A stretch of 64,000 bases of DNA, from NCBI GenBank assembly GCA_029856045.1, contig JAHQWG010000012.1, forward strand, positions 1 to 64,000, in the 5' to 3' direction. A program made the position numbers and the translations under genes. Below the pieces are notes generated by a model. That model searched no databases. It had not been told where the DNA came from and saw nothing but the letters and a program-made list of their open reading frames with translations. Below are positions 1 through 64,000 of the stretch, piece after piece. How positions within the stretch are numbered: position 1 is the stretch's first letter; every line of letters begins with the position of its first letter. The stretch is from Promethearchaeia archaeon (GTDB lineage: Archaea > Asgardarchaeota > Lokiarchaeia > Sigyniarchaeales > SOKP01).

Positions 1-3000
1 TTGCATAAACTCCCGAAGTACTTGATTCATGGAATAAATAAGATTGTCCTTCAAAGGTTACTTCAATTGTAGCCCCACTAAGAGATGTACTATGTACAAT
101 ATCAATTAAACTTAGAGTAATTGATACTTCTCTATTTTGGGGCGTAAAGAATACGGTACCCCGAATGTTTTCACTTAAAGTATAGTTAATTGGCTTTGTA
201 TCTACAAAGAAATCAATTGAGGCAATGCCTTCAGAATAATCCTCTTTAACAGCAGTAATTGATAAAGTAAAATTACCTAATAAATCTGCTTCCAACGTGT
301 ATTTATATTCGCCCGGATTTTGAACCGCACTAATCGGAGTAAATGAACCCGTTTTAATTAAATCATTAGTTGGAGTATTATTCCTTATTTCGCATGTAAT
401 TGTTGCACCATTAATTAATTGTCCATCTAAATCACTGATAGAATCAGAAACATTGTAAATTGCAATAATTTCACTACTTTGATCTAAATAAAATTCTATT
501 ATCTTAACAGGAACTATAGACACTTTGTCAGAAATTGGAGTTAAAACAGTAAAAACCGGTCTCACCCATACATACGGATTATATGTATAAGTACTATAGA
601 ATTCTTTTTGTACTGTTGGAGAAACATAATAAGCCGTTGATTCAGATACATTAACGTAAGAGGTGTTAAACCAAATTAAGTAATGACCTGCCCCGTATAA
701 TGGATCTGATTCTAAATCAAAATAGCCCCATTTAGTTCCCCTATCTGCCACTCCCAATTCTTTATAAGGTTGGAATACCTGTCCAACTTTAATAGAAATG
801 TTAAGTGTATTTATATTAGCTCCTGATATTAGTCGATTTGTCCTTGGATCCTCAGTACAATAATAATTTATTATGAATGACGCGTTGTTATACCATGGAT
901 AAAACGATGGTGGTTTTATTAAATCAACTGAAGTTGCCCAGCTGTCCAATATTCTTAAAGTGAGTAATTCTGTTTGATCTTCATAATGTGCTTCATGACA
1001 AAGAAAAGTTAACTCATAATCACCAGCAGAAAATTTGGTAGCATTAATCGTGAGATTATATCGTCCATCCAATAAATCATCAAGAAATATAATCGTTGGA
1101 TAGTCTTCATTTTCAACATCTGTAAGATTGAAGAATAATGTTGATATATCAGCATTAGGCCCAATATAACCTCTAGTAGAATTTATTGTATAGTTGAGTA
1201 TTATAGATGTCAATTCGCCTTGTGCAATTTTTAAAAAGGTTGAGGTTACCTCGTAATCATTATCAATTTCCCAATCGATAAAAGTTGGAATTTCTTTTAC
1301 TGTTAAAGAAAAAGTTTTAGTTCCCATATTAATATCAGTTTTATTTGCAAAGACATAAAGATCGTATGTTCCAACATCCAATGTAGAAGTGTTAAGTTCA
1401 AAAAAATATCTCCCTGAACCTAAACCAGGTATCGCTCCATTTTCATTAGTGCCAATAATTGAATAATTCATAGTTGCTTGCGAGACATTTGCGATTTCAG
1501 GTAATATCGTAGTATAATTTAAAAATAATGTACTATTATCATTCCAATAGACATTAAGGTCAGTTCCAGTCTCAATTTTTTGTATTGTTGATGTATGATT
1601 ATAAATCTCAAAAGAAATATAAATAATAGCATCTTGAATAGATGCAATCCTTCTTGAGAGATTTACCATAACGGAATATGTTCCAGTGTTATATTTTGAG
1701 CTATTTAATAGAAAAGAATAGTTTCCTGAACCAATTTGAGATAATGTATCGTTAAAGATCATATCTTCGCCTATAAATAAACTCCAATTTGATTGAGCAT
1801 CGGTAATGCCACCACCTATCTTAAGATTCTCATAATAGACCGTGACATTAACTAAGTCGTTTTTATATATTGTTATATAGAATGGCTGACTGGAAATGCT
1901 CTCGTAATGTGGCCAACCTTCATTTTCTTTAGTATAATTAGTTTTTTTAATTGTTAGTTTAGATGCAGCATCTGCTATTCTTAATGTGGCGTTGATACTA
2001 ATTTCATTTGTTAGTGTAAAATTTTGTGTTTCAAAAAAATCAATCAATGAAATGTTTAAGATTAATTTTGGCCACTTGTTTTGATAATATGCCGAGACAT
2101 TATAATCATCCGCAGGTAATTTAAAAGAAACCCATCCATTAACGTCTGTTGCTGTTCTGATTATATATGCTCCAGAAGAATCCACAATTTTCATTTTTGC
2201 ATTGTATAATGGAAAATCTGTATCCTCATCATAAGCCACAAAATTTACAGTAGTCAAATTACAATCCAGAACTTGAAATACCTTTCTTTCAATAAATGGT
2301 AAATTGATTTCTTTTGTTATATTACTAATCATAAATTGTGTTTCATTTACTTCATAAATAGTCGTAATCGTGTAATTACTATTTTGAAGACCAGTAAAAG
2401 TAGCATTTCCATTTAGATCTGTCGTTTGATTCTCAATAGCTGTTCCATTTATATAATATAATTCAATTTCAGCCCCTCCTATTAATTTACTATCTCCATC
2501 TTGAGCATGTAAAGTTAAGACTTTTCCTGAAATTTGAGTCTCTCCCATTGAAGATAGTAAAGGACGATCTTGCAGTCCAGGAGCGCGATCTTCTACATAA
2601 TCTCCTTGAGAATTATTAAAAATAACACCCCACATGTTGAATTCAAAGTTTTGTAAAGCCGCTAATGCAGGAGGTCGATATCCAAGATAAATTCTTCTTC
2701 CTTCATCTAAATAAGATCCATATCGATATAATTGTGTAAAATTTCCACCTAAATTATCCCAGACAGTTCCAATACCTTCATTATATCTTTCATCGGTACT
2801 ACCAGGACCAGTATAACCATCTTCACCCTCCCTATTCCAGTCAACAAACCACGACGCAAGTTTCATAGGATTTGTAAAAGATTGGTAGCCAGAAGACATA
2901 CCATCATATGTATCATGATCAGTATATTCATTTGATAATCCAGATATAGGGTCTGAAGTAAAAGTATAACCACCCATCCCGTATGCACTATCAGGGGCAG

Positions 3001-3997
3001 TGTAAGAAGATGTTCCATAACTTGGATTCCACCAAGAGGCAAAATACCATGTCCCTTGTGAAATTGAGGTTTTGGCAGTAACAATATGCTTAATTTCAAC
3101 AGAATCATCTAAATAGTTAATCGTATAATACCGTTCATACAAAAAATTAGTATCATCATTAATCATTTTCACGGTTTTTTTGATAGGGCCATCTGAAACC
3201 ACAGCAATTGTATTTATGTCATAAATAGAACCTCCAGCATAACTCCAACTATATAACATCCAACCCCATCTAGGACCGGTACATTGTTGTTCACTACCAC
3301 TATGTTTATTTATAACTTCATAAATGTGAGCATGGTAGCTTGAAGTATCAGTTTTCAAGCTTACTGAAAATTTATTATTTTCCAACATATAATCCGAACC
3401 TTCGGAAAGTGTTGTTAATTCTAACCCTAGATTACTATAATTAGGTGCAGATTTAGCCCCATTTTGAGTGACATCAAAATAAATAAAGTAATATCTCGTA
3501 TCAGATGCATTAGTAGTTCCATTTAAAACCCATGAGAGTTCTCCTATAGCATTGCTGTCTGCGTCATAACCAGTGCCTTGAGCAAATTGATAAGGTATTT
3601 CTCCAATTATACTACCAATTGAATTGTATTCAATTACTCTAATGGAATTTTCATCAAAAGTTCCAAATTCTGATGAATTATGTAATAAATTAGTAAAGTC
3701 AATATTAAGATCAACTATACGATTGGTAAAATTTATTGGGTTGTTTGAAAAGGTACCTTTTGCAGTAACATTTATATTAGCTCTATAACTCCAATCATAA
3801 TCCCACCAAGCTTCAGGATCAAAAGGTCCTTGAAGTTTTGGAGTGGAAAATATCTTTTTATTATCATCATCATCATCATCGTTTTTAAGAATTTCAGAAT
3901 TGCTATTGATTTGTAGAATTGGCATTATTCCCAGAAATAGCGTTCCAAATATTAGAAATATAAGTAAATCCACTTTAAATTTTTTAGATATATGCAT
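1..3997 (-). CDS. Large secreted/cell-surface protein (signal peptide, DUF2341-like N-terminus, tandem Ig-like repeats), 3' end outside window
   Basis: ATG at 3997 gives MHISKKFKVDLLIFLIFGTLFLGIMPIL (signal-like), then WWDYDWSYR and FDENSIRVIEY, and repeated G(S)GxYxxxxNT/S..GTY motifs. The frame was stop-free wherever I translated it, down to base 2. Missing from the ORF track because its stop lies outside the window. Confidence 0.8.
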   Translation of the reverse strand, partial: MHISKKFKVDLLIFLIFGTLFLGIMPILQINSNSEILKNDDDDDDNKKIFSTPKLQGPFDPEAWWDYDWSYRANINVTAKGTFSNNPINFTNRIVDLNIDFTNLLHNSSEFGTFDENSIRVIEYNSIGSIIGEIPYQFAQGTGYDADSNAIGELSWVLNGTTNASDTRYYFIYFDVTQNGAKSAPNYSNLGLELTTLSEGSDYMLENNKFSVSLKTDTSSYHAHIYEVINKHSGSEQQCTGPRWGWMLYSWSYAGGSIYDINTIAVVSDGPIKKTVKMINDDTNFLYERYYTINYLDDSVEIKHIVTAKTSISQGTWYFASWWNPSYGTSSYTAPDSAYGMGGYTFTSDPISGLSNEYTDHDTYDGMSSGYQSFTNPMKLASWFVDWNREGEDGYTGPGSTDERYNEGIGTVWDNLGGNFTQLYRYGSYLDEGRRIYLGYRPPALAALQNFEFNMWGVIFNNSQGDYVEDRAPGLQDRPLLSSMGETQISGKVLTLHAQDGDSKLIGGAEIELYYINGTAIENQTTDLNGNATFTGLQNSNYTITTIYEVNETQFMISNITKEINLPFIERKVFQVLDCNLTTVNFVAYDEDTDFPLYNAKMKIVDSSGAYIIRTATDVNGWVSFKLPADDYNVSAYYQNKWPKLILNISLIDFFETQNFTLTNEISINATLRIADAASKLTIKKTNYTKENEGWPHYESISSQPFYITIYKNDLVNVTVYYENLKIGGGITDAQSNWSLFIGEDMIFNDTLSQIGSGNYSFLLNSSKYNTGTYSVMVNLSRRIASIQDAIIYISFEIYNHTSTIQKIETGTDLNVYWNDNSTLFLNYTTILPEIANVSQATMNYSIIGTNENGAIPGLGSGRYFFELNTSTLDVGTYDLYVFANKTDINMGTKTFSLTVKEIPTFIDWEIDNDYEVTSTFLKIAQGELTSIILNYTINSTRGYIGPNADISTLFFNLTDVENEDYPTIIFLDDLLDGRYNLTINATKFSAGDYELTFLCHEAHYEDQTELLTLRILDSWATSVDLIKPPSFYPWYNNASFIINYYCTEDPRTNRLISGANINTLNISIKVGQVFQPYKELGVADRGTKWGYFDLESDPLYGAGHYLIWFNTSYVNVSESTAYYVSPTVQKEFYSTYTYNPYVWVRPVFTVLTPISDKVSIVPVKIIEFYLDQSSEIIAIYNVSDSISDLDGQLINGATITCEIRNNTPTNDLIKTGSFTPISAVQNPGEYKYTLEADLLGNFTLSITAVKEDYSEGIASIDFFVDTKPINYTLSENIRGTVFFTPQNREVSITLSLIDIVHSTSLSGATIEVTFEGQSYLFHESSTSGVYA

Positions 3998-4227
3998 ATT
4001 AAACCCTTTTTATTAGAGATTGATATTTAATTTTATTTATAACTAAATTTTTAAAAAATAATGTTAGATATATAATCAAAATTTGAGTATTAAAATTTTT
4101 ATAGGTTAATATTATCGAAATATCACAAAAATTTCAAAAATGAAGAAAATTTGATTATGTAGTGAATAAATCCGACAAAAATTATGATGATTTTTTGAAA
4201 TAATTTAAACAATTTTATGTGTATTAT

Positions 4228-4857
4228 TTAAGGTTTTTTTTTTAGGAATAAAAAAATTTTTCTCTTTTTAGGGCTTTTAATATTATCTATAATAAAGTTT
4301 CCCTCGAAAAAATCTTTTTTTTTGAAGGTAGAGCCAATTTTTTCCATAATATTTTTTGTTTTAGGATAAAATTGAAAAATTACTTTTCCATTAGGTTTTA
4401 AAATTCGATGAAATGAATTGATTAAATTATATAAATTATTTTCCATATTAGTATTATTTAAATCTGAATATATCCATTGAAGTGCGGAGATTGATATTAT
4501 TGCCTCAAAAGTCTCATCTCTAAAAGGAGTTAAACATATATCGGCAAGAGTAGGATTTAATTCAGGAATTTGATAATAAGTAAGTAAATGTTTAATAATA
4601 TCCAACGATACTACATTGAAACCCAACTTATTAAGAACAATTGAAGAGAAACCACAACCACTCCCCGCATCAAGGACTAAATCTTTTGGTTGAATTTTAA
4701 TAATTTCTAATGCCCGTAAAGTAATTTTTTCTTGTATTTTCATCATACTTTTGGATGTACTATATTTAATTACTTGGTCATCTTTAAAGTATTCAAAAAC
4801 ATTTTGATAAATTTCTTCGGGTCTCTTTGCCTTAATATTAAAATTATAATCAGTCAC
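4228..4857 (-). CDS. SAM-dependent methyltransferase, Bud23/WBSCR22-like (rRNA m7G)
   Basis: RPEEIY, IQEKITLRALE, LDAGSGCG, AIISISALQW, FQFYP and SPKKRKIFL match Bud23 motifs. Confidence 0.75.
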   Translation of the reverse strand: MTDYNFNIKAKRPEEIYQNVFEYFKDDQVIKYSTSKSMMKIQEKITLRALEIIKIQPKDLVLDAGSGCGFSSIVLNKLGFNVVSLDIIKHLLTYYQIPELNPTLADICLTPFRDETFEAIISISALQWIYSDLNNTNMENNLYNLINSFHRILKPNGKVIFQFYPKTKNIMEKIGSTFKKKDFFEGNFIIDNIKSPKKRKIFLFLKKKP

Positions 4858-4988
4858 AATTCATAACTTCAAATAAAAAGTCCTTGTCAACAAATATAAA
4901 AAGAATAAATTTTATATTTTTTCAATCTCTACATTTCTTAATATAATTATTCTTAAATTGCATATAAGGACATTTATTATCAATAAAG

Positions 4989-5294
4989 GTGCAACAGGTG
5001 TCTGAAAAAGAAGAAAAATTAAGTGTAGTCAAAAAAACGATTAAACTTGGAAGAAAATATGGAAGAGTAAAACAAGTAAATATTACAAAAAGAGATGTTT
5101 TTATTCCTACTGGTTTAGAAAAACAAATAAAGGAAGAGATTATGAAACTAAAAACAATTACTCCAACAACATTATCAATGAAGTATGAGATTAGAGTTTC
5201 AACTGCGAAAAAATTACTAGAAAAATACAAGGAGGAAGGTCTTTTAGTTTTAAAGAAGTCAACCCCCAAATTTAAAGTATATATTCCTGCTTGA
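4989..5294 (+). CDS. rps25e: Ribosomal protein eS25
   Basis: Basic 101 aa; ITPTTLS..YEIRVSTAKKLL...EGLL winged-helix pattern. Confidence 0.8.
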   Translation: MQQVSEKEEKLSVVKKTIKLGRKYGRVKQVNITKRDVFIPTGLEKQIKEEIMKLKTITPTTLSMKYEIRVSTAKKLLEKYKEEGLLVLKKSTPKFKVYIPA

Positions 5295-5344
5295 GGTTAA
5301 ATATTTTTTATAATTTATCTTTCCGATATTGGAATGAAATTAAA

Positions 5345-6226
5345 TTATTCATCTTTCTTATCTTCTTTAATCATTCTGAGAAAATCTATAAAGGCATTTT
5401 TTTCTTTAGATAATTCCTTTTCTAAAAATTCTTTTATCTCTTCAGATAAAATTATTGCGTTTTTTAGATCGTATTTAAAAAAATAAAATATATTTTTATC
5501 AGATAATTTTCTTTTTGAAATTTTTTTCTTAATTTGTTTAGTTTTATTAGGATCATTTAATATTAAGATATGGTCTTTTCCAATTTTTGAGGCTGATATT
5601 AATGCAAGCCAATGATAAGATGAATTAATTGCAATACAATGATTGGGAGCTTTCTCAATATGATTTTTGATAGCTTGATATTTTAAGGTAAATCTTTCGC
5701 GATTTATGTCTTTCAAATCTTCATTTGTAAAATAAAAAAATCCACTCAAATCACTTAATTCTTGAGAGATATACTTTCCACCAAATAGACTAAAGAGAAT
5801 CCTTAATTCATAATCATGTTTTATTGAATAGAGGTGATTCCTAATAATGAAAGGATTTACTAAACCTGTTTTAAAATAAGAATCTAGTGTGTGTGTTTTC
5901 AGTTCACTATTTAAAATAAAATCCGTGTCTTTCTTTTTTTTAAGTTCAGATTTAATGAGTATTTTAGAATTTTCAAGTAATTCAGGGATTTCTTTTGATA
6001 AATGTTCGCTTAATTTATTATTTGCGAGTGATTTTAGAAGGAAATATTCAAGTACATACGACCATCGAAATTCTTTTTTGTTATATTTGAGATCTAATAC
6101 CAGAAATTTCATTTTTTTGAAAAATCCTTCTAAAAATTCTTTTATAGTAATATTTTTTTCAGGATTAATCAACATTAGAAAAGTGGATAATCCACAACTA
6201 TTAGGTAATTGAGAATAAAGGGGCAA
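5345..6226 (-). CDS. Hypothetical protein with papain-like (C39-like) catalytic motifs
   Basis: N-terminal QLPNSCG, later YHW and LNDP (Cys-His-Asp). Confidence 0.5.
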   Translation of the reverse strand: MPLYSQLPNSCGLSTFLMLINPEKNITIKEFLEGFFKKMKFLVLDLKYNKKEFRWSYVLEYFLLKSLANNKLSEHLSKEIPELLENSKILIKSELKKKKDTDFILNSELKTHTLDSYFKTGLVNPFIIRNHLYSIKHDYELRILFSLFGGKYISQELSDLSGFFYFTNEDLKDINRERFTLKYQAIKNHIEKAPNHCIAINSSYHWLALISASKIGKDHILILNDPNKTKQIKKKISKRKLSDKNIFYFFKYDLKNAIILSEEIKEFLEKELSKEKNAFIDFLRMIKEDKKDE

Positions 6227-6446
6227 TTTATGTGACAGGATAAAAACCTCGAGTTTTCAATATTAAAAATTTAAAAAATGTTTAATTAATATTTTATAAA
6301 ATGATATATATTTCGAATTTGAAAATCTTGATAGCAAAATGAAGAAATTTCCATTATTTGAATGTGAGTAAAAAAAATTAAGAAAAACTTCCTATATTTA
6401 ATAATAGAAAATAAAAAAAGAAAATTAATTAAACCATATAACACAA

Positions 6447-6546
6447 GCAGAAGTAGTCTAGTGGTAAGGCGCCGGCCTCGAGATTCTTAGAATCAGGAGA
6501 GCCGGTGTGTGTTTCACACGCGGGGGTTCAATTCCCTCCTTCTGCG
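6447..6546 (+). tRNA. tRNA-Ser(CGA) with 17-nt intron at 37/38 (6483..6499)
   Basis: Acceptor GCAGAAG/CTTCTGC plus G73; D-loop AGTGGTA; anticodon stem CCGGC/GCCGG with CGA at 6479-6481; long variable arm TGTGTG-TTT-CACACG; T-loop TTCAATT. No encoded CCA. Confidence 0.9.
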
Positions 6547-6586
6547 CATTTTGTGATCATATTTTAGTAATAAAGGTCTGATTATC

Positions 6587-7681
6587 ATGCAAGATAGAAA
6601 AAAAATCTTAGTTGTAGGAGAATGCCATATTGACTTGTATTATAAAACACAATTCTTTAACCAACTTATTGAAAGAATTTCAGATAGACTCTTTAGTCTT
6701 TATGAAATAAATAAAATTCAATCGAAAAATTCTTTGAAAGAGAGGATTTTAGAGACGATTTTAGATTCACGTAAAAAAAATGAAGGAATTTTTTTTTTAA
6801 ATCGTGGAGGAAATGGGAATAATTCTGCAGAATTAATGGTAAAATTAGGATTACCTATAAAATTACTAACAATTATTGGAAAAGACGCAAATTGGATATT
6901 AGACGAATTGGGAAATATGGGAATTGACATAGAAAATGTATATCAAATTGATAAACAAACCCCAATTAGCACAATTATTGAAGACCCACCGATTACAAAA
7001 ATATTTGTATCTCCAAATTTAAAACAAGAAATGAATTTTGATAAGATTGAATTAAATAAGAGTGTTTTACCTGGAAACAAGATCATTTATTTTACACCTA
7101 TTGCGAAAAAATTTAAAAAGCTCATTAAATTAGCAAAACACCAAAATATAATATCAATCTTCACGATAGAATTACAACAAGTAAAATCAATTGAAGAATT
7201 AGAAGAAATATTGGATTATAAAATGGATATTATGTTTTCTAATCTTAAGGATTTAACGGAAATATTGGGAACCTCCATAGTAGGTGTTGAAGATGATATT
7301 GCAACAGAGAATTTAATTGATAGAATTGATGAAATTATGAAACAATTTTCCCATATAAGGATTTACACATATGGAAAAGAAGGTTCCTTTATAAGGAGCG
7401 AACATAATATTAAAATTAAAATCCCAATAATACCAGTTAAAGTTTTAGATCAAACAGGTGCTGGAGATACCTATTCCGCTGGATTTATATCAAAACTTTA
7501 TAATCTTATTGAAGATTTAAATCATCTCAAATCACTTTATCAACCAGAAAATCGTAAAGAATTATTTGAAGTATTAGAAAATTGCGGAAAATTTGGTACA
7601 TACACGGCTGCATTTAAAATCTCAAAAGGAGAGAGCCCAAATGAAAAAGAATTAGATAAATTTTTAAAGAGCCAATTTTAA
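6587..7681 (+). CDS. PfkB-family carbohydrate kinase
   Basis: GGNGNN and DQTGAGDTY signatures. Confidence 0.85.
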   Translation: MQDRKKILVVGECHIDLYYKTQFFNQLIERISDRLFSLYEINKIQSKNSLKERILETILDSRKKNEGIFFLNRGGNGNNSAELMVKLGLPIKLLTIIGKDANWILDELGNMGIDIENVYQIDKQTPISTIIEDPPITKIFVSPNLKQEMNFDKIELNKSVLPGNKIIYFTPIAKKFKKLIKLAKHQNIISIFTIELQQVKSIEELEEILDYKMDIMFSNLKDLTEILGTSIVGVEDDIATENLIDRIDEIMKQFSHIRIYTYGKEGSFIRSEHNIKIKIPIIPVKVLDQTGAGDTYSAGFISKLYNLIEDLNHLKSLYQPENRKELFEVLENCGKFGTYTAAFKISKGESPNEKELDKFLKSQF

Positions 7682-7691
7682 AATCGAGAAT

Positions 7692-8621
7692 TTATGTAAG
7701 GATTTGTGAAATAATTTCTTCCATATTATCTCTCTCGGCTTCAATTGCATCTAAAGCGCTAACTGTTTTTTCTAAATCTTTTTCTTCTTCAATTAGGATC
7801 AATAAATAAAAATCGAAATTACTTAATTTTAAAACTTCAATAACACCTGAAAAACGTTTTCCACTTGAAAGTGTATCAGAAAATTCATGTTTTTCTTTAT
7901 TTTCCATTTTTATTTTTTTTAAAACTTCCAAGTATAGATTATAAATTTTCAGTTTATCAATCAACCTTAATGCTGAATAATATTCTCCAACTGTGATTCC
8001 CGTAGAATCGATTAAAGAAATGAAAAGAATATTATATCTTTTAGAAATATCTTCGAAATAGCTATAAAGCATCTCAATATTTTCGAAGAGAAACGAGAGT
8101 CCAGTAGAAAAAGCATCCATAATACTTTTGATATCATAAATAGATGTTTCAAAAAAATAAATCTGAAATTCTTTATATTTCAATAAATTTTGCTTTAATA
8201 CCAATGCTCTTTTATTTAATTCTCGATTCTCTTTTATGTCTGGATCAAATTTGTGAAGGAGAATAAGAATAGGAAAATATTCCCGTTGCTCCTTGAAATA
8301 CTCCATAACTTTATCAAAATAATCCAGTGACTCCCCATAGCGGTTAGGATCTTGGCAATCAATTAAATAAAATAAAAGATCTGTATTTGCTAGATAACGG
8401 TGAGGGAATTTTAAATAATCATCTCTATATTGTATCTGACCTCCAAAATCGTGACTAATAATTTCTAAATTTAAGAATTGAAATTCCTCTCGTTCAATTA
8501 ATCTTGTAGGTTTTAATGCTTTTACTGTGTCTACATAACCAAATTTTTCTTTAATTGATACTATCACTGAGGTTTTGCCTGAATTATCAAGTCCTAAAAA
8601 TTTAATGGATTTCTTTGGCAT
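7692..8621 (-). CDS. Small GTPase (Rag/Arf-like) with C-terminal roadblock/longin-like domain
   Basis: GLDNSGKT, PT, DFGGQ, HKFD, ETSI; C-terminal region of about 130 aa starting FISLIDSTGITVG. Confidence 0.8.
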   Translation of the reverse strand: MPKKSIKFLGLDNSGKTSVIVSIKEKFGYVDTVKALKPTRLIEREEFQFLNLEIISHDFGGQIQYRDDYLKFPHRYLANTDLLFYLIDCQDPNRYGESLDYFDKVMEYFKEQREYFPILILLHKFDPDIKENRELNKRALVLKQNLLKYKEFQIYFFETSIYDIKSIMDAFSTGLSFLFENIEMLYSYFEDISKRYNILFISLIDSTGITVGEYYSALRLIDKLKIYNLYLEVLKKIKMENKEKHEFSDTLSSGKRFSGVIEVLKLSNFDFYLLILIEEEKDLEKTVSALDAIEAERDNMEEIISQILT

Positions 8622-8719
8622 TATAATCTTAAAAAAACTTAGTATGATTCAAAATTTTCACTTTACTATTGTAAAATATATATAATGATAATATATATAT
8701 AATTTCTCATGATTTAGAT

Positions 8720-9001
8720 TTAACCTCCCGAGACTGGAAGGGATAGATAAATTTTATCATTATCAGTTAATTTAGTTTTTTTTCCTTTTAAGAATCGTAC
8801 ACTTCTTCCATTTAGAAGGATTATTATCAAGTCACTTACAAAATTTTGTTTTGTATTTAAAAAATCAGTCCCAATTTTATCTTTATATTCTGCTAGAAAT
8901 TTTGAAATGAGTTGTTTGATATTATTAGCTTCATATTCTAAAACATTCTTTTTAACTCTTAGATAAAAAAAATTTAGTAAATATAGCTGTACTTTAGCCA
9001 T
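8720..9001 (-). CDS. Ubiquitin-like sulfur carrier (MoaD/ThiS/SAMP/Urm1 family)
   Basis: 93 aa; ILLNG..., LTDNDKI, C-terminal PVSGG. Confidence 0.85.
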   Translation of the reverse strand: MAKVQLYLLNFFYLRVKKNVLEYEANNIKQLISKFLAEYKDKIGTDFLNTKQNFVSDLIIILLNGRSVRFLKGKKTKLTDNDKIYLSLPVSGG

Positions 9002-9072
9002 AATCTTATAAAAAGAGATTTTTTAACTTTTTAAACATCATTATTATAAAAATTAACCAAATTTTAATTTCC

Positions 9073-10296
9073 CTATGAATAGATATTGAGTTTTTTAACT
9101 TCAAATAATCCTTTTTTGAGATATTTTTCTAAATTCATCGATTCCAATAGATCAAAAACTAATTTATTGTTAAACTCTTGATTGTTAGGGCAATATGGAC
9201 ATTTTTTTTTTACTTTCAGATTAGGAGAGATTTTATTTAATAAATCTTTAATTTCATGTATTTCTAAACCGATACAAGCTGTGAAAACTGGTAAATCTAA
9301 AAATTTATTACTGTACGCTAGGATATCTAATTCTACAGCATTAGGGCAACAATCAATGTTGGTTAAATTGATGCCAGTAGTTAATCCTCGAATTTTAATT
9401 TCACCTTTAAAGTGACTAGATTTTAAAAGATTTGATATAATTTTTAATCGAATTAGACTACAAAGAGCGCACACATACTTTTTTTCACTGATTTTGTTAT
9501 AAATTTTTTTTAAAATAGGATTAAAATTTATGATATTAAGGTTTAAATTTTTATCGTTGGAGTATGTCCCTATAATCTTCCAATTATTTAAAATTGAATC
9601 TAAATTTTTCTTATTTTCAAATAAATTAAAGATAATCGGGTTTATATTGCAACCACGTTTCATTAATAAAAATGCCGCAAGATAATCAGTTGGTCGTCCA
9701 ATATCCATATTAATAATATGTTTCCCAGGTTCAATTGGAAGACCTCCCCAATCAGTTTTTATAATTCTTGTGAAAATATAAGTAAAATTATCTCGAACTT
9801 CGACAAATATTTTCTTTTTGGGATTTGATAAATTAACATTTAGGTTCAAATCTTTAAAATAACTTAAAACTGCATCACCACACTGTTCTGCAACATCTTG
9901 TGATGTAAATGGATGTTTTCCGGATCTCCTTACTCTTATAGCAAAAGAATCACTTTTTTCTAAAATATCTTTCCCTACTTCAAGAGTTCTATTGATAATA
10001 TTTTTAATTGTACTTGAGGTTCTTACAGCGGGACTAATTGAGTGAATTCCAAAAACTCTTTTATTTAAAACACTGATAGCCTCTTTTATATCTTCATTTT
10101 TAAAGAAAAACAATATTCTTGCAAAATCTTGAGTGTATTGATATTTAGGAAAAGGGATATTATTTTTTGTCAAAGAAAAAATGATATTTTTTGTCAAAGT
10201 TTTTATCATTCGGCTTTTTATTTTCTTTGATTTAAGCCAAATTTCATTGTATCGTATGAGTATTAAATTAAAAAGCTTTGAGTTTATGTTTTGCAT
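9073..10296 (-). CDS. thiI: ThiI-like THUMP-domain tRNA sulfurtransferase with degenerate PP-loop
   Basis: ILIRYNEIWLKS, THUMP (FAIRVRRSGKHPFTS, VNLSNP), GGLP, LMKRGC, CALC. The usual SGGxDS reads DIGRPTD. Confidence 0.75.
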   Translation of the reverse strand: MQNINSKLFNLILIRYNEIWLKSKKIKSRMIKTLTKNIIFSLTKNNIPFPKYQYTQDFARILFFFKNEDIKEAISVLNKRVFGIHSISPAVRTSSTIKNIINRTLEVGKDILEKSDSFAIRVRRSGKHPFTSQDVAEQCGDAVLSYFKDLNLNVNLSNPKKKIFVEVRDNFTYIFTRIIKTDWGGLPIEPGKHIINMDIGRPTDYLAAFLLMKRGCNINPIIFNLFENKKNLDSILNNWKIIGTYSNDKNLNLNIINFNPILKKIYNKISEKKYVCALCSLIRLKIISNLLKSSHFKGEIKIRGLTTGINLTNIDCCPNAVELDILAYSNKFLDLPVFTACIGLEIHEIKDLLNKISPNLKVKKKCPYCPNNQEFNNKLVFDLLESMNLEKYLKKGLFEVKKLNIYS

Positions 10297-10358
10297 TTTA
10301 ATACCTTAATAATTTTTATATATTAATAATTTTATAGTTAATTTGTTTTTAAATAAAT

Positions 10359-11945
10359 ATGAAAACAACTTCTATTAAAGTAGCAAATCCAACAATTTCA
10401 GAGGGCGTAAAAAAAAGAATTGTGATAATTTCAGATACCCATATAAGTAATAGTGAATCGGATTTTAATTTGACTGCTTTTAGAAAGGGAATAGCCCAAA
10501 TAAATAAACTTAAAAACATAGATTATTTCATACACCTTGGTGATCTCACTCAAAACGGTACTTTAAATGAATTTGAATATGCAAAAACGTTGATGAATGA
10601 GATAAAGCAAAAAATCTCAGTTCAATATGTTATTGGAAATCATGATGCATTAAATGTAGGATATTTACTTTTTGAAGAAATGATTGGAGAGCGACATTTT
10701 GAAATTGAAGATGAAAATTTTTTCTTATTAGCGGTAGATTCGACTATACCTGACTTGGCTACGGGTAAGATTAATTTTAGAACAATGATGAGGATAAAAA
10801 AGTTATTGTTGGATCGACCTAATAAAATGAAGGTTGTTTGTTTTCATCATCAATTAATACCAATCCCACATACAGGGAAGGAAAGGTCTGCAATCCTTGA
10901 TTCTGGTGATATGCTTCAAATACTCAAAGAGTGTGGGGTTCATTTAGTTATAAATGGACATAGACATATATCAAATCTTTATACTATTAATTTGGGAGAA
11001 CAAGATCTTCTAGCTTTTAATTCTGGCACATTTTCCTCTAACAAAACAAGATATAGGGAAAATTTTACTTATAATATAATAGATATAAATAATGATATTT
11101 TTAGATTTAATATAATTCCAATCCTACAACAAGAAAGATTTAAAAAAGAAATTTTTAGAAAAGTATCCACTTATTCCTTGAGAAAGAAGAAAAAAGATGA
11201 AAAACCTTTTTGTAAATTAATACACTTTTTTGATTCTTCTCTTTCTCCAGACGATAAAAAAACCGAACAAACCTTTGATAAATTAATTCAAAAAATCAAC
11301 AATCAAAAAGACATTTCAATTGTTTTACACTCTGGAAATGTAACTAAGAATAGTTATAAAGAAGAATATGAATTTGCAATTGAGAGATTAAAGGGCATAG
11401 CATATCCTTACATCATAGTTCCCGGAATAAATGATGTTAAACCAAATGGTTATCAATTATGGCTCAAAAACATTGGTGATTTAGATTCTACTTATGAAGA
11501 TAATAAATTAGTTGTTTTGGCATTGGATACAACTACATTTAATTCTAAAGTTGGTCGAATTGGACGTCGTAGAATAAAAGAAATTTCAGAACAGACTATG
11601 AAAAAATCAAGAGAGAAAGTAATTTGTGTTTTATGTCATCATGAGATAATTCCTACGCCCATGAGTGTTTGGAAAACAGAGTTAATCGATGCAGGAGATG
11701 TATTATCAAGATTTTCTTTATCACAGATTGCTTTAATTCTGACCAGCTCATCTGGTTTGTCAATAAATACAAAAATAGATAATTCAATATTTTCTAGCGT
11801 ATCTAGTTTGAAAAAGGATTATTTCAACGAGATTTTTATAGAAATAGACATATTTAAAGATGGCTTAGTAGAATTATATGAGCATGATTTAACGGAACAT
11901 AAAATTACAAATATTGGGAGATATTCAATTAATCTATTTACTTAG
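10359..11945 (+). CDS. Tandem calcineurin-like metallophosphoesterase (CpdA/Icc-like); second domain degenerate
   Basis: Domain 1: DTH, GD, GNHD, HH, GHRH. Domain 2: DSS, GN, GIND, HH, TSSS. Confidence 0.8.
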   Translation: MKTTSIKVANPTISEGVKKRIVIISDTHISNSESDFNLTAFRKGIAQINKLKNIDYFIHLGDLTQNGTLNEFEYAKTLMNEIKQKISVQYVIGNHDALNVGYLLFEEMIGERHFEIEDENFFLLAVDSTIPDLATGKINFRTMMRIKKLLLDRPNKMKVVCFHHQLIPIPHTGKERSAILDSGDMLQILKECGVHLVINGHRHISNLYTINLGEQDLLAFNSGTFSSNKTRYRENFTYNIIDINNDIFRFNIIPILQQERFKKEIFRKVSTYSLRKKKKDEKPFCKLIHFFDSSLSPDDKKTEQTFDKLIQKINNQKDISIVLHSGNVTKNSYKEEYEFAIERLKGIAYPYIIVPGINDVKPNGYQLWLKNIGDLDSTYEDNKLVVLALDTTTFNSKVGRIGRRRIKEISEQTMKKSREKVICVLCHHEIIPTPMSVWKTELIDAGDVLSRFSLSQIALILTSSSGLSINTKIDNSIFSSVSSLKKDYFNEIFIEIDIFKDGLVELYEHDLTEHKITNIGRYSINLFT

Positions 11946-12681
11946 ATTCTTCCAGTAGTTTAGCAGGATGACCACCGTAATTTTTATTTACCTCCAATAT
12001 TTGTCCTGGTAAAGTATAAGAATGTGCAGTAATCTTTACGTTTTCTCCTACTTGCGTTCCAGGCATTAATACAACCTTAGAACCCATTTCAACATTACTG
12101 TTAATTAAGATGCTTTTTAAAAAGAACTTATCCTTTTCAATTCCATATGAGAGTATTGTGCTACTAATCCCGCAAATTACATTATTTCCAATAGAAATAA
12201 ATTCTGAAGATATCCAACATTGATCACAAGATGTATTCTTTCCTATTCTAACTCCAAAAATCCTTAAAACAAATTTATTTTTTAACCATGGCAAAGGATT
12301 TGTTCCAGCTACATAAAGTGGCCACTTTTTTATCAAATTTCTAATATTCCAAAATAAATAATCCTTATCTTTAATGTCTCGTTGGAAGATTCCTTCTTTT
12401 GGTTTGTGAATTAAATTAACAATCATAATAAAAATTTTGGAGACAAGAAGTGAGCTAAGTAACAGGATATAAATTCCAGCTATGATATTAAGTGGAAAGA
12501 AAATCCAAAATAACCAAATCCAGCCAGATACCCAAAAAAGTGTAAAATAATAATTTTCGAAAATTGTTAATGGAATAAAACTAAGAAATATTATTATAAA
12601 ATAGATAACTAAATATTTTTTCCTAATTCGTGCATCTACTGGAGTAGGAGAAGCAAGCTTCATGCTAGTTGGACCACTCAT
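11938..12681 (-). CDS. Membrane protein with left-handed beta-helix (hexapeptide acyltransferase) domain
   Basis: Two TM helices, PKEG..F motif, FGVRIGKN, hexapeptide repeats, GHPAK. Confidence 0.75.
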   Translation of the reverse strand: MSGPTSMKLASPTPVDARIRKKYLVIYFIIIFLSFIPLTIFENYYFTLFWVSGWIWLFWIFFPLNIIAGIYILLLSSLLVSKIFIMIVNLIHKPKEGIFQRDIKDKDYLFWNIRNLIKKWPLYVAGTNPLPWLKNKFVLRIFGVRIGKNTSCDQCWISSEFISIGNNVICGISSTILSYGIEKDKFFLKSILINSNVEMGSKVVLMPGTQVGENVKITAHSYTLPGQILEVNKNYGGHPAKLLEESK

Positions 12682-12692
12682 TTTTTTTTCAC

Positions 12693-13514
12693 CTACTGAT
12701 TCTTACCTTTTTGTGGTTTTTTTTTTTTATATTGTTCAACTCCAAGCCTTGTCAATTTATTCTCAGTCTCCTCAATACTCATAATTGGAAAACTTTTAGA
12801 GACGGGAACACCAATATGAATTTTACCTCCTTCTAATGCTTGTCCAATTTTTGTTATACTATTGGCTCCTAAAATTGTTCCTTCTTCTAAAGTGGTTCCT
12901 GGAGAAACAATTGTTTGGGGTCCAATAATGCAATTTCTTCCAATTTCGACACGCTTTATTATTAGTTTATCATTGTATATTAAATGCGAGTGAATTATAG
13001 TATTAAGGCTCGTCATTGTATGATCTCCGATAGTAATAAATTCTGGATCAACCCAACCATCATAAATACATACATTTCTTCCTAATTTTACTCCAAAAAT
13101 TCTATACACAGCAATATCTAACCACGGAAGAGGGAGTGCTCTTACTGACCAAAGAGGAAGATAAGTTATCCAATATCTGTACCTCCAAAACTTCCAATCT
13201 TTACTATTTCGCTCAAATATTCCCTCTTTAGGGGGATAGACTTTATTTACTAATCGTAATAATAGAAATGCAATAAAAGTAATAGAAAATGTAAATAAAT
13301 ACAAACAACTATATACAGATAATGGAACCAATAACCATAGAATCCAAAACCCTTGAAGCAAATAATCAATTAACCATAAACTTGTATAGATTACAATAGA
13401 AATACCACAAATAAATTCAATTAATAAAAAGAATGATGCTTTATCCTTAAAAATTCCAGAAGTTGATATGATCAAAACATTTTTGTTCTTTAATTGCACC
13501 ATTTTGAAGATCAT
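12693..13514 (-). CDS. Membrane protein with hexapeptide acyltransferase domain (paralog of neighbour)
   Basis: Two TM helices, PKEGIF, FGVKLGRN, IGRNCIIG, GVPV. Confidence 0.75.
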   Translation of the reverse strand: MIFKMVQLKNKNVLIISTSGIFKDKASFFLLIEFICGISIVIYTSLWLIDYLLQGFWILWLLVPLSVYSCLYLFTFSITFIAFLLLRLVNKVYPPKEGIFERNSKDWKFWRYRYWITYLPLWSVRALPLPWLDIAVYRIFGVKLGRNVCIYDGWVDPEFITIGDHTMTSLNTIIHSHLIYNDKLIIKRVEIGRNCIIGPQTIVSPGTTLEEGTILGANSITKIGQALEGGKIHIGVPVSKSFPIMSIEETENKLTRLGVEQYKKKKPQKGKNQ

Positions 13515-13639
13515 ATACAGTTAATTTTTTTAATATAAAATATTTTTTATAGTATAAAAGATATCCAAAATTTTTTTTTTCAAAATTATAATTAAGAAGA
13601 ACATATTTAAAATATTTAAATTAATATTACTAAGTATAT

Positions 13640-13652
13640 CGAAATATATAAA
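13640..13652 (+). promoter_or_regulatory. Putative BRE + TATA box
   Basis: CGAAA-TATATAAA, ending about 20 nt upstream of the proposed start of the coiled-coil gene. Confidence 0.4.
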
Positions 13653-13671
13653 GTAATCAAGGTGAAAAACA

Positions 13672-14571
13672 ATAAGTATTAATTGGGCTGCAATAGAAGC
13701 AAAACCAGATAAGGCACAAAAGGTTCAAGGGCAAGTCTTATTGGATTTACGAGCAAAAGTGAATGATTTAGAAAAGCAATTAGCTACTACTAAAACGGAA
13801 TTAGATAAAAAAATTAAAGAATTAAAAGCAACTAATGATAAATTATCATCGACGGAACAGAGTTTGAATGAAACTAAAGAAAAATTAAGTTCTACAGAAT
13901 CAAAATTGAGTACTCTAAAAGGAGAAAAGGAAACAGCAGATAGTAAAATTATTGAACTTGAATCAAATCTACAATCAACTAAATCTGAATTAGAAAAAGC
14001 GAATGAAAAGAGTTCTGATTTAGAAAATGAACTAGGGGATGCTAAAACAAAAAACACAGAATTAGACGGAAAATTAAATAATGTGTCTGGAACTGTTGCT
14101 GATTTAGAAAAGGAAATATCACAAAAAGATAAAGATATAGAAGAACTTAAAAGTAAATTAGAAAAAGAAGGAGAAGAACTTAAAATTAATCTCGAGACAA
14201 AAACAAATAAAATCAAAGAACTTGAAACTGAAATTGCTTCTAATCATGATAGAATTAATGAATTAACAAATGATTTGAATGAAAAGGAAAGTCAATTGAC
14301 TGCTTTAACAACTTCTCTCACACAGAAAGATGACGTATTGGCTAAGGCTGCTGAGCACTTAGAGGAGGTTGAGTCTGAATTAAGTGAGTTAAAGCCACCA
14401 GAGATTAGCGCAGCTGGAGGTTTTTCGAGTGAAGAGAGAATTATCTGTCCTATGTGTGGCGGAAAGTCAATTAAAGAGGTTGAAGATAAGAGTAAAGTGC
14501 TGTCTTATGTTGGTCATATTCCGTTGTACGCCAAGAAGCGTATTTGCAAACAGTGTGGCTACGAATTTTAA
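13672..14571 (+). CDS. Long coiled-coil protein with C-terminal Zn ribbon (proposed ATA start; track start 13741)
   Basis: Heptad-rich body; CPMCG...CKQCGYEF. The frame is open back to TGA at 13663, and AGGTGA (SD-like) precedes ATA at 13672. Confidence 0.7.
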   Translation: MSINWAAIEAKPDKAQKVQGQVLLDLRAKVNDLEKQLATTKTELDKKIKELKATNDKLSSTEQSLNETKEKLSSTESKLSTLKGEKETADSKIIELESNLQSTKSELEKANEKSSDLENELGDAKTKNTELDGKLNNVSGTVADLEKEISQKDKDIEELKSKLEKEGEELKINLETKTNKIKELETEIASNHDRINELTNDLNEKESQLTALTTSLTQKDDVLAKAAEHLEEVESELSELKPPEISAAGGFSSEERIICPMCGGKSIKEVEDKSKVLSYVGHIPLYAKKRICKQCGYEF

Positions 14572-14742
14572 GATTTCTTTTTTCTATTTATTTTTTTTAA
14601 TGTTTGGCTTATTTGCATTAATTTAAATCATCCTATGAAGATTTAATGAAATATTTGAAATTATGTTCTTTGCAGATTTTTTATCAAAAATAAAAAATTT
14701 TAATTTTTTTTAATTTAAGTAACAGTTTAAAAATAAAGTAAT

Positions 14743-15891
14743 TTGAATAAGATGCAATATAAAACAAAAATTTTTTTCACTTCAAATGTATTTTCTGATA
14801 CCGAGATCGGTAAAAATACAAAAATAAGTAAAAAATATCGAGAAAAAATAGTGGAATTATGGGATATTCTAAGAAAGAAAGCAGAATTAAACATCTTCAA
14901 TGGACGCTTTCCTTCAGAATCTCAAATATATAGTGAAATAAAAAATTTTAATCCTGATATTATTGGATGTCATTTAAGTCATAAATTAGCAACAGATATT
15001 CTTGAAGATTCAGAAATATTTGCAATTGCTACTGCGACAATGGGATATAACCATATTGGGAGGATTTCTGGAGATAAAATTTTAATATCTCATACTCCAG
15101 GTGTTCTTTTTGAGACTGTAGCAGATTTTACAATAGCAATTATTATGACAAACCTTAGAAACTTAGTTGATTTACATAATTTTGTATGGACTGGAAAATG
15201 GACAACAGAAGAGAAGTGGGACCTCGACCAAAAACTGTGTTCAATAATTAATATTAAAACACTGGGAATTATTGGTTTAGGTCAAATAGGTCAAGAGGTA
15301 ATAAAAAGATTATATCCTTGGGGAGTAAAAATATGGTATAATGATATATTCAGAAATAAAGCGATGGAAGAAAAATTTCCGGGAATAAAATTTATTGATA
15401 ATTATGAAGAGATTTTTACTAATTGTGATATTATTTCACTTCACATTCCTTTAATGGAAAAAACTAAAGGAATTGTCAATAGAGATTTATTAAAATTAAT
15501 GAAAAAGGATGCGGTTTTAGTTAACACCGCACGAGGTGAAATAATCAATATTTATGATCTTTTAGAATTACTAGAAAATAGAGAGATCTCGATAAATTTG
15601 GCGTTTGATGTTTTCGAACCAATTGAACCAATTCAACCTAAAATCTTAGAACGTTTTAAAAAAATAAAAAAAGAAAATCCTAATTTGCGATTTACTTTTA
15701 TACCTCATAATGCAAGTGCAGATGCAGATACCAGGGCTAAAATGAATGTTATGTTTTTGCAAGATATTATAAAAATCATTGAATCTAAAAATTTAGATGA
15801 TTTAGAAGAGGTCCATATTATCCCCGAACAAAAGAAAAGAAAAAATGAAATTGATTTTCGAATTAAAAAATATTGGAAAAAAAAGGCTTGA
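14743..15891 (+). CDS. D-isomer-specific 2-hydroxyacid dehydrogenase (glyoxylate reductase-like)
   Basis: TPGVL.ETVAD, GLGQIG, HIPL, NTARG, DVFE, PHNAS. Confidence 0.85.
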   Translation: MNKMQYKTKIFFTSNVFSDTEIGKNTKISKKYREKIVELWDILRKKAELNIFNGRFPSESQIYSEIKNFNPDIIGCHLSHKLATDILEDSEIFAIATATMGYNHIGRISGDKILISHTPGVLFETVADFTIAIIMTNLRNLVDLHNFVWTGKWTTEEKWDLDQKLCSIINIKTLGIIGLGQIGQEVIKRLYPWGVKIWYNDIFRNKAMEEKFPGIKFIDNYEEIFTNCDIISLHIPLMEKTKGIVNRDLLKLMKKDAVLVNTARGEIINIYDLLELLENREISINLAFDVFEPIEPIQPKILERFKKIKKENPNLRFTFIPHNASADADTRAKMNVMFLQDIIKIIESKNLDDLEEVHIIPEQKKRKNEIDFRIKKYWKKKA

Positions 15892-15898
15892 AAAAATT

Positions 15899-16474
15899 AT
15901 GAAAATAAGAACATTTATTGCATTTGAATTAAGAGATGATAAAACAGTTAGGAGTTTATTTGATTTCTCTTCTAAATTAAAAAATATTCAAACAAAAATT
16001 AAGATAGTTGAACCAGAAAACTATCATATTACAATGAAATTTCTCGGCAATATTGAAGAATCTCAAGCTAAAGTGATATATAATTTAATTACTAATCATA
16101 TCAACAATGAATTTTTTAAAGAGGGATTAAAAAAATATTCGCTAAAAGGGGTTGGGGAGTTTAAAGGATATAGTACAATTTGGGTTAGGTTGATTGGGGA
16201 TATTCAATTTTTGCAAGAGATTAAAGATACCCTTGAGAATTTATTAAAAAGCCAACTCAATATTGAAAAAGATAAAAGGGAAATTTTTAAACCACATTTA
16301 ACTATTGGGAGATTAAAATCTAATAAAATTAATTATAAAAATTTTGATGATTTTAAAAATTTGATTAAGCAGAATAAAAATTTAGATTTAGGTGAATTCA
16401 CAATAAATAAATTAGTGTTAAAAAAGTCAGATCTAACTCCAAAAGGTCCGATCTATACAACTTTATCGTATTAA
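15899..16474 (+). CDS. thpR: RNA 2',3'-cyclic phosphodiesterase (2H family)
   Basis: RTFIA, HITMKFLG, PHLTIGR, SDLTPKGPIY; ATG at 15899. Confidence 0.9.
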   Translation: MKIRTFIAFELRDDKTVRSLFDFSSKLKNIQTKIKIVEPENYHITMKFLGNIEESQAKVIYNLITNHINNEFFKEGLKKYSLKGVGEFKGYSTIWVRLIGDIQFLQEIKDTLENLLKSQLNIEKDKREIFKPHLTIGRLKSNKINYKNFDDFKNLIKQNKNLDLGEFTINKLVLKKSDLTPKGPIYTTLSY

Positions 16475-16492
16475 TTGAAGTAGAATTGCATT

Positions 16493-17185
16493 ATGAGTGT
16501 TCCAGAGAAGAAAATAAGGGCAATAGCATGGGATTTAGACGGGACTCTCGTATATTTTAATATAGACTTTATTCAAGCGAGAAAAAACGTTATTGAAGTT
16601 TTCACGGAAAATGGAGTAGACCCTTCTGGTTTAAGTATTCAAAAGCCAATAATAGAAAATGTGAACATTGGAAAGGAAAAATTAAAAGAATTGAAAATTT
16701 CTGAGAAAAAAGAAAAAAAAATATTGAAAAAAGTTGAAAAATCTATCATCAAATTAGAGGCTCAGGCAGCAGAAAATGCAAGAATTGTTGATGGAATTAA
16801 GGAGATTTTAGAATTTTGCCATCAAAAACAATTAAGACAAGTAATCTATACTTTAAATACGAATTTAATCGCTAAAAATACTTTAAAAAAGGTAAAGATA
16901 TTAAAATATTTCGATTTTATTGTTGGTAGAGATGATCTATCTAATCCAAAACCTCATAAAGATCATCTAATTTATATTTGTAATAAATTGAATTTATCTA
17001 ATAAAGAATTATTAATTATTGGGGATAATTCACGTGATATTGAAGGTGCAAACAATATGGGTGCGCCATCTATTGGAATTTTAACTATTAGGTACTCAGA
17101 AAAAGGTTTAAAAGGAGCAAATTTTATAATAGAACAGAATAAAATTGCTCAAGATTTAAAAAAAGCAATAAAAACTTTTTTATAG
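16493..17185 (+). CDS. HAD-superfamily hydrolase (phosphoglycolate phosphatase-like)
   Basis: DLDGT, KPH, IGDNSRDIEGA. Confidence 0.85.
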   Translation: MSVPEKKIRAIAWDLDGTLVYFNIDFIQARKNVIEVFTENGVDPSGLSIQKPIIENVNIGKEKLKELKISEKKEKKILKKVEKSIIKLEAQAAENARIVDGIKEILEFCHQKQLRQVIYTLNTNLIAKNTLKKVKILKYFDFIVGRDDLSNPKPHKDHLIYICNKLNLSNKELLIIGDNSRDIEGANNMGAPSIGILTIRYSEKGLKGANFIIEQNKIAQDLKKAIKTFL

Positions 17186-17247
17186 ATATTTCAATTCAAA
17201 TATCTTATTAAAAACAATAAATAAAAAATTTTTAAAAAAGTACAAAA

Positions 17248-17535
17248 ATGAGCTCGATTAAGAGATTGGTATTGGATGTCCTCAAACCTCATCAACCAAA
17301 TATTGACATATTAGCTACAGAATTAATGAATCTCGACCTTATAAAAGGAGTTAAAATAAAAGTCGAGGAGATTGATGAAAAAACAGCTTCAGTAAAAATA
17401 ACAGTTCAGGGAGAAAAATTGGATCTAAAAGAAATTATTGAAAAATTAGAAAGTTTAACATGCGCTGTGCACTCTGTTGATGAAGTGTGGAGCGGGGATT
17501 ATCAAGAGAAGGTAACGCGAACATTGAAGTACTAA
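17248..17535 (+). CDS. DUF211 family protein
   Basis: RLVLDVLKPHQP ... VHSVDEV. Confidence 0.85.
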   Translation: MSSIKRLVLDVLKPHQPNIDILATELMNLDLIKGVKIKVEEIDEKTASVKITVQGEKLDLKEIIEKLESLTCAVHSVDEVWSGDYQEKVTRTLKY

Positions 17536-17572
17536 ATAATAGAAAATATTTGAAGAATTTTTTTTTTGTTAA

Positions 17573-17926
17573 ATGACTGAACCAAAAATCGCAAAAATAG
17601 TTAATGAAAGTGGCGAAATCTCTGATGATTTAGATTATGCCTTAGCTAATTTTTTATTAGCTCAAAGAGGTGCAGGATTTACAGCTTGTCGTCCGCAATT
17701 AGTTGAATTAGAAGATCAAACTAAGGCGATAAAAATGATGATAGACCATACTTACATTGGAAAGGATAACAATGTCTATGGTTTGGGAATTGTAGGTTAC
17801 ATTTATATTTCAACAACAGATTATTCAATTATTTTTTGCACTCCCCTTGGGGAGATGGAAGTAAATATTCAAGTCCTTAAGGATTCTGGAGTTGAAGCCC
17901 AAGTAAGACCAAAAGGAAAATATTAA
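17573..17926 (+). CDS. Hypothetical protein
   Basis: 117-aa ORF in an operon-like run, with normal composition. Confidence 0.65.
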   Translation: MTEPKIAKIVNESGEISDDLDYALANFLLAQRGAGFTACRPQLVELEDQTKAIKMMIDHTYIGKDNNVYGLGIVGYIYISTTDYSIIFCTPLGEMEVNIQVLKDSGVEAQVRPKGKY

Positions 17927-18023
17927 GTATTGAAACAAATAAATTTTATCAATAGTCTTTTTTTCCAAAACTTTTATGATACGGCTTAAATAAAATAAAA
18001 ATTGACTAAAAATCTTGTGAAAA

Positions 18024-18596
18024 TTGATGTCTAAGAATAAAAAAGTGGAATCAGAACATACTGAAAATGTTGATGTACAAATTCTTGACTTTTTATTGGA
18101 AGAAGGAATATTAAGAAAAAAATTACCCTTAAGACCAAAAATTGAGTTTGGTTATGAAATTGCATATCCACCAGATCCTAGAGGAAAGAATCCTAATACT
18201 AAATTAATGGTGATAATTAAACCAAAAGAAAAAGACTATATAATAATTCAAATTGCAACTCAAATTTCCGAACCACATGTAAAAGCTTTAAATTCCTTGC
18301 CAGAAGAGAAAAAATTTTCTTTTTTTATAGATTTGAAAAAAGCATTATTATTAAGAAATTTAATGTATAATATCGATATTCAAAATTATAGATATCTTAT
18401 TTCCGACCAGATCTTCATAGAAAAAAACAATAAGATTTCAAAGAATGATTTATTTAAAGGTATTAAAAATGTTTTTAATATTGCACTTTATGCTAATATT
18501 TTATTAGGGGAACTCTGTTCAGGAAAGATTGATAAATCTATTTTTGAAAAAGGAAAAGGAAACTCATCAGATCCAAGTTTTTCATTATATTCATAA
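18024..18596 (+). CDS. DUF2299-like hypothetical protein
   Basis: LLEEG, KPKEKDYIII, ISEPH pattern. Confidence 0.6.
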   Translation: MMSKNKKVESEHTENVDVQILDFLLEEGILRKKLPLRPKIEFGYEIAYPPDPRGKNPNTKLMVIIKPKEKDYIIIQIATQISEPHVKALNSLPEEKKFSFFIDLKKALLLRNLMYNIDIQNYRYLISDQIFIEKNNKISKNDLFKGIKNVFNIALYANILLGELCSGKIDKSIFEKGKGNSSDPSFSLYS

Positions 18597-18616
18597 TATC
18601 TTAGGTTTTTTATAAA

Positions 18617-19138
18617 ATGTTTAATCGCTGGCTTCAAGTTATTGGAAAAATAGATTATGTTAGAAAAAAAGATCGACCAGATGTTAAGTGTATATTATGC
18701 TCTGTCAGGGATGATGATGAACGGGTAAAGATTTTTAAAATTTATCAAGATGATATAACTTTTGTTTCGCTTAATGCCTTTCCTTATAATCCTGGGCATT
18801 TATTAGTAGTACCCAATAGACATATTAAATCTTTTAGAGAATTAACTAAGACTGAAATAATTCATATCTCTAGATTAATTCAAGGACTTCAATTATTAAT
18901 GATCGATCTATTTAATAATACTGGATTTAATATAGGAATAAATGAGGGTCCCAATTCAGGTGGAAGCATAGAACATTTTCACTATCACATAGTTCCAAGA
19001 TATAATAATGAATTAGGATTTATCGATCTTATTTCAAATTCTCGTATAGCAATTGAAGGGCTAGAGTCTGTTTTAAAACGTTATAAAGAAAAGATTAACG
19101 ATTATATTAATAAAGAACACTTTAAGAATTTTAAATAA
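18617..19138 (+). CDS. HIT-family nucleotide hydrolase (Ap4A phosphorylase-like)
   Basis: CILC, NAFPYNPGH, GFNIGIN, HFHYHIVPR. Confidence 0.9.
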   Translation: MFNRWLQVIGKIDYVRKKDRPDVKCILCSVRDDDERVKIFKIYQDDITFVSLNAFPYNPGHLLVVPNRHIKSFRELTKTEIIHISRLIQGLQLLMIDLFNNTGFNIGINEGPNSGGSIEHFHYHIVPRYNNELGFIDLISNSRIAIEGLESVLKRYKEKINDYINKEHFKNFK

Positions 19139-19195
19139 GAAAAAAAAATAGAATTTAAATAAAACTTTTTTTTAATACTTTATTATTGAATTTAT

Positions 19196-19429
19196 TTATC
19201 TTGAAGCATTACGAATATCAGCTGCCGTGACTCTCTTTCTTTTCGCTTTTTTCGTAAAATCAATTGCATCTTTTGTAACTGTTGCTGCTCCTTTTTCTAA
19301 ATATTCAATCAATTTATCAAGAGCTTCTGCAGCCACTAAATTGGCTCCTTCCGCTTTCATTAAGCGCCTTATAGGAGCTTTTGCGATATAAGAGTCTCTT
19401 TTTTTAGCGGCTGGTTTCTTTTTAGCCAT
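19196..19429 (-). CDS. Archaeal histone with Lys-rich N-terminal tail
   Basis: APIRRLMK..GA..V, AKRKRVTAADI; ATG at 19429 after GGAGG; tail AKKKPAAKKR. Confidence 0.9.
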   Translation of the reverse strand: MAKKKPAAKKRDSYIAKAPIRRLMKAEGANLVAAEALDKLIEYLEKGAATVTKDAIDFTKKAKRKRVTAADIRNASR

Positions 19430-19876
19430 AATTTTTTCCTCCACTAATATTTTTAAATATAAAAAAATTTTTATATTTAATATAACCTACATCTTTCTAA
19501 TATATAAATATTTTGTTTCGAATTTATATTAACTTTAATTTCTGAATATATTTTTCATTATTAGTAAAAAAAATTGATACAAGTAAATACCGACAAAATA
19601 TTAAAAAAAATAAAGAAATTTGATTTAATTTTTGAAATCCTTTTTAGGGATGTAGAAAAAATTTATTAAAAATTTGAAAAAAGTTCGAATTTATTAACCA
19701 TTTATAACTAATACAAATGTAAAATTATTTGATTTTATTAAATTAAAATTCTTCTTCAAATTTATTTTTTTAAATAATTTAACCAATTTTGAAATAAAAT
19801 TTGAGTAAAAAATTAAATTTAATAATGTTATCTGAGATTATTTATTTAACTATTGAATACGGATTGATGTCTAATC

Positions 19877-20725
19877 ATTGAAAAGCCCGAGAAGATAAGT
19901 TTAAATTTTGATAACATCGTAAAAAAATTAGAGAAATTAGATCATTTCACAAAAAATGATGCTAAAGTCTTTTTAACTTTAGCTCAATATGGTTATCTAA
20001 GTCCTGCAGAAATCTCTAGGTATTCTTCGGTTGACCGGGCAAGAGTATATGACTCTTTGAATAGATTGGTTGAGAAGAATTTTGTACAAAGGGAACCTAT
20101 TAAAAGGGGGGCAGGGTATAAAGCTAAACCACCTTCCAGCGTCTTTTCAATTATTCGGGAAGAATTAAGGAATAAAATTGAGATTACTACCGATATTGAG
20201 AAACAAATAGAAAGTTTAGAACCACCAGTAGAAAAGACAGAATCTAGGGTTTGGAGTATATATTCAAAGGAAAATATTAGAGCTAGAATTATAGACCTAA
20301 TTGATAAATCACGAGAAAGAATCTATTTTATAATTACACCAGATCTAATAATGGGTGATGAAGGATATAAATGGTTACTTGATAGAATTTATTTTAAAAA
20401 ATTTAAAGATGAGAAGATTGAAATAATTATTGCATTAAATGTAACTTCCAAATTATTGGATGATCTCAAAAAATTATTACAAATAGGCATCAAAATATAT
20501 AAATCAGTTAGCTCAAATATTGTTCCTTTTGGACTTTTAATTGCTGATAATGAATTTTTATTAACAACCTTAGATAAACCAAAAGAATTACCGGAATATA
20601 ATTCGGGACTATGGTTGGAAGGTGGTGATAAAGAACAAGTAATTGGATATGTCCATTTATTTAACCATTTTATTAGTGCAGAATGTAAAGAAGGAACAAT
20701 AATAAAAAAAACAAAACTTAATTAA
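19877..20725 (+). CDS. TrmB-family transcriptional regulator (start probably ATC/ATT; track start 20057 truncates the HTH)
   Basis: In-frame upstream sequence FTKNDAKVFLTL..YGYLSPAEISRYSSVDRARVYDSLNRLVEK; PLD-like C-terminal domain. Confidence 0.8.
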   Translation: MEKPEKISLNFDNIVKKLEKLDHFTKNDAKVFLTLAQYGYLSPAEISRYSSVDRARVYDSLNRLVEKNFVQREPIKRGAGYKAKPPSSVFSIIREELRNKIEITTDIEKQIESLEPPVEKTESRVWSIYSKENIRARIIDLIDKSRERIYFIITPDLIMGDEGYKWLLDRIYFKKFKDEKIEIIIALNVTSKLLDDLKKLLQIGIKIYKSVSSNIVPFGLLIADNEFLLTTLDKPKELPEYNSGLWLEGGDKEQVIGYVHLFNHFISAECKEGTIIKKTKLN

Positions 20726-20754
20726 AAAATTTTAAAAAAAAGAGTTAATGAAAA

Positions 20755-21279
20755 TTGACAAATTATAAAGCAAAAGTAATAATGGCTGGTTCTTATCGGG
20801 TTGGAAAAACATCCCTAATTGTAAGATATTGTGATAACACTTTTTTAGAAGAATATATCCAAACTATTGGGGCAAATTTCTACATAAAAGAAATTGATCA
20901 GAAGGTTTTTACAAATTCAAATATTAATTTAACGCTTTTTTTATGGGATATATGCGGACAGATTGATAAATTATTTGTTACTGAGTATTATTTTCAAGGT
21001 GCGGCGGCAGCTATCATTGTTTTTGATTTAACTAATGAACAAAGTTTTAAAGATTTAGATTTTTGGATTAAGAAAATAAGAGATCTCTCGGGAGATATTC
21101 CATTTATAATAGTAGGAAATAAAATAGACCTAGAGAATGAGAGAAAAATTTCTAAAGATATTGGAATAAAAAAGTCAGCTGATTATAATGTAAATTATAT
21201 TGAAACTTCTGCCAAGAAGGATATTAATGTTAACATAATTTTTAATGATATTTCGAAAATGATTATAGCAAGAGTATAG
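20755..21279 (+). CDS. Rab-like small GTPase
   Basis: GSYRVGKT, TIGANF, WDICGQ, YFQGA, GNKID, ETSAK. No C-terminal Cys. Confidence 0.9.
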   Translation: MTNYKAKVIMAGSYRVGKTSLIVRYCDNTFLEEYIQTIGANFYIKEIDQKVFTNSNINLTLFLWDICGQIDKLFVTEYYFQGAAAAIIVFDLTNEQSFKDLDFWIKKIRDLSGDIPFIIVGNKIDLENERKISKDIGIKKSADYNVNYIETSAKKDINVNIIFNDISKMIIARV

Positions 21280-21330
21280 TTTTAAGAATTATTATTGTTT
21301 TTAAATATTCCTTTTTTATTTTTATTAAAT

Positions 21331-22023
21331 ATGAATATTCTTATTATCCCTGTATCTCAACTAGATCAAGCTAAGATAAGATTACGTGACATTTTTTCTA
21401 AAGAAAAGATAAAAGAATTCACTTTAGCAATGTTTAAAGATATTTGCCAAAAAACTTTGGATATAGATTGTTTCTCTAAAAAGATTGTATATTGTAATAC
21501 CCAAGAAATTTTAGAAATTTCACGAGATTATGGTTTTATTCCAATTAAAGAAGAGAGGAGTAAAAAATCTCCTGATTTTAATAATATTATTACTGAAATT
21601 AATGATATTGTTGTAGAAAAATTTGATCCAATCAGTACATTAATTGCATTTGCGGATATAATCCTAATTTCACCTAAAAATTTCTTGGAGATAAGTGAGC
21701 TATTAAAAAAAAGCCAGTTAGTGATATGTCCATCAGTAAATTCATTGGGAATATCTTTAATTGGCAGATCACCTCCAAAAATTATTAAAACTTGTTTTTC
21801 AAATTCTAAAAACTCATCATTAATTGCTCAAATGGAATTAATAAAAAAGAAAGGATTAAAGAAAGTAGTGTTATATGATTCATTTAGAGCTGGCTTTGAC
21901 GTCGATATTAAAGAACAAGTAATTTTAGGTTATGAGTTTTTGAAAATATTCAATCTTACGGATACAGAAACTTACAAATTTTTAAAACGGAATTTGAAAG
22001 AAAGTATAAGGCACAATAAATAA
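21331..22023 (+). CDS. cofC: CofC-like phospholactate/PEP guanylyltransferase (F420 biosynthesis)
   Basis: IIPV..L..AKIRL, AM..D, ADI, FDVD. Confidence 0.65.
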   Translation: MNILIIPVSQLDQAKIRLRDIFSKEKIKEFTLAMFKDICQKTLDIDCFSKKIVYCNTQEILEISRDYGFIPIKEERSKKSPDFNNIITEINDIVVEKFDPISTLIAFADIILISPKNFLEISELLKKSQLVICPSVNSLGISLIGRSPPKIIKTCFSNSKNSSLIAQMELIKKKGLKKVVLYDSFRAGFDVDIKEQVILGYEFLKIFNLTDTETYKFLKRNLKESIRHNK

Positions 22024-22041
22024 AGTTGTTTAAATTATTCC

Positions 22042-23226
22042 TTAAAAAGTAAATGTTATTGCAATTTTAATTTTCTTATCGGTTATATCTTCCACCATTT
22101 TACTGAATTTTTCACGTTCTTCTTTTAATTTTTTAAGATACGAGTGGTAATCATCATTTTTCTTCTTAAAATCGTTTTCTAAATGATCTTTTTTCAAACT
22201 TATTGTAGCAATTTTCTCTTTTAATTGGGTAATATTTTTTGAGAGTCCAATATCATTGATCTGTTTTTCTGAATTTCTAAATTCTTCTTGTAAATTTTTA
22301 TATTTTTCAATATTTTCTTTTAATTCATTTCCTGAAAGAATTTGATTAATTTGTTCTATAGTAGTTTCCTTTTTGGTTGTTTTTAAATTTAATTCATTAG
22401 ATTCTAAAGTTAATCTTAATTGTACTAATAAATCAGACAATTTTCTTAGATCTTTGCTATCTTTACATAAATTGGCAATAGGATCTTTAAGAAAATCTTT
22501 GATATCATCTATGGAAATATTTCTTAATTTAATATTTCCCCTTTCTATCTCAACTCGTAATTTTTTTAATGCCTTTTTGAATTTCAAATTATCATTTATA
22601 TCTATTTTTAGATTAAATAAAGAATTGTTCAAATCTAATTGTTTTTTGAAAAGTACATGATCTTCAAACTTTATTAATTCATTTTTCAATGATTTTAGTT
22701 GTATCGCCACATCTTCCTTTTCATTGCCTATTTCATTTATTGATATTTTAGTATTTTCAATATTGTTTTTTATTGCAAATAATTTTGGCATCTTATTGAT
22801 CAAATTTTCAGCTTCCCTAATTTTTTTATATTTTTCTCTCAAGAATTTATCTAGTATTCCACCTTTTTGGCCTAATTTTCTTGTATAGTAATGTAAATCT
22901 TTTATTTCTACTTGAAAATCCCTTTGGAATTTAGGAATGGTTTTTTTACTAATATCTGTTATTAATTCAAATAATTTTTTTATTTCTTTTAATAAACTAG
23001 AGAGTTTTTCATAGGTCATATCTTCCGGAATTTCAATAACATTAATATCTTTTTTAACTCTCTCTGTAAAATAAGACAGTGATTTATTTGCCTTTTGGTC
23101 TAGATTCTCTTTGGCTTCGGATTTTTCCATTCTATCTATTGATTTTTTTAAGTCAATTAGACTTTCATCAATGCTATCAATTAACTTCTGGGCTTTTCCT
23201 TTAACTTTAGAAAATATCTCTTCCAA
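22042..23226 (-). CDS. Coiled-coil hypothetical protein
   Basis: 394 aa, K/E/L-rich heptads; directly downstream of serS. Confidence 0.7.
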   Translation of the reverse strand: MEEIFSKVKGKAQKLIDSIDESLIDLKKSIDRMEKSEAKENLDQKANKSLSYFTERVKKDINVIEIPEDMTYEKLSSLLKEIKKLFELITDISKKTIPKFQRDFQVEIKDLHYYTRKLGQKGGILDKFLREKYKKIREAENLINKMPKLFAIKNNIENTKISINEIGNEKEDVAIQLKSLKNELIKFEDHVLFKKQLDLNNSLFNLKIDINDNLKFKKALKKLRVEIERGNIKLRNISIDDIKDFLKDPIANLCKDSKDLRKLSDLLVQLRLTLESNELNLKTTKKETTIEQINQILSGNELKENIEKYKNLQEEFRNSEKQINDIGLSKNITQLKEKIATISLKKDHLENDFKKKNDDYHSYLKKLKEEREKFSKMVEDITDKKIKIAITFTF

Positions 23227-23276
23227 CTTGGTATCATACCATTCTTCAAAATCTTCAATATTAATTTCAGATATTC

Positions 23277-24596
23277 TTACTTTTCACCCTTAATTGGATT
23301 AATAATTTTTTTATTATTCATATATTTTTGTAAGACTTTTGGGATATTTATAGAATTATCCTCATTTTGATAATTTTCCAATATACAACATATAGTTCTT
23401 TCTGTCGCTATTGCAGTAGAATTTAATGTATGGATTATTTTATATCCTTTAGGATCACCTAGCTTCCCAAATCGAATATTTAATTTTCTTGCTTGATAAT
23501 CCAAACAATTGCTACATGACCCTAGTTCTCTATATGCATTTGAAGCGGGAAACCATCCTTCAAGGTCGTATTTTTTTGCAGCGTTATCATTCATTTCTCC
23601 AGAAGCAATATTTACAATTCTATATGGAATTTCTAGTTGTTTGAAAAGATCTTCAGTATTTTTGTTTAATTCCTCATGATAATTCCAAGAATCTTCGGGT
23701 TTGCAAAGTATAAATTGTTCAATTTTTTCAAATTGATGGACGCGAAAAATTCCTAATGTATCCTTACCATGAGCTCCAGCTTCCCTTCTAAAACATGTAG
23801 AGATTCCGGCATATTTTAAAGGTAATTGATTATTATGAATTACTTCATTTTGATGATATGCAGCAAGCGTTTGTTCAGCTGTAGCAATCATATATAAGTC
23901 TTGATCCTGAATCTTATATAATTGTTCTTCAAAATCAGCAAGTTCTGATGCTGCTTTAATTGAATTATATTTGATGAAAAATGGGGTCCATAATGGGATA
24001 AAACCTTTTGAAATTAAGAAAGCTAAAGCAAATTGCATTAATGCAAGATTCATTACAGCTATATCATTTTTTAGGAAATAAAATCTGGAACCAGAAATTT
24101 TAGATGCCCTTTTAATATCTGCACCATCAATAAGTTCAATTAAATTAACATGCGAAAGCGGATTAAATGAGAAATTTGGTAAATCACCAACAACTCTGAC
24201 CAATTCGTTTGAATCTTCATTCTCCCCTACAGGAACACTTTCATCAATTAAATTTCCAACTTTATAACGATACTCTTCTCGTTTTTCTAATAATTTATTA
24301 ACTTCATTTTCAATACTTAGAATTAAATTTCCAATTTCTTTTGAATTCTGAATAGTTGGTTCGATCTCTTCTGGGGATTTTTGGGCTAGCTTCATTGCAG
24401 ATATATCCTGAGAGAAGATATTTCTTTGACGTCTTAATTCGTTTAATTGTTGTAATTTTTTTCTATAAGTTGTATCATACTCGATAACTTTATCAACTAC
24501 ATTCGTATTTTTAAAGCGTTTTTTCTCGGATTCATATATCAAATCAATGTTTTTACGAAATTTCTCAATATCAAGCATTTTTTGTAATTGACCCAA
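23277..24596 (-). CDS. serS: Serine--tRNA ligase
   Basis: MLDI, ATAEQ, CFRREAGAHGKDTLGIFRVHQFEKIEQF, ELGSCSNC, HTLNST. Confidence 0.95.
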   Translation of the reverse strand: MGQLQKMLDIEKFRKNIDLIYESEKKRFKNTNVVDKVIEYDTTYRKKLQQLNELRRQRNIFSQDISAMKLAQKSPEEIEPTIQNSKEIGNLILSIENEVNKLLEKREEYRYKVGNLIDESVPVGENEDSNELVRVVGDLPNFSFNPLSHVNLIELIDGADIKRASKISGSRFYFLKNDIAVMNLALMQFALAFLISKGFIPLWTPFFIKYNSIKAASELADFEEQLYKIQDQDLYMIATAEQTLAAYHQNEVIHNNQLPLKYAGISTCFRREAGAHGKDTLGIFRVHQFEKIEQFILCKPEDSWNYHEELNKNTEDLFKQLEIPYRIVNIASGEMNDNAAKKYDLEGWFPASNAYRELGSCSNCLDYQARKLNIRFGKLGDPKGYKIIHTLNSTAIATERTICCILENYQNEDNSINIPKVLQKYMNNKKIINPIKGEK

Positions 24597-24762
24597 CTTT
24601 CAATATCTTAATGAATTTTTTTATTAATTTTTCCTTTATTATAATATTTAGTATTAGTAGTAAGTTATTGATAAGTTATATTTATTTTATTCAACAACTA
24701 AAACATTTCACAAAAATTATTGATTTTAATAAGAGATTAAGGAATAAATAGTAATAAAAAAA

Positions 24763-24951
24763 TTACTTTTTTTCGTTATTAATTCTTTTGCTTAGAGTCG
24801 CTCTAAGATAAGCGGTTTTAATTTTTTTTTCGGATAATCCTACCTTTTTAGCAATTGATTGGAGTAGGATCCTATTTTTTTTGCCTTTCAAGCTTTCCCT
24901 TTCCATAAATCTGTTTACAAAAGCTTCAATTGGGTCGTCTTCTAAACTCAT
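24763..24951 (-). CDS. Small basic hypothetical protein (HTH-like)
   Basis: 62 aa; IAKKVGLSEKKIK. Confidence 0.5.
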   Translation of the reverse strand: MSLEDDPIEAFVNRFMERESLKGKKNRILLQSIAKKVGLSEKKIKTAYLRATLSKRINNEKK

Positions 24952-25103
24952 TGTTAATTATAAAAATAAATAAATAAAGATAAATTTAATTTTTCTTTTT
25001 CTCAATTACAATTTTTATATTAAATCAAATTTTAAAAGAAAAACAATTTACATTATTTAATTTATAAAAAGTAAAAAACAGGTGAGTAATTAAGGGGAGA
25101 ATT

Positions 25104-27077
25104 ATGGAACAAGTTAGCATTGGAGTTTATGTTTGTGAGTGAGGGGTAAATATAGGGGGTTACGTAGATTGTGAAGCATTAAGAGACTTTGCAGAAACAC
25201 TACCAAATGTTACAGTGTCTAAAGTAAATAAATTTACATGTTCAGATCCAGGTCAAAAAATAATTAAAAATGATATTCAAGAGTTGGACTTAAAAAGAGT
25301 AGTAGTGGCGTCATGAACACCAAAAATTCACGAACCTACATACAAATCATTGTGTGCTGAGTCCGGATTAAATCCAAATTATTTTCAAATGGTAAATATA
25401 AGAGAACATTGTTCTTTTGTACATCAAGATAACAAAGAAAAAGCGACTCAAAAAGCAAAAAATTTAATTCGAGCAGGAGTAAATAGAGCACGTCTTTTAG
25501 AAACTGTGCCAATCAAAGAATTGAGCGTTGAAAAATCCGCGTTAGTTATAGGAGCTGGTATTGCTGGGATGAATGCTGCGTTAAATTTAGCAAATCATGG
25601 TATTAAGGTATATCTAGTTGAAAAAGAACCAACAATAGGCGGTAGAATGGCACAGTTAGATCGAATATTTCCAACAGATGATTGCGGAATATGAGTACTA
25701 GCACCAATTATGGTTAATGCATCAAAACATCCAAATATTGAATTAATGACATACTGTGAAGTTGTCGAATTTGGTGGATTCGCTGGCAATTATGAAATAA
25801 AAATTCTTAAAAAACCAAGATATGTTGATGAAAACAAATGTACGGGATGCGGTTTATGCACCACTAAATGTCCAATAGATGTGCCAGATGAATTTAATAG
25901 AGGAATTGGGCAGAGACATGCAATTTATATCCCATTTCCACAAGCAGTCCCGATTCTTGCTTTAATTGATAAAGAAGTATGCATTGACTGCAAACTTTGT
26001 GAAAAAGATTGTCCTGCTGAAGCAATTGATTATGAACAACAGCCAGAATATATCGATATTAAAGTGGGGGCTGTTATAATAGCAACTGGTTGGGATGAAT
26101 ATCCAATTATTGATAGTAATGAGTATGGTTATGGCATCTATCCGAATGTAATAACCCAAATAGAATTGGAAAGATTATTAAGTCCAATCGGTCCAACATA
26201 TGGTCATGTCCATAGAATTTCCGATTGTAAAACACCTAAAAATGTTGCTATGTTTCAGTGTGTTGGATCACGGAATTTAAAAGCTAATATATATTGTTCG
26301 GGTGTTTGTTGCATGGTTGCAATGAAAAATGCCCAACTTTTAAAACAAGAATATCCAGATATGGAAATCACAATTTTTTACATTGATATTAGAGCGACCG
26401 ATAAAGGGAATGAAGAGTATTATACCGCAGCGAGAAAAGCAGGAGTTAATTTCATAAAGAGTAATATTTCACGAGTGTATGAAGATCCGAAAACAAAAAA
26501 TTTGAAATTTTTGGTGCAAGATTCTTTAAGAGAATCATTGGGCATTCAAGAGAAGGAATATGATTTAATTGTTTTATCTACTGGAATCAATCCATCAAAA
26601 GGAACAAAAGAAGCCATTGCAGTATTGGGATTAGACAAAGGACCAAATGGATTTTTATCAGAAATTCATGGATGTCTCGCACCTCAAGAGACCAATAAGC
26701 GGGGTATATATATTTGTGGTTGTGCTGCAGGTCCAAAAAATATTCCTTATTCCGTATCTACTGCCTTAGCAGCTGCGAGTAAAGCATCGGCCCTAGTATT
26801 ATCAGGCAGAATAAGACAAGAATTAATGATTCCGGAAGTTGATCAGAATTTATGTATGGGATGCCACCGGTGTGAAAAATCATGTTTCTATCACGCTATT
26901 AAAGTAAATGAAGATGGTGTAGCCGAAGTTGATGAATTAAATTGTAAAGGATGTGGATTGTGTGTAACAGTCTGTCCAGCTAATGCATTAGATCTAAAAT
27001 ATTATAGGAATAATCAATTTAGAAGTGAGATATATGGAATCTGTGGAAATAATTATTCTATGGAGGATACAGTTTAA
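25104..27077 (+). CDS. hdrA: Heterodisulfide reductase subunit A, selenoprotein with 3 UGA (Sec13, Sec71, Sec197); 657 aa
   Basis: ATG at 25104 after GGGGAG. In-frame TGA at 25140 (VYVCE-U-GVNI), 25314 (VVVAS-U-TPKIHE) and 25692 (DDCGI-U-VLAP). Track ORFs 25350 and 25710 are in the same frame. GAGIAG and QCVGSR..YCSGVCC motifs; ferredoxin motifs. Confidence 0.92.
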
Positions 27078-27115
27078 ATCTAAGTAAATAATAAAAAATG
27101 AGGGGTTTAAAAAAA

Positions 27116-27541
27116 ATGGAAAGTAAAATAATAAATCAAAATCCTAAAATTATAATGTTTGCTTGCGAAAAATGAGGCTATGCAGCTGCAGATTTAACCG
27201 GAACTTGTAGAAAACAATATTCATCTGATATCTATATAATAAGAGTGAAATGTACAGGACGTGTAAGTTTGGATATAATCATAGAATCACTTCTCAATGG
27301 GGCAGATGGAGTTGCAATAGTAGGTTGACATGAGCATGAGTGTGAGTTCGGAGATGGTAATATGAATACATATAAGCATATTAAATTTTTAAAAAAACTT
27401 TTCAAACATATCGGAATATCTGAAAATAGAGTTGAATATTATTTTGTATCTGCTGCAGAGGTGGAAAATTTTCTTAATGCTACTACTGATATAATAGATA
27501 AAATAACAAAATTGCCTCCTTTACCAAAAAAATCTGAATAG
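27116..27541 (+). CDS. mvhD: MvhD/VhuD [2Fe-2S] subunit, selenoprotein with 2 UGA (Sec20, Sec71); 141 aa
   Basis: FACEK-U-GYAAADLTG (TGA 27173), IRVKCTGRV, GADGVAIVG-U-HEHECEFGDGN (TGA 27326), VSAAE; TAG stop. Absent from the ORF track. Confidence 0.92.
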
Positions 27542-27581
27542 AATGACCTTCATAAAAAAATTTTAGTTATGAAGTGACTCT
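27540..27581 (+). promoter_or_regulatory. SECIS element, eukaryote/Loki-type
   Basis: ATGAC-[CTTCATAA]-AAAAATTTTAG-[TTATGAAG]-TGAC: AUGA/GA kink-turn core, perfect 8-bp upper stem, A-rich apical loop, weak lower pairing AGA/TCT. Confidence 0.85.
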
Positions 27582-27634
27582 CCTTGCAAGGGATCTCGGA
27601 TTATTTTATATATAAATATTTAATTTGAAGAAAA

Positions 27635-29089
27635 ATGAAAGTGCAAGAGAATATTAATAGGAATGTTTTAAATGATGCATTAAATGTTATGAAATCATAT
27701 AGATTTAGAAATCTAATTGATTCTAAGGAAGACATTTTAAATTCAAGAATATATTCAGAAGAGGAATATTACGATTTCATTTTTACATTGTACGATGAAG
27801 ACAAATTAAAATATTCTCTCTTTAATTTTTTAAAAAATAAAGAAATTGCTTTTATTAAAGATTTAAAAGAATTTGGTAAAGAATTTAATCATGATTTAAA
27901 AAAGATCTTGAGCTTATGTTATCTTTTAAAATATGAAAATTTAATTGAAATTAAAAAAAATGAAAATACTTCAGAATTAGAAATTAATATTAAAAATAAG
28001 GATTTTATTAAAGTTAAACCAATATATGAACCTGTCAAGGTTATATTTGATTCAAAAATATGTTCTGGTTGTGGAATTTGTCAAGGAATTTGTCCTGTTA
28101 ATTGTATAAAAATTGATAACGGCGTTGGTATTATTGATGATAAGAAATGTATTAGTTGCGGGTTATGTTATACAGTTTGTCCAAGGTCATACTTACCAAT
28201 AGACATTTTAAACATATATATCTCTAATTCAAATAAATTTAAAAATCAATCAGATATTGGAGAATATTTGGAAGCATATTCTGCAAAAACAAAAGTTGAT
28301 GAGATATCCAAAATTTGCCAAGATGGTGGAATTGTAAGTTCTATTTTATATTATTTATTTGATACCCAACAAATTGATGGTGCAATTGGGGCTGGTATGA
28401 GTGAAACAATTTGGAAGCCAACACCACTTTTAATTAAAAATAAAGATGATATTAAAAAAACCTCAGGTACAAAATATGCAAATAATCCTAATTTGCAATT
28501 ATTAAATCAGCATATAGATTGTGAAAACTTGGCTGTAGTTGGAACTCCATGCATGATGCAAGCATTACTAAAATCTCATATCTATAATTTTAAAACTCCT
28601 AACCTAGATAAGATAAAATATAGAATTGGAATTTTTTGTATGGAAAGCTTTCCATATGAAAGTATTTTAGAAATTGCAAAAAGATTATCTATAAAAATTA
28701 ATGATATAAAGAAAATGGACATAAACAAAGGAAAATTCTTTTTATATTCAAGAACTGGAGAGACTAAAAATATCCCAATTAAAGAAATAACTTCATTGGC
28801 TAGAGAAGATTGCGAATATTGTTATGATTTAACATCAGAGTCTGCTGATATTTCTATAGGCTCAATTGGGTCTCCAGCAGGGTGGTCGACTGTTTTAGTC
28901 AGAACAAAAGTTGGAAAGGAAATTTTTAAGGGATTAGTCGATAAAAATTATATCGAATGGAAAGATCTTCAAGATGTTCAGCCAGGTTTAAACTTATTAT
29001 TAAAAATTGCTAAGACGAAAAGAAAGAATTGTACTGAACACATTAATAAGGTAAAAATGGAGAAAGAGTATATTCCTCAATATTATTAA
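27635..29089 (+). CDS. F420 hydrogenase/dehydrogenase beta subunit (FrhB/FdhB family) with 2x[4Fe-4S] domain and about 130-aa N-terminal extension
   Basis: CSGCGICQGICP, CISCGLCYTVCP, QDGGIVS, GTKY, VGTPC, GIFCMESF, CEYCYD, ADISIGSIGSPAGW. Confidence 0.9.
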   Translation: MKVQENINRNVLNDALNVMKSYRFRNLIDSKEDILNSRIYSEEEYYDFIFTLYDEDKLKYSLFNFLKNKEIAFIKDLKEFGKEFNHDLKKILSLCYLLKYENLIEIKKNENTSELEINIKNKDFIKVKPIYEPVKVIFDSKICSGCGICQGICPVNCIKIDNGVGIIDDKKCISCGLCYTVCPRSYLPIDILNIYISNSNKFKNQSDIGEYLEAYSAKTKVDEISKICQDGGIVSSILYYLFDTQQIDGAIGAGMSETIWKPTPLLIKNKDDIKKTSGTKYANNPNLQLLNQHIDCENLAVVGTPCMMQALLKSHIYNFKTPNLDKIKYRIGIFCMESFPYESILEIAKRLSIKINDIKKMDINKGKFFLYSRTGETKNIPIKEITSLAREDCEYCYDLTSESADISIGSIGSPAGWSTVLVRTKVGKEIFKGLVDKNYIEWKDLQDVQPGLNLLLKIAKTKRKNCTEHINKVKMEKEYIPQYY

Positions 29090-29157
29090 ACAAAATTATG
29101 ATAAGAATTATTAGAAATATTGAATTATCTTATAACTATTACAAGAATCTCTAATTA

Positions 29158-31953
29158 TTACTGAAGTAATATCTCTTTATCACGATATATCATTCCAAGG
29201 AAAGAGACTAAATCCATTACTTTTAGTTTTAAATCTCTATTTTCTTGTAGATAGCAATTAAAATGAGTTAAACATTTTGGACACGTTACTATCAAAAATT
29301 CGGCACCTGTATCAATAGCTTCATTAATTCTTTGACCTTGCAGTAGTTTTGAATAATTACTGCAAGAGATAAAGGCAGAAACTCCACAACAATTTGCATC
29401 TTGCCTGTTATTTATCATTTCTATTAATTCAATATTTGGTAAATTATTTAATATATCACGGGGGGCATCATAAACATTACTCAATCTGCCAAGTCTGCAG
29501 GGATCGTGGTAAGTTATTTTAATTTTATCCTGATTAGATAATTTCAAATCATCTAATAATCTTTCTTTTTGTATGTATTCGCTAATGTGATATACTTCAA
29601 AATCATATTCATTATCATCTTTAAAAAAGTCTTTATATACATACTTCCACATATAGTAACCTTCAGCACAGCTGCATATTATGGTTTTTACTCCTGCATC
29701 TTTATATAATTTTACGTTATATTTTGCTAGCTTTTCGAAAGTATCAAGATCTCCAGTCCAATAACAATCATGTCCACAACATCTCTCATCAGCTAAAACC
29801 ACTGGAGTGATATTATTTAGGTTTAGAATACCAATAGTCGTTTTGGGAATATTAAGATAATCAATATTGTTATGGTAGAGTGGAAATTGACATGTTCCAT
29901 AGTAATGTTTTGGTTTTTGGGAATTATTAGATGAATCATCATTTTTTTTATAGGGGATATCACAGTTAGAACAACTATTACAATTTAAGCATCGATTTGC
30001 TTCTTGAATTGCAATTTCTTCGGTAAATTCTAGTTCAATTTCATTAAAAGTGCTACATCTTTCTTCTATAGGGATAATAGGCAGATCATTTCTCTCTTCG
30101 AATATAACTTCCTTCTTTGGGATTGGTGATGTTTTAAATTGCTCTCTTTTAAATCTGTTTTCTCCTATATCAATCCCTCTTAGATATCGATCAATAGAAA
30201 TTGCTGCTTCATATCCATTAGCTATTGCTCTAATTGCTATTCCTTGACCCTCTGTAACATCTCCTCCAGCAAAAACACCAAGGATATTTGTTTCTAAAGT
30301 AGAGTCATCGAATTGAATTTTTCCTCTTTTATTAATTATCAACTCATTTTGAGCTGCCTTTAGGAGAGAATAATCAGCTTCTTGACCTATTGCTAATATT
30401 AACACATCAAGTTGTATTTTAAATTCAGAGCCTTCGATTTGAATAGGTTTTCTCCTTCCTGAGGAATCTGGTTCGCCAAGTTTCATTCGGATACATTCTA
30501 CTTTGGAAACATTTCCTTTTTTATCTCCAATTATTCTTACGGGATTAGTTAAGAATTGAAAATCTATATTTTCTTCTTTTGCCATTTCAATTTCCTCTTC
30601 TGCTGCAGGCATTTCTTTTTCCGAACGTCTATAAATAACAATTACTTTTTTTGCACCTAACCTTACGGCCGTTCTTGCTGAGTCCATAGCAACATTTCCA
30701 CCACCCGTTACTCCAATAATTTTATCTTTAATTATGATAGGAGATTTTTTAGATTCTTGATCTGTAGGTCTGAGATATTTGAGAAATTCTATTCCTCCTA
30801 TAACATTATTCAATTCTTCACCTTCGAGTCTCATACTTCGGCTACTCTGGAGTCCTATTGATATAAAAATCGCTTTATAACCCATATTTGTTAACTTCTT
30901 GAATGTCAAATCTGGTCCTATTGGAGTATTTGTTTTTATCTCAACGCCACTTTTTTCTATGAATTCAATTTCATAATCCAAAATATCATCAGGTAATCTA
31001 TATTCTGGGATTCCAACTCTCAACATACCTCCTTTAAAGGGGCTGGCTTCAAATATTGTTGGTTTGTATCCTTTCTTTGCGAGGAAATATGCTGCTGTTA
31101 AGCCAGCGGGTCCCGAACCAATAATAGCAACTTGTTCGTTTGTTTGTTCAAATGGTTGTAATTGACTTAAGGGTTGGTTTTTTATTTCCCAATCAGCAAC
31201 AAATCTTTTTAATGCCCTGATGGCAATTGGCTTATCTATAGTATTGCGATTACAACTTAATTCACATGGATGTGTACAAATTCGTCCACATACACCTGGA
31301 AGGGGATTTCTTTCCCGTATTAAATTGAGAGATTCTTGAAATTTTCCTTCTTTAATTAATGTAATATAACCTTGAACATCAATATTTGCAGGACAAGCTT
31401 GTGTGCACGGTGATATTCCATTCATAAATGGCAAGCAACCTATAAAATATGCTATTTCTCCTTTTCTAGCAATCTTTAAATCTGTATTGTCTAAAAAGCC
31501 AATTTTATTTACTAATTCTATTTGATCATTAGCCATTAAATACGGTAAATTTGAATATAATCGACCATGAGTTGTACATTGAAGCTTTTCCTCTTGAAAT
31601 GAGTCATTTTCTGTAGCAATATTTCGAAGTTTCAAAATAATATCGAGAAAATTAACACCAACGTTATCTTTAGACATTGGACAGTATTCTGAACAAAGTC
31701 CACAAGTTAAACAACTCCAAATATTTGAATTATTAATTGCCACTTCAACTGAGTAAGTAGAAAAATCTCTAACTAATTGCCTTGGATAAAACAATCCAAA
31801 TGGAGAGAGGGGGCATATATTAATACAACGATTACAATCATAACAATAGTAAGAGGATTTTAACAACTCAGACATTTTTTCAATACCTTTATGTTCAATA
31901 TTTAAACTCGTTCCTATTGAAGTTTTACTTTTAGTTTTCATTTTAAAAATCAT
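29158..31953 (-). CDS. HdrD-like protein (HdrC-like Fe-S + 2 CCG domains) with inserted GltD/NfnB-like FAD/NAD(P) module
   Basis: CYDCNRCINICP, CLTCGLCSEYCP, YFIGC | PCTQACP, CGRICTHPCE, GSGPAG, GGGNVAMD, YRR, EANRCLNC | ERCCG, CAEG, YHDPCRLGR, CCG, TCPKC. Confidence 0.85.
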   Translation of the reverse strand: MIFKMKTKSKTSIGTSLNIEHKGIEKMSELLKSSYYCYDCNRCINICPLSPFGLFYPRQLVRDFSTYSVEVAINNSNIWSCLTCGLCSEYCPMSKDNVGVNFLDIILKLRNIATENDSFQEEKLQCTTHGRLYSNLPYLMANDQIELVNKIGFLDNTDLKIARKGEIAYFIGCLPFMNGISPCTQACPANIDVQGYITLIKEGKFQESLNLIRERNPLPGVCGRICTHPCELSCNRNTIDKPIAIRALKRFVADWEIKNQPLSQLQPFEQTNEQVAIIGSGPAGLTAAYFLAKKGYKPTIFEASPFKGGMLRVGIPEYRLPDDILDYEIEFIEKSGVEIKTNTPIGPDLTFKKLTNMGYKAIFISIGLQSSRSMRLEGEELNNVIGGIEFLKYLRPTDQESKKSPIIIKDKIIGVTGGGNVAMDSARTAVRLGAKKVIVIYRRSEKEMPAAEEEIEMAKEENIDFQFLTNPVRIIGDKKGNVSKVECIRMKLGEPDSSGRRKPIQIEGSEFKIQLDVLILAIGQEADYSLLKAAQNELIINKRGKIQFDDSTLETNILGVFAGGDVTEGQGIAIRAIANGYEAAISIDRYLRGIDIGENRFKREQFKTSPIPKKEVIFEERNDLPIIPIEERCSTFNEIELEFTEEIAIQEANRCLNCNSCSNCDIPYKKNDDSSNNSQKPKHYYGTCQFPLYHNNIDYLNIPKTTIGILNLNNITPVVLADERCCGHDCYWTGDLDTFEKLAKYNVKLYKDAGVKTIICSCAEGYYMWKYVYKDFFKDDNEYDFEVYHISEYIQKERLLDDLKLSNQDKIKITYHDPCRLGRLSNVYDAPRDILNNLPNIELIEMINNRQDANCCGVSAFISCSNYSKLLQGQRINEAIDTGAEFLIVTCPKCLTHFNCYLQENRDLKLKVMDLVSFLGMIYRDKEILLQ

Positions 31954-32213
31954 CTTTTATTTAAAATTTATTCAATTTTTCAACAAAAGTTATCATTCCT
32001 AAATAATTTAATAAAGTATTGGTTATTAGATGGCTGAATCATTAATACTTTAAAGTTTATTTACCTTGTATAGGAATATGCAATATTTTATAATTATTTT
32101 TAATTTGTAGAAATTAATGTTTTTTATTCAGCGCTAAAAACGGTTTAATATTTAAGGTATTTTTTATTAATCATAAAATTAATAATTATCTCCTTATTAT
32201 ATTTAATAATACT

Positions 32214-32705
32214 ATGGCACAAGAAACTATAATAAAGCAAAATACTTTCAAAGAGATTATTAGAATACTACGTACTAATATAGATGGTACATTGCTGGTC
32301 CAACATGGGTTAGCGAGAATTAAAGGTGTTGGACAAAGACTTTCTCAAGCAATCTTAAGAATTGCAAATATTGATCCAACAATAAGAATAGGATTGATTT
32401 CTGAAAAAGATATTAAAAGAATCGAAGAAATAATTGAGGATCCCATAAAAAATGGGATTCCAAATTGGATGGTTAATAGACAGAAAGATTTAAGAACTGG
32501 TGAGTACCTACATATAACCGGTCCTCGTTTAGAATTAACTGTTAAAAGAGATATTGAAAGAATGCGAAGACTTAGATCTTGGAAAGGCTATAGGCATGGG
32601 TTCGGTCTGAAGGTTAGAGGACAAAAAACTCGCTCAACTGGTCGTAAAGGATTAGTTGTGGGTGTAATCAGGAAGAAGATTCTAAGACAAATGGAAAAGA
32701 AATAA
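32214..32705 (+). CDS. rps13: 30S ribosomal protein uS13
   Basis: IKGVG, PNWMVNRQKD, RHGFGLKVRGQKTRSTGR. Confidence 0.95.
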   Translation: MAQETIIKQNTFKEIIRILRTNIDGTLLVQHGLARIKGVGQRLSQAILRIANIDPTIRIGLISEKDIKRIEEIIEDPIKNGIPNWMVNRQKDLRTGEYLHITGPRLELTVKRDIERMRRLRSWKGYRHGFGLKVRGQKTRSTGRKGLVVGVIRKKILRQMEKK

Positions 32706-32725
32706 TAATACTAAAGTGAAGATGA

Positions 32726-33238
32726 ATGGGAGATCCAAGAAGATTAAAGAAGAAATATAAAAAACCAAGTCACCCCTTCCAGAAACAGAGAATTGAAGAA
32801 GAATTAAGATATTTGGGAGAATATGGACTCCGAAATAAAAGAGAATTTTGGAAACATCGAACACAATTAGGGAATTATAGAAGAACTGCCAGAAAAATAA
32901 GAACTTTACCACCAGAAAGACAAAAAAAAGAATTAAGGGTTTTAATGGATAAACTGATTCGTTTAGGGATTATCGAGAAAAATGCTGAATTTGAAGATGT
33001 ATTATTTGTAACTGTTGATGATATTTTAAACAGAAGACTTCAAACTTTAGTATTTAAAAAGGGTTTTGCTAATTCTATTTATCAAAGTAGGCAGTTTATT
33101 ATACATCGGCATATTGAAGTCAATGGCAAAAGAATTGATTCACCTTCATATCTTGTTAAAAAAGATGAAGAAGATACACTCAAATTTGTAAGTTCTAGTC
33201 CATTTTATGGAAGAGAAGAACAACCTGTAAGTGATTAG
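32726..33238 (+). CDS. rps4: 30S ribosomal protein uS4
   Basis: MGDPR, YGLRNKRE, RRLQT, PSYLV. Confidence 0.95.
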   Translation: MGDPRRLKKKYKKPSHPFQKQRIEEELRYLGEYGLRNKREFWKHRTQLGNYRRTARKIRTLPPERQKKELRVLMDKLIRLGIIEKNAEFEDVLFVTVDDILNRRLQTLVFKKGFANSIYQSRQFIIHRHIEVNGKRIDSPSYLVKKDEEDTLKFVSSSPFYGREEQPVSD

Positions 33239-33432
33239 TAAAAATTTTATAATACTTCTAATTTTAAACATTGTACCTATATTTAAATAAATTTAAACTA
33301 CCAAAAAAAAAATAGATTGATTATTAATCTAATTAATCAAAATAACAAAAAATTTAATATTACCATGTTCTTCAAATAATTAATTGTTTTAATTTAGAAC
33401 AATGTTAGTATATTTAATACTTGGTTTTAAGA

Positions 33433-33699
33433 ATGGTAAACGGAACTGTAAAATGGTTTAATAGTCGAAAAGGCTATGGTTTTATTACTTTTGAAGATGA
33501 TGGCGAGGAAAAAGATGTATTTGTACATTATTCCGCGATTTCAGCCGAAGATGATAGATTTAAAACATTAAATGAAGGAGATAAAGTAGAGTTCACTATT
33601 GAAGAGGGACAAAAGGGTCCACAAGCCAGTGATGTAGTTATAACTGAAAAAGCACCTGTGCAACATAGATCGAGAGGAGGATATTCTCGTTCTTTTTAA
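33433..33699 (+). CDS. Cold-shock protein with short RGG-type tail
   Basis: [27 protein letters not shown]; tail [10 protein letters not shown]. Confidence 0.95.
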
Positions 33700-33909
33700 A
33701 TAAGAAAGTAATAAAAAGAAAATTAAAAAAAAAATATTAAGTAGAAATTGGGAATTTAATTATTTCTCTAATCTTCTTCTTATTTTTTTATTTTTTCTAT
33801 GTAAAAATGCAAATTATTTTAAATTAAATTAGGATATTAAAAATTATTTAATTTTCAAAAAATTTTCCCTAAATTAATGTAATAAGAAGAAAAAACGATA
33901 TTTTAATTT

Positions 33910-35169
33910 CTATTCCTTTGTAAATAATTCTGCCAAATGAATTACGACTTCAGCAGCTTTTTGTAAAGATAAAGTCGGAATATATTCTTTTTTAGAATGA
34001 AATAATAGGCCCCCAGTAAAGATATTGGGAGTTGGAATACCCATAGCACTTAAATGAGAGCCATCAGTCCCACCTCTAATTAGATGAATATTTACTTCTA
34101 TTCCTGCTAACTCTATTGCCTTCTCAGCTAAATCTATTATTTTATGTTCTTTTTTTAAATAATCATACATATTCTCGTATTGATGTTGAAAGTCTAATCC
34201 AATTTTCAAGCTTGGATAACGAATTTGATATGCATTTTTCAAACTTGTGATATAATCCATCCGCCTTTTGTTGTTCTTTAATTCAAAATCTCTTATAATC
34301 AAAGTTGCGGTTGCTTCTTCTTCTCTTCCTTGTAGATTTGATAAATGATAAAATCCTTCCCTCTCCTCAGTATGTTCGGGGGATTCTGATTCAGGTATTT
34401 CGCTTAAGAATCGGCAAGCTATATGAATTGCGTTAAACATTAAATTTTTAGCATATCCTGGATGAACACTCAATCCTTTAAATTTTATTAAAGCTTTCCA
34501 TGCATCAAAGCATTCACTTTCTAATTCTCCCATCTCAGAACCATCTAATGTATAGCAGATTTTCGGTAATTTTTCAATATTTACTTTTTTTGTTCCTCTT
34601 CCAATTTCCTCATCTGGAAAAAAACAAACTACAATAGGTCCATGTTTTAATTCAGGAAATTTTTTCCAAGCAGCGCATGCTGTCATGATTTCAGCAATAC
34701 CAGCTTTATCATCAGCACCTAATAATGTATCTCCTTGGGATGTAATTATATCAAGTCCAATGTATTTTTCTAATTGCAGAGAATCATTGATGTTTAATTC
34801 CAAATCATTGTCTTGAGAAAATTTTATTGCTGTTCCATTGTAATTTTTATGAATTACAGGTTTTACATCTTTACCACTTACAGCAGGAGAAGTATCTAAA
34901 TGGGCAATAAAACCAACTTTTTTTACATTTTCAAATCCTTGGCTTGGAGGTAAGTTTGCATAAATATATCCAAACTCATCTTGAATAATATTTTCGTAAT
35001 TAAGACTTTTCAATTCTTCTACTAATAATTTACCAAATTCTATTTGCCCTTGAGTAGATGGTATATTTTCTGTATTCTCATCTGATGTAGTCCAATTTTT
35101 TACGTATCTTAGAAATCGCTCCACCGCATTATCTAATAAAAAATTTTGGATTTCTTTAGAAAGAATCAT
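33910..35169 (-). CDS. pepT: Peptidase T (M20B tripeptidase)
   Basis: AHLDT, LLGADDKAG, PDEEIG, HPGYAK, IRGGTDG, FHS. Confidence 0.92.
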   Translation of the reverse strand: MILSKEIQNFLLDNAVERFLRYVKNWTTSDENTENIPSTQGQIEFGKLLVEELKSLNYENIIQDEFGYIYANLPPSQGFENVKKVGFIAHLDTSPAVSGKDVKPVIHKNYNGTAIKFSQDNDLELNINDSLQLEKYIGLDIITSQGDTLLGADDKAGIAEIMTACAAWKKFPELKHGPIVVCFFPDEEIGRGTKKVNIEKLPKICYTLDGSEMGELESECFDAWKALIKFKGLSVHPGYAKNLMFNAIHIACRFLSEIPESESPEHTEEREGFYHLSNLQGREEEATATLIIRDFELKNNKRRMDYITSLKNAYQIRYPSLKIGLDFQHQYENMYDYLKKEHKIIDLAEKAIELAGIEVNIHLIRGGTDGSHLSAMGIPTPNIFTGGLLFHSKKEYIPTLSLQKAAEVVIHLAELFTKE

Positions 35170-35294
35170 AATAACAATAACCCACTTTAATTTTTAAATT
35201 GGTATTTAATATAATAAATTTGAAAAATATGATATTTCCTCATTTAACGAATAAAATTAGAACTTAATTTTTAATTAAAGCGTAGAGAGAATGG

Positions 35295-35696
35295 CTATAC
35301 ACGCCTACCTCTATGCCCTCCTTTTCTTCTACTTCCATCATGGGACTTTGGTGTGACTTCTTCTATTCTGCCTATTCTTAAACCAGACCGTGCCAATGCA
35401 CGAATAGCAGCTTGAGCCCCGGGTCCAGGTGTTTGAGCTTTATGTCCTCCAGGACCACGAACTTTAATATGAACTCCATAAATACCTTTATCCTTTAACC
35501 CTTGGGAAACTCTAAAACCCGATTGCATAGCACTGTAAGGAGAACTCTCCTCCCTTGAAGTTCTAACTACCATCCCTCCTGAACATTTTGCAAATGTCTC
35601 AGCACCTGATAAATCGGTAACTGTAATAATAGTATTGTTATAGGAACTTAATATGTGAGCGATAGCCCATTTTTCTTCTTTCGACTTTTTACTCAT
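35295..35696 (-). CDS. rps11: 30S ribosomal protein uS11
   Basis: [38 protein letters not shown]. Confidence 0.95.
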
Positions 35697-35785
35697 TTAG
35701 AATATCCTTTTTAAATTAATAATAATAGAAATAAAAAAGCAATTTTTTTTAATTTTACGATTTTTAGGATAAAGAATGTTGCAAT

Positions 35786-36502
35786 CTATATTTTTTCTTT
35801 TAATGCTTTTTTTTCAAACATTCTTTTTTTTAATTTAACAATACCTTTATCTTCATCATATTCTAGTAGATGAACATTTGCTAATTCATGTATAGCTCTC
35901 AAAACCATAGCTCCTGATATTCCAGTAGTTGTTTTTATTTCTTCCCTGGACATCTCTTCTTTATCACCGTGAAGTGTCAATAGAATTCGAAAATGGGGTT
36001 GACCCTGCCATATTTCTTCTAATAACACCATATAGATAGACAATAAGGCTTTAATTCTATCAAAATTAAACTCAGATTCTTCTTGTTCTTCAGCTATTTT
36101 TGCAAATTTTTTTAATTCAACTTTTAATTTTTCATATTCATCCAATAATTTCATTTGTTCTTCTGTGAGGGTACCGATTTTTTGATCTCTTTCTTGTTTT
36201 TCTTTTTCTAATTGTTTTGTCTCTTCTTCTAATTTCTTTTTATCTTGTTTTAATTGGATTTTGTCTTGCTCTAATTTTTTTTTTACATATTCTAATTTGG
36301 TTTTTTCTTCTTCTAATTGATCCTTTTCTCCTTCTAATTTTTGTTTATCATTGCTTAATAGAGATTTGTCCTTTTCAAGAGTTATTAATTCATTTTTCGC
36401 TGTTTTCAATACATCTGAAAATTGGGTAAAAATGTTTTTAACGGCTTCAAGAGTTCCATCTATAATATCTATTGTATTTTTTTCTTCTGACATTGAAATC
36501 AA
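35786..36502 (-). CDS. Coiled-coil protein with 7-residue repeats and C-terminal winged-helix-like domain
   Basis: LE.(D/E)K..LE heptads; C-terminal MSREEIKTTTGISGAMVLRAIHEL. Confidence 0.7.
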   Translation of the reverse strand: MISMSEEKNTIDIIDGTLEAVKNIFTQFSDVLKTAKNELITLEKDKSLLSNDKQKLEGEKDQLEEEKTKLEYVKKKLEQDKIQLKQDKKKLEEETKQLEKEKQERDQKIGTLTEEQMKLLDEYEKLKVELKKFAKIAEEQEESEFNFDRIKALLSIYMVLLEEIWQGQPHFRILLTLHGDKEEMSREEIKTTTGISGAMVLRAIHELANVHLLEYDEDKGIVKLKKRMFEKKALKEKI

Positions 36503-36757
36503 ATTATAATTTTCAATTAATTAATATAAAGTTATTTATGGATTTATAAACAGAAAATATTTAGAAAAAATATTAATTTAAATTAATGAGAATAAAATCA
36601 ATAATATTAAAAAACTAAAGACTAATAATAAAAAAAATCCGCTCTAAAGGTAAAAAATAAATATTTATAATATAATTAGATTATTGAGAAAAAAAGTAAT
36701 TTAAATTAGAAATTTTGAAGAATCTATTTATTTTAGTAAGTCCCCCAAGGTGATTCC

Positions 36758-38176
36758 GTGGCTCAAGAAAAATATTATGAAGCACTTAAACAAATAAAAG
36801 ATACATTTATTAAATTATATGAAAAGGAACCAACTCCAGATGATGAAATTGAAGCTAAGGGAGAGCTTTTAAAACTTCTAAGGCAACTTTTAAATAATAT
36901 TTCTGGTTTTGAAGATAAAGAAGTATTAATACAAGATACCTTGAAAATAATTGAAAATTGGGACACACTTGATTTGTGGTTTAAAGAAGTAAATGGACTT
37001 TCTGAAAATATTAAAAAACTCATCGAATATAGGGAAAAATCAGAGATTCAAGAGAAAATAGAAGAATTAATTCAAGAATCTGATGAAGAAACCGAACCCA
37101 CACCAGAATTTGATATTAAAGAAACAATTTCTCAAGTATCTGATGATTTTAAGGGAGAAATTTCAAATTTAAAAAATTATATATCAGATTTAGAAAAAAA
37201 ATTAAGAGAAAAAGATACAGCATTAAAAGGTGGTAAAATAAAACCAAGTACCACATCACAATCTGAATTTCCAGTAACCAAAAAAGGAAAACCAAGATTA
37301 CAACCTCCAAAAGTTATTATCCCTAAAATTGGGGCTCCAATTATACAACGTAAAAAAGAATTAGCTCCTAAGAAGAAAGAAAAGGAAGAAATTATAGAAT
37401 TACAAAAAATAAAAGCTCCAAAAATGGAAATAGCCCCGGTTCCAAATGAGAAACCGAAGATAGGAATTGTATCGCCCAAAAAATCACATTTTACTCCTCT
37501 TCCAAAAAAAGAAATTAAAATTAGTGAAGAATCAGTTATTCAACCCACTGAAAAACCAATTTCAACAAAAAAACCTAAAATTAAACATGTTTCTGCCGAG
37601 GAAATTGAAGTAGTACCGAAAGAAGAAGAGAAATTAAAAGTATTACCGTTTTCAGATACAATATCTAGAACCGAAATAGGTTCAGCTAAAAAAATGAAAG
37701 TGTCTAATGTACCAGAGGGAGAAACAACACCTATTCCAAAAAAACCAAAAATCACTCCAGTTAAATTAGAAGTGACACCTGAAGATCAAATAGAAAAACA
37801 AAAGAGAATAAGTTCTAAAAAATTATATAATGTTTTTTCAAGTGCAGGTAGTGGAGAAACGAAATCTATCCAAAAAGAACAACAGAAAGTTATAGAATCT
37901 ACTCAAGAAACATTGACTTCTAGTAATATTATTGACACACAACAATTACAAGAAGGATCTTTCACGTATAATAAGGATAAATTATATCAAGATTTAATTG
38001 TTCTTGAGGGAAAGAGATTTTCAATCGAAAAAACTCAAAAAGAGTCAGAGTCAAAGTATAAAAAAGGGGAATTAGATGATCTTGCATATAAACGGGAGAT
38101 GGATAAAATAAGAGCTCATATGGGGGAAATTACTTCAAAGATTAATGAGATTAGAAAAGTAATACAAGGATTATAA
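36758..38176 (+). CDS. Hypothetical protein: helical N- and C-domains joined by a long P/K/E-rich disordered linker
   Basis: GTG after GGTGA; repeated KPK(I/L/M) motifs. Confidence 0.7.
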   Translation: MAQEKYYEALKQIKDTFIKLYEKEPTPDDEIEAKGELLKLLRQLLNNISGFEDKEVLIQDTLKIIENWDTLDLWFKEVNGLSENIKKLIEYREKSEIQEKIEELIQESDEETEPTPEFDIKETISQVSDDFKGEISNLKNYISDLEKKLREKDTALKGGKIKPSTTSQSEFPVTKKGKPRLQPPKVIIPKIGAPIIQRKKELAPKKKEKEEIIELQKIKAPKMEIAPVPNEKPKIGIVSPKKSHFTPLPKKEIKISEESVIQPTEKPISTKKPKIKHVSAEEIEVVPKEEEKLKVLPFSDTISRTEIGSAKKMKVSNVPEGETTPIPKKPKITPVKLEVTPEDQIEKQKRISSKKLYNVFSSAGSGETKSIQKEQQKVIESTQETLTSSNIIDTQQLQEGSFTYNKDKLYQDLIVLEGKRFSIEKTQKESESKYKKGELDDLAYKREMDKIRAHMGEITSKINEIRKVIQGL

Positions 38177-38177
38177 A

Positions 38178-38939
38178 TTATTCTTTAATTATTAATTTTG
38201 GAATTTCTTTTATTTTATGTTCAGAAGACTTCATCATTTTTTGAACTTTTACTAATTTATCTTGGTTTATATCGGTTAAATCTTTATTGTGATCTATTCT
38301 ATAGATTATTTCATCCAAATCATCATATGTAAGACCTATTTCTCCTTCATCGGTCTGTCCCTTCCATAAACCAGCTGATGGAGGTTTATTAATGATTGTT
38401 TCAGGGATTTTTAATTTTTTTGCTAATTTTCTTACTTCACATTTATATAAATCACCAATTGGAAGAAAATCAACACCTCCATCCCCATATTTTGTAAAAT
38501 ATCCTATAGCATCTTCAGTTCTATTCCCTGTTCCAACAACTAAATGATTTTCTAATGATTGTCCGATAAAATAGGCAGTTATCATTCTTAATCTTGGTTT
38601 GATATTGGCATTAGAAAGCATATTTCCCTTAATTTCCTTCTCTGTAACTTTAAGGAATTCTAAATAAATGGGAGTTAAATCAAAACGATAATGTTTAACT
38701 TCAAACATATCCAAAACTAGCTTTGCATCTATCTCATCTTGAGGTTGACTTTGACATGGTAAAATTAAAGCTGTTATTTTTTCTTTACCTAGAGCTTTAA
38801 CACATAATGTTAAGATAACGGCACTATCAACTCCTCCACTGACACAAACAATAACACCATCAGCGTTTGCGTTTTTTACATAATCTCGTATCCAATTTTG
38901 AATTTCTTGTATCGTTTTATCGATATTTATTTTTCTCAT
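38178..38939 (-). CDS. nadE: NH3-dependent NAD+ synthetase
   Basis: SGGVDSA, NIKPRLRM, GYFTKYGDGG, KPPSAGLW.GQTDE. Confidence 0.95.
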   Translation of the reverse strand: MRKINIDKTIQEIQNWIRDYVKNANADGVIVCVSGGVDSAVILTLCVKALGKEKITALILPCQSQPQDEIDAKLVLDMFEVKHYRFDLTPIYLEFLKVTEKEIKGNMLSNANIKPRLRMITAYFIGQSLENHLVVGTGNRTEDAIGYFTKYGDGGVDFLPIGDLYKCEVRKLAKKLKIPETIINKPPSAGLWKGQTDEGEIGLTYDDLDEIIYRIDHNKDLTDINQDKLVKVQKMMKSSEHKIKEIPKLIIKE

Positions 38940-39240
38940 AAACTAATCACTATTTAATTGAAATATAATTAATCCAATGAATGAATTACTATTTAATGAT
39001 TTTTCTAATAAGTCATTCAATTTATTCACAGTTTTTATTCTATATCAATTAAAATTTAATTTTAATTAAAAAATATTTTTTCGATTATATCGATTTTATT
39101 TAGTTAATATTATATTAGTAATTTTTAACAAATATCATAAGAGATTATAAATCAAAACAAATTTAAAATAAAATTTAGATTAAATATTTAAATTAATAAT
39201 TAAAAAATAATTTAATAGCATAAAATTATTGGTGTTAAAA

Positions 39241-39657
39241 ATGGATAACGAGATATTGAAAATTATAGATACTGCATTTGATATCAGAACTCCCTTTATT
39301 GTTTACACAAGTGATTATATTTATGGACTCGTTCCTTTAGATACTGAGGGAAAAAGATGGAAAGAAATTTCTTATATGTTCGAGGGGGAGAAAAACAATT
39401 TGGAAACACGAGAAATGGCAGCGGAACTTTCATTTCAATTCCTCTGCGAAGAGATTGAGAAAGGATTAAGCCACTATGTTGAAGATTTGAATGTTATTAA
39501 AATAAAAGAGTATATTGAATCCATAAAGGATAAATCTGGAGAGGAAAAAATACAAATAATTATTGATGAATTAATTGCTAAATCAACAAACTATTCAGCT
39601 TCAATGCCAATAATTAAATCAAAAGAAGAACTTCAAGTTTTAAAAGATAAAATCTAA
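39241..39657 (+). CDS. Hypothetical protein
   Basis: Acidic ORF; ATG at 39241 after GGTG. Confidence 0.6.
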   Translation: MDNEILKIIDTAFDIRTPFIVYTSDYIYGLVPLDTEGKRWKEISYMFEGEKNNLETREMAAELSFQFLCEEIEKGLSHYVEDLNVIKIKEYIESIKDKSGEEKIQIIIDELIAKSTNYSASMPIIKSKEELQVLKDKI

Positions 39658-40124
39658 ATATAAAGATTTTTTCGCTGGGGGTATCTTTTTGAAAATTCTC
39701 CATCTACTTTTCTAGCTAATGATTGGGCTAGATTCTTTTTTTTCTCAGTAATTTTATCTTTTAAAAATTTTCCTTTTTGCTGAGAGAATCTTTCTATTCC
39801 AGAAGTGATTATCGCATTATTTGAAGATACAGGTACAATAAATCCAAATAATCTCAACATTTCATCAGGTGTCAATTTTTTACCTATTTCCTTATTGATC
39901 TCATCATCAAGATGTCGGACTACAGATCCATAAGAAATTGCTGAAAAAGGATTAATTGTTTTTGATTTTAACCAAAAAGTATTTGGAGGTTGTGTTATAA
40001 AGGTTTCTTGATTTCCATATTTATCTCTACAACCAGTAACTTTCCAATCTTCAGGATCTTTATCATATTTTCTCTTAATTTTTTTGATAATCTCCTTAAC
40101 TGGTTTTATTTCATCGTCATCCAT
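39654..40124 (-). CDS. Hypothetical protein
   Basis: 156-aa ORF with DPEDW motif; convergent 4-nt overlap with neighbour. Confidence 0.6.
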   Translation of the reverse strand: MDDDEIKPVKEIIKKIKRKYDKDPEDWKVTGCRDKYGNQETFITQPPNTFWLKSKTINPFSAISYGSVVRHLDDEINKEIGKKLTPDEMLRLFGFIVPVSSNNAIITSGIERFSQQKGKFLKDKITEKKKNLAQSLARKVDGEFSKRYPQRKNLYI

Positions 40125-40226
40125 TACTTATTCCCATAAAATAAAAGTAAAATAAAATATAAAAAGATATATATATTATTTGTAGAATTTGGGTTTATTC
40201 TGCATTAAACGGTTTTCCTTCCACGA

Positions 40227-41501
40227 CTACACGGTTTCCAATTCAATTCCCTTAGTTTCTTTGATATACCGATATATTAATGGGATATTGATTAAAAGTA
40301 GAAGGCTTATAATTAAAAACGATATTCCTAAACCAAAAATCAAATTTAAGACCGAATTTAATAGCAATCCACAAGTAATGCCTATAGCTGAAATTATTGA
40401 TCTCCATCCTGTTCCTGTTCCTCTGATGTCGGTTGGAAGTATTTCAATTGAAACCAAACGATTTACGATTCCTAATCCATAAAATGTTATTGTTGCTAAT
40501 CCTGCACCTATACACGCTGCAATTAATGCTAAATCTGATGATTGAACTCCAATAATGACAATAAAAATTGCTATTGGCGTTAATATAGTATAGATATAAA
40601 ATAATGGCTTTCTTCCTACTTTATCCGCAAAAACACCTGTTATTAAATAACCGCATATCGCAGATACACTCATTATGGTTACAACTATATTTACATCACT
40701 TTCGTCCAAATTTACATTATTGGCTAAAAAACTCTCTCCCATTTGAATAAAGATATAATTTAATCCAGAAATAAATGCCATTATTAAAATTGGAATATAT
40801 TGCCTTCTATATTGTTTATCAAATGGTTTCTTTAAGTTAATAAATGGAGATTGCTTTACAAAATCATCTGATTTTCTCATCTCTTTTAATTCTTTGAACT
40901 TTGATGTTTCTTTAATTCCGATCATTAAAAAGGAAATTGGTATGGCTAGAAATGCAAAAATTGTCATATTTCTCCAAGCAGATACGGGTGATGTTTCAGT
41001 TATGAAAATGGAACGGAATGTAGGAACTAAGATTGCACCTATGCAGCCAACAACGAGGATTAAATTTAAGTATAATCCACGGTGTTCTTTTGGACTTTCT
41101 TCTGAAATGTATATGGTCCATATATCACTTGAAAAAAATACATATAGAAAGAATAAAGAAGATGTATATTGGATTAAATCTGCTGTAAAAAAAATGAATA
41201 AGGACGCAAGTCCCATACCAAGCACCGTAATAAAAAGCATTATTCTCCGTCCTATAAGATCCGCAAGAAATTGATTAATTACAACAAAATACATACCAAT
41301 ACTTGCTACAGCAATAGCTAATGACATAATAGAATCAGCGATTACTTGAGTCTCATGAGCCAAAAATTCATCTTGTACTTTAGAAACAATCACATTTGGG
41401 AAAAGTGTGGTGTATGTATCAAATATCTCAACGAAACTTAAAAAAATAACAAGAAAAATAAGATATCCAAATAATTTTCTTCCAGATTTTTCTTCACTCA
41501 T
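40227..41501 (-). CDS. MFS transporter
   Basis: About 12 TM; ADLIGRR, ADKVGRK, E..P..RG, KET. Confidence 0.9.
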   Translation of the reverse strand: MSEEKSGRKLFGYLIFLVIFLSFVEIFDTYTTLFPNVIVSKVQDEFLAHETQVIADSIMSLAIAVASIGMYFVVINQFLADLIGRRIMLFITVLGMGLASLFIFFTADLIQYTSSLFFLYVFFSSDIWTIYISEESPKEHRGLYLNLILVVGCIGAILVPTFRSIFITETSPVSAWRNMTIFAFLAIPISFLMIGIKETSKFKELKEMRKSDDFVKQSPFINLKKPFDKQYRRQYIPILIMAFISGLNYIFIQMGESFLANNVNLDESDVNIVVTIMSVSAICGYLITGVFADKVGRKPLFYIYTILTPIAIFIVIIGVQSSDLALIAACIGAGLATITFYGLGIVNRLVSIEILPTDIRGTGTGWRSIISAIGITCGLLLNSVLNLIFGLGISFLIISLLLLINIPLIYRYIKETKGIELETV

Positions 41502-41573
41502 AATATTAAACCTATAAATTATATATTGTATTAAATCAAAAGATATAAATAATTTTCTTATGAAAAAAATTAA

Positions 41574-42341
41574 TTATTCTAATCCTTGACAAAAAGATAC
41601 TACATTTATACCTAAATGTTCATAATAATAACCGCCTTCAAGTATAGCAAATCGCCTTCCCTCACATAATTTCAAAGCATATTCCTTCATCAATTGTCCA
41701 AGTGTATTATAATCGTCTGTGGTTAATTTCCCACCCCAATCTAACTCATACTCATCAAAACCGGCACTGGCGGCAATGATATCAATATTACTTAATGATT
41801 CAAAAGTTTCTTCTACTTCCTTAATATAATTTGCTCGTCCGCTAGATCTTGGATTTAAGATTTGAACCTTTGAATTTTGCCCAATAATGTTAATATTTCC
41901 ATCTCCTGTGTGTAAATCAAAATCCAAGATGAAAGCACTTTCTATTTTTTTCTCTGCAATCAATTTTAATAATGCGATACTCATATTATTAAAAAAACAG
42001 AAACCCCAACATGAATCTGCAGATGCATGATGACCCGGGGGTCTAATCACACCAAATGCAGCTTCTTTATTATTATAAGCAATTTCTGCGGTTTTAATCG
42101 CACCACCAGCTGCAAGACTGGCGATATAATGTAAGTTTTTGTCGCTCTTGATATGTTTTACATGTCTTTCAGTGTGAGCTCTTAGAATATCTTCTTCACT
42201 TGCTGGTTCAGGCTTTATTATCTCATAGTCTGTTTTTTCTTTTATTTCTTTAATAATTGGTATAAACCTGCCCGAAGATGCAGCTGGATCAGATGAGTAT
42301 CCCGCATAATTTACATAATCTTCATGATAAATTATTTTCAT
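41574..42341 (-). CDS. Histone deacetylase/AcuC family Zn-dependent deacetylase
   Basis: RPPGHH, GFCFFNN, DFDLHTGDG, SAGFD, LEGGY. Confidence 0.9.
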   Translation of the reverse strand: MKIIYHEDYVNYAGYSSDPAASSGRFIPIIKEIKEKTDYEIIKPEPASEEDILRAHTERHVKHIKSDKNLHYIASLAAGGAIKTAEIAYNNKEAAFGVIRPPGHHASADSCWGFCFFNNMSIALLKLIAEKKIESAFILDFDLHTGDGNINIIGQNSKVQILNPRSSGRANYIKEVEETFESLSNIDIIAASAGFDEYELDWGGKLTTDDYNTLGQLMKEYALKLCEGRRFAILEGGYYYEHLGINVVSFCQGLE

Positions 42342-42599
42342 TTTTTTTTTCAACGATTTGATTTTTTTTTTTATCTTTTAAATTTTTTAAGAATTTTAAA
42401 TAATTACTTATTCGAATATAGGTTATCAATTTTATTAAAATCTATTAATATTATTTAATATTTTTAATAAAATAGAGTATTATATTGGTTCTAAGGTTTT
42501 AAAAAATATTTTTAACTATGATAAATTCTCTAAAAAATGTAAGGCAACTTATTTCCAATATAAAAATTAGCTAAAGTATGATAATTTAAAAAAAATATA

Positions 42600-45500
42600 T
42601 TAAATCTTAACTTGATAAATTTCTTTAAAAAATTCAATTTGAGAAACTACTTCTGATATTATTAAATCTCTTTCTTCGTCTGTTATATTAAACAAATCAA
42701 ATATTTGGGTATCAATCTCCTTAAATAATGGATAAATTTCATTATTTATTTTATTATCATTATTTTTTAAATATTGATTAATTTCATCCACATTTAAGAT
42801 AATTTTATTTAAAACGTCCTCATTTGGTTTAAGAATAGGAAGATGTCTAATCATATATTGATTTAAATTGATTGTTGTATCGCTCTGATTATTAATCGCT
42901 TTGATACAATAAAATTGAATCAATGCTGAATTAATAATTGCAGATAAGTATTTTAATTCATTCTCGTCCTCATGAAGTAAAGAATAAATCGAAGATGTAA
43001 AACATACATTATCTTCTGTATATAAAGATTCAGGAATTATACTATTATGTTTAATTAATAGTTTTGGATTTTTATAGTATTCATAATTATCTCCTTTTAA
43101 AATGCTTGATGATATTTCTTCAATGTTAAAAGATTTATTTTTTTTAAAATAATAATATCTCATATCTTCTTTAGCATTGATAAAAATACAGTTACCATCT
43201 GAATTATCACCAAGTTTCTTTTTTACTTCAATTAACCCTATTTCTTCTTCACCTCGAACCATTTTTGGAAAATCTTTAGTGTTTAGATAATTCAGATTTC
43301 CTGTTTTTTCAATTTTATTTATTAAACTGAATATTTCAATTGATGGTTTTATTCTAATTCTATTTAAGGGTGATGTATCTCCAGTACATATTGGACATTT
43401 TTCATTAAATGTATAATAATAAAAACTAGCATTTCCATCATAATAACTACAATTTTGATTATTACATATTTTTATTCGATCTATTTTATTAGATGCATCT
43501 ATATCTTCCTTCAAACCATATTCAATTCTTAATTTGTTTTCAAACAAATCCTTTACCTTTAATATTTCAGAATATTTTGGATCTGTATGAAAAAAAGTAA
43601 TTTGTACTTCATTTGTAGCCCCCTGAAATTGTCCAGAGCCTATATCAGTTATTTCATAGATTCCTACGTTTTTTAATAGAGTATTTCGAATATCTAAATA
43701 TTTTTGCCTTAATAAATAAGATTTTGGTGTAAGAATTCCAGCATATTGAAAAGAAATTTCCTTTCGTGCAAGTTTATATAAAAAATTTATATATATATCT
43801 TCAGTTATTTTATCTTTTGTTTTTAAAATTTTTTTAGCTAATGGGTTTAAAATATTTCCATAAGGAGGATTTGCTATAATAATATTAAATCCTTTTGTAT
43901 TAATAAAATCCGAGAATTCCATTGACCAATGAAAACATTTCAGATTTTTTAATTCTGATTCATTTATAAAAAATTTTATGCGAATTTCCTTAATTAAATT
44001 TTCATTAATACAACTTATAATTTTTTTATAAATGTTTAGTGGATCTTGAGGTTTAAATTTATGATTATGTTCGGGTTGAAATACAATATTAGAGAGAGAA
44101 ATGGAATTTTTTCTAAATGTAATTCCTTTAATTTCTTTCCCAAAATCATCAAATTTAATCTGATTTTTAAGTTCATCGGTAAAAACCAAATTATCATTTA
44201 ATTTTATTAGAATTGATTCCACATAATTTAAATTTAAATCATAAAATTCTTTAGGTTTTACAATAAGTTCCTTACAAATTATTTTTTGCCTTTGATATTC
44301 TTTAAGTAATAATTTATCAAAATTTTTATTATAATTATTAGTTAATTCTATTATTTCAGATCGTAATTGATTTCTTTTTATTGTATCTCTTTCTTTATAA
44401 TATTCTTTTATTTTTTTATTTCTTTCTAATAACATTTGGGATAATGACTCTTTCTTCTTTCCAGCCCATTCACTAATTGGGGTAAACTCAATTTTATACC
44501 CCGTTTTTTTATCTACAGTATCAATTTTTGTAACACCTTTTGTATAGCCAAATAGACTATTACCCGCTCTTATATTATAATCAATATTGGGTAATGGCTC
44601 TATTTCAATATTCAATGTATCTAAATTTGAGGGGGGTTGAACGATCCATAACCATAATCTTAATTCACATATTTCAACTGCGGATGAATTAATATCAACT
44701 CCATATAAATTATTTTGAACGACATAACTCTTTAAATCATATAAGTCTTTAAATGGTCGTTTATCTTTATCAATTGATTCTGTGGATTTATAGGGTAATT
44801 CATTCAATCCAATATTTTTAATAAAAAAGTTATAAATTTTTACAATTAATTCCGCCATACTAACTAAAAACGCTCCTGAACCTACTGCTGGGTCACATAC
44901 TTTAAGATCTTTGAGAATTTTAATTGCATATTCAAAAATTTTGGTTTTTGTTTCAAGCGGATACATTTTTATTTGTTGAATCGTTTCTAGTTGCCATGGT
45001 AAAAGCTCTTTTAATCCCTGATTAATATTATCGAGAAGATATCTTTCCAGAGTATTTTTTGAGATATAATTAGTAATTATTGATCGAGTGTAATAAGTTC
45101 CAGTTTTTTTTCGATAATCTCCTATAGATTTTTCAAATATGTATCCTAGAATATTCGGGTTAATTGAATTATTATTTTCAGTGTCCTCATCATTCAGGTT
45201 TAAAGTAAAATTATATTTTTTTAAAAATTTCCAAATGTCAATAATTGCTTCAGAATTTAATGAGATATTGGGATTATTTTCTTCAATTTCAGAAATTCTA
45301 AATAGACCACCATTTAAATATGGTAAATCTTTAAATCTTTCCAATATGTCTATTCTCTTGCCATCATTATTAAAAACATTAAAAAATAAACTTCTTAAGC
45401 TATTAAAATAATTTCTTTTATGCTCTAAATTAAAAATTTCTTGTATAGGATCAAATTTTAATAATTTCCAATCTAACAAAATTTTTATAAACATTATTCT

Positions 45501-46277
45501 AAAGAATATAGTTCTAAAAAATGTGATTTTCATCTGATTGAACTCTTGATCAGATGTATTAGTAGGTCTATTTAACCCTTGAATTAAAATTGTCTTATTT
45601 TTTAAATCTAATAATTTTCTTAATTTATTACTAAATTCAGCATAGAAAGCTCTTGTTATTTTTTCTCCTTTTTCATCTTCTAAATAGATCCTTTCTTGCC
45701 TAATTGCTACATCGCGAATAATTTCCAATATTTCAGCAGGAGTTTTTTTGACTGGTATCATATTATTTGATTTTTTATCATAGATTAATAGATACCATTC
45801 ATTAAAATTTGTAACAACTGCATTATAGTCTTGTTCCAGTCCAACACAAAAATGAAACCACTCTATCGCTTGTTCAATGCCTTCTTTATTCCCTAATTTA
45901 GTTAGATCTTTATTTAAACTTTCAATTTCAAAAAGTAATGATTTTCCTTCTCCTTTATTAATGATTCCAAAATCAGGGTAACGATTAAATGAACGACCTC
46001 CAAATGAAGTTGCCATTATTCTAATCTGGGGTACGATTAAATCATCCATTACTCCCATTTTATAAAATAATTTTTTAATATAACTTTCAGTTATAGCTTC
46101 AGGTTTAGCACCTTGAGTTGAAGGTAGCGGTTTTATATGATAAGAACTAAGAACCAATCGAGTTTCTGTTTTATAATGTGAAAAAAATAATTTTTCCTTT
46201 AATTGTTCATCGTCAACAATGATATTTATAAAATCATTCTTTATTTGCTCATATATATCTTGAAAATTCATCTTCAC
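42600..46277 (-). CDS. Type IIG restriction-modification enzyme (Eco57I/TaqI-like N6-adenine MTase + nuclease + TRD)
   Basis: PDF...FEIE, TNF.EW, PYLNGGLF, ILGYIFE, GTYYT, DPAVGSGAF, YGVDIN, NPPY, TaqI-C-like end. Confidence 0.88.
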   Translation of the reverse strand: MKMNFQDIYEQIKNDFINIIVDDEQLKEKLFFSHYKTETRLVLSSYHIKPLPSTQGAKPEAITESYIKKLFYKMGVMDDLIVPQIRIMATSFGGRSFNRYPDFGIINKGEGKSLLFEIESLNKDLTKLGNKEGIEQAIEWFHFCVGLEQDYNAVVTNFNEWYLLIYDKKSNNMIPVKKTPAEILEIIRDVAIRQERIYLEDEKGEKITRAFYAEFSNKLRKLLDLKNKTILIQGLNRPTNTSDQEFNQMKITFFRTIFFRIMFIKILLDWKLLKFDPIQEIFNLEHKRNYFNSLRSLFFNVFNNDGKRIDILERFKDLPYLNGGLFRISEIEENNPNISLNSEAIIDIWKFLKKYNFTLNLNDEDTENNNSINPNILGYIFEKSIGDYRKKTGTYYTRSIITNYISKNTLERYLLDNINQGLKELLPWQLETIQQIKMYPLETKTKIFEYAIKILKDLKVCDPAVGSGAFLVSMAELIVKIYNFFIKNIGLNELPYKSTESIDKDKRPFKDLYDLKSYVVQNNLYGVDINSSAVEICELRLWLWIVQPPSNLDTLNIEIEPLPNIDYNIRAGNSLFGYTKGVTKIDTVDKKTGYKIEFTPISEWAGKKKESLSQMLLERNKKIKEYYKERDTIKRNQLRSEIIELTNNYNKNFDKLLLKEYQRQKIICKELIVKPKEFYDLNLNYVESILIKLNDNLVFTDELKNQIKFDDFGKEIKGITFRKNSISLSNIVFQPEHNHKFKPQDPLNIYKKIISCINENLIKEIRIKFFINESELKNLKCFHWSMEFSDFINTKGFNIIIANPPYGNILNPLAKKILKTKDKITEDIYINFLYKLARKEISFQYAGILTPKSYLLRQKYLDIRNTLLKNVGIYEITDIGSGQFQGATNEVQITFFHTDPKYSEILKVKDLFENKLRIEYGLKEDIDASNKIDRIKICNNQNCSYYDGNASFYYYTFNEKCPICTGDTSPLNRIRIKPSIEIFSLINKIEKTGNLNYLNTKDFPKMVRGEEEIGLIEVKKKLGDNSDGNCIFINAKEDMRYYYFKKNKSFNIEEISSSILKGDNYEYYKNPKLLIKHNSIIPESLYTEDNVCFTSSIYSLLHEDENELKYLSAIINSALIQFYCIKAINNQSDTTINLNQYMIRHLPILKPNEDVLNKIILNVDEINQYLKNNDNKINNEIYPLFKEIDTQIFDLFNITDEERDLIISEVVSQIEFFKEIYQVKI

Positions 46278-46411
46278 TATTTGTAATTAAATATTATTCA
46301 TCTATAGAGAGGATTTTTAAATTTATAACATTAACTGAAAACTATGACATTTAAATTATTTGCCGACTTGAATAGTGATTATCCCTTATAGAATAATGTC
46401 GGTATAAATGA

Positions 46412-46740
46412 TTACTCTAGTAATAGCAATTGATAATATGCTTGTTGTGCGAGTTGAGGAAAAATGGAACAAAAATTAATGTGATTTGTTATAGTAAAAA
46501 TACGGGATTTTCCAATCTCATCGGGGCGAGCGATTCTATAAGATATATTTATTTTTAGAAGAATAAATATTAAGATCATGAATCTACGTTTTGAGACAAT
46601 CTCAATACCTCGTACATTTGCACGCCTTGCATAATAGACAACTATATTATGAGAAAATTATCATTCAATTTCGGTTCTAATTTTCATGAACATAAGTATT
46701 TACTCGTCTGTCCAATTTTTCGGAATATAATCTATCTTAA
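46412..46740 (-). pseudogene. Decayed C-terminal fragment of a DDE transposase (IS4/IS5/IS1182-like)
   Basis: Manual translation: KIDYIPKNWTDE*ILMFMKIRTEIE**FSHNIVVYYARRANVRGIEIV... resembles the RxxIERxFS...RG motif, with 3 in-frame stops. Confidence 0.55.
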
Positions 46741-47044
46741 AATTTAATCTATCAAAAAACTTAATAGCAAAAATTTATAAATTTAAGGGAAATTATATAA
46801 TAACCCTGACAATATCCAAAATGAGATAATTAAAGTTTATATCAGAATAAGATTATAAAATTTCAAAAATGAATTTAATTTCTTGTTTTAAAAAGATCCT
46901 CTATAAAAACTTTAAATAAAAATTTAAAATATTTTATTAAAGTTAAAAATTTGAATTTTCAAATTATATTAAAAATAGGAGAGAAATTTACCCCAAAAAA
47001 ATAGTAAATTAACAATAAAAAATCTTACTTTTATCTAATTCTAC

Positions 47045-47242
47045 TTAATAATTTAACTTAAAATTCTTATTCAATGGGACATTAAATCTTTTTGCATTCA
47101 TTAATGTTTTTCTAATTTCTTTACCACCGCATTCTGAAGAATCTTTAAATTTACAAGTTTCGCAATATTTTAATCCTTTCACTTGGATCCAAAAACATTC
47201 TTTATTACTTAGATTTATTTTTTTGATTATTATTTCTTTCAT
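47045..47242 (-). CDS. Small Cys-rich (putative metal-binding) protein
   Basis: CFWIQVKG...CETC...SECGG; ATG at 47242. Confidence 0.6.
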   Translation of the reverse strand: MKEIIIKKINLSNKECFWIQVKGLKYCETCKFKDSSECGGKEIRKTLMNAKRFNVPLNKNFKLNY

Positions 47243-47298
47243 TTTTTTATTGTGTTTTTTAATAAAAAATTCTAGGAGTTCTCTAATAAAAAAATAAA

Positions 47299-47595
47299 AT
47301 CTCATTTAATTTAGTAAATTTTTCAGAAGTAGTATGTAAATTTGATAATTTCCACGCTAAATTCTTTATTGAGTTAACTGATCTGATTACTTATCAAACT
47401 TATTTTAAGAACTTAAAAGAGTTACCTAGTTTATTAGATATTTTTAATGAGTATATAAAAAATTACACATTAAAGATAGAAAATTTAAAGAATCTCTCAA
47501 GGCTTAAAGAATTCATTGAGAATAGTAATATTTTCAAGTCTGTAAAAACCAAAATATATTTAAATCCTTGGATTCAAGAGATAAATAAGGTTTAA
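47299..47595 (+). CDS. Unannotated hypothetical protein lacking an ATG/GTG/TTG start
   Basis: Stop-free frame 47290..47595 (about 100 codons): ISFNLVNFSEVVCKFDNFHAKFF...YLNPWIQEINKV*. Confidence 0.45.
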   Translation: MSFNLVNFSEVVCKFDNFHAKFFIELTDLITYQTYFKNLKELPSLLDIFNEYIKNYTLKIENLKNLSRLKEFIENSNIFKSVKTKIYLNPWIQEINKV

Positions 47596-47631
47596 AGAAA
47601 AAAAGTAATTTGAATTTATAATTTAAAAAAG

Positions 47632-47850
47632 GTGATAATAATAAATATCTCAAAATTTATTTCCGAGCATTTAATCAATAAAGAAGTCGATGTATATTGC
47701 ACACATGACAGTTCATTTCAGGGAAAAGCTATAGGTTGTGCCGATAATGTATTAACTTTATTGGATAAAACTGCAACTATGACTTTTATAAACATTCCAC
47801 ACATTATTGCGATCTGGGAAAAAAAAAGAGAGAAAAGCGATAAATCTTAA
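47632..47850 (+). CDS. Small Sm-like-fold (MM0924-like) protein
   Basis: KEVDVYC....FQGKAIGCADNVLTL....FINIPHIIAIW. The GTG lies within GGTGA, so the real start may be ATA about 47641. Confidence 0.65.
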   Translation: MIIINISKFISEHLINKEVDVYCTHDSSFQGKAIGCADNVLTLLDKTATMTFINIPHIIAIWEKKREKSDKS

Positions 47851-47868
47851 ATAGAAAGTACAAATATT

Positions 47869-48714
47869 CTAATCTATTTTAAGATTAAACAGTTTTTTAG
47901 CATTTTTATAAAAGATATCTCTATAAAAGTTTCTTGATAAATCGAGATCTAGCAATCCTAACATTGAGTTTTCATAGGAGTATGGAATATTTGGGAAATC
48001 AGAACCAAAAAGAATACGATCTTGATATGATAAGAGTACATCTGGTTTTGGGCGTTTAATCTTTCTTTCAGGAAAAATATTATTACGGATATAAATCATT
48101 GTGGTGTCCAAGTACAAATTTTCATGTTTATCAAGTAATTTAATGAATTTATCATATTCGAATGCACCCATATGTGCAATAATGAGCTTCATATCTGGGA
48201 AATTATCCAGAAATTTTTGAAAATTTTTTATTCCTACATATTCATTTCTATATGGTGCTGTTCCTGCATGCCATGTGATAATTTTGTTATATTTTTCAAC
48301 AATTTTGTAGATTTTCTTCATTCTCGGGTCGTTTGGATAAAATTCTTGAACTAAAGGTTGGATTTTTAACCCTTGAAAATTGTAAAGACTAAATAATTTT
48401 TCCGTATATTCTTCACGATTTTCATCTTCAGGCCAAACAGTTCCAAAGGGTATTGCATTAGGATTTTCTTTTACAAATTCATTTGTCCATTCATTCATTT
48501 CTTCTGCGATGTTTTTTTTATGGGCGTAATTATATGTTGTAAATGCCTTCACATGGTTTTTTTCTAAAGTTTGAATTAATTCATTATTTGGTAATTTATA
48601 AAATATCGGCCACTTGTGCTTTTCAAAAAAATTCCAAATAGATTTAAACATTTTTGGTGAAAAGAAATGAGTGTGTGAATCGATATATTTAAAATCTGTT
48701 GAAGTGTATACCAT
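47869..48714 (-). CDS. Amidohydrolase_2 family protein
   Basis: IDSHTH, GLKIQP, HAG, AHMG, LFGSDFP. Confidence 0.88.
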   Translation of the reverse strand: MVYTSTDFKYIDSHTHFFSPKMFKSIWNFFEKHKWPIFYKLPNNELIQTLEKNHVKAFTTYNYAHKKNIAEEMNEWTNEFVKENPNAIPFGTVWPEDENREEYTEKLFSLYNFQGLKIQPLVQEFYPNDPRMKKIYKIVEKYNKIITWHAGTAPYRNEYVGIKNFQKFLDNFPDMKLIIAHMGAFEYDKFIKLLDKHENLYLDTTMIYIRNNIFPERKIKRPKPDVLLSYQDRILFGSDFPNIPYSYENSMLGLLDLDLSRNFYRDIFYKNAKKLFNLKID

Positions 48715-48781
48715 TATTCAATTTAATAAAGAGTTAATATTATTAAAATATTTAGTAATATTTAGTTATATATTACTAGAG

Positions 48782-50290
48782 ATGAGTGATTTAAACCAAA
48801 AAAAAGAATTTTATGATTATATTGGCAATAGTATAAAGTTTTTTAACGAGAAAATTGATGAGTTTAATTTTCCAATTAGAATTTTTACTCATTATGACGC
48901 CGACGGATTATGTTCTGGTGCGATCCTTTCCGTTATGTTATTTCGAGAAAAAATTCCATATCACCTTACAATAAAAAAGCAATTAGATAGACAAAATATC
49001 CAAGAAATAGCAAAATTTACTGAGAAATCTAATAATTTTGTGATTTTTTCTGATTTTGGAAGCGGACAATGTCAAGAAATCGAAAATAACATTAAAAAAG
49101 GTCAATATATAATTTTAGATCATCATTTACCCCAAAAAATTGCCAATAAAGAAATGAAAAAAGAATTGAAAATTTTAAGAGAGAAACACTTTCCATATCA
49201 TGTTAATCCATATTTTTTTGAAATAGATGGAAGTATAGATGTTTCAGCGGCAGGTATATGTTTTCTTTTCTCTAGAACTATGAATCCTGCTAACATTGAT
49301 TTATCTCCCTTGGCAATAGTCGCAGCAACAGGTGATATACAAAATCAAGGGCCAAGTAGGACTTTTATAGGTTTAAATTCTGATATTTTAAACGATGCAT
49401 TAAAAGAAAATAAAATTGAAGTAAAAACAGATTTAAATTTCTCAAGTTTCAAGCCATTAAATCAAGCCATTGCATATTCTAATGAGATTCAACTTCCTGG
49501 ATTATCTCAACGCGAAGATGTCTCTTTAAAATTTCTCCAAAAAACAGGAGTTTTTGTTGAAAATGTTGATGGAGAGATAAAAACTCTGAATGAGTTTAGT
49601 TGGGACGAGAAAAGAATTATTTCTTCAGCAATAGTCAAATATGCTGTGGATTCCTGTGGATTGGATCCAGCAGAAATAACTGAAAAATTAATTATCAATA
49701 AATATCTTCTTTTAGATGAAATTAACTATCCAGAACTTTCAGAAACAAGTGAATTCTCCCGTCTTCTCAACTCTTGTGGAAGGACAGGGAATTCTTCCTT
49801 GGGTATTGCCATCGCTATGGGAGATAGAATTAAGAGTATAGAAGAAGTTAGAAAGATTTTAAAAAATTACAAAACCAGCTTATCTAAAAGTGTAGAGTGG
49901 ATACTATCAAAAAAAAAGTTAAAGAGTATGGAGCATATTCATTATTTTTATGGAGAAGATGTGATACCAGAAGAAATTATTGGAACTATTTGTTCCATGT
50001 TAATAAATTCTCAATTAATAGATAGAACCAAGCCGATTTTTGGTTATGCAGACAAGATTGGTGAGGATTTCTATAAAATTTCAGCTAGAACAACAATAGA
50101 TTTAGTAAATGATGGTGTAAATCTTTCACAAGTAATAAAGGAAGCAATAAGATTAATGAAAGTTGATACTTTGGGTGGCGGTCATCCACCAGCTGCGGGC
50201 ACTAAAATTAAAAGGGAAAAAATTGATGAATTTTTATTAATATGTGATAAAATCATAAAGAAACAATTAAAACAAAAAATTTCTTTTTAA
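48782..50290 (+). CDS. DHH-family phosphoesterase (archaeal RecJ/Cdc45-like)
   Basis: HYDADG, DFGSG, DHH, GD.Q, LLNSCGR, GGGHPPAAG; ATG at 48782. Confidence 0.88.
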   Translation: MSDLNQKKEFYDYIGNSIKFFNEKIDEFNFPIRIFTHYDADGLCSGAILSVMLFREKIPYHLTIKKQLDRQNIQEIAKFTEKSNNFVIFSDFGSGQCQEIENNIKKGQYIILDHHLPQKIANKEMKKELKILREKHFPYHVNPYFFEIDGSIDVSAAGICFLFSRTMNPANIDLSPLAIVAATGDIQNQGPSRTFIGLNSDILNDALKENKIEVKTDLNFSSFKPLNQAIAYSNEIQLPGLSQREDVSLKFLQKTGVFVENVDGEIKTLNEFSWDEKRIISSAIVKYAVDSCGLDPAEITEKLIINKYLLLDEINYPELSETSEFSRLLNSCGRTGNSSLGIAIAMGDRIKSIEEVRKILKNYKTSLSKSVEWILSKKKLKSMEHIHYFYGEDVIPEEIIGTICSMLINSQLIDRTKPIFGYADKIGEDFYKISARTTIDLVNDGVNLSQVIKEAIRLMKVDTLGGGHPPAAGTKIKREKIDEFLLICDKIIKKQLKQKISF

Positions 50291-50367
50291 TCTTTTTTAG
50301 AATATTTTTTTTCTTTCAAATTAAAAAAAATTACTGAATTTTCGATTTTAATTATTAAGATATATAT

Positions 50368-50937
50368 TTAGAAAAATAAGAAATATCGTGGCACTTTATT
50401 CTTATATTCTTTATATGATTCACCATATTGTTCTAATAACCTTCTTTCCTCACCCAAAATTCTAAAATGTGAAAATATTGCGTAAAAAACAAACGATATT
50501 ATCGCAATTCCTGAACCTATAAGTATAGAGCTTCCAAGAGTAGAAAGATATAACATAAGTTGCTGAGGATTTCGTGAAATCTTATATATTCCCAAGGTAA
50601 TTGGTTTGTCAAGTGGAGTATTTTTAAAATTAAAAATTGCTACAATAAATCCAACAGTTCCCAGTAATAATATTACTAAACCAATTATGAAATCAATTGA
50701 TAAAAAATTTATTGGGGTAAAGATCATTAAAAATAAATTCAAAAGGGCAAAAATTTTCGAAATCTTAGCTAAGATTTTTTGTGACTTTGTCCAACCTTTC
50801 TCATCATAAAGCCTTTCTCTTACTTCTTTAGAGCAAGTTAAAATTAACAAAAAAAAAATTGAGTAGGATATTACTATAAATATCCATCCGTTAAACCAGT
50901 CTAATCTAAGTTCTGGAAATAGTTCCATTTTATTCAC
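50368..50937 (-). CDS. Isoprenylcysteine carboxylmethyltransferase (ICMT/PEMT) family membrane protein
   Basis: GIYKISRNP, EERRL...YGESY..YK..VPRY. Confidence 0.85.
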   Translation of the reverse strand: MNKMELFPELRLDWFNGWIFIVISYSIFFLLILTCSKEVRERLYDEKGWTKSQKILAKISKIFALLNLFLMIFTPINFLSIDFIIGLVILLLGTVGFIVAIFNFKNTPLDKPITLGIYKISRNPQQLMLYLSTLGSSILIGSGIAIISFVFYAIFSHFRILGEERRLLEQYGESYKEYKNKVPRYFLFF

Positions 50938-51197
50938 TAATAAAGATATTTTATATTTTTTAGAAAGCTTTTAGCTGTATCTAATAAAATAAAAAGATTA
51001 TATGATATTTAAATTTTTATTTATCAAATTTACCTTATTACTTAAATCTATAATGAAATACTAATAAAATAAAATAGAATATAATAAAACAAGAAGAATT
51101 TATCCTCATATAAAATTAAATAAAGCTAAAAAAAACATATTAAAAATAATTAATAGATTTTCTTCTAACTATTTTGGGTTGTTATATCTCTTAAATC

Positions 51198-51620
51198 TTA
51201 ATTTGACTTTTTCATCCTTTTTGCTAATAATATTGTAGGCATTGAGATTAGTAAGAAACAACTAAGATATAATATAGAAAGAAATGAAATTTTACCCGTG
51301 TATCTATTAACATTTATATCAACGACTATAAGGGAAGTTATAGCTATTAACATTGCGCAAATAAAAATTATTAAAGAATCTAATTTTAGAGGGAACCCCT
51401 TTTTTAATTTCAATACACGGTATTCATCTTTAGTTATAATTAGAATTGTTAATGCGATACAAAAAAGTATCCAACCTATAATTTGGATAATAAATATAAG
51501 AATAGAAAACGGAGTAAGTAAAGTAAAAATTAACGAAAGGATAATCATAATTGTTCCAATTATAAGGTTTAATAATCCCATGTCTGAGAATTTTGACATA
51601 CCAAAGAAAGAATATTTCAT
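51198..51620 (-). CDS. Hypothetical 4-TM membrane protein
   Basis: Four hydrophobic segments. Confidence 0.5.
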   Translation of the reverse strand: MKYSFFGMSKFSDMGLLNLIIGTIMIILSLIFTLLTPFSILIFIIQIIGWILFCIALTILIITKDEYRVLKLKKGFPLKLDSLIIFICAMLIAITSLIVVDINVNRYTGKISFLSILYLSCFLLISMPTILLAKRMKKSN

Positions 51621-51805
51621 TTAATATTTAAACCTTTTGAAGTTTATTTAAAGATTAATTTAATATTTTTATCACTGAATTTTGTACCAAACCACTATTT
51701 TACCTTTATTTATTCCTAAAAAAAATTAAATGCTCAGAAAATTTCTCTTATTAAAAGAAATTATTCTCTTTATATATCTTTTAGATATGGAGGAATGAAC
51801 GGAAT

Positions 51806-52531
51806 ATGAAAGTCTTGGCAATAAATAGTAGCCCAAATATGGGTAAGGGTAGTACTGCTATGATTCTTACTCCCTTTCTTGAGGGAATGAAAGAAGCGGG
51901 AGCACAGATTGAATTATTTTACACAAAGAAGTTAGATATTAAACCGTGTCAGGGGGAATTTAACTGTTGGCTCAAAACACCAGGTAAATGTTTCCAACGG
52001 GATGATATGCAAATGCTTCTACCCAAGCTAGGTAATTCAGATATCTGGGTATTTGCAACTCCTGTCCATTGTGATGGAATCTCTGGATCGCTACTGAGTT
52101 TGTGGGAAAGAATGATATCAGTAGCGAAGCCATTCGTAGAGCTACGGAATGGACACTGTCGCCATCCTCTGCATGAGGGATTCAAACAAGGTAAGGTTGT
52201 GCTGGTTTCAACCTGTGGACATTTCGAATTAGATAATTTCGACCCAATGCTTTTACATATTAAAGCATTTACTGCGAATTCCAATAGAGAATTTGCTGGG
52301 GCATTATTACGTCCCCATGGAGCTGGATTGAGGATTATGAGGAAGATGGGCGTGCAGATGGATGATATCTTTAAAGCGGCAAAAGAAGCAGGTCATCAAC
52401 TCATTGTTGATGGTAAGATGTCTCCTAAAACCCTAAATACTATCAGTCGCGAACTTATATCACTAGATATGTATTTAAAAGGAGTCAATAAGGCATATCA
52501 GCGTATTTTTGACAGTTTGAGAGAAAAATAA
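51806..52531 (+). CDS. Flavodoxin-like / iron-sulfur flavoprotein (NADPH-dependent FMN reductase family)
   Basis: INSSP..G.T, IKPCQGEFNCW.KTPGKC..DDM, ATPV. Confidence 0.85.
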   Translation: MKVLAINSSPNMGKGSTAMILTPFLEGMKEAGAQIELFYTKKLDIKPCQGEFNCWLKTPGKCFQRDDMQMLLPKLGNSDIWVFATPVHCDGISGSLLSLWERMISVAKPFVELRNGHCRHPLHEGFKQGKVVLVSTCGHFELDNFDPMLLHIKAFTANSNREFAGALLRPHGAGLRIMRKMGVQMDDIFKAAKEAGHQLIVDGKMSPKTLNTISRELISLDMYLKGVNKAYQRIFDSLREK

Positions 52532-52591
52532 AATAATAGATTTTGAAAACTATTATGTTAAGTTAAAATTTTTGAATATAAAGAAAAATAT

Positions 52592-53893
52592 TTAAATTGT
52601 AAAAACATCACCGATTTCCGGAGAAACGGCTGAATAACCTTTTTTATTAAGATCTTTTGCAAAATTAGTGCAAGATTCAGCACTTCCATGCATGCAAAAT
52701 ATATTTTTTTCTGAATCCTCATTAAATTTTAAATCATCAACGAATTTACGTAAATCTGAGGCTCCTGTGTGACTTGAAAAGTCAAAATTCTTTACATCAC
52801 AAACTGCATTAATTCCGTTTGAGTCATTTTTAGACTTAAAAAATAAATTTTCATCAAGTAAAATTCTTCCTGGAGTATTTTCGACTTGATAACCAACTGA
52901 ATAAATAGCGGAATTAGGCTCGTTGACAATTGATCTTGCATAATTTCTAGCTGGACCACCCTGTAACATTCCTGAAGGACTAATTATTATACCAGGTGTA
53001 GTTTTAGCGATCTTTCTGTCTCGTTTTAATCGGGAATTTAAAATAAAAGTGGCATTACTTACAGCTCTTCGAAATTCTCTTGGATCTCTTAAAAATTCAG
53101 CGTAATCAAAATAGATCTCAGAGATTTTTCTTGCCATTCCATCTAAAAAAAGATTGCCACGATATCCATAATGATAAAGAACACTTAGAATCTCTTGAGA
53201 TCTAGCTACACCAAAAGCGGGAACTAGCACACGTCCCTTATCCTCTACAATTATATTTACATTTTCAATAAATTCCTTTTCGATTTCATCTCTTGGTCGA
53301 TGATCTCTTAAAGCATATGTTGATTCTATGATTAGTGTATCTAATTCTGGAAAATCATGAACATCGATACTATTTACAAGTCTAGTTTTTTGCGTGTTAA
53401 TATCCCCCGTGTATAAGATCTTTTTTCCATCAACTTCCACTAAAATAGAACATGAACCAGGTACATGACCTGCATCTTTTAAAGTTATATAAAAATTGTT
53501 TGCAATCCTCTGCCTTGTTCCATATTCAAGAAAATAACTCGAAATTCCCATTTTATTAAGTTCTTGATTTGAGTATTTTATTTTAAATTTAGAAATTTTA
53601 AGTGCATCGCGAATTAATATCTCAATTATCCTATAAGTTAATTCATTTGTAAATAATGGAATCTGACGATTTTTATATAAGCTTGGAAGGCTTCCTGAGT
53701 GGTCAATATGACAATGTGTTAATGCAACTGCTGATATTTTATTCCCATCAATACTTAAAGGTAAAATGTTGTTATTTCCTTGTAATCTTATTCCATAATC
53801 AAGGAGTAAGGAGACTCCTGTTTTCTCAGATTGAATTAGTACGCCAGATGCTCCAATTTCTCTACATCCGCCAAGAAATTTAATTTTAACCAT
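52592..53893 (-). CDS. MBL/beta-CASP ribonuclease (aCPSF2-like, no KH domains)
   Basis: FLGGCREIG, THCHIDH, AGHVPGS, YTGD, IESTY, SGML, FSSH, HG. Confidence 0.9.
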   Translation of the reverse strand: MVKIKFLGGCREIGASGVLIQSEKTGVSLLLDYGIRLQGNNNILPLSIDGNKISAVALTHCHIDHSGSLPSLYKNRQIPLFTNELTYRIIEILIRDALKISKFKIKYSNQELNKMGISSYFLEYGTRQRIANNFYITLKDAGHVPGSCSILVEVDGKKILYTGDINTQKTRLVNSIDVHDFPELDTLIIESTYALRDHRPRDEIEKEFIENVNIIVEDKGRVLVPAFGVARSQEILSVLYHYGYRGNLFLDGMARKISEIYFDYAEFLRDPREFRRAVSNATFILNSRLKRDRKIAKTTPGIIISPSGMLQGGPARNYARSIVNEPNSAIYSVGYQVENTPGRILLDENLFFKSKNDSNGINAVCDVKNFDFSSHTGASDLRKFVDDLKFNEDSEKNIFCMHGSAESCTNFAKDLNKKGYSAVSPEIGDVFTI

Positions 53894-54062
53894 TATAGTA
53901 ATATTCTCTTCTTATCCCATAATAATGTAATATAAATGAAAAAAATTTTTAGTGTGTAGTTATTAATCAAATAACAAAAATCAAAAAGTTTTATCTTTAT
54001 AAAATAAACAATAAAATAAGAATTTAAATTAAAATAAAAAAAAGCGTTAAATTGATTTTAAA

Positions 54063-54932
54063 ATGAAATATTCGGAAGAAAATGTAGAGATAGGAATAAT
54101 TGGGGGGACTGGTTCCGATTTAATACTAGAAGACGCTGAAGAAGTAAAAGTTTATACTCCATATGGAATGTCATCTGATCTTATTTCAGTTGGCTTTTAT
54201 AAAGGTAGAAAATTAGCATTTATACCAAGACATGGTCGTGGTCATGTAATAACTCCACATAATCTTAACGCTAGAGCAAATATATGGGCATTAGCTAAAG
54301 AATTAGGTGTAAAGCGAATTATATCTCCAAGCGCAGTAGGTTCTTTAGTGAAGGAATATGACAAAGGAGATTTTGTAATAGTTGATCAGTACATAGACCG
54401 AACAAAAAAGAGATTAGATACTTTTTATGAAGGCGGTCAGATCTGCCATATGAGCCAAGCTGAACCATTCTGTCCCGAAATGAATGAAATTTTTTATAAT
54501 GCGGGCAAAGAAATTCCGGGTTTAAATATCACATTGGGGGGTACTTATGTTTGTATCGAAGGGCCGAGATTTTCCACTATTGCAGAATCACGTATGTTTC
54601 GAATTTGGGGTGGTGACGTGATTGGAATGACATGCTACCCAGAAGTGGTTTTGGCCGCAGAAGTCGAAGTCTGCTACAGTACAATTGCAATGGTTACTGA
54701 TTTAGATGTATGGGCAGCTGAATGTGATCGGTGTGGAGTTGTTGAAATCGGTCCAAAATGTCCAAGTTGTGGTGGTCCAATCAAAAAATATTCAGTTAGC
54801 ATCGAGGAAATCTTAGCAACAATGGAAAAAAATGCAATTAATTTAACTAAAATTCTCGATATAGCAATTCCTAAAATATCTAAAGATAGAGCTTGTAGAT
54901 GTAAAGATTCTATGAAAGGTGCAATTATCTAA
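54063..54932 (+). CDS. mtnP: S-methyl-5'-thioadenosine phosphorylase with Zn-ribbon insertion
   Basis: IGGTG, PRHG, EGPRFST.AES, GMT..PE, TDLD; insert CDRCG...CPSCG. Confidence 0.88.
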   Translation: MKYSEENVEIGIIGGTGSDLILEDAEEVKVYTPYGMSSDLISVGFYKGRKLAFIPRHGRGHVITPHNLNARANIWALAKELGVKRIISPSAVGSLVKEYDKGDFVIVDQYIDRTKKRLDTFYEGGQICHMSQAEPFCPEMNEIFYNAGKEIPGLNITLGGTYVCIEGPRFSTIAESRMFRIWGGDVIGMTCYPEVVLAAEVEVCYSTIAMVTDLDVWAAECDRCGVVEIGPKCPSCGGPIKKYSVSIEEILATMEKNAINLTKILDIAIPKISKDRACRCKDSMKGAII

Positions 54933-54968
54933 AATGTAAAAAATAAAGAAATTTATATTACTTTTTTT

Positions 54969-55523
54969 TTATTCTTCCACTGGGATTTTTACTAAAGCAA
55001 AAACATCGTAGCCAGCTAATTTATCTCTACCATGAAGGCTCCCAGTTAATTCAATAACAAATCCAACACCAGTCACTTCACCACCTGCTTTTTCTACTAA
55101 ATTGCATGCAGCTTTTGCGGTCCCCCCAGTTGCCAGTAAGTCATCAAATATTAAAACTTTATCTCCCTTTTCAATTCCATCAACATGCATCTCTATAGAG
55201 TCAGTTCCATATTCCAGTTTATAAGTTTCAGATATCGTTTTAGAAGGCAATTTTCCCGGCTTTCTCATCATTACAAATCCAGCGCTTAATTTTATAGCAA
55301 GAGCACCACCAAAAATATAACCTCTTGCTTCTATTGCAGCAACTTTTGTAATTCCTTTATTTTTATATTTTTCATATAAAAAATTAACTGAGTCTTTTAG
55401 ACCATCTACATCCTTTACTAAGGTTGAAATATCTTTAAATTGAATTCCTTCTTTAGGAAAATTCGGAACATTACGAATCTTTTTTAGTATTTTATCTTCT
55501 AACTCTTTTTCTGAAAAACTCAT
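54969..55523 (-). CDS. apt: Adenine phosphoribosyltransferase
   Basis: PNFPKEGIQFKDI, EARG, RKPGKLP, YKLEYG, DDLLATGGT. Confidence 0.95.
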   Translation of the reverse strand: MSFSEKELEDKILKKIRNVPNFPKEGIQFKDISTLVKDVDGLKDSVNFLYEKYKNKGITKVAAIEARGYIFGGALAIKLSAGFVMMRKPGKLPSKTISETYKLEYGTDSIEMHVDGIEKGDKVLIFDDLLATGGTAKAACNLVEKAGGEVTGVGFVIELTGSLHGRDKLAGYDVFALVKIPVEE

Positions 55524-55715
55524 TAAATTACCTTTAATTGATTTAAATTATTTTAATTTATATTCAAGCTAATAAAAAACTTAAATTTATAGAATTACAA
55601 AAATATTATATAATCAATATTTTAATCAAATTATCATTATTATATAAAATTATTACAAAAAAATTACAAATCCTAAAAATCATCGAATGAATAGAAAAAC
55701 TGAGTGAGGAAATTA

Positions 55716-56672
55716 ATGAAAACAATTATATTCGGTCCTGCAAACGCAGGAAAGACAAGTTTGATGAGAACGACGTGCTTGGGTTATAATTTCATGAAAG
55801 TTATAAATCTCAAACCAACACGTGGTATAAGTCGCGAAAATTTTATATTTCGAGGGTTATTGGAAATTTCCGTATGGGATTTTGGAGGACAAAAAAAATA
55901 TCTAGAGCGTTATTTTTCAGAAAAACAGAGACCTGTTATTTTTGGTGATGTGGACGTTGCGATTTTTATGGTAGACGCAACCCGAAATGAACAGTTTGTA
56001 AGAGATACATTTGATAAATTTCTTGAAGCATTAATACAAAATACACCAAAAATAGATAAGATTTATGTTCTTCTAAACAAAATTGATTTAGAGGAATCTA
56101 TGGAGGATGCTGTTTTTGAACTATTGACTAAAAATCTCGACTCAGATTATAGACAAAGATGCGCTTTCACACCAGTTTCTGTAAAAGAGGGGAGTGCACA
56201 GCACAGATTGATCGAGATATTAGATTTCGAAATTCAAATATCTACTTTATCAATTCAAAGATTAACAGGTATAAGAGCAATTTTAGATAATTTAAAATCA
56301 AATACGAAGGCAAATTATTTAGTTTTTAATAGACCAGATGGATTATTAATATCATCTACATTTGGAAAATTTAGTTTAGAACCATTAGAATATATTAAAT
56401 TTGAGATAGGAACATTAGATTCTAATTTATACCAGATATACCAAAAAGTTTACCGGATTGAGAATAGAATGTCCATATCTCCATTAGAATTATCATTAAT
56501 TATCTATGAATCTGAAGAAAATTATGTTTTAATAAAAGAGATCTCTGATAAAGCAGTTTTGATGATAATAACAAATAATAAGGAGAATAATGAATTGAAT
56601 TCGATTTTTGATTTATTTAAAAGTTCCAAGTTTAAAGAATTGGAAAATGCCTTAAGCATTTCCTCTATTTAA
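55716..56672 (+). CDS. Small GTPase (Rag-like) with C-terminal roadblock-like domain
   Basis: GPANAGKTS, PT, WDFGGQ, NKID; C-terminal DGLLISST roadblock-like motif. Confidence 0.8.
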   Translation: MKTIIFGPANAGKTSLMRTTCLGYNFMKVINLKPTRGISRENFIFRGLLEISVWDFGGQKKYLERYFSEKQRPVIFGDVDVAIFMVDATRNEQFVRDTFDKFLEALIQNTPKIDKIYVLLNKIDLEESMEDAVFELLTKNLDSDYRQRCAFTPVSVKEGSAQHRLIEILDFEIQISTLSIQRLTGIRAILDNLKSNTKANYLVFNRPDGLLISSTFGKFSLEPLEYIKFEIGTLDSNLYQIYQKVYRIENRMSISPLELSLIIYESEENYVLIKEISDKAVLMIITNNKENNELNSIFDLFKSSKFKELENALSISSI

Positions 56673-56717
56673 ACATCAATATATCATCAATTAATTCATT
56701 ATTTTTTTATTTTTAAA

Positions 56718-57599
56718 TTAACTCTTCGATTTTTCAACCGAAAAAATGGATGATGCCATATAAAGGGCTCCATTTAATTCATTCTTTGGTGCTATTCTAG
56801 ATGTGTCAATTAAAATATATTTTATATCTAAATAAACAGCTCCATATGATTTTCCATTACCCAAATGGATTAATGTTCTATAAATTAAGTTTCCACTAAT
56901 TCCATTTGGTGCCAAAATTAAATTTGCTCCATTTTTGATACTATTTTCAATTAAAATCTGGTCGTGAAAAATTTCAATGTTTGGTTTCTGATTACGGAAA
57001 TATTTAACTAAATTTTCAGCATCATCTATTGTTTCATCAACACTCTTATCGCGACCAACATCAGTAAGCCTTCCACCGCTCAAGATTGAAATCTTTGGTT
57101 TAATCTTTAATTTTTCAAATAATTCTAAGGATTTCTCGATGAATTTCTTTTTTTCGTTGAAATTTTTACACTCATCAATACCAACAGGTCCAAAAAAAAA
57201 CTGCACTCCCTTTACGGTTTCGAGAAGTGCAAGCCTATAAATGTTTTTAATTTTTAATGAATCTTTGAGTAATTTCAAGAACTCAGAAGATTTAAAACTC
57301 CCTCTTACTATTGCATTTATCTTATTGTTAATTAAATATGTTATCATTTCTTTTTCTGGTTCAATACTACTAATTAATTTAATTTTTGATTGACGTGGGC
57401 TATTATTTAGCTGATATGATTTAATTTCATGTATGGCTTTTTTTTCTCCAAATAAATAAATCCAAACTTGATTTTTAATAGAAAAATCTAATGCAGTTGT
57501 AAAAATCTTAATGTTTTGATTTTTCTTTTCTCCCACACCTATTCCTATTATCAAGTCGTCAAATGAAATTTTTTGTTTTAAAATTTCAATTATTCTCAT
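56718..57599 (-). CDS. mtxX: MtxX / methanogenesis marker protein 4
   Basis: VRGS, PVGIDE, LSGGR..DVGR, IE.....APNGISGNLIYRTL, DTSR. Confidence 0.85.
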   Translation of the reverse strand: MRIIEILKQKISFDDLIIGIGVGEKKNQNIKIFTTALDFSIKNQVWIYLFGEKKAIHEIKSYQLNNSPRQSKIKLISSIEPEKEMITYLINNKINAIVRGSFKSSEFLKLLKDSLKIKNIYRLALLETVKGVQFFFGPVGIDECKNFNEKKKFIEKSLELFEKLKIKPKISILSGGRLTDVGRDKSVDETIDDAENLVKYFRNQKPNIEIFHDQILIENSIKNGANLILAPNGISGNLIYRTLIHLGNGKSYGAVYLDIKYILIDTSRIAPKNELNGALYMASSIFSVEKSKS

Positions 57600-57640
57600 T
57601 CTTCAATAATGGTTTGTGATATGATGTTATATATTAATAT

Positions 57641-58717
57641 TTAAAAAAATAAAAAAGCAATTGATATAGTTACAGCGTTATAGACGCCATGCCCAACAAT
57701 ACATGCTGTTAAATTTTCCTTTCTCCAGATATATAATGCACCTAACATTAGGGAAATAATAAAATAAGGTGGGAAAAGCAAAAGAAACAATTCAGTTGGC
57801 ATAAGTATTGGAATTACATGGAAAAAAGTAAATAAAATAGCTGTAAAAATTAAAGCCCATTTTTGTCCAATATGTCTATCCCATCCTTTTTGAGTAAACC
57901 CTCGGAAAATTATTTCCTCCGATGGACCTACAATTAAAATCATCATTACTATCATTAAAATCAATTCTAATATGTTTGATGCTAGCATATCTGTAGTAAA
58001 ACCAGTTTCTTCTGCACTACCATATGCTCTTTCAAGAAATTCTGGACCAAATATTGACCCAAAAGTTAAGTCTGTTAAAAATGATACGAGATTAACTATG
58101 AAATATGCACTAACGGCAAATAATAGACCAATTAAAACTTCTTTTAAAATATAATTATCCTTATTTTCATTATTAAAAATACCTAGGAGTTTAATTCGAT
58201 TATTAAATGTAGGATGTTGAATATATCTACCAACATACCATATTGGAATAAAGAAAAAAATCAGTTCTGCAATTGTTGTTAGAGAAATAAATAAAGGACT
58301 AGTTAAAAATTCAAGAACCTCATAAGGATTTTCCATTGTAAAAATCAATGGAATAATAATAATTAACGATATAACTAGAATTAACACTTCAATTAGAATA
58401 AAAGAGAGAATAGGCAAGCCTAATGAACTAAAAATTCCCCATAATTTTTTCTTCTTGGTCTTGATTAACTCATCATCATTTAATTTTATTCTTTCATCGA
58501 TACGGGTTAATGGGATTGTAGATGGTAATGATTTATAATGCTTGAAGTACTGAATATCAAAACCACATTGCATACAGAACCTAATATTTTCAACTGAAGG
58601 CAACCTGTTACCACAACGGGGACAAAATTCCCATAAAGTATCTGTTGGTTTTTTGGGTAATTCCAATTCGATTTCGTCCTCTTTAAAATTCTTTTCATTC
58701 ATATTCTTCAAATCCAA
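57641..58717 (-). CDS. CPBP (Abi/CAAX) intramembrane glutamic protease with N-terminal Zn ribbon
   Basis: FCPRCG..FCMQCG; EEIIFRG, FH, HGVYN. Confidence 0.85.
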   Translation of the reverse strand: MDLKNMNEKNFKEDEIELELPKKPTDTLWEFCPRCGNRLPSVENIRFCMQCGFDIQYFKHYKSLPSTIPLTRIDERIKLNDDELIKTKKKKLWGIFSSLGLPILSFILIEVLILVISLIIIIPLIFTMENPYEVLEFLTSPLFISLTTIAELIFFFIPIWYVGRYIQHPTFNNRIKLLGIFNNENKDNYILKEVLIGLLFAVSAYFIVNLVSFLTDLTFGSIFGPEFLERAYGSAEETGFTTDMLASNILELILMIVMMILIVGPSEEIIFRGFTQKGWDRHIGQKWALIFTAILFTFFHVIPILMPTELFLLLFPPYFIISLMLGALYIWRKENLTACIVGHGVYNAVTISIAFLFF

Positions 58718-58786
58718 ACTATTATTAATATATCAATTTTTTTATTTTTAGTTTTGTAAAATATCAATATTATTCAAAAACAATTT

Positions 58787-60553
58787 TTATTGAGTAAAAT
58801 AACAAAACAATTCATTTTCTTTCAGTTTTATGGGGTTCACAAAACCATATCTTTCGAATTGAATGGTTTTATTCATGGGAATATCTAATAAATTCAATTC
58901 TCCATAACCTACTTCCATTAAACCATCAATTTTTAAAATTTTAACTCTAATATTTTCTTCTTGAAGAACCCAATGAATGATTTTAAAAGTTCGATTTAAT
59001 TCTTTGCTAGCAAATTCAGCATTAATACGATTAGTTGGCTTTAAAATTTCAGTTATTTTAATATTAAATAAGTTTTTTAAACGTATTTGATTGTTCTGAG
59101 TTAATTTCCCAGCATCACTTTTAGAGATATATACCTTCAATTTATCATCTATTATTCTACTCCTTATCAATCTTTTACCTTTTTTTGGATTAGTTGGTAA
59201 TAAAAGTGGTTCTGCCTTAATCTCCTCAAACGGAATACCCTTTATTATCAAAGATACGGGATTATTAACAAAAAAGTATCTATTCGAGATAGAATCAATC
59301 AATTCAGAATTTTTGGCATATAACCATTGATCAGAGAATGTAATTCCTGAAAGAGATAATCCTAAATTAAATAATGTTTGCCTTAAAGCTTCAGTTTTAA
59401 TACCCCGCTTTTTAAGAGATTGCAAACTCCAAGTTCTTGGATCATTCCATCCAATATAAGTTCCTTGTAAAATCGCATTTCTTGACAGTGTTTTACTGAG
59501 TTTTTTTTCAGGAAAATTTAATCTACCATAGTGTAGAAATTCACAGTATTCCCAATTAAATATATCCCAGATGAATTTCTCGATAATATCTTCTTTAACA
59601 AGATCAGATCCCCTTAAAATATGGGTAACTCCAATTAAATAATCATCAATTCCCCAAGAAAATTCAAGCATGGGCCAGACTCGATATTTAGTACCAACTC
59701 GTGGATGTTCTGCATCAGATATTCTCATAATAATTTGATCTCTTAAAGCAGGATCTTTCTGATCCATACCAGTTTTCAATCGAACAACAGCTGCCATCTC
59801 TTGATAATCACCATTTAACATTTTTTCCCAGCCTTCTAAATTTTTCTCGGGAGTATTATTACGATGAGGACATTCCTTTCCAGTTTTTTTATAGTTCTCC
59901 CTAAAATCATTACCTTCACATAAACAAACATATGCATTATTTTCAGTGAGAAGTTGTTTGCAATATTTATAGTATATTTCCAATCTATCACTCTTATAAT
60001 ATTCCTTATTATATTTTACTCCTAACCATTCCAATCCTTCCTTAATTAAGTCATACGCCTCAGGAAGAATATATTTAGCTTTTGGATCATTTCTCTTGGC
60101 TTTAGAACTACCGATTGTATCATCGTAAAACAAAATTAATTCTCCATTGTATCTTTTTACATATTCATTATTCAAAATAATCATTCGAGCATTTCCGATG
60201 TGTAAAGCTCCACTTGGATATGGTGCAAGTCGCATTACAACTTTTTTATAATTCTCTACATTTGGCAGATCTGGTAATGTTTTAAATTCTTCTACTTTTT
60301 CTTTCATTTTCTCTAAAGCAGATGGTTCTAAAGAGAACAATTTTTCTTTTTGCACATTTAATGATAAATTATTGATTTCCTCAATTATTGAATCTATTAA
60401 TGGCATTATATCTTTTAATTTTGAACGAATTTCACTATTTAAAGCTATTAACTTTCCAATAATTGCTTTTCTTTGGGCGATGCCTTCAAATTTTATAGCA
60501 TTTTTAAGCCCTACAATCCAAATAGATTTTTCTATATCTTCGCGGTTTAACAT
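58787..60553 (-). CDS. gltX: Glutamate--tRNA ligase
   Basis: RLAPYPSGALHIGN, THILRG, KLSKT, WNDPR, QFERYGF. Confidence 0.95.
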   Translation of the reverse strand: MLNREDIEKSIWIVGLKNAIKFEGIAQRKAIIGKLIALNSEIRSKLKDIMPLIDSIIEEINNLSLNVQKEKLFSLEPSALEKMKEKVEEFKTLPDLPNVENYKKVVMRLAPYPSGALHIGNARMIILNNEYVKRYNGELILFYDDTIGSSKAKRNDPKAKYILPEAYDLIKEGLEWLGVKYNKEYYKSDRLEIYYKYCKQLLTENNAYVCLCEGNDFRENYKKTGKECPHRNNTPEKNLEGWEKMLNGDYQEMAAVVRLKTGMDQKDPALRDQIIMRISDAEHPRVGTKYRVWPMLEFSWGIDDYLIGVTHILRGSDLVKEDIIEKFIWDIFNWEYCEFLHYGRLNFPEKKLSKTLSRNAILQGTYIGWNDPRTWSLQSLKKRGIKTEALRQTLFNLGLSLSGITFSDQWLYAKNSELIDSISNRYFFVNNPVSLIIKGIPFEEIKAEPLLLPTNPKKGKRLIRSRIIDDKLKVYISKSDAGKLTQNNQIRLKNLFNIKITEILKPTNRINAEFASKELNRTFKIIHWVLQEENIRVKILKIDGLMEVGYGELNLLDIPMNKTIQFERYGFVNPIKLKENELFCYFTQ

Positions 60554-60654
60554 ATTTATCTAAATTACTTCTAATTAATAATATTATTAGCTAAATTTTA
60601 TAATTTAACTAACTATAATAAATAGTAATAAACGCAAAAAAATTATTTCCTAAC

Positions 60655-61254
60655 ATGCCAAAATATTACAAAGGATACATTCTTATCAGATTACGGGAGA
60701 TAGGCTCAGAATGGAAAGTAGTAGAGAAAGTTAGAAATTTAAAATCAAGAGAAGATGATGAAGATGAAGATTGGTATGCTTTTTATTGTACTCCCATATA
60801 TGGATCGTGGGATATTTTATTGGAAATATGTCTTTCGAAGCATGAAGAATTAGATAAGTTGAAAACTTTTCTTAAAATCGACGAGGAATTATCTAAGATG
60901 ATTGAAGAATCCATAACATTAATTTCTATGAAGAATAATTTTGATGCTTCAAAAATAAAATCTCAAAATCTTTATTATCGTGCTTATGTTCTTATTAGAT
61001 TAAAAAAAATTGGGTTGGAAGAAGAAATTGTAAATAAAATAAAAGATTTAAGATCTACCGAGTATGGAGAAGATTGGTTAATAACATATGCTTCTCCGGT
61101 TTATGGAGGCTGGGATTTATTAGTTTCTATATCATTTTCTAAACTTTATGAATTAGATAAAATAATTACTAATTTACGTAGTGAAAAGGAGTTATCAACA
61201 ATTATCGAAGAAACTACCACGCTAATTGGAGCAAAGCAGAATTTTATGGGGTAA
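60655..61254 (+). CDS. Protein of two tandem Lrp/AsnC ligand-binding-like (RAM) domains, no HTH
   Basis: Internal repeat YxLIRL..IG.E...W....P.YG.WD.L......ELDK...EE..TLI occurs twice. Confidence 0.65.
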   Translation: MPKYYKGYILIRLREIGSEWKVVEKVRNLKSREDDEDEDWYAFYCTPIYGSWDILLEICLSKHEELDKLKTFLKIDEELSKMIEESITLISMKNNFDASKIKSQNLYYRAYVLIRLKKIGLEEEIVNKIKDLRSTEYGEDWLITYASPVYGGWDLLVSISFSKLYELDKIITNLRSEKELSTIIEETTTLIGAKQNFMG

Positions 61255-61280
61255 TACAAAAGAAAATAAAAAATAGAAAT

Positions 61281-62282
61281 TTAAGATAAACCATAAGATA
61301 ATTTAAGAAGGTCGTTATTTATAGCTCCAGCTGATATTGTCTTCCCGGTTTTTAAATTATTTACAGTATATAATGCTGGAGCGAAAAGTCCTGGGTCAAT
61401 ATCATAGAATTTATAGTCGACTTCTTTAAAGGTTTCAATGAAAGGTTTTCCATAGCTGGAAGATGTGTTTGATGGTGCTTTTTTAACAAGTTCCCACAAT
61501 TCTTCTTGTTTTTCTTTGTCAGTTTCAATTGTATAATATACACTTCCAGTTGCAATTAATGAGTCGTTAGTAACTCCCATCGCTTTTAAATCATCTTTTG
61601 CAATTGGGGCAATTGTGGTCGTTCCAAAACCATATTTAATCACATCTAACGGAAAATGTAACTCATGCAGTTTATGAATACCCGTTTCTACAATTCTTGA
61701 TGCTACTTGAATTGAGCCACATAAACATGCTGTGGGTGCGCAACATGCATAAGTATTACTAGGGCTTACTCCGCATTTTTTAGCCACTAATTCCATTACT
61801 TCCTCATTGGGTAATATTGCTGTTTCAAATACTAAAATTGCACAATCGGCATCATCTTTATACCCCAATTCTTCATATAAATCCTTTTCAACTAGCGACA
61901 GCGCTCTAGCAGGTCCAGAACCTAAAGATTCAAAAATTTTTTTCTTTTTGATTTCTCCATCAATTTCCACTTCTCTTTTTAGTTTTACATTCCACCCTGC
62001 GAATTGAGATGCCATACAAGCAATTATTGGCTCAGAAGTATTAACAGTAATAGCGGGAATATAATGTTTATCCAGCATATAATTTGTAAATTTTACAATT
62101 CCAAGACCTCCTAGACAAATTTCAGATAAAAATTTTCCAGCTCCATAAGATCCTTTACTAAAATCTAATACTGTGGCGCGATTTGACAGAGTATTAACTG
62201 AAACGTTTAATATTTCCTTATTTGCGATAACCCTCTTTACAATCTCTAAAGCTAATTTATTTACACTTAAAGGTGCTTCCAA
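61281..62282 (-). CDS. mch: Methenyl-H4MPT cyclohydrolase
   Basis: LSVN, CLGGLG, SQFAGW, GSGPARAL, APT, Q..SRIVETG.HK, ND, ID..LFAPA. Confidence 0.93.
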   Translation of the reverse strand: MEAPLSVNKLALEIVKRVIANKEILNVSVNTLSNRATVLDFSKGSYGAGKFLSEICLGGLGIVKFTNYMLDKHYIPAITVNTSEPIIACMASQFAGWNVKLKREVEIDGEIKKKKIFESLGSGPARALSLVEKDLYEELGYKDDADCAILVFETAILPNEEVMELVAKKCGVSPSNTYACCAPTACLCGSIQVASRIVETGIHKLHELHFPLDVIKYGFGTTTIAPIAKDDLKAMGVTNDSLIATGSVYYTIETDKEKQEELWELVKKAPSNTSSSYGKPFIETFKEVDYKFYDIDPGLFAPALYTVNNLKTGKTISAGAINNDLLKLSYGLS

Positions 62283-62456
62283 ATAATTTCACCATTAGAA
62301 TATTTTCTTGATTTTTTAAGTATTTATTAATTTACTCTGAAAATAAATAATTATTTATTTATAAATAAATACAAAATTAAAAAATAATTATATACTTAAA
62401 GTTATCAATTAAATTAACAAAATTTTGTATTCAAGTCTAATTTATGGTGTATCCAC

Positions 62457-63284
62457 ATACCCACTAAAATACAAATAATAAAATATTTAGATTTCTTTAA
62501 AAATCCTCCAATTCTTCTTGATGTCAATACAAATCGATTCATTGCCGAAATTGCAGGAAAAGACAGTATTGCTGCAGTGATTCTAGCACTTAAGGAGTAT
62601 GAAGTAAAGTCATTACTAGGAATTAGTTTGTATCATCGGGTTTTATATGGTAATAAAAATGAACCTTGGGAAAATTTCAACCTTCTAGTAGAGTTGTTTT
62701 TATCAAAAGAATTAGATTTCGTACCCTTTATTTATCTCGATGTCGGAAATTTATTTGAGCAATTAATTTTACATAATATTGCTATAGTTCAAAAATATTT
62801 TGGATATTTTACCCCATGTCCAGCATGTCATTTATTTTTTCATATGATGCGAATTCCTATAGCAAATTTCTATAATATTCAAAAAATCATAACAGGTGAA
62901 AGGGAATCTCATAATTCCGTTGAAAAGTTGAATCAAATTTCTGAAATTTTAGATTTATACAAATCTTTACTAGAAAAACATCAGATTGAATTGGTACAAC
63001 CCATACGGAAGATTAAACAAGATGTCAATATTTATCGAATTTTAGGTGATCAATGGAGAAATAATATTAACACATTAAAATGTAGTTTTTCAAATAATTA
63101 TTATGATGAAAACGGAAAAATCCCTTTTGAATTTGATAGAATTATGGATTCCATAACAAATTTTTACTTTCCTTTGTTTTCTTCCGTTATACATTTTATT
63201 AATACTCAACACGAGGAACCAGACGAACAATGGGTCCGAGAAAAAATCTTAAAGGTTATTGATACTTTAAAAGATAAAAGATAA
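62457..63284 (+). CDS. PP-loop (adenine nucleotide alpha-hydrolase-like) hypothetical protein; proposed ATA start
   Basis: In-frame AEIAGKDSIAA upstream of the track start 62577; TPCPACH, TGERESH, KLNQ, CSFS.NY. Confidence 0.65.
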   Translation: MPTKIQIIKYLDFFKNPPILLDVNTNRFIAEIAGKDSIAAVILALKEYEVKSLLGISLYHRVLYGNKNEPWENFNLLVELFLSKELDFVPFIYLDVGNLFEQLILHNIAIVQKYFGYFTPCPACHLFFHMMRIPIANFYNIQKIITGERESHNSVEKLNQISEILDLYKSLLEKHQIELVQPIRKIKQDVNIYRILGDQWRNNINTLKCSFSNNYYDENGKIPFEFDRIMDSITNFYFPLFSSVIHFINTQHEEPDEQWVREKILKVIDTLKDKR

Positions 63285-63306
63285 CAAGGGAGAAGTAATT
63301 AAAAAT

Positions 63307-63888
63307 CTACTCTGATTTATGAGATAAATTCTTATAAGCAAAAATAAATCGTTGAATTGCAGTTAAGTGAGTTCCAATTGCTAATATTACCATTGTCCAC
63401 CAAATAGCAAAAGGGATCCAGATTTGGATTATTGTGCCAATAATAAGTATTGGAATCCGGTCTGTCCGTTCCAGTAGCCCCACTCCACTTAAACTTACAA
63501 TACCCAGAGATTCTATTTTCGCTCTAGTATAAGAGGTTAAAAATGCACCGAAAATAACAATAAATCCAATTATTATCTCAGTAAATTCTCCAATAATAAT
63601 TCCAACAAAGATCAATATATCTGAATATCGATCTAATGTTGAATCTAAAAATCCTCCGAATTTTGTAACTCCTTGGAGTCGAGCGATTACACCGTCAAGT
63701 TGATCAAGCAAAAAGATAAAACAGAGGAATACAATATCTAATAAAATCCATTTAAAAGAGAATCCTAAAAATACTAAAATTGCAGAAATAAAACCACAAA
63801 TACTAATATAATTTGCTGGAATCTTTTTTAACTTCTTACCTAAAGGAAGTAGAAGCTTGTCTGAAAATTTTTTCACTCTAAATAACAT
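63307..63888 (-). CDS. pgsA: CDP-alcohol phosphatidyltransferase (archaetidylinositol-phosphate synthase-like)
   Basis: D.LDG..AR...TKFGGFLDSTLDRYSD, SYTRAKIES, ER.DR. Confidence 0.85.
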   Translation of the reverse strand: MLFRVKKFSDKLLLPLGKKLKKIPANYISICGFISAILVFLGFSFKWILLDIVFLCFIFLLDQLDGVIARLQGVTKFGGFLDSTLDRYSDILIFVGIIIGEFTEIIIGFIVIFGAFLTSYTRAKIESLGIVSLSGVGLLERTDRIPILIIGTIIQIWIPFAIWWTMVILAIGTHLTAIQRFIFAYKNLSHKSE

Positions 63889-64000
63889 TTATAACAAGAT
63901 AAAGATATATTTTATATTTGAAAATCTATTTGTATATTTTCTTTATTAAGTTAAATTCATTTAGTAACGCTTAAACAAAAAAAAAATAAGAGATTATTGA

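Follow-up and report, generated by a model that had tools for sequence, protein, structure and literature searches.

An Asgard archaeal hdrA gene with three in-frame UGA codons, very probably read as selenocysteine through a SECIS element shared with vhuD

Introduction

The DNA analysed here, a stretch of 64,000 nucleotides that we call the window, contains a gene for a HdrA-type bifurcating flavoprotein whose reading frame is crossed by three UGA codons. This raises the question of how these codons are read: as stops in a broken gene, or as an amino acid, and if so which one. The window lies on contig C15 of a metagenome-assembled genome (MAG) of a Promethearchaeota (Asgard) archaeon, which comprises 3.34 Mb in 55 contigs, has 29.4% GC and is estimated to be 100% complete.

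There is a precedent for such a gene. Lokiarchaeota encode HdrA proteins with several selenocysteines (Sec), vhuD always lies directly downstream and one lokiSECIS element after vhuD is shared by both genes (Mariotti et al. 2016, PMC4989117). As many as six UGAs, spread over some 2 kb, depend on that element, and the stop codon of HdrA is always UAA or UAG (PMC4989117). A survey in 2024 extended the multi-Sec HdrA-VhuD arrangement to Asgard archaea (PMC11227280). Multi-Sec HdrA with a shared SECIS is therefore already published, and the present gene is a further example of it. We put the probability that UGA codons 13, 71 and 197 of hdrA are read as Sec via one shared SECIS after vhuD at about 0.92.

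Results

When TGA is read through, hdrA (25104-27077, forward strand) translates as a single frame of 657 codons followed by TAA. Exactly three codons differ from translation with table 11, and these are TGA at codons 13 (25140-25142), 71 (25314-25316) and 197 (25692-25694). An earlier note on this DNA had described one frame from ATG 25104 to TAA 27077 through these three codons, and the translation reproduced it exactly. The two fragments that it had seen on the gene track are the ORFs of 114 and 455 amino acids into which table 11 splits the frame, the longer starting at 25710. With U written for TGA, the local motifs are V-C-E-U-G (C-x-U-G), A-S-U-T-P and D-C-G-I-U (D-C-x-x-U, the canonical HdrA Sec position), in agreement with the CxC-G, A-C-S/T-P and DCxxC sites named beforehand. 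Chance does not explain this frame, because a genome of 29% GC closes random frames fast, all three stops are TGA on Cys columns, and the match to HdrA is full length.

The identity of the protein was clear. Residues 1-646 align with residues 1-649 of HdrA from Methanothermococcus thermolithotrophicus (5ODC chain A, E 4.8e-221). The alignment is gapless through residue 390, so the numbering is common to both proteins at all three UGA sites. The counterparts in the solved structure are Cys13 (V-C-H-C-G), Cys71 (A-A-C-S-P) and Cys197 (D-C-S-I-C). In the HdrA of M. maripaludis (9SFI chain A), the residue aligned with codon 197 is X, and position 197 of that protein is a known selenocysteine (PMC13518236). 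The claim that the DCxxU site is the Sec position of methanococcal HdrA is thus borne out. Pfam found four 4Fe-4S ferredoxin (Fer4) stretches and an FAD/pyridine-nucleotide fold at residues 146-187. Similarity to HdrA is colinear over the whole length, through the N-terminal, TrxR-like FAD, inserted and C-terminal ferredoxin domains. The Cys sets are complete: the N-terminal set 11/13/46/71, the pair 194/197, the cluster Cys 386/398/402/403 and four CxxCxxCxxxC motifs. All of these conserved positions hold Cys except for the TGA at 13, 71 and 197. The other motifs had been said to be intact, and every ferredoxin, FAD and HA4-type Cys motif is indeed present. The gene is a real, intact hdrA of an Asgard archaeon.

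The pairing of TGA with Cys was then followed across relatives. The census of HdrA genes from the same order took in 24 orthologous loci, 6 other copies of this genome and another 20 paralogues, and came to 49 sequences once a partial locus had been excluded. Columns 13, 71 and 197 hold nothing but Cys or TGA in these 49 genes. Together with the alignment to Cys13, Cys71 and Cys197 of the M. thermolithotrophicus protein, this upholds the proposal that the TGAs replace conserved HdrA cysteines. The sample was picked for varied TGA counts, and its column and switch figures are descriptive only: column 197 has TGA in 46 of 49 sequences and Cys in 3, column 13 has TGA in 36 of 48 filled rows and Cys in 12, and column 71 has TGA in 17 of 49 and Cys in 32, while on a quick tree the minimum number of Cys/Sec switches is at least 8 for column 71, 5 for column 13 and 1 for column 197. 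TGA was absent from Cys11 and Cys194 in all 49 sequences. It was found at further Cys columns, namely 46 (four sequences), 296 and 402 (two each), and 403, 246, 594 and 620 (one each). The census as a whole places Sec in ten Cys columns and two insertion columns, and several of the occasional columns are ferredoxin-type cluster ligands. Four of the genes (L056, L059, L066 and the copy of this genome at C44:57200-59113) carry TGA at bona fide [4Fe-4S] ligand Cys, either in the CxxCxxCxxxC motifs (246, 296, 594, 620) or in the CC pair 402/403. One HdrA paralogue has five TGAs in a single gene.

This genome has four Sec-type hdrA-vhuD pairs, each with TGA at 13, 71 and 197 and one of them also at 296, and three Cys-type pairs that lack TGA. 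Within the orthologue group of the window's gene, TGA at column 71 is confined to its own genus and one other genome. All three TGAs are retained in each of the three orthologues from the same genus whose gene is complete. Compared with the hdrA genes of its genus, that of the window shows 36 synonymous codon differences and 16 or 27 nonsynonymous ones, which indicates purifying selection on the sequence.

These data bear on whether three nonsense mutations have turned hdrA into a decaying pseudogene, or whether it yields the 455-residue fragment (ATG 25710) only. Table 11 does break the frame into pieces, and nonsense changes do occur among close relatives: two same-genus MAGs have an extra in-frame TGA away from Cys, at Leu160 in L024 (TTA to TGA) and at Gly column 88 in L026. 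The TGAs of the window, however, all lie on invariant Cys columns, and they recur in three MAGs of the same genus, in three paralogues within this genome and in many genera. Substitutions are chiefly synonymous, and the N-terminal 196 residues are 59% identical to the solved HdrA and give a confident structural model. A pseudogene or fragment is therefore extremely unlikely, and the earlier view that the gene is no pseudogene stands, given its intact motifs and the purifying selection among close relatives. The extra TGAs of L024 and L026 may reflect errors, nonsense mutations or Sec insertion that is tolerated; the last is conceivable since a SECIS would recode any UGA of its mRNA. Errors of assembly or sequencing at TGT or TGC codons are hardly credible as the source of the three TGAs in hdrA. 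The genome is a metagenome bin of 55 contigs in which single-base errors are conceivable, but L024 and L025, which were assembled independently, have the same three TGAs, as do three paralogues within this genome.

Directly downstream of hdrA, 38 nt 3' of its stop, is vhuD/mvhD (FlpD family; PF02662, E 2.4e-39). It occupies 27116-27541 on the forward strand, with 141 codons (147 if counted from ATG 27098) and the stop codon TAG. Two in-frame UGAs, at 27173-27175 and 27326-27328, interrupt it. The protein aligns with MvhD and VhuD chains, and both TGAs coincide with the two residues given as X in M. maripaludis VhuD (9SFI_K). VhuD U20 aligns with MvhD Cys16 and U71 aligns with Cys67, which adjoins His68.

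An FrhB/FdhB-like subunit with a ferredoxin domain follows at 27635-29089 on the forward strand (PF04432, E 1.6e-43; PF04422, E 8e-19; stop TAA) and is a possible electron-input partner. Beyond it, at 29158-31953, is a divergent fusion of 931 amino acids with ferredoxin, GltD-like and CCG domains. Both the FrhB-like protein and this fusion are possible partners of the Sec-HdrA/VhuD module. These genes are the neighbours of hdrA, and no hdrBC lies beside it. McrA was absent in a search of the genome. Since hdrBC does not adjoin the gene and McrA is missing, the protein is a member of the HdrA family that probably does not have the methanogenic enzyme function. The complex is probably non-methanogenic and not a CoM-S-S-CoB reductase; a function in the HdrBC/CoM-S-S-CoB reaction is unlikely. 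Elsewhere in the window, a seryl-tRNA synthetase gene (23277-24596, reverse strand) lies directly upstream of hdrA-vhuD on the opposite strand, and a Ras-family small GTPase, typical of Asgard genomes, is encoded nearby at 20755-21279 (forward strand). A 100-nt tRNA match at 6447-6546 (Rfam, 50 bits), which ARAGORN did not call, is probably an intron-containing archaeal tRNA.

A predicted lokiSECIS follows vhuD at 27529-27603 on the forward strand. Its AUGA (27543-27546) begins 2 bases after the vhuD TAG stop. After a C.U position, a helix of 8 pairs joins 27548-27555 with 27567-27574 and is closed by the 11-nt apical loop AAAAAUUUUAG (27556-27566). The GA (27576-27577) stands within a U-GA 3' of the stem. 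Two further helices complete the structure: a 3' side hairpin at 27581-27593, whose loop surrounds GCA, and a lower stem that pairs 27531-27537 with 27596-27602 and takes its 5' strand from the last vhuD codons. The features described in 2016 are an AUGA before a 9-position stem, an 11-nt loop with A's first and AG last, a GA or AA after the stem, and a position just past the coding sequence (PMC4989117). The element of the window shows every one of them.

Covariation across 18 orthologous loci supports this structure. Each of the three helices covaries, 90% of cells are paired, and 14 of the 19 pairs show changes on both sides. None of 500 shuffles scored as high, and no slid register came close. 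The fold energy is not distinguishable from that of shuffles (z = -0.59). Because shuffles are equally stable, the support for the element comes from motif and covariation. No Rfam family matches it at the gathering threshold.

A regular-expression scan for SECIS-like hairpins was too unspecific, with 34 matches against 18-20 in shuffled genomes, and a covariance model was used instead. The model was built on the 18-locus structure and applied to 150 of 5622 first-look candidates from the whole 3.34 Mb. Among the candidates scored, it matched five places, all after selenoprotein genes: four follow the Sec-type hdrA-vhuD pairs and one follows vhuU. The element of the window was the best match in the genome (model R1, 72.4 bits). 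The three Cys-type pairs, which lack TGA, have no SECIS among these scored candidates either. No match was obtained within 25104-27115, that is, in or just after hdrA, and the SECIS core is 2,403 nt downstream of the first hdrA UGA. In the window hdrA terminates with TAA, and across the 24 loci its stop codon is always TAA or TAG. The SECIS at C35:57324-57401 (reverse strand) stands after a vhuU-like peptide with D-C-U-L-S-C, which is itself downstream of a gene for a [NiFe]-hydrogenase large subunit. The AUGA motif of this SECIS provides the UGA at which that peptide terminates, an overlap also described for Loki VhuU.1.

Sec insertion requires dedicated factors, and the genome was searched for them as the earlier note had advised. 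ARAGORN and Rfam identified a tRNA-Sec with anticodon TCA on contig C1 (2268-2356; 61 bits, over the Rfam cut-off). Beside it is SepSecS (885-2039; 387 bits), and EFSec/SelB lies at 5689-6582 (268 bits), so that these three are grouped within 6 kb (C1:885-6582). SelD, with an in-frame TGA of its own, is on C44 (185 bits). A PSTK-like gene on C20 scores 147 bits, under the curated NCBIfam cut-off of 290.5. The search thus found tRNA-Sec, SepSecS, EFSec and SelD, and for PSTK a match below its cut-off.

Another amino acid could in principle be inserted at these codons: UGA might be decoded as Cys, Trp or Gly through a changed code or near-cognate suppression. Read-through with Cys or Trp occurs under selenium scarcity, which counts in favour of such decoding. 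Against it, TGA closes 260 of the 2121 long ORFs of the whole genome, so there is no global recoding and TGA is an ordinary stop here. In-frame TGAs are confined to known selenoprotein families with a SECIS downstream of each, and the tRNA-Sec with its TCA anticodon and the dedicated factors are encoded. We consider decoding as anything other than Sec to be very unlikely.

With the hdrA frame, the Cys/Sec pairing, the structure and genome-wide specificity of the SECIS and the Sec machinery established, the decoding may be pictured as follows. From sequence and by analogy with published precedent, we infer that hdrA and vhuD are co-transcribed and that Sec is inserted. The two genes would form a selenoprotein unit on what is probably a single mRNA, ending at or just 3' of the SECIS. 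Through the eukaryote-like lokiSECIS, the Sec-specific elongation factor would be brought in together with Sec-tRNA(Sec). The five in-frame UGAs would all be read as Sec, two of them in vhuD and three in hdrA, as far as 2.4 kb upstream. UAA and UAG would terminate HdrA and VhuD, respectively. HdrA would then be made at full length and would carry Sec where the solved protein has Cys13, Cys71 and Cys197. If this element works on any UGA from a distance, one base change from TGT or TGC to TGA suffices to turn any Cys into Sec, which would explain why Sec number and position vary among paralogues.

Discussion

The gene described here agrees with the Lokiarchaeota pairs of 2016 (PMC4989117) in having several HdrA Sec codons, the canonical position near 200 among them, all on conserved Cys. 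It also shares with them a two-Sec VhuD directly downstream on the same strand and a HdrA stop of UAA. In both cases vhuD is followed by one SECIS only, built from AUGA, a stem of 9 positions, an A-rich loop of 11 nt whose last bases are AG, and GA. It differs from that set in coming from another genus and MAG. Where five possible Sec positions were reported in 2016 (PMC4989117), relatives of the present gene use ten Cys columns and two insertion columns. The SECIS of the window sits inside a lower stem and has a 3' side hairpin, whereas the main text of 2016 is without these.

Methanococcal HdrA(u)/VhuD (M. maripaludis 9SFI) has the same domain order, about 55-59% identity, Sec197 in D-C-x-x-U and the same two VhuD Sec positions; M. 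thermolithotrophicus HdrA (5ODC) is a Cys form. In contrast to the three Sec codons found here, methanococcal HdrA has one, and the methanococcal genes use an archaeal-type SECIS while the window uses a lokiSECIS. Unlike methanococci, the present host lacks McrA, and the electron acceptor is not expected to be CoM-S-S-CoB. The enzyme would then serve a non-methanogenic bifurcating complex. The lokiSECIS also resembles eukaryotic SECIS elements, including that of the multi-Sec selenoprotein P, in its AUGA...GA kink-turn core, in the unpaired A's of its apical loop and in acting at a distance on several UGAs. It differs from them in having a shorter upper stem and in serving two cistrons. SBP2 is not known from these archaea (PMC4989117).

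What the Sec residues might do can be approached through solved structures. In a crystal structure, the ligands of the N-terminal cluster are Cys of the N-terminal domain and, contributed by the partner subunit, Cys197 (Chadwick et al. 2022, PMC9012536). By cryo-EM, Sec197 and a neighbouring Cys appear in selenosulfide-like density (PMC13518236), and the equivalent Cys202/Cys205 pair holds an unknown ligand between the MvhD [2Fe-2S] cluster and FAD (PMC13580544). The same work names MvhD Cys16 as a further conserved, additional Cys (PMC13580544).

The earlier note had placed its two N-terminal sites on Cys of the N-terminal Fe-S domain, which is where positions 13 and 71 lie, and had proposed Se-ligated clusters. 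By analogy with these structures, such ligation is plausible for residues 71 and 197 and doubtful for 13. The likeliest cluster ligands are residues 11, 46, 71 and 197' (of the partner subunit), because of the MvhD analogy and because Cys103 is not invariant among the 49 census sequences. By the same analogy, a relay function close to the cluster is likelier for residue 13 than ligation. The predicted model of the HdrA N-terminal domain has a pLDDT of 86.7, and its best non-HdrA matches are MvhD chains (TM about 0.49, probability 0.98-1.0). When this domain was compared with VhuD, hhalign gave a weak match (E 0.041, probability 1.3%) that places HdrA 71 on the second VhuD Sec, and BLASTP gave no significant match (E 4.3).

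We place the Sec residues, as a proposal, at the mobile gate of the bifurcating enzyme that leads from the N-terminal domain and VhuD to the flavin. A more tentative idea, which we regard as possible but rather unlikely, is that the three HdrA Sec and the two VhuD Sec mark one site, a moving gate through which the bifurcating flavin is fed and drained. U197 may bind the unknown ligand or form a Se-S bond beside the FAD, as well as ligating the partner's N-terminal cluster as in the crystal. The N-terminal domain, on the strength of its model, may have an MvhD-like fold in which U13 and U71 occupy the topological places of the two VhuD Sec. If this is true, Cys-to-Sec swaps mark those Cys that do chemistry, by ligand exchange or as a selenosulfide relay, and not those that bind a cluster statically; residues 71 and 197' would supply selenolate ligands to a [4Fe-4S] 'shuttle' cluster.

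To what was published, this analysis adds Sec in more than five columns, repeated Cys/Sec toggling at column 71 and a SECIS set in a three-helix junction. The locus is a clean, documented case of a very unusual decoding, in which one SECIS would serve five UGAs in two cistrons over 2.4 kb, and the near-complete genome allows all parts of the Sec system to be listed. Among the columns, Sec is most frequent at 197, followed by 13, 71 and 46; it never takes the place of Cys11 or Cys194. This family-wide pattern of Cys-to-Sec replacement bears on how electrons pass between the mobile Fe-S arm and the bifurcating FAD, a question raised by the cryo-EM structures of 2025-2026.

Follow-up and report, generated by a model that had tools for sequence, protein, structure and literature searches.

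[quoted passage not shown] This system (ElpABC-HdrABC), known from Methanothermobacter marburgensis, is among the closest known counterparts of the locus described here, as is the Fdh-Hdr arm found in Methanospirillum hungatei (PMC12350162; PDB 8RVU, 7BKC). Clusters of hdrA, mvhD and frhB are present in Korarchaeia (PMC10667645), and FrhB/FdhB-containing Hdr clusters occur in ANME and Methanoperedens (PMC9012536, PMC12054007); the roles proposed for the Korarchaeia and ANME clusters are F420-linked bifurcation or confurcation and Fd:F420 oxidoreduction (PMC10667645, PMC9012536, PMC12054007). In addition, Lokiarchaeia carry tandem HdrA-VhuD pairs with multiple Sec residues that share one lokiSECIS (Mariotti et al. 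2016, PMC4989117; Asgard selenoproteome 2024, PMC11227280).

Here we describe a lokiarchaeial locus within a 64,000-nucleotide stretch of DNA (the window), in which hdrA, mvhD and an frhB-like gene converge on a gene fusing HdrC-like, NfnB/GltD-type and CCG domains (Table 1), together with its signals for Sec decoding, its synteny and its history of duplication. No cultivable organisms are more closely related to the eukaryotic host lineage than Lokiarchaeia, and it is debated whether their energy metabolism is hydrogen-dependent, homoacetogenic or syntrophic. An earlier note had proposed these four genes as a new electron-bifurcation module. Its description of the genes proved accurate: the ORFs and domains of all four were confirmed, as were cofC, mch and an mtxX-like gene; no NiFe hydrogenase, molybdopterin (FdhA-type) gene, HdrB, HdrC or other CCG protein was found in the window besides the fusion; and mcrA, not seen in the window, is absent from the whole genome. 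The claim of novelty fared less well, since Sec-HdrA/MvhD pairs with a shared SECIS, F420-dependent Elp-Hdr arms and hdrA-mvhD-frhB clusters of Korarchaeia and ANME are already published (PMC4989117, PMC12350162, PMC10667645).

Table 1. Features of the locus, in window positions.
Feature	Position	Strand	Basis
Seryl-tRNA synthetase, divergent upstream flank	23277..24596	-	Pfam; upstream of hdrA in 17/20 loci
hdrA, type I HdrA selenoprotein, 657 aa	25104..27077	+	HdrA2/HdrA models align residues 6-646
hdrA Sec codons (TGA, codons 13, 71, 197)	25140-25142, 25314-25316, 25692-25694	+	
mvhD, VhuD/FlpD-type [2Fe-2S] connector	27098..27541	+	PF02662, 134.4 bits (gathering cut-off 22.3 bits)
mvhD Sec codons (TGA, codons 26, 77)	27173-27175, 27326-27328	+	
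Loki-type SECIS, mvhD/frhB spacer	27542..27600	+	Covariation, 18 orthologous loci
frhB-like F420-reductase module, 484 aa	27635..29089	+	PF04422, PF04432, NF006807
Fusion, HdrD-like with embedded NfnB/GltD module, 931 aa	29158..31953	-	Pfam/HMM domains
Ribosomal protein genes S13 and S4, downstream flank	32214..33238	+	Pfam, synteny

Five Sec codons and a shared SECIS

HdrA has the expected layout of a TrxR-like FAD domain (Pyr_redox_2/NAD_binding_8 at residues 146-187) with inserted and C-terminal 2x[4Fe-4S] ferredoxin domains (Fer4 at 239-308 and 579-629). It scored 833 bits against NF040770 over residues 6-646, which is below the cut-off of 1100 solely because that model contains a fused MvhD. 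The in-frame TGAs of hdrA (three) and mvhD (two) are Sec codons, given the alignment of Cys or TGA at these sites, a covarying SECIS, and the tRNA-Sec and SepSecS found in the genome; hdrA itself ends in TAA (27075-27077), not TGA. Opposite U13, U71 and U197 of HdrA, TGA or Cys was found in 18 orthologs and four paralogs: positions 13 and 197 retain TGA across the 18 orthologs, position 71 is Cys in all of these, and paralog C3 has Cys at all three. These sites comprise the canonical position near residue 200 and conserved cluster-ligand Cys positions. The two Sec sites of MvhD, CxxU and GU, are conserved (U26 and U77), both TGAs being retained in nearly all orthologs and the second site being Cys in two.

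The SECIS core region spans 27543-27577 and includes AUGA (27543-27546), an 8-bp stem (27548-27555 paired with 27567-27574), an 11-nt A-rich loop and GA on the 3' side; the element also has a small second hairpin. Alignment of the 18 loci revealed compensatory changes at 9 of 11 predicted pairs, and the element agrees with the published lokiSECIS downstream of VhuD (PMC4989117). This single SECIS would serve all five UGA codons. The arrangement resembles the published lokiarchaeial pairs, in which as many as five Cys positions of hdrA are occupied by Sec, the canonical one near 200 among them, a two-Sec mvhD/vhuD lies immediately downstream and one AUGA...GA SECIS follows the second gene. Unlike in their description, however, the SECIS here is intercistronic, located between mvhD and a conserved third gene; frhB is not discussed in the papers on those pairs.

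The third gene encodes an FrhB-family protein

The product of the third gene combines an FrhB core (FAD/[4Fe-4S]) with an N-terminal 2x[4Fe-4S] ferredoxin domain and a helical/winged-helix-like extension of about 125 aa. It matched PF04422 (67.9 bits), PF04432 (148.4 bits) and NF006807 (285.8, above the cut-off of 269). Among PDB sequences it matched FrhB (3zfs_C, 7e-62) and 8riu_B (1.6e-56), versus 9e-21 for ElpB, which places it far nearer FrhB/Fsr-type modules than the Hdr-associated ElpB/FdhB. A structure model (pLDDT 76) gave Foldseek TM scores of 0.88 to FrhB (6qii_B) and 0.82 to 8riu_B. HMM scores above cut-off and the predicted fold thus support assignment to the FrhB family, and the combination of ferredoxin and F420-reductase domains is that of the plug-in F420-reductase subunits of 8RIU/8RJA (PMC11493965). 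Orthologs are about 497 aa long and start directly after the SECIS. The protein probably uses F420, as the genome contains cofC, two copies of cofE, cofH and an F420-dependent Mtd; no gene for an F420-reducing hydrogenase was found beside it.

As in Elp-Hdr and Fdh-Hdr, the F420 module is encoded in one cluster with an mvhD-type protein, but the lokiarchaeial operon has no ElpA/FdhA-like scaffold gene. It also differs from these systems in including hdrA and not hdrBC, in the multiple Sec residues of HdrA and MvhD, in an FrhB/Fsr-like F420 module that has a ferredoxin domain at its N terminus plus a unique extension, and in a host that is not a methanogen. The clusters of Korarchaeia and ANME likewise bring together hdrA, mvhD and an FrhB-family gene without a hydrogenase; they belong to other lineages, the lokiarchaeial proteins carry Sec, and the clusters of ANME are usually accompanied by a non-catalytic FdhA homolog and a type II HdrA, unlike the trio.

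The trio is conserved across genera and the fusion is a local neighbor

Of 20 loci sampled in eight other genera (g2, g4, g5, g6, g8, g10, g12 and g15), 19 had an intact hdrA-mvhD-frhB block; in the remaining one, a scaffold gap interrupts mvhD. HdrA identity across these loci is 67-70% (59-68% in the split gene of g15), and the operon consists of three genes in all orthologous loci. The flanks are also conserved: cofC belongs to the upstream block, and S13 and S4 lie downstream, frhB in other genera often running directly into rpS13 about 130 nt on. In several genomes this frhB-rpS13 spacer has taken up varied insertions. The hdrA-mvhD-SECIS-frhB unit is a self-contained, vertically conserved lokiarchaeial operon.

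Against the reading of the earlier note, no fusion gene was found beside the trio in the sampled loci outside the genus; it adjoins hdrA solely in genomes of the same genus, which are 95% identical. The trio occurs without a full-length fusion in genera g5, g8, g9, g10 and g12, and genus g3 has the fusion and lacks the trio. The four genes are not a conserved unit, and a four-gene "module" should not be passed on as one. Separating conserved operons from accidental adjacencies in this way guides the choice of targets for purification and complex modeling. Within the genus, the fusion is retained beside the trio in three species, a fourth contig being cut just upstream of frhB; contigs from two independent studies span the frhB/fusion junction, and the arrangement is therefore not an assembly artifact. 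Other neighbors were found in two lineages. At one locus (L070 of genome G034), an HdrCB-HdrA2-MvhD2 block is inserted divergently to the trio, with seryl-tRNA synthetase farther upstream, and in a sister lineage such a block directly follows the window-type trio after a 58-nt gap.

The fusion meets the HdrD/HdrCB layout, with an HdrC-like 2x[4Fe-4S] domain (Fer4_8/17 at residues 35-94) followed by two CCG domains (91.5 bits), the first of which is interrupted after its first Cys by an NfnB/GltD-type FAD/NADPH module (PF14691 (Fer4_20) and PF07992; 4ylf_B, 1.7e-102). The GSGPAG and GGGNVA (NAD(P)) motifs are invariant, as are, across 40 homologs, all cofactor Cys residues (C37-C91, C173, CC725/726, C762, C819, CC855/856 and C891/C894). 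In the tree, this gene is sister to a copy on contig C32 that is linked to a tungsten aldehyde oxidoreductase (AOR) gene (SH-aLRT 100), and it is a recent genus-level duplicate of an AOR-linked parent gene, under purifying selection (dN/dS 0.17). The commonest neighbors of the fusion family are AOR (28 of 39 loci) and polyferredoxin (27 of 39); both adjoin the paralog on C32 and 25 of 34 loci of other genera, and neither lies beside the copy in the window. A different HdrA-MvhD-FrhB-like trio is the parent gene's third conserved neighbor, located within 3-6 kb of the fusion in 17 of the 34 ancestral-type loci examined in other genera, against a chance expectation of roughly 6% (from about 11 hdrA genes per genome, and with related genomes that are not independent).

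Possible partners of the operon

The HdrA paralogs of the genome number about eleven and occupy at least four different gene contexts, each of them conserved: an hdrA-mvhD pair on its own with a separate mvhGA-hdrCB operon, the F420-linked trio of the window, a trio accompanied by HdrCB and type II HdrA, and a trio tied to tungsten AOR and an NfnB-bearing HdrD. Neither HdrB nor HdrC is encoded in cis with the window's operon. Canonical MvhAG and HdrBC do exist elsewhere, in an mvhG-mvhA-hdrC-hdrB operon on contig C35 that lacks hdrA and mvhD, an arrangement shared by all 12 genomes that were sampled across seven genera. Canonical HdrB occurs throughout the order, even in the trio-less g3, so its phylogenetic profile is uninformative.

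These observations suggest, with a probability of roughly 58%, that the trio is an F420-linked bifurcating HdrA module using a CCG-type partner encoded elsewhere, and that the fusion is not an ancestral subunit. We infer a complex in which a flavin-based electron-bifurcating core (HdrA, with its three Sec) is joined to a mid-potential electron arm. FrhB would exchange hydride with F420/F420H2 at its FAD, and HdrA would send one electron uphill to ferredoxin and the other downhill to a CCG-type disulfide-reductase module outside the operon. Candidates for this third partner are the canonical hdrC-hdrB of the mvhG-mvhA-hdrC-hdrB operon and soluble HdrCB-type proteins. Two points count against this reading: with no ElpA/FdhA-like scaffold in the operon, direct docking of FrhB to MvhD has to be assumed, and FrhB resembles FrhB/Fsr-type modules much more than the ElpB/FdhB that go with Hdr. 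The reverse reaction may yield F420H2 for the H4MPT Wood-Ljungdahl pathway. The fusion duplicate landed in the rearrangement-prone frhB-rpS13 spot in this genus only, its parent gene being ancestrally associated with AOR and polyferredoxin. On this reading, the conserved trio would be a scaffold-free (no FdhA/ElpA) donor arm for Hdr that depends on F420 and occurs in a lineage other than methanogens, and it would bear directly on how Lokiarchaeia balance F420, ferredoxin and thiol pools.

The four-protein complex of the earlier note could instead hold for this genus, linking F420H2, NADPH, ferredoxin and a disulfide, with the fusion contributing an HdrC/HdrB-like disulfide site and an NADPH-reactive, possibly second bifurcating, flavin. 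The fusion has exactly the modules that the operon lacks, with every cluster-binding Cys invariant, and the general idea gains support from paralogous neighborhoods, namely the frequent trios near the ancestral fusion (half of the loci versus the few percent expected), an HdrCB gene in cis with a paralogous trio, and the HdrCB-HdrA2-MvhD2 blocks adjoining the window-type trio in G034 and the sister lineage. Purifying selection on a duplicate retained beside the trio is compatible with a newly acquired partnership and counts against our preferred reading. However, the adjacency is limited to one genus, the convergent orientation means that the genes are not co-transcribed, at least five genera have the trio and no full-length fusion while g3 has the fusion and no trio, the fusion family's main conserved neighbors are absent here, and the spacer between frhB and rpS13 takes varied insertions. 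We thus regard the one-complex arrangement as unlikely, although a partnership with the neighboring fusion retains a minority chance because the trio adjoins HdrCB-type genes in two other lineages. It is also doubtful that the fusion was recruited after duplication as the dedicated acceptor arm of a five-Sec F420-linked HdrA-MvhD-FrhB complex; such a machine would have two potentially bifurcating flavins, would trade electrons among F420H2, NADPH, ferredoxin and a disulfide, and would parallel the ancestral AOR-polyferredoxin-fusion-HdrA-MvhD-FrhB-like cluster.

The trio might also suffice on its own as a soluble ferredoxin:F420 oxidoreductase with no CCG partner, passing electrons from reduced ferredoxin through HdrA, MvhD and FrhB to F420 and feeding F420H2 to Mtd/Mer of the H4MPT Wood-Ljungdahl pathway. 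This would account for an operon without an HdrB/C gene in at least 17 genomes, fits the F420-dependent Mtd, the lack of an F420-reducing hydrogenase gene beside FrhB and the cofC in the conserved upstream block, and equals a hypothesis published for the Korarchaeial clusters (PMC10667645). Yet FrhB, equipped with a ferredoxin domain, could catalyze this reaction with no need for a bifurcating flavoprotein of 657 aa, an HdrCB gene is always present in cis with the paralogous trio B, and the window-type trio repeatedly gains HdrCB neighbors; the last two points speak for a requirement of such trios for a CCG module, and we consider a self-sufficient trio improbable.

Relatives of the fusion flavoprotein

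An NfnB/GltD module spliced into an Hdr-family protein recalls type III HdrA and the HdrA-NfnB insertions of ANME-1 (PMC12054007, PMC9012536). Here, however, the host protein is HdrD-like (HdrC plus two CCG domains) and not HdrA, and the module is placed inside the first CCG domain. The module is a complete FAD-NAD(P)H unit with two [4Fe-4S] clusters, nearest to NfnB of NfnAB (PDB 4YLF, 5JCA); unlike in NfnAB, no gene for an NfnA-like small subunit was found near the copy in the window. The association of the fusion family with tungsten AOR and polyferredoxin resembles two multisubunit tungsten aldehyde oxidoreductases, Aromatoleum AorABC (PMC6365974) and Acetomicrobium WorABCSL (PMC12318220), which have a flavoprotein "plug" and in which an FAD/NAD(P)-binding protein is likewise a neighbor. 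The fusion-family flavoprotein could take electrons from the polyferredoxin. It is nevertheless unrelated to the AorC/WorABC flavoprotein and also bears Hdr-type CCG domains, and the copy in the window has lost the AOR and polyferredoxin neighbors of AorABC-like clusters. Elsewhere, NfnA-like c8 genes adjoin FrhB-NfnB fusions.

Gene content of the locus

When TGA is read as selenocysteine (Sec), the locus consists of three co-directional genes, hdrA, mvhD and an frhB-family gene (here called the trio), and one convergent gene (the fusion), which encodes an HdrC-like, NfnB/GltD-like and CCG protein, CCG being the Cys-rich domain of HdrB type.

Genes of the trio, the fusion and the rearranged downstream region
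Feature	Position in window	Strand	Remarks
hdrA	25104-27077	+	657 aa; TGA, read as Sec, at codons 13, 71, 197
mvhD	27098-27541	+	TGA at codons 26, 77
frhB-family gene	27635-29089	+	start is the equivalent start in orthologues
Fusion	29158-31953	-	931 aa
M20 peptidase gene	33910-35169	-	inserted in the S13-S4-S11 string (32214-35696)
rpS11	35295-35696		inverted in this genus; usual archaeal S13-S4-S11 string contiguous in other genera

The genes described in the earlier note were confirmed, and every domain that it named was recovered with Pfam and NCBIfam. Residues 6-646 of HdrA align to HdrA models, MvhD matches PF02662 at 134 bits, and FrhB contains both FrhB_FdhB domains, passes the NF006807 cut-off and also carries an N-terminal 2x[4Fe-4S] domain. 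A longer frhB frame from 27569 is available, with upstream in-frame TGAs that fall within the SECIS-bearing intergenic spacer. The fusion comprises an HdrC-like dicluster domain (residues 35-94), a Fer4_20 plus Pyr_redox_2 module (180-590) and two CCG domains. A spacer of 68 nt (29090-29157) separates its gene from the convergent frhB. The same note's statement that hydrogenase, FdhA, HdrB and HdrC genes are missing also held: the fusion is the only CCG protein found in the window, and neither a NiFe hydrogenase nor a molybdopterin enzyme was found there. The window does contain cofC, mch and an mtxX-like gene. An assembly chimera at the frhB/fusion junction was rejected because the junction is bridged by contigs from independent studies, one of a salt marsh (2019) and one of marine sediment (2016). 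No RNA dataset was listed for the locus; run X20, labelled metatranscriptomic and flagged as probably DNA, yielded exact short contigs on hdrA and the fusion and none on frhB, and was given no weight for or against any reading.

Selenocysteine codons and SECIS element

The TGAs in hdrA and mvhD encode selenocysteine. Codons 13 and 197 of hdrA stay TGA in each of the 18 orthologues compared, codon 71 specifies Cys in those orthologues but is TGA in the window gene and three paralogues, and a Cys-only HdrA paralogue on contig C3 has Cys at each Sec site; both MvhD sites follow the same pattern. Between mvhD and frhB lies a conserved element made up of an AUGA core, a stem of 8 bp, an A-rich loop of 11 nt and a GA on the 3' side, and compensatory changes occur in 9 of its 11 predicted pairs across 18 loci. 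Both tRNA-Sec and SepSecS were found in the genome. Selenoproteins of this kind are already on record: a multi-Sec HdrA in which five positions can carry Sec, always with VhuD downstream, was described in Lokiarchaeota, where a single lokiSECIS after VhuD serves both genes (Mariotti et al. 2016, PMC4989117), and a 2024 survey confirmed the pattern across Asgard archaea (PMC11227280). The Sec codons and SECIS of the window reproduce this published arrangement.

Synteny of the trio

We used the fusion and FrhB as queries against 151 genomes of the same order and retrieved the surrounding DNA. The three-gene block was intact in 19 of 20 orthologous loci, from genera g2, g4, g5, g6, g8, g10, g12 and g15 (the last from another family); the remaining locus has a scaffold gap inside mvhD. 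Orthologues share 67-70% identity in HdrA (59-68% in the split g15 gene), 45-64% in MvhD and 46-57% in FrhB. The block is flanked by conserved housekeeping genes, with cofC, a 394-aa protein of no known family and seryl-tRNA synthetase upstream and ribosomal proteins S13, S4 and S11 downstream; rpS13 begins approximately 130 nt after frhB in several genomes. The 394-aa protein (22042-23226, - strand; no Pfam/NCBIfam match) lies between cofC and seryl-tRNA synthetase in nearly all orthologous loci, at 43-47% identity. A Ras/Roc-family small GTPase gene (20755-21279, + strand) belongs to a conserved block upstream of cofC, and genus g2 has several GTPase genes of this kind next to its fusion loci.

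None of the 20 orthologous trio loci, in eight other genera, contains the fusion, and the convergent arrangement was found only in genomes of the same genus, at 95% identity. The presence and absence of trio and fusion are uncoupled: genera g5, g8, g9, g10 and g12 have the trio without a full-length fusion, and genus g3 has the fusion without a window-type HdrA or FrhB. This genus has a rearranged region downstream of frhB, with the fusion and the M20 peptidase gene inserted and rpS11 inverted. The frhB-rpS13 spacer of other genomes carries unrelated insertions of 1-9 kb (those of 5-9 kb at L068:2304-12047, L073:6812-12036 and L079:7424-14664, one of which holds a partial second frhB copy), and the landing spot of the fusion is therefore generally unstable.

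Origin and state of the fusion

A search of 5.8 billion proteins returned only Asgard metagenome-assembled genomes among the matches with the approximately 920-aa fusion architecture, under generic names. We clustered the open reading frames around 39 fusion loci; the commonest neighbours were a tungsten aldehyde:ferredoxin oxidoreductase (AOR; 28/39) and a polyferredoxin of approximately 185 aa (27/39). Next in the gene string of genus g2 come a Sec-HdrA (45-47% identical to that of the window), MvhD and a divergent 379-aa FrhB-like protein. In genus g4 this trio is found upstream of the fusion, in divergent orientation, and an NfnA-like gene and an FrhB-NfnB fusion lie downstream. In this genome the ancestral copy of the fusion is on contig C32, followed directly by AOR and polyferredoxin; the matching HdrA-MvhD-FrhB-like trio lies 21 kb from it on the same strand.

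In a maximum-likelihood tree (quick search) built from 40 fusions, the window and C32 copies formed sister clades within the genus (SH-aLRT 100), and the window fusion is therefore a genus-level duplicate that lost its AOR context. Descent of the fusion as an orthologue-level partner kept from the common ancestor is ruled out by this tree together with the synteny. The earlier note had proposed that trio and fusion form one electron-bifurcation module linking F420H2, NAD(P)H, ferredoxin and a disulfide; as a conserved four-gene module it fails the synteny test set by that note, because the fusion, a neighbour in this genus only, arose recently by duplication of an AOR-associated gene. The duplicate is not decaying: its dN/dS is 0.17 over three species, and there is no variation at any cluster-binding Cys or in either Rossmann motif. 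Its NfnB-type module, inserted behind the first Cys of CCG domain 1 rather than joined end to end, is closer in sequence to NfnB (4ylf_B, 1.7e-102) than to GltD.

A separate pair at C36:375585-379020 consists of an NfnA/SudB-like gene (NF004862, above cut-off) followed by an FrhB-NfnB fusion of approximately 900 aa. The pair recurs at L031, L035-L040 and L061, and in genus g4 it lies directly downstream of the HdrC-NfnB-CCG gene; its composition suggests an Nfn-like enzyme wired to F420.

Candidate CCG partners elsewhere in the genome

The genome encodes approximately 11 HdrA paralogues (3-4 Sec codons in four of these) and approximately 20 CCG proteins. An mvhG-mvhA-hdrC-hdrB operon (C35:55914-60224; L099:6912-11224) lacks hdrA and mvhD, and a stand-alone Sec-hdrA-mvhD pair lies amid housekeeping genes at C46:82986-85338. 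The canonical MvhADG-HdrABC set is thus split between two distant operons in this family, which makes canonical HdrBC available in trans. The former operon is kept in 12 of 12 sampled genomes (seven genera), with no hdrA or mvhD within 9 kb in any. Because its HdrB type is present in all 24 genera profiled, trio-less genera included, the phylogenetic profile cannot single out the partner of the trio.

A trio closely related to that of the window does have a CCG protein in cis. The seven-gene cluster at C44:49192-59107 (L026), seen also at L086-L097 and conserved in genera g1, g2 and g4, has the order Sec-HdrA, MvhD, FrhB1, FrhB2, HdrCB (396 aa), type II HdrA (HdrA2; 1041 aa), MvhD2, and its FrhB1 has the same N-terminal extension as the window FrhB; it resembles clusters proposed for ANME (type I and type II HdrA, HdrD and FdhB). 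One relative (G034) carries the HdrCB-HdrA2-MvhD2 block divergently upstream of a window-type trio. In a sister lineage (ENA contig, L098:6538-15394) the block follows the trio on the same strand after a 58-nt gap; there HdrA and FrhB are 76% and 71% identical to those of the window, and the genes of the block share 76-78% identity with their C44 counterparts. The donor trio thus seems to have been exchanged ahead of an acceptor block that stayed the same. An HdrC/CCG-type gene thus lies beside a window-type trio in three lineages, counting the fusion of this genus, and no such neighbour was seen in at least 17 other genomes. A mixed cluster at C3:49854-63878 contains a CCG protein, AOR, an HdrB-like protein, a Cys-only HdrA, MvhD and two molybdopterin-family genes.

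Proposed function of the trio

The best-supported reading is that the trio is an F420-linked bifurcating or confurcating HdrA module, in which the high-potential acceptor of HdrA would be a CCG module encoded elsewhere. Its closest characterised system is Elp-Hdr, from which it differs in lacking the FdhA/ElpA scaffold, in having an FrhB-type rather than FdhB-type F420 module, and in carrying hdrA inside the operon. Hdr donor modules that depend on F420 and clusters of hdrA-mvhD-frhB type had been described before; the window trio is a scaffold-less, multi-Sec Lokiarchaeial variant. We found no literature on Lokiarchaeota FrhB with heterodisulfide reductase and F420, and nothing specific on HdrD, AOR or NfnB in Asgard archaea, absences that are not proof of novelty.

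Two other readings remain. A four-protein complex of trio and fusion, the model of the earlier note, is indirectly supported by the paralogous clusters and by CCG genes having been recruited repeatedly; given the duplicate origin of the fusion, it would have had to become a working partner of the trio since, which we consider rather unlikely. The trio might instead act as a partner-free Fd:F420 oxidoreductase, as proposed for the same gene trio in Korarchaeia (PMC10667645).

For the F420-linked HdrA module, the genome provides F420 synthesis genes (cofC, two cofE, cofH) and Mtd as an F420-using enzyme; no Mcr was found in it. In predicted structures the FrhB core superposes on FrhB (TM 0.88), and core plus ferredoxin domain on the F420-reductase subunits that plug into the CODH and Fwd complexes of Ethanoperedens (8riu_B, TM 0.82; PMC11493965). 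The N-terminal extension of approximately 125 aa (27635-28010), conserved and common to both trio types, is helical with a winged-helix-like end; it had no family match, and a fold search gave weak winged-helix matches (MarR, Z-alpha; E ~0.1). This extension might serve as a docking element that replaces the FdhA/ElpA scaffold.

Follow-up and report, generated by a model that had tools for sequence, protein, structure and literature searches.

Positions 27531 to 27602 of the window, the 64,000-nt stretch of Promethearchaeia archaeon DNA under analysis, very probably specify, judging by sequence comparison, a Lokiarchaeial eukaryote-like SECIS element ("lokiSECIS") on an hdrA-mvhD(-frhB) transcript. 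Elements of this kind have been known since 2016, and the window copy, as would be expected in a Lokiarchaeion that uses Sec, is one well-documented example more. The fold given for this interval by unconstrained MFE prediction (approximately -13 kcal/mol) comprises three helices: a closing helix I, a predicted kink-turn arm consisting of helix II and its apical loop, and an accessory hairpin 2.

A lokiSECIS-type element behind the hdrA-mvhD pair

The cistrons hdrA and mvhD contain five in-frame UGA (Sec) codons, three of them in hdrA, at 25140-42, 25314-16, and 25692-94 (codons 13, 71, and 197), and two in mvhD, at 27173-75 and 27326-28 (codons 20 and 71). The break of the open reading frame at 25694 is consistent with the UGA positions in hdrA. 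A spacer of 38 nt separates the two genes, and a single lokiSECIS-type element is found near the five codons of both cistrons, which lie 2403, 2229, 1851, 370, and 217 nt upstream of it. Since the start of the following frhB/fdhB-like gene comes 33 nt after its end, the element is intercistronic (Table 1). On the opposite strand, approximately 500 bp upstream of hdrA, the window also carries a gene for seryl-tRNA synthetase (23277-24596, -), a neighborhood that may be coincidental; seryl-tRNA synthetase loads serine onto tRNA-Sec.

Table 1. Positions of the SECIS element, its parts, and the neighboring genes. Positions are those of the window unless another contig is given.
Feature	Position	Strand	Basis or remark
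hdrA	25104..27077	+	657 codons, stop UAA; open frame with TGA read as U, Fer4 domains in the C-terminal part
mvhD/vhuD/frhD	27116..27541	+	141 codons, stop UAG at 27539-41; PF02662 (FlpD), E = 2.4e-39
Whole SECIS element (probable)	27531..27602	+	Helix I, kink-turn arm (helix II and apical loop), hairpin 2; unconstrained MFE, CM R1, covariation
Helix I, 5' strand, AAUCUGAA	27531..27538	+	Last sense codons of mvhD; partner 27594-27602
Stop codon UAG, also 5' strand of the kink-turn C-stem	27539..27541	+	Comparative alignment
Three-nucleotide bulge A-A-U (27542-44), then G27545 and A27546 of the AUGA core	27542..27546	+	AUGA near-invariant
Helix II, 5' strand: non-Watson-Crick C27547 at the base and eight perfect pairs above it	27547..27555	+	Sequence
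Apical loop, AAAAAUUUUAG	27556..27566	+	11 nt, the first five A; matches the lokiSECIS description
Helix II, 3' strand	27567..27575	+	Sequence and covariation; U27575 last
GA of the core (27576-77), then C27578, U27579, and C27580 as 3' strand of the C-stem	27576..27580	+	
Hairpin 2	27581..27593	+	UCCUU 27581-85, GCA 27586-88, AGGGA 27589-93; G+C-rich accessory arm, conserved loop G-C
Helix I, 3' strand, UC-UCGGAUU	27594..27602	+	MFE folds, CM R1, covariation
frhB/fdhB-like gene	27635..29089	+	PF04432 and PF04422; starts 33 nt past the SECIS element
Sister elements behind hdrA-mvhD	C32:28782-28867, C46:85349-85433, C44:56609-56703		CM R1

Within the unconstrained MFE fold, AAUCUGA (27531-37) pairs with UCGGAUU (27596-602) in helix I. 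The C-stem consists of G27541-C27578 and A27540-U27579, with a mismatch of U27539 and C27580 in the window. A27542 separates the stop codon from the AUGA (27543-46), which is directly 5' of the stem and is followed by C27547. This nucleotide faces U27575 at the base of helix II, above which CUUCAUAA (27548-55) and UUAUGAAG (27567-74) form a perfect 8-bp stem of uninterrupted, A/U-rich pairs. G27545 and A27546 are predicted to engage A27577 and G27576 in sheared pairs.

According to Mariotti et al. (2016; PMC4989117), the stem of a lokiSECIS has 9 bp and is flanked by AUGA on the 5' side and by GA or AA on the 3' side. The apical loop of 11 nt opens with five nucleotides, A in most cases, and closes with an ultraconserved G that usually comes after an A. 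The element lies near a stop codon, and HdrA-VhuD tandems carry one such element, after VhuD (PMC4989117). Every feature stated there was found in the window: the AUGA, a stem of nine positions, an 11-nt loop (AAAAAUUUUAG) with five leading A and a terminal AG, GA at 27576-77 (relatives have GA in 23 cases and AA in 43), and the placement, the element being the only one behind its HdrA-VhuD tandem, as is also the case for three further pairs in the genome. An earlier note on this DNA had described a SECIS immediately after the mvhD stop, with an AUGAC/UGAC core and a perfect 8-bp stem, followed by a second hairpin, UCCUU-GCA-AGGGA; both can be read directly from the sequence, at 27543-27578 and 27581-93, and the end coordinate given then was exact. 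Its "AAA loop" was imprecise: the loop is the 11-nt AAAAAUUUUAG with five leading A and not one of three nucleotides. The attribution to the eukaryotic/Lokiarchaeal architecture, and not to the methanogen or bacterial type, agrees with the full set of lokiSECIS features in PMC4989117, with the gene context, and with the Sec machinery of the genome, and the shortness of the stem relative to eukaryotic helix II, on which the note remarked, is worded in the same way in that paper. The attribution is supported, while the membership of hairpin 2 and of a closing helix in the element, and its prior publication, had been overlooked.

In PMC11227280 (Huang et al., 2024), the structure of Asgard hdrA/frhD bears the alternative name eSECIS-like type I. 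The supplement of that paper contains Sec-containing FrhD proteins from GCA_019058135, GCA_019058215, GCA_023128565, and GCA_023127985 (Lokiarchaeia), which differ from the MvhD of the window by few residues. The exact protein and locus of the window are absent from the PMC11227280 catalogue, in which these four congeners are present. Because such near-identical proteins are labeled Lokiarchaeia in the supplement, the host is taken to be a Lokiarchaeion of an already surveyed genus.

Covariation of all helices and a predicted kink-turn core

More than 100 related elements were compared overall, with 39 flanks aligned by MAFFT, 67 elements aligned by covariance model (CM), and 40 elements selected on their core among the subsets. 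In the flanks of mvhD orthologues, one conserved box, CCGAA, stands right in front of the stop codon, and another, UUCGG, follows hairpin 2; the two boxes pair. Compensatory variants of this helix I in other genera include CCAAA/UUUGG, GCGAA/UUCGC, CCGAC/GUCGG, AUCGA/UCGAU, GAUUAUU/AAUAAUC, and GUCGAA/UUCGAC. In one group of orthologues the coding sequence ends earlier, so that the CCGAAU box falls in the untranslated region; its conservation even there argues for a constraint at the RNA level. In the ungapped MAFFT alignment of the 39 orthologous flanks, 90.2% of the cells were paired and 17 of 21 pairs changed on both sides, a degree of pairing reached by none of 500 shuffles, with slid controls at 25 to 60%. 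The 67 CM-aligned elements gave 92.4% paired cells (93% in helix I, 94% in helix II, and 89% in hairpin 2) and changes on both sides at all 21 pairs, figures that lean toward the model structure to which this alignment was fitted and that, the sequences being kin, overstate independence and significance. Changes on both sides were seen at 9/9 pairs of helix II, and one pair of hairpin 2 was CG in 37 elements and UA in 24. Conservation with compensatory changes extended across at least 13 genera. The earlier note had made its proposal depend on covariation in orthologous loci, and all helices do covary.

Column statistics of the same 67 elements revealed a set of near-invariant positions around the helices. 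A G two bases before the AUGA was present in 67/67, the AUGA itself in 66 to 67, and, in the R-A-C motif 3' of helix II, A71 and C73 in 67/67 each. The G-C pair of the C-stem was likewise invariant (67/67), the next pair outward being AU in 51 elements and UA in 6, and the first position of helix II was a nonstandard pair in 23 of the 67. In the apical loop, columns 35 to 37 were A in 66 to 67 elements and column 44 was G in 66, with a conserved terminal UAG; the loop of hairpin 2 had its G in 66 elements, followed by C (55) or U (11). A simple kink-turn consists of a C-stem closed by a G-C pair, a three-base bulge, tandem G-A/A-G pairs, and an NC stem. In the relatives, a G-C pair closes the C-stem, R-A-U forms the bulge, and tandem G-A and A-G(A) lead into helix II, from which we infer that the G-N-AUGA...GA-C core would fold as a canonical kink-turn, with tandem sheared G-A pairs stacked beneath helix II.

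A covariance model from relatives and its matches

The covariance-model check over relatives that the earlier note had suggested was made with CM R1, which was derived from 39 aligned 3' flanks of MvhD orthologues from other genera of the same class, with the window left out; the source proteins were at most 66% identical to the MvhD of the window. R1 gave the element, at 27528-27611, a score of 62.3 bits (E = 1.4e-11) and reached no more than 16.6 bits anywhere else in the window. Rfam returned no SECIS family, either at gathering score in the whole window or at E up to 10 in 27000-27800, where the matches were chance ones, and standard SECIS tools likewise miss lokiSECIS elements according to PMC4989117.

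In the whole genome, R1 identified four elements behind pairs of hdrA (three to four UGA) and mvhD (two UGA), that of the window included. A further match follows vhuU, whose stop codon is apparently supplied by the UGA within AUGA, a situation described for VhuU.1 in PMC4989117. Other elements follow a gene for a 154-residue GCUUE protein, a gene for a small membrane protein ending in GGGGUC, and selD, the last in type II form. Sister elements, in this genome and in relatives, were found only behind genes with in-frame UGA. R1 had matches in all 25 other genomes of the family (2 to 8 in each) and, under strict filters, in 0 of 125 genomes of other Asgard families, the model being family-specific; class-level relatives fetched as loci matched it at 34 to 43 bits.

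The genome contains the set of genes used to define lokiSECIS hosts, i.e., tRNA-Sec, PSTK, SepSecS, SelB/EFSec, and SPS. The gene for tRNA-Sec is at C1:2268-2356 (61 bits versus a cut-off of 47) and adjoins that for SepSecS (483 bits). SelB/EFSec, encoded from C1:5689 onward, scored 268 bits, and PSTK scored 147 bits (E = 5.7e-43), below the curated family cut-off of 290.5 bits; SelD has one in-frame TGA. In the window, a 100-nt match to the Rfam tRNA family at 6447-6546 (+; 50.2 bits) was not called by ARAGORN and is probably an intron-containing tRNA; as a candidate for tRNA-Sec it was rejected, scoring only 31 bits with the tRNA-Sec model.

Several observations were made in passing on genes that bear these elements. 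The selD gene with Sec (C44:100694-101497, -) is followed by a type II SECIS with a 10-bp closing helix, UAAUGAUGAC/GUCAUCAUUA, that starts from the stop codon; its junction also bears small hairpins on the 3' side. The GCUUE/DUU proteins, of approximately 155 residues, have two adjacent in-frame UGA codons, and a lokiSECIS follows each gene; the copy in this genome is at C32 ~26950-27417 (+), with its SECIS at C32:27407-27495, and relatives occur at L146:522-989:+ and in L122, L135, L138, L140, L143, and L159. This family had no match in Pfam, and a 16-residue stretch of the copy in this genome, with U or X at the Sec positions, was absent from the seven selenoprotein family files of PMC11227280, which makes it a candidate for an unreported selenoprotein family. 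Small single-pass membrane proteins with GGGGU[C/A] or SGU and a downstream lokiSECIS, likewise with no Pfam match, are encoded at C10:2343-2511 (+), with the SECIS at C10:2546-2580, and in L151 and L156. Zinc-ribbon-like proteins of 37 residues (CxxC...CxxC) ending in [FY]KU (L154:851-961:+, L155:856-966:+, L158:218-328:-, and L132) have a UGA directly before UAA/UAG, with a lokiSECIS some 30 nt downstream, so that the UGA encodes a C-terminal Sec or is the stop. An 89-residue membrane protein (L123:199-465:-) with the motif FUPVC and no Pfam match also has a lokiSECIS downstream.

Three mvhD flanks deserve separate mention. In two distant UGA-containing mvhD loci, L071 (G010:C11) and L073 (G148:C129), the three-helix layout of closing helix, long arm with an A-rich loop, and G+C-rich side hairpin is apparently kept, as judged by eye, with AAAU...AA and CUAU...AGA, respectively, in place of the AUGA/GA core; these may be divergent SECIS forms. 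In L011 (G032:C10), from the same genus as the window, eight A's instead of seven precede UCUGAAUAG, either as a real variant or through an assembly slip, and the mvhD frame appears to be shifted past the UAG to a UAA that begins within helix II and extends into the apical loop.

Hairpin 2 and the predicted three-way junction across gene families

Twenty-six genomes of the family were searched with a pattern of the core (ATGA, N9, AAAA, N5, AG, N9, RAC), and 40 hits were kept on helix II pairing at no fewer than 7/9 positions; the G at -2 and hairpin 2 were outside the pattern. These 40 elements stand behind at least eight gene families, namely, vhuU, selD, prxL (PF00578), mvhD paralogues, the GCUUE family, the 37-residue zinc-ribbon proteins ending in FKU, and two kinds of small membrane proteins. 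The G at -2 was present in 40/40, and the next C-stem pair was standard in 30/40 (AU in 14, UA in 8, GC in 5, with GU also seen). All 40 elements have, no more than 5 nt after the RAC, the start of a perfect hairpin of 4 bp or more, whereas shuffled flanks reach 19.9 on average and 29 at most; one with at least two G-C pairs was found in 39 (shuffled mean, 2.25; maximum, 6); in 30 of the 40 the loop contains GC. Constrained MFE folding returned the full three-way junction for 72% of the core-selected elements versus 28% of the shuffles. By this comparison of sequences, hairpin 2 is an integral, universal arm of these elements in the lokiarchaeal family. Complementarity between its loop and the apical loop, as for a kissing interaction, was looked for and not seen.

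The consensus set out in the texts of PMC4989117 and PMC11227280 consists of core, upper stem, and loop, and in their running text no mention was found of helix I, the C-stem with its invariant G-C pair, or hairpin 2. The running text of one lokiSECIS paper does not contain the words lower stem, internal loop, or helix, and lower-stem base pairs are mentioned, in the text portions of the lokiSECIS literature, only for frhA and selD. A 2026 review (PMC13188914) repeats the published model.

Alternative explanations

Taken by itself, the folding energy of the element is unremarkable against dinucleotide shuffles (z = -0.59 and -0.76), so that stability alone cannot support it, and a loose sequence pattern that ignores pairing occurs twice in the window, where 0.45 matches are expected. 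A chance hairpin in A+T-rich DNA would explain both results. Once pairing is required, the expectation falls to about 0.008 matches per 64-kb window: a strict scan ([AG]UGA, a stem of nine positions with at least 8/9 paired, an 11-nt loop AAA...G, and [GA]A) found 4 sites in the 3.34-Mb genome, compared with 0 to 1 (mean, approximately 0.4) in Markov-1 simulated genomes of equal size. Even these counts are underestimates, because elements with variant loops are missed; three hdrA-mvhD elements escaped the strict scan, having loops that start with GAAAA or AUAAA or being of type II. The comparative data, i.e., conservation with compensatory changes in at least 13 genera, refute chance as an origin, and we give it practically no weight.

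Two readings that accept a conserved structure and dispense with a role in Sec insertion fare only slightly better. The simple kink-turn layout of the core, its position 33 nt before the next gene start, and a genome with just two L7Ae-family genes, at C51:120459-120701 and C35:130055-130336 and presumably for L7Ae and L30e, and no SBP2-like extra copy would all suit a generic kink-turn that serves, for example, as an L7Ae/L30e regulatory site and governs how the downstream frhB-like cistron is translated or how stable it is. Such a site would nevertheless need neither the A-rich loop nor the constant geometry of 9 + 11 positions, and the signature recurs behind UGA genes of at least eight unrelated families whose downstream neighbors differ; we therefore hold this explanation to be very unlikely. 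Somewhat less probable still is an mRNA 3'-end, processing, or stabilizing hairpin of a terminator-like kind that ends the hdrA-mvhD unit, although the element comes directly after a stop codon and lies within an A+T-rich spacer, with a U-rich stretch behind it. A terminator scan of 24800-29300 found nothing, the same element also precedes co-directional genes, and the invariant unpaired bases (G-N-AUGA, AAA, UAG, RA-C, and the G of the hairpin 2 loop) are unexpected for a terminator.

Proposed mechanism and implications

For the element as a lokiSECIS, we propose that the kink-turn and the A-rich apical loop would be recognized by an L7Ae-family protein or by SelB/EFSec itself, and that Sec-tRNA(Sec) would then be delivered to ribosomes paused at the five upstream UGA codons. 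The kink-turn arm would grow from a three-way junction with helix I and hairpin 2; the latter might, as a guess, offer a second site for recognition or buttress the structure. The last codons and the stop belong to the fold, so that every ribosome that terminates on mvhD would have to open the junction, in keeping with the suggestion of PMC4989117 that UGA codons close by escape recoding.

We put forward tentatively, as a possibility and not as an expectation, that the lokiarchaeal SECIS, in contrast to the simple stem-loop of the published consensus models and of the one heterologous test, is a kink-turn arm on a three-way junction whose closing helix is universal in all selenoprotein gene families of this lokiarchaeal family and in which the extra hairpin and the closing helix may be required for function, e.g., as the docking site of a SECIS-binding factor, and which may be a composite of both SECIS types. 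A composite with the methanogen type is conceivable because helix I and hairpin 2 echo its basal stem, internal loop, and G+C-rich upper stem. If the extra parts were required, minimal constructs would show no activity. In Methanococcus maripaludis, a lokiarchaeal vhuU SECIS construct gave background activity (21.1 versus 22.1 mU/mg for the control with no SECIS; PMC11881835 and its supplement), and its reported RNAfold energy was -6.9 kcal/mol (PMC11881835). Four of five vhuU elements folded with their flanks at approximately -20 to -23 kcal/mol; with these values and the -13 kcal/mol of the window element set against -6.9 kcal/mol, the tested construct resembles a bare stem-loop and not the junction. 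For reconstitution of lokiarchaeal Sec insertion, or for a search for the binding protein, the whole junction would be advisable over a minimal stem-loop, and the full-length definition (27531-27602) supplies a testable construct for how archaea read a SECIS without SBP2.

Comparison with known systems

A counterpart from the same gene is the VhuD SECIS of Methanococcales and Methanopyrus (GAA_A type with AUGA...GAC/AAC; PMC4989117), with which the lokiarchaeal element shares the host gene, the AUGA, the RAC (a trinucleotide GAC/AAC is noted for the methanococcal VhuD SECIS in PMC4989117), an extra basal stem, and two Sec codons. The lokiarchaeal element differs in that its helix II has neither a GAA/A internal loop nor G-C clamps and in that its sole G+C-rich stem is the separate hairpin 2. 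Correspondingly, the methanogen GAA_A signature (GAA/A loop and G-C clamps) is absent from helix II, and 27000-27800 has no match to the archaeal SECIS family of Rfam. A GAA_A-like reading of the junction beside hairpin 2 was considered and rejected, since the 3' side has U instead of A and so does not form the methanogen core. The Rfam search, on which the comparison with bacteria was based, gave no bacterial SECIS family at threshold in the window.

With the eukaryotic SECIS of type I (RF00031 and relatives), the common ground is the AUGA...GA core with a lower helix beneath it, unpaired A's in the 5' part of the apical loop, and a position 3' of the coding sequence from which the element would act at a distance on several UGA codons. 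In the lokiarchaeal element, by contrast, helix II is shorter (nine positions), the internal loop carries an entire conserved hairpin in its 3' strand, and the element, which no Rfam SECIS model matches, overlaps the stop codon and sits between cistrons. SBP2 is absent here according to the literature, none having been reported in archaea, Asgard included. Simple kink-turns such as Kt-7 and box C/D, which are bound by proteins of the L7Ae family, have in common with it a C-stem ending in G-C, a 3-nt bulge, tandem G-A/A-G pairs, and, in many cases, a non-Watson-Crick pair at the first position of the NC stem. The lokiarchaeal C-stem is just 2 to 3 bp long, however, and opens straight into a three-way junction, and its NC stem is constant in length and carries an A-rich loop; the kink-turn in this case is predicted from the sequence.

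The nearest of all known systems is the lokiSECIS of HdrA-VhuD pairs, with the same core, stem, and loop, the same stop-proximal site overlapping the coding sequence, a multi-Sec HdrA next to a di-Sec VhuD, and a Lokiarchaeion as host. In the published features there is no difference, and to these the window element adds a C-stem with an invariant G-C pair, helix I, and a G+C-rich hairpin.
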